The position numbers were made by a program, and so were the translations under genes. Shown piece by piece: positions 1-26,990 of a DNA stretch of 26,990 nt. Source of the stretch: a virus (Duplodnaviria > Caudoviricetes); the IMG/VR virus record IMGVR_UViG_3300037751_000077, positions 1-26,990 of that record; one strand, written 5' to 3'. The notes under the pieces were generated by a model, which was given only the letters and a program-made list of their open reading frames with translations, searched no databases and was not told the origin of the DNA. The first letter of the stretch is position 1; each line of letters opens with the position of its first letter.

Positions 1-2
1 TG

Positions 3-461
3 GTGTACGATGTTTTGTGTGGAAAAGATGGATGCTTTTATAAGAACCCAAATACTGAAGATATTACTAAGTATGACAATCCAGAGCCTATGCAATACAC
101 AGGTTTAAAAGACAAAGACGGCAAAGAGATTTATAAGGGGGATATCGTTAGAGTATGCTCATGTGACGATGAATTGTTATCGCTTGACGAAGTAGTGCAA
201 CTCCCTTGCGGTGTATGGTACTTAAATACAGTTGAGAATGACAGTATCTATGATATAGAGTGTGTAGTAGATGCTATTAAACACTTCACGCATTCAGAGC
301 ATAGACGTAAAACAATTTTTAAAAATTTAGAGTGTTTAAATCTAGAGATTATAGAGTCAGAGTTAAATCAGCTTTACGATATGCGAGTAGATAAACTAAA
401 TAAGTTTTGCAATGAGTGGCAGTTAAATCAACTTACACTTTTTGATATGACATGGGAATAG
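3..461 (+). CDS. YopX-family phage protein, probably 5'-truncated by the window, with an atypical C-terminus
   Basis: Motif MQYTGLKDKDGKEIYKGDIV is typical of YopX; ends in QLTLF rather than the usual EVIGNIYEN-like tail. Confidence 0.75.
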   Translation: MYDVLCGKDGCFYKNPNTEDITKYDNPEPMQYTGLKDKDGKEIYKGDIVRVCSCDDELLSLDEVVQLPCGVWYLNTVENDSIYDIECVVDAIKHFTHSEHRRKTIFKNLECLNLEIIESELNQLYDMRVDKLNKFCNEWQLNQLTLFDMTWE

Positions 462-462
462 A

Positions 463-1053
463 ATGGCAATTAATCAAGAGTTATGGAATAAAGCAAAAGC
501 ATTATTTGAACAAGGATTATCACTTACGCAAATAGAACTAGAGACAGAGATAAACAGAACTACAATATCAAAAAAAGCAAAAACAGAAAATTGGTCTAAA
601 TCAAAAAATCAACAGCTCAAAGCCGATATAAAGGCAATAGACAATGAAAAATCAACACTTGATATAAAAATCAACAGCACTGTTGAAAAATTATCCAAGC
701 TAAGTGATTATGAGATTACAATACTTGACGAACAGATACAAGACGAAACAGGCAATAGGTCGTTACTGTTTAGCACCGCGAACTTATCACTCATAAGAAA
801 AAATCAAATGCTTACAAAAAACACAAAGCAGGTAATAGAACTAAAAACATTTTACAGCGATGACGGCAAACCATTAACTAAAGAGCCTATCATTATAGAA
901 GTAGAGTTAAGCGCAAACGATTTAAAAACAATCGATGAGGGTATAGACAAAAATGCTGTAACACTAGAGCTAGCACCACGCCACGCAAACAGTCAAGTAA
1001 ACATTCAGAACACCAACGCGCAGCAAAATAACATAACCGTAGAGTGGGAATGA
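463..1053 (+). CDS. terS: Terminase small subunit
   Basis: N-terminal HTH-like segment (AKALFEQGLSLTQIELETEINRTTISKKAK); immediately upstream of terL with ATGA overlap at 1050-1053. Confidence 0.75.
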   Translation: MAINQELWNKAKALFEQGLSLTQIELETEINRTTISKKAKTENWSKSKNQQLKADIKAIDNEKSTLDIKINSTVEKLSKLSDYEITILDEQIQDETGNRSLLFSTANLSLIRKNQMLTKNTKQVIELKTFYSDDGKPLTKEPIIIEVELSANDLKTIDEGIDKNAVTLELAPRHANSQVNIQNTNAQQNNITVEWE

Positions 1054-2264
1054 AAGTAACTCTGAATTCAAAACTAAAATCTTTTGCAACGAAAAAAATA
1101 AGATATAAGGTGACCTACGGCGGAAGGGGCTCGAGCAAGAGCTGGACAATAGCCAGAATACTACTCTTGAAAGCAATGCAAAAACCAATGCGTATCTTGT
1201 GTGTACGCGAAATCCAAGACTCCATAAAAGACTCAGTGCATAAACTATTAAAAGATCAAATCGACTTACTAGAGTTACCGGGCTACACAGTACAAAACGA
1301 TGTAATTAGGCACGATAACGGAAGCGAGTTCCTTTTCAAGGGGTTATACTCAAATCTATCAAAGATTAAATCCTTCGAGGGCGTTGATGTGGTGTGGATA
1401 GAAGAGGCCGAAAGCATATCTGCTATGAGTTGGGAAGTGCTAGATCCAACAATCCGAAAACCAGGCAGTGAAATATGGATAAGCTTTAACCCACGTTTTG
1501 AAGACGACATCATTTATAAGAGCTTCATAACAAACACAAAAGAGAACTCTATAGTCATAAAAGTAAACTGGAACGACAATAAATACTTTCCAAAAGAACT
1601 ACAAGACCAAAAAGACGCAATGTTTAGAAATGATCCTGCGCTGGCCTCTCATATTTGGGATGGTGAACTTAAGAAGAACACCGAAGAGCAGATATTCAAT
1701 GGCAAGTGGACAGTAGAAGACTTTAAGGCTAAGGCTGGCACTCACTTCTACTACGGGGCAGACTGGGGCTTTAGTAACGACCCGAACACATTGAACAGGT
1801 GTTACATAGGCGCGCATGATACATATGGGGCTAACTGCTTATTTTTGGATTATGAGATCAACGATAGGCCATACGGACATGACGCACGAGCGACAAGTAC
1901 GGGGCTTGAAGAACTGCCTGCGCTTTGGGATACTGTGCCAGGCGTTAGAGAGCACATCATTAAAGCAGACAACGCGCGCCCGGAAACAATCGCGCACATG
2001 GTAAAGCACGGGTTTAATGTTCAGCCGTCACAGAAAGGGAAAGGCAGTGTAGAAGACGGGATAACTTTTATGCGAAGTTTTGACAAGATAATCGTTCACC
2101 CAAGATGCGAAAACACAAAAACAGAATTGTTAAGGTACTCGTATAAAGTCGATAAAGCAAGTGGGCAGATAACAAAAACTATCCTCGACAAGCACAACCA
2201 CAACATAGACGGAATCCGCTACGCCCTCGAAGATGCTAAAAACGCCTCATCAATGTGGTGGTAA
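1050..2264 (+). CDS. terL: Terminase large subunit (PBSX/SPP1-like)
   Basis: Walker A GGRGSSKS, Walker B WIEEAE, nuclease motifs GADWGF and NHNIDGIRYA; start moved to ATG 1050 overlapping the terS stop. Confidence 0.95.
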   Translation: MKVTLNSKLKSFATKKIRYKVTYGGRGSSKSWTIARILLLKAMQKPMRILCVREIQDSIKDSVHKLLKDQIDLLELPGYTVQNDVIRHDNGSEFLFKGLYSNLSKIKSFEGVDVVWIEEAESISAMSWEVLDPTIRKPGSEIWISFNPRFEDDIIYKSFITNTKENSIVIKVNWNDNKYFPKELQDQKDAMFRNDPALASHIWDGELKKNTEEQIFNGKWTVEDFKAKAGTHFYYGADWGFSNDPNTLNRCYIGAHDTYGANCLFLDYEINDRPYGHDARATSTGLEELPALWDTVPGVREHIIKADNARPETIAHMVKHGFNVQPSQKGKGSVEDGITFMRSFDKIIVHPRCENTKTELLRYSYKVDKASGQITKTILDKHNHNIDGIRYALEDAKNASSMWW

Positions 2265-2271
2265 CAAAATA

Positions 2272-2280
2272 CGCTATAAT
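2272..2280 (+). promoter_or_regulatory. Putative sigma70 -10 box upstream of portal
   Basis: CGCTATAAT in the terL-portal gap, about 30 nt before the ATG. Confidence 0.5.
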
Positions 2281-2310
2281 TTAAGCAAAACTTATAAATA
2301 AGGCATAGGA

Positions 2311-3639
2311 ATGAGCAGAGGCCAAAGATCAAACAGGACACACGCAAGAAAGACCCAAAACGATGGCCTGCGTGATGCACTTAGCGGCATAGGCGGCGAA
2401 AAGGATATCCTAGCCACAGGCATGATGGGCTTTGCAAATTACGTCACTCGCAACTACACTATGCTCTCACGAATGTACCGAGGCAATATCTGGGTAAAGA
2501 AAGCGGTCTCGATTCCTGCAAGCTATGCGGTCAAAGGGTGGCGCAAAATCGAAGATGAAGCCTTTATGAAGATCGAGCGCAAAATCAAACTCAAAACTCA
2601 AACGTCCGAAGCTCTAAAATGGGCGGCACTCTTTGGCGGGTCGATGGCGGTTTTGATTGTTGATGATGGCCTCTCTCCAGATCAGCCTATAAACTATAAA
2701 GCCTTGAAAGAAGATAGCTTTAAAAGAGTTGTAATCGTAGACAGATGGAAAGTTACATTTACCGGTATCGAGCAGGACCCGCTCAGCGATAACTTTATGG
2801 AGCCCGAAAGCTACTTAGTAACTATCAATGGACGATCGGCACGATATCACCCATCACGATGTCATAAGTTCATAACAGATACATTGCCGTGGGATGAAAT
2901 GGTCACGGAACAATACTGGGGTATTTCTCAAATCGAGATCATATATCGTCAACTTATAGCAGACGATGTTTTTCTTTCAAGCGTAGCCAACATGATGAAG
3001 AAAGCAACCGTTGACATCATGGGAATCCCAAATCTTTCTATGATGATAAAGAACGGTCAAGAAGAGCAGGTAAAAGAGCGGGTTAGAATAGCGCAGAGTG
3101 CAATGAGCACCCTAAATACTTGGGTCAAGGACGCAGGGGCTAACGGCCAAAATGCAGAGACTTACGAGAGAATAACGCAGGCCTTCGCAGGGTTTGACAC
3201 GATGGATATTCAATCACTTAACCGCATAGCAGCCGCTTCTGAAATCCCTGCCACTATCTTCTTAGGAAAAAGCCCTGACGGCATGAATGCAACGGGCGAC
3301 AGCGATATATCAATCTTCACAGACAGACTATCTACGATGCGTGAAATTACGATAGATCCATTCTTGGAAAAAGTAGATAAAATTATTTCGGCTTGCATCA
3401 GTATCGAGCAGCCAACCTACGACTGGGTGAACCCGTTCCCTAAATCTGAAAAGGACGAGGCAGACATTAGAACAATCAACATGGACACGATACTAAAGAT
3501 GTCAAGTCTTGAAATACCTGATAGCGTTCTAGTACATAGAATGGCAGATTGGGGAATATTAGAGGGCGAAGACGTAGACGATACCATTAAAGCCATGGAA
3601 GAGATGGAACCATTCGAAATTGAAGAGGAGCTGGTATGA
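2311..3639 (+). CDS. Portal protein (DUF1073-like)
   Basis: Follows terL; 442 aa; motifs ALKWAALFGGS, RYHPSR, IAAASEIPATIFLGKSPDGMNATGDSD. Confidence 0.9.
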   Translation: MSRGQRSNRTHARKTQNDGLRDALSGIGGEKDILATGMMGFANYVTRNYTMLSRMYRGNIWVKKAVSIPASYAVKGWRKIEDEAFMKIERKIKLKTQTSEALKWAALFGGSMAVLIVDDGLSPDQPINYKALKEDSFKRVVIVDRWKVTFTGIEQDPLSDNFMEPESYLVTINGRSARYHPSRCHKFITDTLPWDEMVTEQYWGISQIEIIYRQLIADDVFLSSVANMMKKATVDIMGIPNLSMMIKNGQEEQVKERVRIAQSAMSTLNTWVKDAGANGQNAETYERITQAFAGFDTMDIQSLNRIAAASEIPATIFLGKSPDGMNATGDSDISIFTDRLSTMREITIDPFLEKVDKIISACISIEQPTYDWVNPFPKSEKDEADIRTINMDTILKMSSLEIPDSVLVHRMADWGILEGEDVDDTIKAMEEMEPFEIEEELV

Positions 3640-4163
3640 CAACTGTAAATGATAAATTAGGATATATTGCCTCATCAACCGAACAGCAGACCGAAATACA
3701 TAACGGCAATATGTTTGGAATGGATAAAGAAGGCACGATCCCCGCCTCATCCTCTATCGTACTTCTCGGGAAAGTAGGAGCCAAAGAAATTCATTTTCAT
3801 AGCATCACGGGCCAATTTGCAAAAGGGGGAATTAGAATATCTCTATTTGAAGCACCTACTACGACCTTGAATGGAACACCAGTAAGTGGCAAAAACTTTA
3901 ACCGAAATTATAGCGATGCACATACTATTCAAATATTTAACGCGCCAACCGTTACAGATAACGGCACCCCTCTGCCATCAATCTTCCACCCGCTCACAGG
4001 GGTAGGCGTAAACATATTGAACGCAAACTTGTCAATCGGGGGCGGTCGTGTTTTAAAGCGAAACACAGATTATTTAATTAAAATTGAAAATACCGACAGT
4101 TCAACAGTCGCATACGGGATAAATCTGCTTTGGTCAGAGTCAACAGTGAGCACGATACAATAA
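3636..4163 (+). CDS. Hypothetical beta-rich protein, possibly a virion component
   Basis: 175 aa; GAGGAG RBS; ATGA overlap with portal and TAATG overlap with the next gene; T/G/N/P-rich. Confidence 0.7.
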   Translation: MTTVNDKLGYIASSTEQQTEIHNGNMFGMDKEGTIPASSSIVLLGKVGAKEIHFHSITGQFAKGGIRISLFEAPTTTLNGTPVSGKNFNRNYSDAHTIQIFNAPTVTDNGTPLPSIFHPLTGVGVNILNANLSIGGGRVLKRNTDYLIKIENTDSSTVAYGINLLWSESTVSTIQ

Positions 4164-4936
4164 TGCGTAAAACAAGCGCTATAAGAGAACCCCGAAAAGT
4201 AGAGATACAATATCGCAAAGCACTACTTGTCCGCGTGGAGTGGCTAAAAGAACATCAAGCGCAGATAATCAAAGAGCTCAAAAAGAATGAGGGTAGATAT
4301 CAAGGAGACGCGCCTGCCGATGATCTACGCGCTACTATCAATAAACGAAAAGAGTTATACAGCGCTAGATTTACGCACAAGATGTCGACCAACTTAGCAA
4401 AAACATTCTATAAGAGAATAGACTCCTATAATTCTAAAAAGATAGGTAGTGCTCTTGAGGCGCTTGGCATCGATTTAGAATATATTTTAAAAAGAGAAAA
4501 CCTAAAAGATTTTGTGGGGACAGCAATACAAAATCAGGTGGACCTAATAACCTCAATCGGCAGTGAGCATTTTGACAAAATAGAGAAGATTGTCTATAAT
4601 GGAATGATGGAAGGCGAGGACTTCGCATCTCTTGGGAAAAAGATAGAAGAGGCAACAGGGGCCAGCGCAAAGCGTGCTAAGATGATAGCAAGAGATCAGA
4701 CTACAACGATAAACACTATGCTATCAAAGAAGAGAGCCGAGGCGGCGGGGATAACTAAGGGGGAGTGGGTGAAGCCCAAGTTTGTTAAGACTAAAAACTA
4801 CACTCCTCGCAAAAGTCACATTGCAGCAAATGGGAAGGTATTCCCACTCGATAAAGGGCTTTTGGTGGATGGCGAGTATCAGTTCCCTGGGCAGGCCATT
4901 AACTGCACCTGCTCATTTGCTTTTGTGGTGGATTAG
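4163..4936 (+). CDS. Head morphogenesis protein (Mu gpF / SPP1 gp7-like)
   Basis: RAKMIARDQT, RKSH...NGKVF and PGQAINCTC motifs; start at ATG 4163 (TAATG coupling). Confidence 0.9.
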   Translation: MRKTSAIREPRKVEIQYRKALLVRVEWLKEHQAQIIKELKKNEGRYQGDAPADDLRATINKRKELYSARFTHKMSTNLAKTFYKRIDSYNSKKIGSALEALGIDLEYILKRENLKDFVGTAIQNQVDLITSIGSEHFDKIEKIVYNGMMEGEDFASLGKKIEEATGASAKRAKMIARDQTTTINTMLSKKRAEAAGITKGEWVKPKFVKTKNYTPRKSHIAANGKVFPLDKGLLVDGEYQFPGQAINCTCSFAFVVD

Positions 4937-5135
4937 AGTCAACATATTTTATCCAAACAAATGCTGAATTAATAGCCTCTATCTCATCTTCATAAACAAA
5001 GGTATGAATTATATCTTCATACCCAAAATGTCCTACCTCACAAGACCCATTATTTTCATCAATAAAACTTCGCATCCAATACCCTAATTTTTCAGCTTCT
5101 TTTTTTTGTTCAAAAGCTTTTTCGTATTTGTTCAT
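4899..5135 (-). CDS. Hypothetical protein (accessory island 1)
   Basis: 78 aa; AAGGA RBS and ATGA overlap with the upstream gene; 3' end overlaps MuF convergently by 38 nt. Confidence 0.65.
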   Translation of the reverse strand: MNKYEKAFEQKKEAEKLGYWMRSFIDENNGSCEVGHFGYEDIIHTFVYEDEIEAINSAFVWIKYVDSNPPQKQMSRCS

Positions 5136-5356
5136 CTTCCATCCTTTCGATCAATATGCTCACCAATCTCAATAAATATATGCGCCAATACTCCTACAAA
5201 AAAACCACCGACTACCATAGCCAACACTGCTCTAAGCGCATCAAAAGTTGGAATATAAGAGTTTGCAATAAATGCCATTAGCCATATAAGCAAAAACCCA
5301 ATAATAACAACACCGGATACAGAACCGCCAAATATTAAAATAGTTTTTATATTCAT
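5132..5356 (-). CDS. Small two-TM membrane protein (accessory island 1)
   Basis: Two hydrophobic stretches (VSGVVIIGFLLIWLMAFIA; AVLAMVVGGFFVGVLAHIFI); start ATG 5356 after AAGGATTGGAG. Confidence 0.75.
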   Translation of the reverse strand: MNIKTILIFGGSVSGVVIIGFLLIWLMAFIANSYIPTFDALRAVLAMVVGGFFVGVLAHIFIEIGEHIDRKDGR

Positions 5357-5547
5357 CTCCAATCCTTTTTTAATTCTTTTTCTTTTATGATTTTAAGCAC
5401 CTCTTCTAAAATCTCTATTGCCTCGAGCTTAGAAAAAGTATTTTCAAATACGAGCTTTGCATCTCCTCCAATACTATAATTAAGGCTTGCACTATCGCTA
5501 GACATTGAAAACTTATTATCGCCCCACGAAAACATTATGTCTTTCAT
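5353..5547 (-). CDS. Hypothetical protein (accessory island 1)
   Basis: 64 aa; AAGGATGGAAGATG start context; ATGA overlaps at both ends. Confidence 0.7.
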   Translation of the reverse strand: MKDIMFSWGDNKFSMSSDSASLNYSIGGDAKLVFENTFSKLEAIEILEEVLKIIKEKELKKDWR

Positions 5548-5702
5548 CTTCCATCCTTCTTTAAAAGTCTCTCACTTTTTTTAAAATCAATGTACATATC
5601 CAAAGCATTATCAACGATGGCTTTCAATGTTCTACCATCTACTGCTTTCTCAAACTCCAACTTCTTAAACACATGGTCGCTTATATATACCGGTTTACTC
5701 AT
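5544..5702 (-). CDS. Putative ribbon-helix-helix DNA-binding protein
   Basis: MSKPVYISDHVFKKLEFEKAVDGRTLKAIVDNALDMYI fits a strand-helix-Gly-helix RHH pattern; start ATG 5702 after AAGGA. Confidence 0.65.
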   Translation of the reverse strand: MSKPVYISDHVFKKLEFEKAVDGRTLKAIVDNALDMYIDFKKSERLLKKDGR

Positions 5703-5728
5703 CGAATATCCTTGAATCAATATCAATA

Positions 5729-5737
5729 ATTATAACA
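5729..5737 (-). promoter_or_regulatory. Extended -10 promoter of the reverse-strand island
   Basis: TGTTATAAT on the minus strand with AT-rich upstream DNA, about 27 nt before the ATG at 5702. Confidence 0.7.
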
Positions 5738-5862
5738 TAAATATATAAATTTTTATATTAATTTAACTTATATTTTGAATTATGTAAAAATACAGCACAT
5801 AAATCATAAGGGAAGATGCTATAGAAAAGTTTAAATACGAAATTTGCCCTGACAGTGGTTTT

Positions 5863-6918
5863 ATGCGAGCAACAGGTATTTGTGCACGCTCCGGCTTGCA
5901 GGAGTATATGGGCTACGAATTAGGCCAGACGGGGGAAGACGCAAACAAAGTCTTTATTGTATTCAGGCCAGTTGATGAGGTTGTAGCATCCCTCTCGACA
6001 TATAACGGGGCGGTAGTCACAGACGATCACCCGGACGAGGGCATAGTGAGTTCAGACACTAACCACTTATCCCTAGGTAACACTTCTGACGCATACGGGT
6101 TTACTAAAGACAGGGAATATTATGTAGTAGCGAAAATTACAGTAACCGACTCTGCACTTATCGAGAAGATACAGGAAGGAAAACGGGAGCTATCCGCAGG
6201 GTATACACGCGACTTAGTAGAAGAAAGCGGAGAGCATAACGGCACCGCTTATCAGTTCGTACAGCGCAATATAAAAGTAAACCATGTCGCAGTCGTAGAG
6301 GCTGGCCGATGTGGCAACACTTGCAAAATAAATTTAGATACGAAAGGTAAAGAAATGGGAATCAAAATCCAACTGGATGGCAAATCCGTAACAATGGACG
6401 AAGCCGAAGTCACAAGCTACATCTCAGAGCTAAAAAAGCAAAAAGATGAAGCAATGGAAAGAGCAGACGAGGCGAAAAAAGAAGTAGACGAAATCGGCGC
6501 TAATGTCGAAGAGCTTACTAAAGTAATCGAAGAGAAGACCCTCGAACTTGTAGCACTTCAAGAACAACTTGCAGGCATGGTCACAACTGAAGAGGCCGAA
6601 GAAATGGCGGGCGAGTCTGTAGAAATCGCAGAAGATGCTGAAGAACTTGGTGTTGAACTGAAGGAGAAATCTAACGACTCAAAACGCAAAGAGATCCTTT
6701 CTGCTATCACTGCTGGTAAACACTCATTCGATTCTATCGACAAAGCATCTTTGAAAATGGTTTATCGTATTTCGGTAGATCAGGCAAAAGTGGCTAAGAA
6801 GCTACAAAAAGACGGGTACAAAGGTACACAGGCAAGCGGCGGGGCAATTGTAAAAACTGGGAATTACTCAGCTGATATGAATAGCATTTTAAAAGCTCAT
6901 AGAGAAAAAAAAGGATAA
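5863..6918 (+). CDS. DUF2213-type capsid maturation protease fused to scaffold (true start probably upstream of 5863)
   Basis: Motifs ICARSGLQEY, VTDDHP, GKRELSAGY, QRNIKVNHVAVVEAGRCG; acidic coiled-coil C-terminal half. Confidence 0.85.
   Translation: MRATGICARSGLQEYMGYELGQTGEDANKVFIVFRPVDEVVASLSTYNGAVVTDDHPDEGIVSSDTNHLSLGNTSDAYGFTKDREYYVVAKITVTDSALIEKIQEGKRELSAGYTRDLVEESGEHNGTAYQFVQRNIKVNHVAVVEAGRCGNTCKINLDTKGKEMGIKIQLDGKSVTMDEAEVTSYISELKKQKDEAMERADEAKKEVDEIGANVEELTKVIEEKTLELVALQEQLAGMVTTEEAEEMAGESVEIAEDAEELGVELKEKSNDSKRKEILSAITAGKHSFDSIDKASLKMVYRISVDQAKVAKKLQKDGYKGTQASGGAIVKTGNYSADMNSILKAHREKKG
6355..6918 (+). CDS. Putative nested in-frame scaffolding protein (187 aa)
   Basis: AAAGG at 6343-6347 lies 7 nt before in-frame ATG 6355, right after the protease domain. 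Confidence 0.55.
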   Translation: MGIKIQLDGKSVTMDEAEVTSYISELKKQKDEAMERADEAKKEVDEIGANVEELTKVIEEKTLELVALQEQLAGMVTTEEAEEMAGESVEIAEDAEELGVELKEKSNDSKRKEILSAITAGKHSFDSIDKASLKMVYRISVDQAKVAKKLQKDGYKGTQASGGAIVKTGNYSADMNSILKAHREKKG

Positions 6919-6921
6919 ATA

Positions 6922-7458
6922 ATGGCAGTAGCTAATTACACACAGCTATCAGTTACACAGGATCGAGCAAAACGATACGTAGGTCAAGTCGATACGGCTC
7001 AAATCGTAAATAATAAACATGCTATCCTAGAGAGTGGCACAGTTTTGGACGGGGCAATACTTGCAAGAGGCACGGGTGCGAAAGTAATTCCATTTACCGC
7101 AGCAAATAATGTTTTTGTAGGAATCGTAAAAAGAGACCTTTCAAATACAAATCAATACAACACAAATGAAGCGTTGTCTTATGATTCAGCTACTAACTTA
7201 GATGTTCCATTTATTAACTTTGGTTATATCGTAGTTGAGGCAGAAGCAGCGGTTGTAAAAGGCGGATCGGTATTTGTTCGTTTTGGAACAGGCACTGGTG
7301 TAACAAATGTAATAGGCGCAATCCGTGGCGATGCAGATGCAACAGGCGGCGTGGGTGAAGACGAGGCGACAGCGGTAGAAGTACCCGGTGTTATTTTTGC
7401 GGAGTCTGCAGGTGCAGGCGAATTGGTGCGCGTAGCAATTACTCGCATTTTTGAATAG
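6922..7458 (+). CDS. Head decoration / cement protein
   Basis: Between scaffold and major capsid; G/A/V-rich; GYIVVEAEAAVVKGGSVFVR. Confidence 0.7.
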   Translation: MAVANYTQLSVTQDRAKRYVGQVDTAQIVNNKHAILESGTVLDGAILARGTGAKVIPFTAANNVFVGIVKRDLSNTNQYNTNEALSYDSATNLDVPFINFGYIVVEAEAAVVKGGSVFVRFGTGTGVTNVIGAIRGDADATGGVGEDEATAVEVPGVIFAESAGAGELVRVAITRIFE

Positions 7459-7470
7459 AAAGGATAGCAC

Positions 7471-8376
7471 ATGAGTGTTGGATTATTTTTTGAAGACGAA
7501 ACACGAAGAATTTTATCAGAAACTGTTGAGAAGCAGTACGGTAAGAAAATAGCGAGAGAGATTATCCCTTTTGGTGCAAAAGCTTCAAAAGGCGATAACT
7601 CTATGGTGCAGTATGTAGTTGACTCTGTCGGCTGGATGGAATTGAAGAAAAGAATTTCAGACGATTTCGAACTTTCAGATGTTGCAAAAGAAGAAATTGC
7701 AAAAATTTTGTATGTATCTGAGACGGGGTTTGAGTACAACATTAACGAACTTTGGACAGCAATGGAGAAAAATATTTCTCTTGACGGTGAAAAAGTAAAA
7801 GCATGTTTGAGAAATTACGAAGACATGATTAACCGCACTGCCTTTATTGGTCAAGCAAACTTAGGGTTAACGGGGATAGCAAATAACTCCTATGTTGATA
7901 TTGTTACAGATATGGGGGCAACTTTTGCCGCTGCAACTTCCGAGCAGAGAGTAACATTTTTCGCATCTTTGGTTGGCAATGTATGGACTGGATCTAAAAA
8001 TACAATTTCCGCAGATGTTCTGGTTATCCCAAGCACTGAATATACAGCTATGGGTGAAAAAACATACTCCAATAGCGGTGTAGTAACAGACAAATCAGAA
8101 CTTGACATGCTTCAGACCCGTCTTAACGGAATGTATGGATCAGTAAAAATTGTTTCTTCTCTTGAACTCGAAGCACAGGGCCTTGCTGGTGTTCAGCGCG
8201 CAGTAGCTTATAAAAACGATGAAGACGTTCTTTACTTTGAAGAGACTCTACCGCTTGAGTTTAATAATGTACAAGAGAGAAACAACTTCTTCAGAGTCCC
8301 TGCAGTATGTAAAGTTGGCGGAGTTTGGGTGCGTAGACCCTATGGTATGAATTATGGCGACTACGCTAAGGCTTAA
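7471..8376 (+). CDS. Major capsid protein (HK97 fold, DUF2184-like)
   Basis: 301 aa; AFIGQANLGLTGIANN and GGVWVRRP motifs; AAGGA RBS; position in head operon. Confidence 0.85.
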   Translation: MSVGLFFEDETRRILSETVEKQYGKKIAREIIPFGAKASKGDNSMVQYVVDSVGWMELKKRISDDFELSDVAKEEIAKILYVSETGFEYNINELWTAMEKNISLDGEKVKACLRNYEDMINRTAFIGQANLGLTGIANNSYVDIVTDMGATFAAATSEQRVTFFASLVGNVWTGSKNTISADVLVIPSTEYTAMGEKTYSNSGVVTDKSELDMLQTRLNGMYGSVKIVSSLELEAQGLAGVQRAVAYKNDEDVLYFEETLPLEFNNVQERNNFFRVPAVCKVGGVWVRRPYGMNYGDYAKA

Positions 8377-8594
8377 TGATGGTAGTAGTATCTAAACAAA
8401 TCAGGGCTATCACGATAGAGGGGGTGGCGTTCACCCCTGCAAAAGAAGGCACTAAAGTTCCTGACAACAAAGTCAAGGATGTCGAGAACAGCTTTTTCTT
8501 TAAAGTGCTCGTTGGCGATGGCAGTTTTACTATCAAGCGTACAGAGATTAAAGAAGAGCCAAGAAGCTACAACAAAAAACAAAAGGCTGAGTAA
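8376..8594 (+). CDS. Small hypothetical protein after the major capsid gene
   Basis: TAATG coupling on both sides. Confidence 0.7.
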   Translation: MMVVVSKQIRAITIEGVAFTPAKEGTKVPDNKVKDVENSFFFKVLVGDGSFTIKRTEIKEEPRSYNKKQKAE

Positions 8595-8953
8595 TGACAA
8601 TCGCAGAGTTCAAAGCATATTTCCCTGAATTTACTGCAACAGCAGACCCTCAAATACAAAGAGCGCTTGACGTTGCGGTGCTGACTTGCTCAGAGTCGGT
8701 TCTGGGAGATCGCTTTGATCTCGGGTTGAAATATCTCACGGCGCACTTTATTTCTATCAACTCTAAACAGTTCTTAGGGATAGGGGAGAGCACAAAGTCT
8801 CTAGCTTCTAAATCGGTTGACGGGGTATCTCTTTCGTATAACCCCAGCCACATAGACAACGATGCTTTAGGCGGTATGCTCAACTCCACAAGCTACGGAC
8901 AAATGTATAACCGCATTACGTTGGGCTTCGGATCTGGCGGGTTTACATGCTAA
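8594..8953 (+). CDS. Head-tail adaptor (DUF4054-like)
   Basis: EFKAYFPEF, YLTAHFI, SKSVDGVSLSY and TSYGQMY motifs. Confidence 0.85.
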   Translation: MTIAEFKAYFPEFTATADPQIQRALDVAVLTCSESVLGDRFDLGLKYLTAHFISINSKQFLGIGESTKSLASKSVDGVSLSYNPSHIDNDALGGMLNSTSYGQMYNRITLGFGSGGFTC

Positions 8954-9444
8954 AAACAAAAAGCGGTAAAAGAGTCACTAAAGCAACTGATATCAAAGGT
9001 CATAAAAAGCTGAATGATATTTTTGCAGACGGCAAGAACGCGATTGTTAAAACAGGGTTCCCCGCTAAATCAAGCAAAACTGCATCTGAAGAGAAAGGGG
9101 TCACCGCACTAGAAAAAGCGATATGGAACAATTATGGGGCAACTCACAAAACAAAAAAAGGGAAGAGTATTACTATTCCAAAGCGCCCCTTTATGAAAGT
9201 TGCATTTTCTCAGAACTACAAAAAGTATAAAAAAATACTTAGAAATAACATCGGGAAGATGAAGCAAGAAAAGCTTTTAAAAATGATTGGGAGTGTCAGC
9301 GAGGGGGATATACGAAAGACCATAAAAGACTTCAGTGACCCAAAAAACGCAGACTCTACAATCGCGCGAAAAGGTGAGGATAATCCGCTGATAGATTCTA
9401 CTCACATGTTTAGTTCCGTATCTTATTCAGTGGAGGCTAAATAA
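8947..9444 (+). CDS. Neck / tail completion protein
   Basis: WNNYG, IPKRPF and NADSTIARKGEDNPLIDS motifs; basic protein; synteny. Confidence 0.7.
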   Translation: MLKTKSGKRVTKATDIKGHKKLNDIFADGKNAIVKTGFPAKSSKTASEEKGVTALEKAIWNNYGATHKTKKGKSITIPKRPFMKVAFSQNYKKYKKILRNNIGKMKQEKLLKMIGSVSEGDIRKTIKDFSDPKNADSTIARKGEDNPLIDSTHMFSSVSYSVEAK

Positions 9445-9770
9445 TGGTTGACGTTTTCGAAGCCTTTATCGAGTTTATGCAGAGCTACACACGCACGAGG
9501 TACACGATAACGAATACTTATGAGGGAGAGGTTAGAGTCGCGGCTACGACTTCGATAACTGCCTATATCCACCCTGATGATTACGAGAAGGAAGTGTACA
9601 ACGCACAGGGACAAAGAATCGAAGAACGTGTCAAGATATTTACTTTTTTGGATGCTGATATTTCAGTAAACGATGAAGTGGAGTATGTGTCAAGAACGTA
9701 TAAAGTAATCGCAGACAACACGAAACAAGTCGGGGGCTATAAAAAGCTTCTCGCTGAGTTGGTGGCATGA
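9444..9770 (+). CDS. Head closure (stopper) protein
   Basis: 108 aa beta-rich; DEVEYVSRTYKV; synteny. Confidence 0.6.
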   Translation: MVDVFEAFIEFMQSYTRTRYTITNTYEGEVRVAATTSITAYIHPDDYEKEVYNAQGQRIEERVKIFTFLDADISVNDEVEYVSRTYKVIADNTKQVGGYKKLLAELVA

Positions 9771-10231
9771 CAGATTTACGCTCTGCATTACACACGTTCT
9801 TAGATTCAAAGAGTACGTTTACGATCATTAACGCAATGGTTCAATTCACGGAGCCGGACGCGTATGTTAGTTATTACATCCTCAATGACGATACAGAAAG
9901 TCTGACGAAGGGCGAACGTGAATACGATGTGATAGAGGATATTTATAATGTATCTCACGCACCGATTACGCTCGCACAGATACAGATTGACGTTAGAGGG
10001 GCAGGGTCATTTTTGGAGTCCAGAACTTTATATTTTGGCTTCCAAAAGTGGCAAGACGATATGAAAGCGCTCGGATTGTATTTCCGCGGGGTAGGTTCAA
10101 TGGTCCCGATTCCAAAGGTTCAAAACGGGTATGTAAAAGAAGGGTATCAGTTTGATATCCAAGTGAGCTATGACAGCACCATCGTCACACAGCTTGACTA
10201 TGCAACAACACTAAATTTAATACAAGGATAG
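9767..10231 (+). CDS. Tail terminator protein
   Basis: 154 aa immediately before the sheath gene; synteny. Confidence 0.6.
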   Translation: MTDLRSALHTFLDSKSTFTIINAMVQFTEPDAYVSYYILNDDTESLTKGEREYDVIEDIYNVSHAPITLAQIQIDVRGAGSFLESRTLYFGFQKWQDDMKALGLYFRGVGSMVPIPKVQNGYVKEGYQFDIQVSYDSTIVTQLDYATTLNLIQG

Positions 10232-10234
10232 ACA

Positions 10235-11299
10235 ATGGCTTTAAATAGACAAGCGGTTATTACTTATGTACGACAGCAACCGCCTACTAATTTCATAGAC
10301 ATAAACAGAACAGTTGCCTTGATCTCTGACGTGCTTACGTTTGAAGAAGATTATCGCTTATACACAGATTTAGAAGCCGTCGGGGCAGACTTTGCCGATA
10401 CGGACGAATTTTACCTAATGGCTAAGGGCTATTTCAATGAGACGGGCGGGAACGGGTATCTTTATGCAGTACCTGTTCGTGATCTTGACGGAACAGATCC
10501 TGACGTCATCGGGACACTTACTCTTATTGAGAATGACCCGTCTTTGGTATGGGCGGTTGTTGTTGCGGATACAGACATTAGAGAGTCGGCACACGTAACA
10601 GACGGAAGTTTGGCGGCCGCTAAATATTCTCAAGCGTACCATATGATGTTTGAGACTAATGATCTTACGACAAAAACAGCAGGCACGACAGACCCTGCAA
10701 TCGTGAACAAAACAGTTTATGACTCTCTAACAGGAGAAAACGCTACCCTTGTTGGGAATATGTCCTTCTTCTATACCGAAGTAGTTACAGACCCTCTTGC
10801 AGTCAAAATGGCAGGCGTTATGATGGGCCAAAACATCGGGTCAAGAACAGCCAAGTTTGCTAAACCTCTTCTAAGCGTTCCTACGACACTAAGCGGTGCA
10901 GAGTTGCAGTTCCTCATGGACAAGAACGTGAACGTTTACACGGGCACCAACGAGGTCACAGGGCGCTCTTTTGTCAAAGAGGGAATGTCACTTAAGACTG
11001 GCAACTTTATTGACACCTCGCTGGGCGCTATCTGGATGGAAGTAAATCTTACTGCTATCTGTTATGACTTGTTCAGCCAGAAGAAAGTAACGATTGATAA
11101 CCAAGGCTTTGCACTTCTTGAAAATGCCACTAAGCCGGTATTTAAGAGAGCGCAGAACCTCGGGATCATTCAGCCTGGAGAAGAGTCATACTCAATCGCA
11201 TTTAGTGCGGGGGATTTGCTTCGTGAGATCGTCGGGCAGTATTCATTTAATGAAGCCGTAGCAGGTCACTTCATTACTAACACAGTCGAAATTAAGTAA
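10235..11299 (+). CDS. Tail sheath protein (DUF3383-like)
   Basis: TAKFAK, KNVNVY, EGMSLKTGNFIDTSLGAIW pattern; position. Confidence 0.75.
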   Translation: MALNRQAVITYVRQQPPTNFIDINRTVALISDVLTFEEDYRLYTDLEAVGADFADTDEFYLMAKGYFNETGGNGYLYAVPVRDLDGTDPDVIGTLTLIENDPSLVWAVVVADTDIRESAHVTDGSLAAAKYSQAYHMMFETNDLTTKTAGTTDPAIVNKTVYDSLTGENATLVGNMSFFYTEVVTDPLAVKMAGVMMGQNIGSRTAKFAKPLLSVPTTLSGAELQFLMDKNVNVYTGTNEVTGRSFVKEGMSLKTGNFIDTSLGAIWMEVNLTAICYDLFSQKKVTIDNQGFALLENATKPVFKRAQNLGIIQPGEESYSIAFSAGDLLREIVGQYSFNEAVAGHFITNTVEIK

Positions 11300-11309
11300 G
11301 GGGTGAAAA

Positions 11310-11720
11310 ATGGCAAGTGAAACAATCACACAAATAAAAGGCGATTTAAGTTTCGTTTATGGCGTTGTCTCTGCTTTCAACTTAAGCAAAGATGCGTCAA
11401 TCACATACGAGATCGGGCAGAGCGGGGACACGTTCTCTTCTATGCGCGATATCGTTCATGTTCTTGAAGATGCGGGTAGTATCGTTTCTACCGTGACGAT
11501 AACATTACCAAAGGGCGCCCCTGAAATTGTACTTTTGGACGCGCTTATCTTGACTAAGACGCCTTATCCGCTTCTTGTTAGAGATAACGGAATTGGGATG
11601 ACTGCGGGGATGGCCTCGGCTATATGTACGCAAATCGCAATGTCCGATACTACAGGTAACGCGGAGATGGAAGTAATATCGTATTCATTTAAGGGTTCAC
11701 TTTTCCGAGCTGCAATCTAA
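11310..11720 (+). CDS. Tail tube protein
   Basis: 136 aa directly after sheath; VTITL...PYPLLVRDNG pattern. Confidence 0.65.
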   Translation: MASETITQIKGDLSFVYGVVSAFNLSKDASITYEIGQSGDTFSSMRDIVHVLEDAGSIVSTVTITLPKGAPEIVLLDALILTKTPYPLLVRDNGIGMTAGMASAICTQIAMSDTTGNAEMEVISYSFKGSLFRAAI

Positions 11721-11722
11721 CC

Positions 11723-11744
11723 ACAGAGGGGCTGGCTCCTCTGT
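11723..11744 (+). terminator. Stem-loop after the tail tube gene (terminator or mRNA-stabilising hairpin)
   Basis: ACAGAGGGG-CTGG-CTCCTCTGT, 9-bp stem with one G-U pair; no good U-tract. Confidence 0.5.
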
Positions 11745-11801
11745 ATATCTTCAATCATAACCCCTCATAATCTTTTTTATTTATTAATCCATAGTTTATC
11801 A

Positions 11802-11836
11802 TTTTAAGCATTATTTAAACTATAGTTGTATACAAT
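11802..11836 (+). promoter_or_regulatory. Putative promoter of accessory island 2
   Basis: TTTTAA-N7-TTAAAC...TACAAT; overlapping palindromes AACTATAGTT (11818-11827) and TTGTATACAA (11826-11835). Confidence 0.55.
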
Positions 11837-11865
11837 ACTATTACAAGAAAACAAAAGGATAGAAG

Positions 11866-12183
11866 ATGACAAATACAGAGATAGAGACCATATTAGCAAT
11901 AGAACTTTTTAAAAAAGAAATATATTTTAATATTGGGTTTCTAAGTGATGAAAACAATTTGAAGAACTTATTAAAATATAATGAAAAAGGGATTAATGAT
12001 AAGTTATCTAAAGAATTTTTTGAATATAGAGAAATTTTACAAAAAACAGTAGACTCTAATTATCTTGGATATTATGAGGTTAATTCGTTTGAGCCTATTC
12101 TAATGAATAATTTTAAATATTCTATTCAAAGAAATTTAGAAACTTTAAACGCAATGAAAAAATTGATTAAATTTGTTGAATAA
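11866..12183 (+). CDS. Hypothetical AT-rich moron protein
   Basis: 105 aa; AAGGATAGAAG RBS; visibly more AT-rich than the flanking tail genes. Confidence 0.7.
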   Translation: MTNTEIETILAIELFKKEIYFNIGFLSDENNLKNLLKYNEKGINDKLSKEFFEYREILQKTVDSNYLGYYEVNSFEPILMNNFKYSIQRNLETLNAMKKLIKFVE

Positions 12184-12188
12184 AATAG

Positions 12189-12332
12189 ATGAAACCAACT
12201 AAAACAGCATTAGCTAAACACATAGGCATAACCCCGCAAGGTTTAAATAAAATGAAAAACGATCACCCTAAAAAGTTTGAATTGCTTTGGTTGGGTTGGG
12301 TTGAGTATTTAAAACAAAGCGATGTGTTATAA
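12189..12332 (+). CDS. Tiny HTH DNA-binding protein, 47 aa (not in the ORF track)
   Basis: MKPTKTALAKHIGITPQGLNKMKNDHPKKFELLWLGWVEYLKQSDVL; Cro-like HTH pattern LAKHIGITPQGL. Confidence 0.7.
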   Translation: MKPTKTALAKHIGITPQGLNKMKNDHPKKFELLWLGWVEYLKQSDVL

Positions 12333-12333
12333 T
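12325..12333 (+). promoter_or_regulatory. Extended -10 promoter
   Basis: TGTTATAAT about 27 nt upstream of ATG 12360. Confidence 0.6.
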
Positions 12334-12359
12334 ACAAAATAAACAAAAAGGATAAAAAG

Positions 12360-12605
12360 ATGGAAAAGACAATAAAATATATTAGAGAGCCGTTTAGTCG
12401 GAATATTTATAAATTAGAAGTAGAAAGTGAGCATACCGACGCAGATGGGAAAGTCATGTTTTTAGGAAGAATAGATGGGAGGATAGTTCTTATGCCTTCC
12501 AATAGTGTAGCCTCAGAGGAAGAATTTAGAAAATTTACAAAATTACAAAAACTTTTATGTCTTGAGAAAAAAATAAGAGATAAAATAAAAGAGATAGGGT
12601 ATTAA
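12360..12605 (+). CDS. Hypothetical moron protein
   Basis: 81 aa; AAGGA RBS; own promoter. Confidence 0.7.
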   Translation: MEKTIKYIREPFSRNIYKLEVESEHTDADGKVMFLGRIDGRIVLMPSNSVASEEEFRKFTKLQKLLCLEKKIRDKIKEIGY

Positions 12606-12649
12606 TAAATATCAGTGCTCTTTGACAACCTGCATCTATAAAAACTATG

Positions 12650-12658
12650 TGTTATAAT
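12650..12658 (+). promoter_or_regulatory. Extended -10 promoter upstream of the tail chaperone
   Basis: TGTTATAAT about 25 nt before ATG 12683. Confidence 0.65.
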
Positions 12659-12682
12659 TCCAAATCAAATAAAAGGCAGAAA

Positions 12683-13006
12683 ATGAGATTAAAATCAAAA
12701 AACCAAATGATGGGCAAAGAGTTGAAGGGGCTGGACAAGATCCTGTTTTCGCTCACTCCTTCGATGATGGCAAAAGACAAGAAAGCCGCACAAGAAAAAA
12801 TGATCGATATTGTAGACGAGTATGGTGAAGAGATAGTGCTTCTTTGCTATTTAGACGACTCAGGGAATAATCTTCAAGAAGTAAATGAAGCGTATCGGAT
12901 GAAGTTAATAGGGGATATGGGAACAATTGTACCCTGGATATTTGGAAGCGACGGGGACGAACCAGCGGGAAAGCCTCAGCGAGTGCAGAAGATAAAGAGG
13001 CCTTAG
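12683..13006 (+). CDS. Tail assembly chaperone (lambda gpG analogue)
   Basis: Upstream of tape measure; AAAGG RBS before ATG 12683; slippery G GGA AAG near the 3' end. Confidence 0.75.
   Translation: MRLKSKNQMMGKELKGLDKILFSLTPSMMAKDKKAAQEKMIDIVDEYGEEIVLLCYLDDSGNNLQEVNEAYRMKLIGDMGTIVPWIFGSDGDEPAGKPQRVQKIKRP
12967..12973 (+). other. Programmed -1 ribosomal frameshift site GGGAAAG
   Basis: Same heptamer as lambda G/T, in the correct phase; the -1 frame is open into ORF 13027-13284. Confidence 0.85.
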
Positions 13007-13284
13007 CGTTTTTCTGTCAGCATGATATGACTCCTCTTTTTTTAAGAGTTTCTGTATTGGTGATGGAAAACGTAATCACCTACACCGAATTTTTAAATAT
13101 GGAATATCTGGACTTTAAAAGGTTTGAGGCTGTATGGTCGTTCAAAAACAAGCAGATCAAAAACAAGGCCAGTAAACAAGACACCGCACAGGTAAGAAAT
13201 AAACTTGCAGGCGTACCCGCTCGAAGCGTTGCGAATATGGGCTTTTCAGAAGATCAACTGAAAGGCATTTTCAGCGAGTCTTGA
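12973..13284 (+). CDS. C-terminal extension of the tail chaperone (gpT analogue; fusion about 200 aa)
   Basis: -1 frame ASASAEDKEALAFFCQHDMTPLF... is continuous with the ORF at 13027, which has no RBS of its own. Confidence 0.75.
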   Translation, partial: ASASAEDKEALAFFCQHDMTPLFLRVSVLVMENVITYTEFLNMEYLDFKRFEAVWSFKNKQIKNKASKQDTAQVRNKLAGVPARSVANMGFSEDQLKGIFSES

Positions 13285-13287
13285 TTA

Positions 13288-13296
13288 TGCTATAAT
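13288..13296 (+). promoter_or_regulatory. Extended -10 promoter upstream of tape measure
   Basis: TGCTATAAT in a short intergenic gap. Confidence 0.65.
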
Positions 13297-13317
13297 TCAG
13301 TAAAACAAGGCGGGAAC

Positions 13318-14874
13318 ATGGCGGCTGACGAATTAATTTACGGCGTTTCGCTGGACTGGGACAAATTAGGCTTCTCAAACCTAAACGCATCTATTGACAA
13401 ATCTATCAAAGCATTCGCAGTCGCAACCGCCGCAATTGCTGCCGCATCAACTGCTATCTTCGCACTCGGCAAGAACTACGCAACAACAACCGACGCACTC
13501 TTAAAAACATCACAGCGCATCAACACTACCACTCAAGACATCCAAAAGTTAACCTTTGCTGCAGAAGACAACGGCGCTACAATGGCAGACGTTACGAGCT
13601 CGCTTGAATCCCTCGCCAAAGCTAAAGAGCAGATGCTTCGAGGAAGTGGTGACTTTCAGGCATGGGGAGAACTTGGAGTAAATCCTGCGGAGTATGAAAA
13701 TACAAGCGATCTTTTGCGCGACATAGCAGAGAGCGTGAAGGGTATGGGATCACAGCAAGCAATAGACCTTATGTCCCGCGTGGGTATATCTCAGAATATG
13801 CTCCAGACTCTACAACATGGTAAAGACGGGTTAGGAGCACTAGGCAAAGAAGCTGAAGCCCTCGGCATGATAAACACGCCTGCAATGTTAAAAAGCAGTC
13901 AAGACTTTATGAGTGGATGGCAACGGGCATCGTCAAGAGTAGGGGGCATGCTCGATCAAGTAAGCGCTAAGATGCTAAAAGACACGATTAACCCGGCGAT
14001 AGAAGCTTTTAATAAGTTTGCTTCCCAAAACATGGTTAAAATATCAAAGGTCATTACGTCTATCGTCAATGCTGTTGTTAAGGCGGGGGAAGTGGTATTT
14101 GCTTTTATTCATACAGCTTATAATCAATTTGAGATGTTGTCCTCAGTGCTCGGGGGAACAGACAACGCTCTCATAGTGCTAGGTGCCGCATTTATTGCAT
14201 TAAGAGCAAAAATGATTATCGCAATGCTTCCTGCTATTGTAGTGGTAGGGGCATTGCTATTAGCCCTAAACGAAGTTCTTTCTTTCTTGACGGGCAAAGA
14301 ATCTTTTATTGGAGACTTCTTTGATTGGACTGGCATCGGAGCAGAAAATGCCAGACAGACAATATTAGGAATTAAAAATGCAATTAAAGACATGGCATCG
14401 TTCATGCAAGGCGAAAAATCAACAATCGGTGCCTTTTTTGATGACATAGGGATTGGTGCAAAAAATGCAAAGGCAGGTTTTTATGCGCTATTAACCCCGC
14501 AAAGAACTCAATATGAATTAATCCAAATGTCAATTAAGGGCTATAAAGCGATGTTTGAAATGGCATCGAGAGGAATTGAGAGCTTAATTAAGAAATGGAA
14601 TGAACTCAAACAATTAGTTACAGAAACTCTAACCTTTGAAATGCCAAAATTTGAAATGCCAAGTTTCAAGATGCCGTCTTTAGATGACATCACAGGAAAC
14701 ATAAAAGCATCATTAGGCTTTGGCGAGCAGGCGAAGGCGTTAATGCAAACAACAAACAACAATCAGATATCTATTACGGTAGACGGGGCAAAAGATCCGA
14801 TAGCAGTAGGCGAAGAGGTGCGGAGAGTCCTTAACGAAGAAATGAACAAATCAGCACAGCGCGGAGGCTATTAA
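13318..14874 (+). CDS. Tape measure protein
   Basis: 518 aa, Ala/Gly-rich helical, central hydrophobic segments, follows the chaperone pair. Confidence 0.85.
   Translation: MAADELIYGVSLDWDKLGFSNLNASIDKSIKAFAVATAAIAAASTAIFALGKNYATTTDALLKTSQRINTTTQDIQKLTFAAEDNGATMADVTSSLESLAKAKEQMLRGSGDFQAWGELGVNPAEYENTSDLLRDIAESVKGMGSQQAIDLMSRVGISQNMLQTLQHGKDGLGALGKEAEALGMINTPAMLKSSQDFMSGWQRASSRVGGMLDQVSAKMLKDTINPAIEAFNKFASQNMVKISKVITSIVNAVVKAGEVVFAFIHTAYNQFEMLSSVLGGTDNALIVLGAAFIALRAKMIIAMLPAIVVVGALLLALNEVLSFLTGKESFIGDFFDWTGIGAENARQTILGIKNAIKDMASFMQGEKSTIGAFFDDIGIGAKNAKAGFYALLTPQRTQYELIQMSIKGYKAMFEMASRGIESLIKKWNELKQLVTETLTFEMPKFEMPSFKMPSLDDITGNIKASLGFGEQAKALMQTTNNNQISITVDGAKDPIAVGEEVRRVLNEEMNKSAQRGGY
14635..14679 (+). 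repeat. 3 x 15-nt tandem repeat in tape measure (FEMPK-FEMPS-FKMPS)
   Basis: TTTGAAATGCCAAAA TTTGAAATGCCAAGT TTCAAGATGCCGTCT. Confidence 0.8.
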
Positions 14875-15380
14875 TGGCTATCTTTTCACTATCAAGCCTT
14901 ATATCATCCAGCATAACGATAGGCACAGACACTATTGAAGTTGACGGGATAACTGCAGTAACCCCTACCAACTCACGCACCATCACGCAGCACCCGGTAG
15001 AGCAGGGCTTCAATATCTCAGACGCACAGCACCAAATGCCTATTGCCGTTACGTTCCAAGCATGGATTACAGACAATCCCCAAAGCGTAGTTGATTCACG
15101 GGTATTCGCATCTCTTGCAAACGCAACAGGACTTAATTTAGTAGAAGGGCAGGTCAAGAAGCAACTATCCAAGCTAGAGAACAATGCAAATCAAGGGCAG
15201 TTAGTAACGGTCAAAACAAAATATGCAAAGTATGAAAATTACTATTGCGTGAATTTTTCTTATTCCGAAAGCTCAAAAATGGGAATATTGATAAATATAT
15301 CGATCTTAGAAAAACAAGACAATGCCGAAGCCATCCGAGCAACAGCATTTTTTTCGTCTGATATCGGGGCATGGAGTTAA
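14874..15380 (+). CDS. Baseplate / tail tube initiator (Dit-like) protein
   Basis: ITQHPVEQGFNISD motif; follows tape measure. Confidence 0.75.
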   Translation: MAIFSLSSLISSSITIGTDTIEVDGITAVTPTNSRTITQHPVEQGFNISDAQHQMPIAVTFQAWITDNPQSVVDSRVFASLANATGLNLVEGQVKKQLSKLENNANQGQLVTVKTKYAKYENYYCVNFSYSESSKMGILINISILEKQDNAEAIRATAFFSSDIGAWS

Positions 15381-15382
15381 TT

Positions 15383-15640
15383 ATGATAAGTATAAAACTA
15401 GATAAGAGCTATACGAACAACTCTATAAAAACCGCAAAATATGAGTTGCGATTTAAATATAATACAAGCGCAGATTATTTTTACTTCGATCTTTACAGCG
15501 CAGGTGGAAGCTTAATCAGACTGCACAACAAAGTAGTCACAGGGTATGACTACGGGGGCGTATATTTTGCTTCGAGCATAAATGCAAGCTACGGAAACAT
15601 ATCAAACATCACGTCATTCTCGGCGGTTCTTGATGGCTAA
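15383..15640 (+). CDS. Small baseplate plug-like protein
   Basis: YELRFKYNTSADYFYFDLY pattern; GGAG RBS before ATG 15383; synteny. Confidence 0.6.
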   Translation: MISIKLDKSYTNNSIKTAKYELRFKYNTSADYFYFDLYSAGGSLIRLHNKVVTGYDYGGVYFASSINASYGNISNITSFSAVLDG

Positions 15641-16514
15641 ATTTAGCACGCGGGATATTGTTGTCACTGTATCTTCTCAGAGTAAAACATATATTTTAAA
15701 AGACCTGCATATAAAAGTAGAGACTATCAAAACTATATCTGCAAGCCCGAATATTGCAAACATAACTATCTATAACTTATCTCAAAATAGCCTTGCTTTC
15801 TTAACAGAGATTTATGATGATGATAAGTTTTCTTTATATTTAGTCAATGTAGTGGTAGATGACAACTTGGTTTATACAGGTGATCTCGTAAACGTGCGCA
15901 GTATTTATAAACTTGGAACATGGGAAACAAATATTTACGCGAATGAGGGATATAATGCACTTCGTAAAACGGCAAAGGTCGAAACAAAAGAAGGAGATAC
16001 CCGCGCAACAATAGTTGATCTTCTTTCGCAATCGTTAGAAGGAACAGGTCTCAATGCTTTTGACTTTCAAGCTATCAAAAACGGCTGCGGGGATAAGTCA
16101 ATTTTAAAGCGAATATTGTATGACGGCAATGTTCTCGAAAACATCAAAAAACTTATTCAAGACTGCACGCCAAAATCTGATATATTTATAGAAGACGGTA
16201 AACTTAACGCACTACCTCGAAACATAGCCCTTAGCAGAAATACAGAGATCACAAGTTTCTTAGAACCCCCACAACTCAACGAAGCCGGGTGCAGAGCTAC
16301 AATGTTAGCGCGCTATGACATCAAGATAGGTACAAGTATCACGCTCAAAGCAAAAAGCTACAATCAAGCTTTTGGAAACTTATCCACGAACCGGCCGACA
16401 AAGAGCCGATTTCTAGGGGAGGGTGTTTATAAGGTTATAGAGGTCGTGAACGAGATAGACAATTTTACAGAAGCGGTCGCGAAAACTTACGTTACAGGGA
16501 TATTCTTACGATGA
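15633..16514 (+). CDS. Baseplate hub protein
   Basis: PNIANITIYNLS and GEGVYKVIEV motifs; start ATG 15633. Confidence 0.75.
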   Translation: MAKFSTRDIVVTVSSQSKTYILKDLHIKVETIKTISASPNIANITIYNLSQNSLAFLTEIYDDDKFSLYLVNVVVDDNLVYTGDLVNVRSIYKLGTWETNIYANEGYNALRKTAKVETKEGDTRATIVDLLSQSLEGTGLNAFDFQAIKNGCGDKSILKRILYDGNVLENIKKLIQDCTPKSDIFIEDGKLNALPRNIALSRNTEITSFLEPPQLNEAGCRATMLARYDIKIGTSITLKAKSYNQAFGNLSTNRPTKSRFLGEGVYKVIEVVNEIDNFTEAVAKTYVTGIFLR

Positions 16515-17104
16515 ATTATGACGGTTTAGAGCGACTTATAGATGGCAAATTAAACGACTTAAAAAAGATGATGGAGACTTCCACATACGGAGAGATAAGC
16601 GCCTTAAACGAGAATAGCGTTGATGTGTACTTGCCTCAAAGAGACGCAACTCTTCCAGACGTGCCCGTGTTCACACTACAGGGGTCGGGCGAATATTTAC
16701 AGTTCCCGCTTAAAGTAGGAGATAAGATTTTGTTATGTTTCACGAAAGACAGTGCGTTAGACTGGATAAGTGGCAATGCAATATCTAGTGAGTTTAATTT
16801 TGGTTTAGAGAATGCGTTTGCATTAGTCGGCTTAGACACGCTAGCAAAGCCCCTTAAGCTCACAAACATTACCACACTGAAGGTCACTAAGCTAAAGATA
16901 CACAACGACACAGCAGAGCTAATAACTACCTTATCTGATCTATTACAACAGCTTATAGATACTGCCGCGGCGTTGCAAGTTTTGACAGTAACAACTGTGA
17001 ATATAGGCCAGCCTACAACCGTTCCCAACAATGCCGCTGATTTTGCTATAATAGAGGCTGAACTTTCAAGTTTAAAATCTGACATAGATAGCTTTAAGGA
17101 GTAG
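16511..17104 (+). CDS. Baseplate central spike (gp138/gpV-like, N-terminal OB fold)
   Basis: LPDVPV...LQFPLKVGDKILLCF...W motif. Confidence 0.8.
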   Translation: MNYDGLERLIDGKLNDLKKMMETSTYGEISALNENSVDVYLPQRDATLPDVPVFTLQGSGEYLQFPLKVGDKILLCFTKDSALDWISGNAISSEFNFGLENAFALVGLDTLAKPLKLTNITTLKVTKLKIHNDTAELITTLSDLLQQLIDTAAALQVLTVTTVNIGQPTTVPNNAADFAIIEAELSSLKSDIDSFKE

Positions 17105-17106
17105 AA

Positions 17107-17457
17107 GTGACCGATTATTTAGTAGACGATAGTTTCGATATTGCCCTGCCCCTGCAAAAGCTTACTCTAGAAAGCGATATCCTTTTTCAGCAGGTCAGGT
17201 TACTACTCCACACATGGCAGGGCGACTTCCCCTATGATGTGCGGATGGGTATGCCATACGAGCAGAGTTTACTCGGAATTAACGACGTAGATGCAACGGA
17301 CATAGAATCAATCTATTATAATAAAATATCAAAATTACAATACTTTCAATCTATAAAAAACTTTCAAATTACGACAACTGCACAGCGCGAACTATTAATA
17401 TCGTTTGATGTTTATGCAACCAATGGACAATCTCAAAACTTCAGTCAGGAAATCTAA
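17107..17457 (+). CDS. Baseplate wedge / sheath initiator (gp25/gp46-like)
   Basis: QQVRLLLHTWQGDFPYDVRMGMPY; GTG start after AAGGAG. Confidence 0.75.
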   Translation: MTDYLVDDSFDIALPLQKLTLESDILFQQVRLLLHTWQGDFPYDVRMGMPYEQSLLGINDVDATDIESIYYNKISKLQYFQSIKNFQITTTAQRELLISFDVYATNGQSQNFSQEI

Positions 17458-18572
17458 TGGCAGTCATTACAGAAAATGGAATAGAACTTAGAACACTAGA
17501 ACAAATCGTATCAGACAATTCAGTTCTTTGGAGTGAAAAGACGGGCGACTTTGATGTAGCACCATCTAGCGCAGGGGGGGAACTTATCGCAATCAAAAGC
17601 GAAGTTGAAGCACGGGTCGATCAAGACATAGCTAACGCGTTTATCAATACTACCATCCAAGCAAGCGGCGCCAACCTCGATTTAGTCGCAGAAAGAAAAG
17701 GCGTGTATCGTCGCACGAATATCCCGACCGTTGCAATTATATCAATCACAGGCGATAATGGAACTACAATCACGCAAGGGACACAGTTTACCAGTTCAGC
17801 TAATGACGAGATATTCACGACTCAGTATCAAGCAGTAATAGCTGATGGTGTGGCTTTGGTATCTGTGCAATCCGTGAATTTCGACAGCATTATATGCCCT
17901 GCATTATCCTTGTCCTTAGTCACTCCTATTGCAGGCGTCACCACTGCCACAAATACGGCGAGCGGAATCATCGGCTATGTTGTAGAATCAGATGCATCTC
18001 TAAGACAGCGCATAGGCTTAGTCGGAACCGAATTAACTCATATCAAGGACGGCTTATTCTTTGCGCTCACAAGTCTCGCAGGCGTAGCAAAAGCAAGAGT
18101 CGTAGATAACAACACCGACGCTGTAATGTATGGCTTAGTCCCCGCCCGATATTTCGCCCCGGTTGTTTACGGGGGGAACGAGGAAGAAGTGGCTAGAACG
18201 ATATATCAATTCACCCAAAACGGGAACCCAAGCTACGGTGATATACAATCTGTAACGCCATCTCTGCGAGGACAAAATTACATTATTGAGTTTACTAGAG
18301 CTTCAGAGGTATCAGTAGCAATAACCATTTCTTATACAGCAGATTCAACTTTCGACATATTTTCAGGCGAAGGGCAGATAATTCAAAATGTTATTGATTA
18401 CGTGGACAATTTGGGAATAGGCGAAACGCTTTTTATTCAGAGGTTAGAAGCTTTATGTTTCATTAACGGCGTAACTTCGGTAGATATTTTACTGGACGCC
18501 GATGTGCTCGATATAGTTCCAGATTTTTATCAAATAATTATCACTAACAACCTATTGGTGAGTATTGTATGA
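17457..18572 (+). CDS. Baseplate J-like wedge protein
   Basis: ASGANLDL, ESDASLRQR and GVAKARV motifs. Confidence 0.9.
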   Translation: MAVITENGIELRTLEQIVSDNSVLWSEKTGDFDVAPSSAGGELIAIKSEVEARVDQDIANAFINTTIQASGANLDLVAERKGVYRRTNIPTVAIISITGDNGTTITQGTQFTSSANDEIFTTQYQAVIADGVALVSVQSVNFDSIICPALSLSLVTPIAGVTTATNTASGIIGYVVESDASLRQRIGLVGTELTHIKDGLFFALTSLAGVAKARVVDNNTDAVMYGLVPARYFAPVVYGGNEEEVARTIYQFTQNGNPSYGDIQSVTPSLRGQNYIIEFTRASEVSVAITISYTADSTFDIFSGEGQIIQNVIDYVDNLGIGETLFIQRLEALCFINGVTSVDILLDADVLDIVPDFYQIIITNNLLVSIV

Positions 18573-19174
18573 TCGATCACAACCTGAGAATTACGCCAAA
18601 ATTTAGAAACTCTACAAATTTTAAAAATGTTCTTGATTTTCTAGCCGCGTATGGTTCATCATCCTTGACGATTCTTAACGACGTTAACAATTTAGATAGC
18701 GAGTATGGGTTTATACTCGATGAAATAGGAAAAACGTTAGGCGCATTTCCCCGCCCATTCGTGCCAAAAACAATCGACGGACTGCCAACTATCTTTACTT
18801 ATGATCTATCAAAATATGACAGCGTTCCTTATGGGGAACTAGCAGGCTCTTATAGACCTATGTCGAATTTTGAATACTCTAAAATATTAAGAGTGTTTGC
18901 AAAAGGCATTAATTTTAGGGGCACGATACAAGAATGGGAGGATATTGTGTTTATCCTCACAGGGGTTAAATCGTACTTCTCAAATGCTGCTTCAAAATTT
19001 GGCATTATAGTTCAAAAAGATTTAGATATTACAGAAAAGGCTATTGTAGAATATGCGCTAAGATATAATTCATTAACGGTCAACATCGACTACATAGGCA
19101 CCACCGTATCTGAAACACCATTTACTTATGATGTGGCCCCCTATGACACAAGTGCGTATGTTACCCCTTGGTAG
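18569..19174 (+). CDS. Baseplate wedge protein (DUF2612 / gpI-like)
   Basis: GFILDEIGKTLG; follows baseplate J. Confidence 0.75.
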   Translation: MIDHNLRITPKFRNSTNFKNVLDFLAAYGSSSLTILNDVNNLDSEYGFILDEIGKTLGAFPRPFVPKTIDGLPTIFTYDLSKYDSVPYGELAGSYRPMSNFEYSKILRVFAKGINFRGTIQEWEDIVFILTGVKSYFSNAASKFGIIVQKDLDITEKAIVEYALRYNSLTVNIDYIGTTVSETPFTYDVAPYDTSAYVTPW

Positions 19175-19177
19175 ATA

Positions 19178-19186
19178 TGCTATAAT
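19178..19186 (+). promoter_or_regulatory. Extended -10 promoter upstream of tailspike
   Basis: TGCTATAAT followed by AGGAG RBS and ATG 19209. Confidence 0.65.
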
Positions 19187-19208
19187 TTTACATAAACAGG
19201 AGAAATAA

Positions 19209-21314
19209 ATGGCCAACCCAGAACTCGGCAAGTTTGACATAAATGACACAAATACAATACCAATACCAGCCTCTTTAACGAGCGATGGATATTTAACGGG
19301 CCAAACCCCAACAGCTTCTGAGCATAATGAACTTTTTAAACAGCTCTTTGCCGCAGCAAATAAGACCAAAAATGACGGTACATGGGAATGGGAAGACCCT
19401 GCAACTAACGATACTGAATACAACACAGGATCTATAGTTTCTGTTGGGGGTGTTCCATTTATTAGCAAAACAGATAATAATACGGAAACTCCAAGCGCAA
19501 CAAGTATTGATTGGCAGTCCGATATAGCCACGGTAAATAGCGTAGAAGACTTGGCAACAATCCCAAATGGGTATCAGTCTGCAATAGTAAAAGACTTAGA
19601 CAGAGGCGGAACTTTCATCTGGAGCGCCACTAGTACTGCTAACGGGGGTACTGTATTTGCAGGTGTTAGCGGGTACTGGGTTCGACAGCATATAGGAATA
19701 GTTGATGTAAAATGGTTTGGAGCGAAGGGTGATTTAGCAACAGATGATACTGTAGCTATTCAAAACGCAATTAATGCAATGACATTAGATGCAGGTAAGA
19801 CCATTTATTTTCAAGCAGGAATATATAAAGTTTCTTCAACGATACATATACCTTCCACCAAGCAAGGTCTAACGATCAAAGGTGAGGGGCAAGTAAGAAC
19901 TATGATATATAGAGCAACTGATTATGGGGATACGTTTGTATTCGGTGAGATAGGGGCAGCTTCTATAGAGTCAACTATAGTGGAAGGCATATTCTTTAAT
20001 CATGATTACGGCGGCTATGAAAACGGGCAACTCCCAAGCACTATGATAAATAAGCCCACCGCTGGTTCTCATTTTAAGTTATGGAATCCAGTGAGGCTTA
20101 TAGTTAGAAATTGCATGCTGTGGAATATGCCTCGAAATATGGAATTTAACGGCGGTTCAAAATGCGTAGTCCAGAATTGTTCATTTAGAGGTTCTTTTGA
20201 CCATGCGGAATCGCAACTCCAGGTCACATCAGAAAGCATATTATTACAGCAGGCATTACCCGCACAGGCATCTGCCCTCCCAACTGATATACAAATAATT
20301 GGGAATGACTTCGGAGGATATTTATCCCCACTCAGGTCTGTAACTTATGGAACATTTACAGGAAGTATTTCTGAAAATGTAGGTCCTTCAGCCGGGGTTA
20401 GAATAAAAGCTGCAGAAGTAATAACAATTTCAGGCGGCACAGTAGGCGGGCATAATAATGCAGGTATCTCAGTAGAGCCCCAAGACGGAGTTGGGTGTTT
20501 ATCTGTATTCATAAGAGGAATATTTTTTGATGGGAATAGACTGGCAGGGGTAAGAGCAAATAATAATGGCGGCACTCAATCATGCCCTAACCTTGAGATT
20601 CAAGACAATATATTTATAGGTCAAGAGAATTCCGACACTGCAGTATATATTGGGAGCTCTTCCGCAGACGCTGTGTCAAGCGTGGTCGGAGGTATTATTA
20701 GCGGTAATTCTTTTAGTACATATGTTAAATCAATGATAGTTATGCAAAAAGCCACTGGGGTAAAAGTAGCATGCAATATTATTAAAGATTGGAATACTAG
20801 GGCAGGATTTAATGCAGATATTGCTAACGCATCAGGAGTCTATTTAGTTAATACAGACAATGTTCAAATTGAAAATAATAAGATAGGAGGGGGGTTTGGT
20901 TTTGAGGCTTACACGGGGACAACTATGAATGCTTCTTACTACGGGATTACGATAGATATATTAACTATTAAACATGCAATATTAAATAATGACATTAGAA
21001 AAGACATGGTATTTACTCCGATTATAGATGCTAGCACATCTGCATCAACATCCTCTAAGAGACTTATAAATAATATTGGGTTTAATGAAGATAGGCCAGC
21101 AGAAATCCCAACATTCCCAGCTTCTGGGGATGACTACTATAACCATCTTGGATCACCTGCTTTTGTTACCATTGATGGTGGTACAGTAACACAGATAGTA
21201 TTGAACGGGCAACCCATACTAACAAGCACTCCTTTTCAAATTCCACTTGGGCCCGGGGATAGAATATCCATTGTTTACACTGTAGCCCCTAGCTGGGTTT
21301 GGTTCCCACAATAA
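19209..21314 (+). CDS. Tail fibre / tailspike with parallel beta-helix (putative polysaccharide depolymerase)
   Basis: N-terminal baseplate anchor, then VDVKWFGAKGDLATDDTVAIQNAIN...IYFQAGIYKVS (pectate lyase-3-like entry) and repeated N/G-rich strands. Confidence 0.85.
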   Translation: MANPELGKFDINDTNTIPIPASLTSDGYLTGQTPTASEHNELFKQLFAAANKTKNDGTWEWEDPATNDTEYNTGSIVSVGGVPFISKTDNNTETPSATSIDWQSDIATVNSVEDLATIPNGYQSAIVKDLDRGGTFIWSATSTANGGTVFAGVSGYWVRQHIGIVDVKWFGAKGDLATDDTVAIQNAINAMTLDAGKTIYFQAGIYKVSSTIHIPSTKQGLTIKGEGQVRTMIYRATDYGDTFVFGEIGAASIESTIVEGIFFNHDYGGYENGQLPSTMINKPTAGSHFKLWNPVRLIVRNCMLWNMPRNMEFNGGSKCVVQNCSFRGSFDHAESQLQVTSESILLQQALPAQASALPTDIQIIGNDFGGYLSPLRSVTYGTFTGSISENVGPSAGVRIKAAEVITISGGTVGGHNNAGISVEPQDGVGCLSVFIRGIFFDGNRLAGVRANNNGGTQSCPNLEIQDNIFIGQENSDTAVYIGSSSADAVSSVVGGIISGNSFSTYVKSMIVMQKATGVKVACNIIKDWNTRAGFNADIANASGVYLVNTDNVQIENNKIGGGFGFEAYTGTTMNASYYGITIDILTIKHAILNNDIRKDMVFTPIIDASTSASTSSKRLINNIGFNEDRPAEIPTFPASGDDYYNHLGSPAFVTIDGGTVTQIVLNGQPILTSTPFQIPLGPGDRISIVYTVAPSWVWFPQ

Positions 21315-21442
21315 AAAAGCTATATTGTGCCATTGGTTTGTAATAACTAAAAAGATGATAGATAGACTGCAACACATAAGTTAATTTGCTATAAAATAGT
21401 AATTATAGTAAAATATTATAAATCAGTTCAAGGGTTAAGTGC

Positions 21443-21769
21443 ATGGTAGATATAGAGCCAAGGGTTACAAAGCTAGAAAGCGATCACAACCTGTTGGCAT
21501 TCGAATTCCAAACCATAAACAAAACGCTTTCAAAAATTGAAGAAGCTATTGAGAAACAAAACGAGATCTCGTCAGATGTCCGCTCACTTAGACAAGAGCT
21601 TCAGTATCATACTTCATCATCAGCGCTCAGATCAGATAAAATAGAAGCCTCAATATCAGGCGGGATACCCCCTTCATTGTTAAAAACTCTTATATTTGTC
21701 ATGGTAGGTGTAGCTTCATCTTATGCAGTTTATAATGAAGTCCGCGTCACAGACATAAAAACAGTATAA
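21443..21769 (+). CDS. Coiled-coil plus one-TM lysis-region protein (holin/antiholin-like), apparently truncated by an in-frame TAA
   Basis: RVTKLE coiled coil, TM LIFVMVGVASSYAVY; frame stays open after TAA 21767 until TGA 21859. Confidence 0.6.
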   Translation: MVDIEPRVTKLESDHNLLAFEFQTINKTLSKIEEAIEKQNEISSDVRSLRQELQYHTSSSALRSDKIEASISGGIPPSLLKTLIFVMVGVASSYAVYNEVRVTDIKTV

Positions 21770-21855
21770 TCAAACATATCTTTAATTCAGCATCAACAGT
21801 CGATGCAGATAGAAAAAAGTGACAATCAGATATCTTATCTAAAGGGCCGTGTAAA

Positions 21856-22041
21856 ATGAAAAAATGGTACAAAAGTAAGACACACTGGTTTAATATCGGC
21901 ATAGGAATTATCGGCGCGCTTGAGCTAAACCTACACCTTTTGCAAGATGCCCTTGGAAACACTTATGGAGGCATCTTCATAGTCGTATCTATTATCGGGG
22001 TACTTCTCAGAAACGCAACTACACAGGCGGTGGAGAAATGA
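21856..22041 (+). CDS. Holin (two TM)
   Basis: MKKWYKSKTHWFN..., two hydrophobic segments, LRNATTQAV tail; in lysis cassette. Confidence 0.75.
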   Translation: MKKWYKSKTHWFNIGIGIIGALELNLHLLQDALGNTYGGIFIVVSIIGVLLRNATTQAVEK

Positions 22042-22391
22042 TTAACTTTCAATTGGCGATAATTTTAGCCGTGTCACTACTGGTCGCTTCGGTCTGCTAT
22101 AACTACGACCGCAAAGTAAGAAGTCTAACCTCGGAACTCGTAGAAAACCGAGAAAAACTTATAGACTGCAAAGGGAACGCGCTAAATTTAAAAGGCGCAG
22201 TGCTCGAGCAAAACAAAGCAATCGAGCTAGTTTCTAACGACTACATCACGAAAGTCGAAGAACTGGAAAAATGGAGAGCAAGACCGCGTGAAGTTCTCTA
22301 CAAAGAAGTTATAAAGATAGAGGAGGCCAAATCGGATGATTGCAAAGATATTAAAATACTTCTTGATGATATCCGCGCTGCTGGCTTTTAG
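22038..22391 (+). CDS. Inner-membrane spanin (Rz-like)
   Basis: N-terminal TM, coiled coil, C-terminal Cys; overlaps a lipoprotein gene. Confidence 0.75.
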   Translation: MINFQLAIILAVSLLVASVCYNYDRKVRSLTSELVENREKLIDCKGNALNLKGAVLEQNKAIELVSNDYITKVEELEKWRARPREVLYKEVIKIEEAKSDDCKDIKILLDDIRAAGF

Positions 22392-22569
22392 CGGATGCGT
22401 AGAAAAGCGCATAGAGTATAGAGACGTCCCTTTAGAGGTGCTAGTACCCGTTAAGTGCGTTACTCCTGCCACGGTATGCGACAGCAACCAATCGAGTTAC
22501 ACAGAGCTTGTTGTAGAGCTTAGACTGTGCATCGCCCGACTTAGAAAAGCTGAAGAGGTGTGTAAATGA
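22336..22569 (+). CDS. Outer-membrane lipoprotein spanin (Rz1-like)
   Basis: Signal peptide with lipobox AFSG-C, VPVKC motif; AGGAGG RBS at 22321-22326. Confidence 0.8.
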   Translation: MIAKILKYFLMISALLAFSGCVEKRIEYRDVPLEVLVPVKCVTPATVCDSNQSSYTELVVELRLCIARLRKAEEVCK

Positions 22570-22934
22570 TAGACTGGACAAAATTAAAGAACTTTACTAA
22601 AGCAGAGTTTGACTGCAAGCACACAGGTAAAAACGAAATGCAAGAAGCATTTATGCAAAAGCTCCAAGCAATGCGTACCGAATACGGAAAGAGCATGAGC
22701 ATCACCAGCGGGTATCGAGACCCTTCGCACCCGGTCGAAGCAAAGAAGGCAAAAGCGGGGCATCACTCAGAGGGCATGGCCTGCGATATAGCGTGTAATT
22801 CTGTCGAAGCCTATCCAATCATAAGACTAGCTATCAAGCACGGCTTCACGGGCATAGGTGTAAACATGAAGGGCAACTCTAGGTTTATCCACTTAGACAC
22901 TCGGCCGGGTGCAGGCATAGTTTACAGCTACTAA
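22566..22934 (+). CDS. Endolysin, peptidase M15A-like Zn peptidase
   Basis: FTKAEFDCK, ITSGYR, HSEGMACD and FIHLDTR motifs. Confidence 0.9.
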   Translation: MIDWTKLKNFTKAEFDCKHTGKNEMQEAFMQKLQAMRTEYGKSMSITSGYRDPSHPVEAKKAKAGHHSEGMACDIACNSVEAYPIIRLAIKHGFTGIGVNMKGNSRFIHLDTRPGAGIVYSY

Positions 22935-22945
22935 TTATAAACTTA

Positions 22946-22954
22946 TGCTATAAT
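22946..22954 (+). promoter_or_regulatory. Extended -10 promoter of a putative sRNA
   Basis: TGCTATAAT with no RBS or ORF downstream before a strong hairpin. Confidence 0.65.
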
Positions 22955-22960
22955 ACCACC

Positions 22961-23035
22961 AGCCCACTTGGGCGATCACTCTTTTCCTCCTTAAACTCCT
23001 TTTGCGGTCAGGCTTCATCTCCCTGACCAAATTTT
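22961..23035 (+). ncRNA. Putative ~75-nt small RNA with anti-Shine-Dalgarno motifs
   Basis: 5' hairpin GCCC-ACTT-GGGC, CU-rich linker with CCTCCTT and ACTCCTTTT, 3' hairpin GGTCAGG/CCTGACC. Confidence 0.55.
23006..23035 (+). terminator. Terminator-like hairpin ending the late region or sRNA
   Basis: GGTCAGG-CTTCATCTC-CCTGACC followed by AAATTTT (imperfect U-tract). Confidence 0.55.
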
Positions 23036-23049
23036 AAAACATACTTATA

Positions 23050-23084
23050 TTTTAATAAACTCTTAAGCAATATATACTTACAAT
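23050..23084 (+). promoter_or_regulatory. Putative promoter of the early/recombination operon
   Basis: TTTTAA-N7-TTAAGC...TACAAT, same spacing as 11802-11836; 5' hairpin CAGAGCA/TGCTTTG at 23093-23110. Confidence 0.55.
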
Positions 23085-23131
23085 TACCATAACAGAGCAT
23101 TTTTGCTTTGAGATATTTAAAAGGAGTAACA

Positions 23132-23284
23132 TTGTCAAAGACAAAAACAAACTTGTTTAACAAAACAGTTTATTTCAGCGAGGCCGACCGAAAAGAAGTA
23201 ATGGCCGCGTGGGAAGATTACAAAAAGAAAAATGGTGAGATTAGTTTCTCAAAATTCTTGGTCATTAAGGCCACCATAAAATAA
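23132..23284 (+). CDS. Putative RHH-like DNA-binding protein, 50 aa (not in the ORF track)
   Basis: AAGGAG RBS, TTG start; MSKTKTNLFNKTVYFSEADRKEVMAAWEDYKKKNGEISFSKFLVIKATIK. Confidence 0.6.
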   Translation: MSKTKTNLFNKTVYFSEADRKEVMAAWEDYKKKNGEISFSKFLVIKATIK

Positions 23285-23294
23285 GGGAGATAGG

Positions 23295-23498
23295 ATGGGC
23301 AGAGTAGATGCAGATTTAAATACATACTATAAGCGAATAGACAACCAAGATGCGGCGTATGAAAACTTTATTGCTTCAATAGAGGGTGAAATGGATGAGG
23401 TGTTTGATATTTTAAATAGTATCAAAACGCGATCTAAAAACGTGGACGGCTACGACTTTAGCGAACTTATCTTACAATACATCGAGGACTCACTATGA
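23295..23498 (+). CDS. Hypothetical acidic protein
   Basis: AAGGGAG RBS; ATGA overlap with the next gene. Confidence 0.7.
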   Translation: MGRVDADLNTYYKRIDNQDAAYENFIASIEGEMDEVFDILNSIKTRSKNVDGYDFSELILQYIEDSL

Positions 23499-23767
23499 AT
23501 TTAAGAGAGTTTAAAGATGCAGAAGATGATATGAACGATAAGCTACGAAGATTTTGCAGGCACAAGGGCTATATGCTTTGCTGCCAGTCTCAATATAGTA
23601 GTATTTATGTGAGCGTATACACAACGCCCGGGAACGATTCAACACTCAAAGTAGACGAGGGTACAGGCTTCCATATCTCTTTGGAAAACAAGCATGTAGA
23701 CCGCTACGAAGAAGTGCTCGAGTTTTTAAAGACAATCACGCTAGGAGAAAATGATGAAGCTATCTGA
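23495..23767 (+). CDS. Hypothetical protein
   Basis: GAGGA RBS; translationally coupled. Confidence 0.7.
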   Translation: MNLREFKDAEDDMNDKLRRFCRHKGYMLCCQSQYSSIYVSVYTTPGNDSTLKVDEGTGFHISLENKHVDRYEEVLEFLKTITLGENDEAI

Positions 23768-23999
23768 ATTTCTAAAAGAGCATCATGCTTATGATAAGTT
23801 TGTGAATAACTTTAGTGCGGATCCTGATTTCAACTGCTACGGTGGAGATGTAGATATAGACAATGCGTTTAACTGGAAGGACTCGCAAGAAGGACATATA
23901 TTTTGGATGGAGCTGGAAGATATCTTATATGACCAATATAATAATATTGAATATGATATGAACTTTTTACTAGAGGAGAAACAAAATGAAAAACATTAA
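23751..23999 (+). CDS. Hypothetical protein
   Basis: AGGAG RBS; AFNWKDSQEGHIFW aromatic motif. Confidence 0.7.
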   Translation: MMKLSEFLKEHHAYDKFVNNFSADPDFNCYGGDVDIDNAFNWKDSQEGHIFWMELEDILYDQYNNIEYDMNFLLEEKQNEKH

Positions 24000-24078
24000 A
24001 TTCATGCAGATGGTGCTAAGACATCATCCAAAATGCACAGTCGCAGAGTTCGCAACACTGTTAAAGTTCAGGGGCTAA
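23986..24078 (+). CDS. 30-aa peptide (not in the ORF track)
   Basis: GAGGAG at 23973-23978 then ATG; MKNIKFMQMVLRHHPKCTVAEFATLLKFRG. Confidence 0.55.
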   Translation: MKNIKFMQMVLRHHPKCTVAEFATLLKFRG

Positions 24079-24079
24079 G

Positions 24080-24196
24080 ATGGCATTAGTAGTTACGGCA
24101 GTCACGGTTTATCTAGTCGGCATTATTTTGCTATATAAAAAGTCACAACGACGCTGGGGTGAAAACTCAGGAACTAAAAACAAATACGAGGGGTGA
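24080..24196 (+). CDS. 38-aa single-TM peptide (not in the ORF track)
   Basis: AGGGG RBS; MALVVTAVTVYLVGIILLYKKSQRRWGENSGTKNKYEG; fills the gap before the next gene. Confidence 0.55.
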   Translation: MALVVTAVTVYLVGIILLYKKSQRRWGENSGTKNKYEG

Positions 24197-24200
24197 AGAG

Positions 24201-25106
24201 ATGAAAAAAGTTATAGAAGCGGAAATAGTAGAGATCGATATCTCAAAAGCGGTAGAAGTAAAGCAAAAGCCGATCATTGTTTATGAAATGCTGCAGTCAA
24301 TCAGCAAGGGCGTTGAAGAGAAGATAGCGTCACTAGATATCCAATCGCTACAAGCAACCGAAGACAACCTTTCTCTCATTAAGAGAACACGAGCTGATCT
24401 AACAAAAGACTTTAACGATCTGGAAAATCAGCGTAAGATGGTTAAAGAAATAATTATGAAAGATTACAATATCTTCGAGGATGACTATAAAAAGCTTATT
24501 TCATCGCTGTTTAAGGGCGCAGATGAACAGTTAAAAAGCCTTGCATCAGTAGTAGGTGATAGAATTTTATCTGCAAAGATTGACGGCATAAAAGAGTATT
24601 TTAATGAAGTCAATGATTACGAGTTTGTGGCATTCGACAATCTCGGCTTAAAAATCATAAAGTCAAAATCAGATAAATCTATAAAAGCTGAAATTGACGA
24701 GTATCTCGATACTATAAGCATGAGCCTAACAACAATCGAAACGCTTCAAAACAAAGAGCGAGTACTTGCAAAGTTCCAGATGAGCCGTGATCTTAATCGT
24801 GCAATATCGGAAACAAATATCGAAGTGCAACGCGAGGAGCAGATCAAAGCACAAAACGAAGAGCGGGCAAGACTGGAAATAGAACGCAAAGAACGTCAAG
24901 CAGAAGCACAGCAGCAACGCAACGAAGCTATTGAAGTAGAAGCAATGGAAACTGTGTCAGATTTTATCCCTGAGCCAGTGCGTGAACCGCAACCGATTGC
25001 TGAAGGGGAGATGGTTTATAAATGCACATTTTCAGTATACGCAACAAAAGCCCAGCTAAAACAATGCAAAGAGTTTTTTGCACAAATAGGAGTAAAGTAT
25101 GAGTAA
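24201..25106 (+). CDS. DUF1351-like coiled-coil protein
   Basis: TEDNLSLIKRTRADLTK...ENQRKMVK pattern; ends FFAQIGVKYE; GAGGGG RBS before ATG 24201; upstream of Bet. Confidence 0.75.
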   Translation: MKKVIEAEIVEIDISKAVEVKQKPIIVYEMLQSISKGVEEKIASLDIQSLQATEDNLSLIKRTRADLTKDFNDLENQRKMVKEIIMKDYNIFEDDYKKLISSLFKGADEQLKSLASVVGDRILSAKIDGIKEYFNEVNDYEFVAFDNLGLKIIKSKSDKSIKAEIDEYLDTISMSLTTIETLQNKERVLAKFQMSRDLNRAISETNIEVQREEQIKAQNEERARLEIERKERQAEAQQQRNEAIEVEAMETVSDFIPEPVREPQPIAEGEMVYKCTFSVYATKAQLKQCKEFFAQIGVKYE

Positions 25107-25809
25107 CGAGACACAACAAGAGAAGATGCTAGTATCGTACAAGATCGACGATACGGAAATCAAGCTCACGCCAAAGATAGTGCAGGATTACATTGTTAGC
25201 GGTAACGCTCAAATCACTCTGCCAGAGTTCAAGATGTTTACCGAACTGTGCAAGGTGCGAAAGCTTAACCCGTTCTTGAAAGAAGCATATCTAATCAAGT
25301 TCGGTTCACAGCCTGCGCAGATGGTTGTAGGAAAAGATGCAATTCTAAAGCGCGCTATCACAAATAAATCTTTTGACGGCAGAGAGCAGGGCATTATCGT
25401 ATTGCGTGCGGATGGAGCAATTGAGGAGCGCAACGGAACTTTTAAAATGAAAGATGAAGCACTTGTAGGCGGATGGGCTAAAGTATACCGCAAAGATTGG
25501 GGTCACCCTGTGTATATTACTGTCTCGTTCGATGAGGTAGCGCAAAAGGAAAATGACGGTATGCTTAACTCAAATTGGGCTACTAAAGGGGCAACGATGG
25601 TCGAGAAAGTAGCACTAATGCGTGGTCTACGTGAAGCTTTTGTGGAGGACTTGGGAGGCATGATCGATGAGGACGAGGCTTGGGATACTAAGCAAGATGT
25701 GCGACAATCAGACAAGCCTAAAATAATTCAGAAAGATACATTTGATGATGCGGAAGTGGTCAACGAAAATACAACGAATGTGACCTCGGTTAACTTAGAT
25801 GACATTTAA
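25099..25809 (+). CDS. bet: ssDNA-annealing recombinase (Bet/RecT family)
   Basis: LCKVRKLNPFLKEAYLIKFG, GGWAKVYRKD and MVEKVALMRGLREAF motifs. Confidence 0.9.
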   Translation: MSNETQQEKMLVSYKIDDTEIKLTPKIVQDYIVSGNAQITLPEFKMFTELCKVRKLNPFLKEAYLIKFGSQPAQMVVGKDAILKRAITNKSFDGREQGIIVLRADGAIEERNGTFKMKDEALVGGWAKVYRKDWGHPVYITVSFDEVAQKENDGMLNSNWATKGATMVEKVALMRGLREAFVEDLGGMIDEDEAWDTKQDVRQSDKPKIIQKDTFDDAEVVNENTTNVTSVNLDDI

Positions 25810-25843
25810 AACCATTCAGCATAGCAGATATTTAAACAATATT

Positions 25844-25852
25844 TGCTATAAT
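25844..25852 (+). promoter_or_regulatory. Extended -10 promoter of the HNH-AP2 cassette
   Basis: TGCTATAAT. Confidence 0.7.
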
Positions 25853-25856
25853 GCCA

Positions 25857-25934
25857 GTGTAGAAAGTTTTGCTGAGGTCGGTGCTACACCCTCCAAGGCT
25901 TGCCGACTTCATCAAAATTTTATGCCTTGGAGGG
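25857..25934 (+). promoter_or_regulatory. Structured RNA leader able to sequester the RBS
   Basis: Long stem 25863-25883/25901-25921; 11-bp CCCTCCAAGGC/GCCTTGGAGGG covering the GGAGG RBS; GTGTAG/CTACAC. Confidence 0.75.
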
Positions 25935-25939
25935 CCTCA

Positions 25940-26590
25940 ATGTTAAACAATCAAGAATTTAAAGTACCAGTATTAATAGAAGATTTGGGGATGTTATACC
26001 CTACTAAAAAATCTAATTACAAAAAAAGACATGGGATATACTTATGTGCGTGTGGTAAAGAATTTAAATGTGATACAAGTCACATCAATAGTGGACACAC
26101 TAAAACATGTGGATGCTCTAAGAATATGCACGGATTGACCAATCATGTATTATCAAGCACGTGGTATTCAATGATAGAAAGATGTAACAACAAAAATAGC
26201 AAATCATATAAATTATATGGGGCTAAAGGCGTGGCCGTATGCGAAGAATGGATGAATATAGAAAACTTTATAAAAGACATGTCCCTCTCTTATAAAAAAT
26301 GTCTTTCATTAGACAGAATTAATCCATATGGAAACTATGAAAAACATAATTGCAGATGGGCTAGTCAAACAATTCAAAATAGAAACACTAGATTGATACA
26401 AAGGAATAACACTACTGGTTTCAGGGGTGTTGGTAAATTTAAGGAAAAATTTAGAGCTTATATTTCCATAAATTACAAACAAATTCATTTAGGATATTTT
26501 TCAACTGCAATTGATGCCGCAAAAGCATACGACACTTACGTCATTGCAAATAACTTAGAGCATACGATTAACGGTGTACTAAATGATTAA
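25940..26590 (+). CDS. HNH-type endonuclease with C-terminal AP2 DNA-binding domain
   Basis: CACG and TCGC Zn-like motifs, WYSMIERC, SLDRINPYGNYEKHNCRWA...QNRN, then NTTGFRGV...HLGYFSTAIDAAKAYD (AP2); GGAGG RBS before ATG 25940. Confidence 0.85.
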   Translation: MLNNQEFKVPVLIEDLGMLYPTKKSNYKKRHGIYLCACGKEFKCDTSHINSGHTKTCGCSKNMHGLTNHVLSSTWYSMIERCNNKNSKSYKLYGAKGVAVCEEWMNIENFIKDMSLSYKKCLSLDRINPYGNYEKHNCRWASQTIQNRNTRLIQRNNTTGFRGVGKFKEKFRAYISINYKQIHLGYFSTAIDAAKAYDTYVIANNLEHTINGVLND

Positions 26591-26990
26591 TATAATTCAG
26601 ACTGGGTCTAGTGGGAACGCTATTATTTTTGATAGGTGTATTATGATAGATGCGGGAATAACACTTAAAACGCTCAAAGATGCAATAAATATAAGCGATA
26701 TAAAAGTGGTACTAATGACACATATTCATTCGGATCATTTTAAATCAGCCTTGATTCGTTCTTTATTTGCGCAAACAGATTGTATTTTTTATGTAGGTGA
26801 ATTTTTAGTAAAAGAAATTAAAAAAGTGGGGGTAGAGGATGATAGGATTATAATTTGTGAGGCGGGTAATATTTACAAGTTCGGTGATTATAATTTTTGC
26901 CCAGTAATTCTATTCCATGATGTTCCTAATTTTGGATGGAGGATAAAAAAAGGCAATTATTTACACTTCCATGCTACCGATACCTTCACG
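26583..26990 (+). CDS. Metallo-beta-lactamase-fold hydrolase (probable nuclease), 3'-truncated by the window (not in the ORF track)
   Basis: MINIIQTGSSGNA...IDAG...THIHSDH...HDVPN...ATDT; HxHxDH motif. Confidence 0.9.
   Translation, partial: MINIIQTGSSGNAIIFDRCIMIDAGITLKTLKDAINISDIKVVLMTHIHSDHFKSALIRSLFAQTDCIFYVGEFLVKEIKKVGVEDDRIIICEAGNIYKFGDYNFCPVILFHDVPNFGWRIKKGNYLHFHATDTFT

Follow-up and report, generated by a model that had tools for sequence, protein, structure and literature searches.

What is encoded in the 197-base gap that separates the endolysin stop (22934) from the TTG (23132) with which the early operon begins in the genome of an uncultured sediment phage? The stretch of DNA analyzed here (the window) is a 26,990-base virus fragment that carries terminase, major head, DUF3383 sheath-like, baseplate J, endolysin, DUF1351, RecT-like, and HNH genes. 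The endolysin (peptidase M15; 22566..22934, + strand; PHROG 894, E 1e-31; Pfam PF08291) is the last gene of the lysis module and forms the upstream boundary of the unit examined below. The first-pass annotation of the gap proposed a small RNA that mimics the 3' tail of 16S rRNA and blocks ribosome-binding sites (RBSs) broadly. Our analysis bears out part of that proposal: the motifs are present, while the absence of an open reading frame (ORF), the 16S likeness, and the weight placed on three 9-mer matches do not stand as claimed. We consider the unit real and non-random, and its identity as a phage small RNA (sRNA) is credible but unproven. It is more likely to be a small RNA that would damp non-structural genes of the phage itself than a mimic of the ribosome acting to shut off the host. 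Elsewhere in the window, the structural operon is broken up by two low-GC islands of small unknown genes (4899-5737, - strand; 11866-12605, + strand). The one on the minus strand carries a TGTTATAAT box of its own, and relatives of its first gene occupy the same position in two related phage records (G001 and G002).

The unit is preceded by a perfect extended -10 box, TGCTATAAT (22946..22954, + strand), for which the predicted start site lies near 22961. The box and the two-hairpin unit behind it were found with every motif at the coordinates first reported, including both hairpins and the linker between them. The predicted small RNA (22961..23030, + strand; ~70 nt, both ends predicted) begins with a 5' hairpin, GCCC-ACUU-GGGC (22962..22973), present in both the minimum free energy (MFE) and the centroid structures. 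The linker (22974-23005) contains a stretch that is unpaired in the predicted fold (22974..22993), composed of an anti-start motif, GAUCAC, and a first anti-Shine-Dalgarno (anti-SD) motif (CCUCCUUA, 22986-22993), whose spacing is the complement of an RBS, 6 nt, and GUG. A second anti-SD motif (ACUCCUUUUG, 22995..23004) is complementary to the RBS of the next gene. The predicted 3' hairpin (23006..23028) has a 7-bp stem, GGTCAGG/CCTGACC, and a loop, CUUCAUCUC, that includes an anti-AUG. The plus strand of the unit has neither an RBS nor an ATG, GTG, or TTG ORF, in agreement with the first-pass annotation; the minus strand contradicts it, because a perfect RBS, TAAGGAGG, is followed after 6 nt by GTG and an ORF of 14 codons (22979-22935; whole feature, 22935..22993, - strand) that adjoins the endolysin stop. 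A longer in-frame start is also present for this antisense micro-ORF.

Over a 76-nt stretch, the two hairpins and the open linker are both the MFE and the centroid fold (-18.5 kcal/mol; z = -3.11), and only 1 of 200 shuffled sequences was equally stable. The 3' hairpin is followed by AAATTTT, which makes a poor terminator tail without a U-tract, and it was absent from the five terminator-like sites called in the 20000-26990 region. The promoter scan of the same region did not call the box at 22946 because it requires a -35 hexamer. With +1 set at 22961, T occurs at -7, -17, and -38, and an A, not a T, occurs at -27. The plus strand of the window holds seven copies of TGnTATAAT, five of which precede short leaders with an RBS. 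AAGGAGG is found once on the two strands of the window, on the minus strand of the linker, and the unit is the one place among the 12 strands of six compared phage records that has a pair of CTCCTT motifs within 30 nt. Dinucleotide shuffles of the 197-nt intergenic region yielded two CTCCTT motifs in 19 of 5,000 cases and TGnTATAAT in 32 of 5,000, and shuffles of the 70-nt unit yielded two CTCCTT motifs in 75 of 5,000. On the basis of this motif excess and of the fold compared with shuffles, the unit is more than chance. The spacer behind it (23036-23110) is AT rich, with short inverted repeats and a TACAAT box, and resembles the spacer before gene 11866; it is a possible operator and promoter of the early operon.

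The host of this phage is probably a member of the Campylobacterota, a sequence-based assignment at the phylum level that follows from the RecT loci, the promoter boxes, and the RBS type. Among 30 RecT loci in bacterial genomes, the best two are in metagenome-assembled genomes titled Epsilonproteobacteria and Campylobacteraceae (70% and 73%). The TGnTATAAT boxes, including that of the unit, and the AAGGA sites of the phage match the gnTAnaAT sigma70 box and the aAGGa RBS of the Campylobacter and Helicobacter group (PMC3847290). A search by tail sheath detected no related prophage in genome contigs or in 401 Campylobacterota genomes.

If the RNA acts in trans, its targets should be apparent among the translation starts of the window. 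The three 9-mer matches put forward originally were all recovered: ACTCCTTTT (22995-23003) is complementary to AAAAGGAGT (23119-23127), the RBS of the next gene; CTCCTTAAA is complementary to 17093-17101; and TTCATCTCC in the 3' loop is complementary to GGAGATGAA at 5352-5360, at a minus-strand gene. Their positions are correct, and taken alone they are weak (3 of 47 starts versus a shuffle mean of 0.57; reached by 30 of 1,000 shuffles). The 3' loop complements GAGAUGAA at the starts 5356 and 24201. Perfect complements of at least 8 nt provided a stronger signal, found at 7 of 16 non-structural starts (5356, 11866, 12360, 23132, 23295, 23751, and 24201) versus 1 of 31 structural starts (17107) (Fisher p = 0.001), with the word length of 8 having been picked after seeing the data, the gene classes assigned by hand, and the record being a fragment. 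Seven non-structural matches were reached by 1 of 3,000 shuffles. Among 10,768 70-nt windows of the genome, seven others reach this number; they belong to one locus, and each also has five or six structural matches. When gene starts were taken from one automatic caller, matches were present at 7 of 14 non-structural and 2 of 28 structural starts of the phage itself; for the former, the comparison with host-type starts (47 of 374) gave p = 0.001.

Several observations temper this enrichment. It is weaker at 7 nt (26 of 3,000 shuffles; 123 of 10,768 windows) and absent at word lengths 6 and 9. Two of the seven non-structural matches lie wholly in the first codons and three involve stem bases; when restricted to unpaired bases, the counts are 5 of 16 non-structural versus 1 of 31 structural starts (40 of 3,000 shuffles). 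Relative G001, in which no copy of the unit was found, has matches at 9 of 41 non-structural and 1 of 22 structural starts (difference from the phage, p = 0.05), and since it shows the same tilt without the unit, part of the signal reflects this family's style of early gene starts. The more distant relative G410 has 2 of 49 and 0 of 17, respectively. The lowest-energy duplex of the linker among gene starts forms with the start region of the second early gene (ATG 23295; 23270..23312, + strand) at -22.5 kcal/mol. This candidate for a specific long duplex was rejected, as 38 of 300 linker shuffles reached the same energy; 48 of 300 reached that of the duplex with the 23132 start (-13.2 kcal/mol). 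The strongest linker duplex in the genome falls inside the coding region of the minor head gene.

The available comparative data on the unit come from sequencing-run contigs only. G001 has most structural genes in common with the phage at ~50 to 80% identity, and at the place of the unit a minus-strand operon converges on its endolysin; no such unit was found in G001 or in G410, which is complete. A second variant in run X1 has 54 changes in 490 lysis-gene bases and five in 22907-22958, and one 176-nt piece spans 22959-23134 with no variant listed. This invariance is weak evidence, since a 145-nt piece within the endolysin is likewise identical in X1, which may be the sample that the window itself came from. 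Of the five changes, the four in 22907-22931 are silent in the endolysin; the fifth (22958) is located between the box and the start site and converts Trp8 of the micro-ORF to Arg. In run X4, 22940-22980 is retained, with two differences, on one contig (depth 2.3) after 110 letters of unrelated sequence; the retained piece thus starts 6 nt upstream of the box and does not include the micro-ORF stop. These very thin data fit selection on the plus-strand unit better than selection on a peptide. No RNA run is among the 10 listed.

No homologue with both hairpins was obtained in any of the searches, whose collection scans may omit records that lie very close to the window, and thus there is no covariation to weigh. 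The Infernal/Rfam comparison suggested in the first-pass annotation assigned no family: the Rfam 15 covariance models gave no hits in the window at the gathering threshold (best E, 3 to 5.7). INPHARED yielded 15 short matches and 1 more in a second search, without a true homologue, and PLSDB yielded 66 records, for which the 20 matches listed are all in the AT-rich spacer that follows the unit. IMG/VR patterns returned 0 matches, 1 unrelated match, 12 without the linker or shared proteins, and 0; a JGI metagenome pattern returned 22, none with the hairpins or shared proteins. No homologue of the unit was present at 67 endolysin, 17 RecT, and 2 capsid loci or in records G001-G005, G009, and G410-G414. 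The single-sequence model R1 found itself alone in 35 sources (next E, 3), its covariance search of 151 genomes gave one match (E 0.03) that proved unlike the unit on inspection, and blastn against 401 Campylobacterota genomes gave no full-length match; the unit therefore showed no homology to a chromosomal Campylobacterota sRNA in these two genome sets.

A loose pattern search of the 401 genomes hit 28 places in 23 genomes, and two of them led to an sRNA candidate with twin CCUCCU motifs that is present in 23 of 30 genomes of a Campylobacterota family (that of genome G054). This host unit (L258:1501-1575, + strand; L259:1546-1470, - strand; L261-L283) comprises a -10 box; a near-invariant, unpaired core with two CCTCC anti-SD motifs; and a GC-rich 3' hairpin with a variable stem and a T-rich tail. 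Thirteen copies were aligned and 10 more were identified by model score. All 13 aligned copies are downstream of the same gene, which we take to be pseudouridine-synthase-like and which is paired with a tatB-like gene. Two loci scanned against Rfam gave no match, and a literature search under presumed genus names listed no report of it. Homology with the phage unit was rejected: the phage unit was not among the eight window matches of the model made from the 13 host copies (E up to 10), and the two have only CCTCCTTAAA in common. The host unit is best regarded as an analogue, which would show that an anti-SD design is used in this phylum. A second, weaker copy occurs in genome G040, and in three related genomes (L239-L241) a promoter-like box and twin CTCCTT motifs lie just upstream of a match to Rfam HPnc0580.

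Five explanations of the unit were weighed. The one we favor, tentatively and at slightly below even confidence, is a stand-alone sRNA gene of ~70 nt, read by sigma70, that blocks the early and accessory translation starts of its own probable Campylobacterota phage; the sequence, the motif excess, and the complementarity counts behind it are direct observations, and the fold and the pairing are predictions. The original proposal, a copy of the 16S tail that blocks host translation broadly and spares the phage's late genes, draws on the twin anti-SD motifs in an open linker and on the structural starts being matched least. However, the best local alignment of the unit with the 16S tail was equalled by 198 of 3,000 shuffles and by 421 of 3,000 that retained both CTCCTT motifs, and the tail at five of five loci in three Campylobacterota genomes ends in GATCACCTCCTTTC, not CCTTA. 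Since shuffles match the alignment, the linker reads as the complement of a translation start (RBS-spacer-GTG) and not as a tail copy. Host-type starts were drawn from 400 kb of sequence in three genomes of the host phylum, again with a single automatic caller; 47 of 374 carry a perfect complement of at least 8 nt, about twice the shuffle level (11 to 13% versus 5 to 7%), with significance in one of the three genomes (1, 30, and 32 of 300 shuffles). The other 327 starts have no 8-nt complement, and mean duplex energies are within ~1 kcal/mol of those of shuffled linkers, so a broad host shut-off is unsupported. Nor does the suggested distinction between AAGGAG and AAGGAT sites separate the matches, because the AAGGAT genes 5356, 11866, and 12360 are among them. 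With the host assigned to the phylum level only, and with C. jejuni described as having no Hfq or ProQ homologues that could aid short seeds (10.1101/2021.03.19.434396), we consider this reading highly improbable. A functionless unit, in which an early-operon promoter, an ordinary hairpin that ends the lysis transcript, and a pyrimidine spacer left by a lost minus-strand gene start happen to adjoin, would account for the empty homologue searches and for the absence of the unit from G001, with its convergent minus-strand operon, and from G410. The joint excess of box, fold, and twin anti-SD motifs, the selective complementarity to non-structural starts, and the lack of listed variants over the unit in X1 speak against it, and we hold it to be quite improbable.

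The unit might alternatively act in cis only, as part of a 170-nt 5' untranslated region (UTR) driven by the box, in which anti-SD 2 hides the RBS of the first early gene and no free RNA acts elsewhere. That gene (RBS 23119-23127, TTG 23132, 50 aa; 23119..23284, + strand) belongs to no PHROG or Pfam family; its earlier label as a putative ribbon-helix-helix (RHH) regulator survives as a lead only, through an RHH-like fold (Atlas rank 10 cluster, RHH_1 at 0.89), and it has one 88% relative. The weak terminator tail favors a leader, as does the predicted 22961-23140 RNA, in which anti-SD 2 and the RBS form a helix of about 9 to 10 bp with a probability of 0.97 and the RBS is unpaired with a probability of 0.002, below all 200 linker shuffles; a value below 0.05 was also seen in 39 of the 200. 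Without the unit, the corresponding values are 0.82 (23091-23140 RNA) and 0.30 (23085-23160 RNA). A long leader also follows the TGCTATAAT box at 25844, and there too an anti-SD is paired to the next RBS. Yet the helix drops to 0.05 when the RNA is extended to 23310, with the linker pairing to the start of the next gene instead, and a possible second, non-extended -10 box for the early operon, TACAAT (23079..23084, + strand; by eye), stands between the unit and the gene; it resembles the box before gene 11866 and is absent from the promoter-scan calls. A cis leader also leaves anti-SD 1, the anti-GUG, the anti-AUG loop, and the matches on six other non-structural starts unexplained, and we judge it unlikely as the whole account. 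More doubtful still is that the unit is the antisense RNA of the minus-strand micro-gene, the two forming a type I toxin-antitoxin pair, still live or decayed, arranged like aapA/IsoA or aapB/IsoB, with the anti-SD look of the unit being the mere complement of the micro-gene's RBS and start. The RBS is perfect and lies 6 nt before GTG, the plus-strand -10 box is inside the ORF, and the RNA overlies the leader and first codons, a layout like that of IsoA1 (PMC5416894); NikS, similarly, is located across from a small ORF with poor expression, in a pair that is probably degenerate (PMC8322730). By eye, 5 of 20 host loci inspected have nearly the same string as the reverse of an apparent RBS and GTG start, and these five Campylobacterota loci share the RBS-spacer-GTG-ATC complement at the apparent gene start. 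Against a micro-gene, the ORF has 14 codons versus 30 for AapA1, the minus strand upstream has two bare TAAAAT and no extended -10 box, no room for a 3' UTR exists outside the endolysin, the phage's own genes never use an AAGGAGG RBS, and of the variants described above, X1 changes Trp8 while its four endolysin changes are silent and X4 interrupts the ORF before its stop. An origin from a decayed micro-gene is compatible with the small-RNA explanation. The GGA-rich minus strand was also considered as a CsrA sponge, a reading dropped because that strand has no extended -10 box.

The favored small RNA has counterparts among characterized systems. The csRNAs of the Streptococcus CiaRH regulon have two stem-loops, are 51 to 202 nt long, are in some cases located on mobile DNA, and are likened to the unit by an unpaired middle complementary to SD sequences and AUG, GUG, or UUG starts (PMC3091779). 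The motifs of the unit and its predicted fold agree with this architecture. However, it is phage-encoded, lacks the CiaR-dependent promoter context, matches no Rfam family, carries its anti-AUG in the 3' loop downstream of the anti-SD motifs, and is from another phylum, the nearest RecT loci being those of the Campylobacterota and not of streptococci. NikS (HPnc4160, IsoB) of Helicobacter pylori is a Campylobacterota sRNA that is antisense to a small ORF, aapB, and that represses several mRNAs in trans through leader pairing without Hfq or ProQ; it differs in being chromosomal, controlled by NikR and a T-tract, and directed to virulence-gene targets (PMC8322730, PMC8035401). CJnc190 of Campylobacter jejuni and RepG of H. 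pylori mask a G-rich RBS or leader with a C/U-rich single-stranded seed, but that seed is in a loop and addresses one G-rich target (10.1101/2021.03.19.434396, PMC8322730), while the unit's open linker holds seeds that mirror the SD sequence. CJnc190 is additionally cut from a precursor by RNase III (10.1101/2021.03.19.434396).

Redundant anti-SD motifs and Hfq-independent RBS occlusion with 8-nt seeds are also known from NfeR1/alpha-r14 (cuckoo) RNAs (PMC10746234; see also PMC4615179), which differ in having three hairpins, each with CCUCCUCCC in its loop, and in residing on alphaproteobacterial chromosomes. The unit carries CCUCCUUA and ACUCCUUUU in its open linker and has no CCUCCUCCC loops. 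The c4 antisense RNA of phages P1 and P7 lies just upstream of its targets. It is a short phage RNA that blocks its own phage's genes near the RBS, but it does so with specific loop sequences, not generic anti-SD motifs (PMC12197685), and the unit had no Rfam match to c4 at any threshold tried. In the aapA/IsoA type I modules, the antisense promoter is in the small ORF and a two-stem-loop RNA covers the RBS and start (PMC5416894). The unit has the same arrangement of -10 box, RNA, RBS, and start; it has no ~30-aa peptide, no gnTAnAAT upstream of the micro-ORF, and no clear toxin promoter or 3' UTR, and the ORF is not kept in two variants, including Trp8Arg. By these comparisons, the unit appears to work like RNAs of the csRNA, NikS, and NfeR1 type and belongs to no known family by test. 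The accessible text of the literature on phage sRNAs and SD/start pairing, which included a 2025 review and few subscription papers, describes no phage RNA of this generic design and no RNA from a Campylobacterota phage. Within the phylum, NikS, CJnc190, and the host twin-CCUCCU unit (23 of 30 genomes) represent the same design.

According to the small-RNA explanation, host sigma70 would read an RNA of ~70 nt from the extended -10 box, and the 5' and 3' hairpins would protect the open linker and loop. By pairing over the start codons and SD sequences of early and accessory mRNAs, the linker and loop may then keep the 30S subunit from loading; transcription, host group, timing, and repression are what we infer here. 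In transcripts that run past the 3' hairpin, given its poor U-tract, anti-SD 2 would fold onto the RBS of the next gene and silence that gene in cis, a lock absent from the first-pass annotation. Of the sRNA interpretation first offered, the notion of a promoter-driven, CU-rich RNA that pairs with starts is the reading we prefer, the tail mimic and the broad shut-off are not supported, and the accompanying idea of an early-to-late switch gains support from the 7 of 16 versus 1 of 31 matches. A more ambitious form of this idea, which we view as unlikely, is an RNA-only translation switch of an environmental Campylobacterota phage, in which a chaperone-free, generic start complement (anti-SD twice, anti-GUG, and anti-AUG) works both in cis and in trans to turn off all early and accessory genes and structural starts avoid pairing. 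The same -10 box precedes tail genes in this phage and in G001, which hints at possible co-expression of the unit with structural genes, but the box is also the plain host consensus. If real, an RNA of 70 nt would set the timing of the phage's expression programme with no need for Hfq or ProQ; the RNA and all of its predicted targets lie in the window, which makes the claim inexpensive to check in vitro.

Similar boxes were seen at other places. In the window, the listed HNH ORF contains a second TGCTATAAT box, behind which lies a structured leader (25844-25942, + strand; -28.3 kcal/mol over 80 nt). Its CCCTCCAAGGC can pair with GCCTTGGAGGG, covering the RBS of what is likely the true start (25940); by eye, an alternative hairpin encloses the anti-SD, making a switch or pseudoknot possible. 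The HNH genes of relatives G001 (L096:5195-5290, + strand), G002 (L097:4662-4570, - strand), and G003 (L098:1084-990, - strand) each have their own extended -10 box, and their leaders share a common motif that opens a short upstream ORF. Two more TGCTATAAT boxes in G001 (L095:13198-13380 and L096:557-720, both + strand) are followed by non-coding sequence that contains strong inverted repeats.
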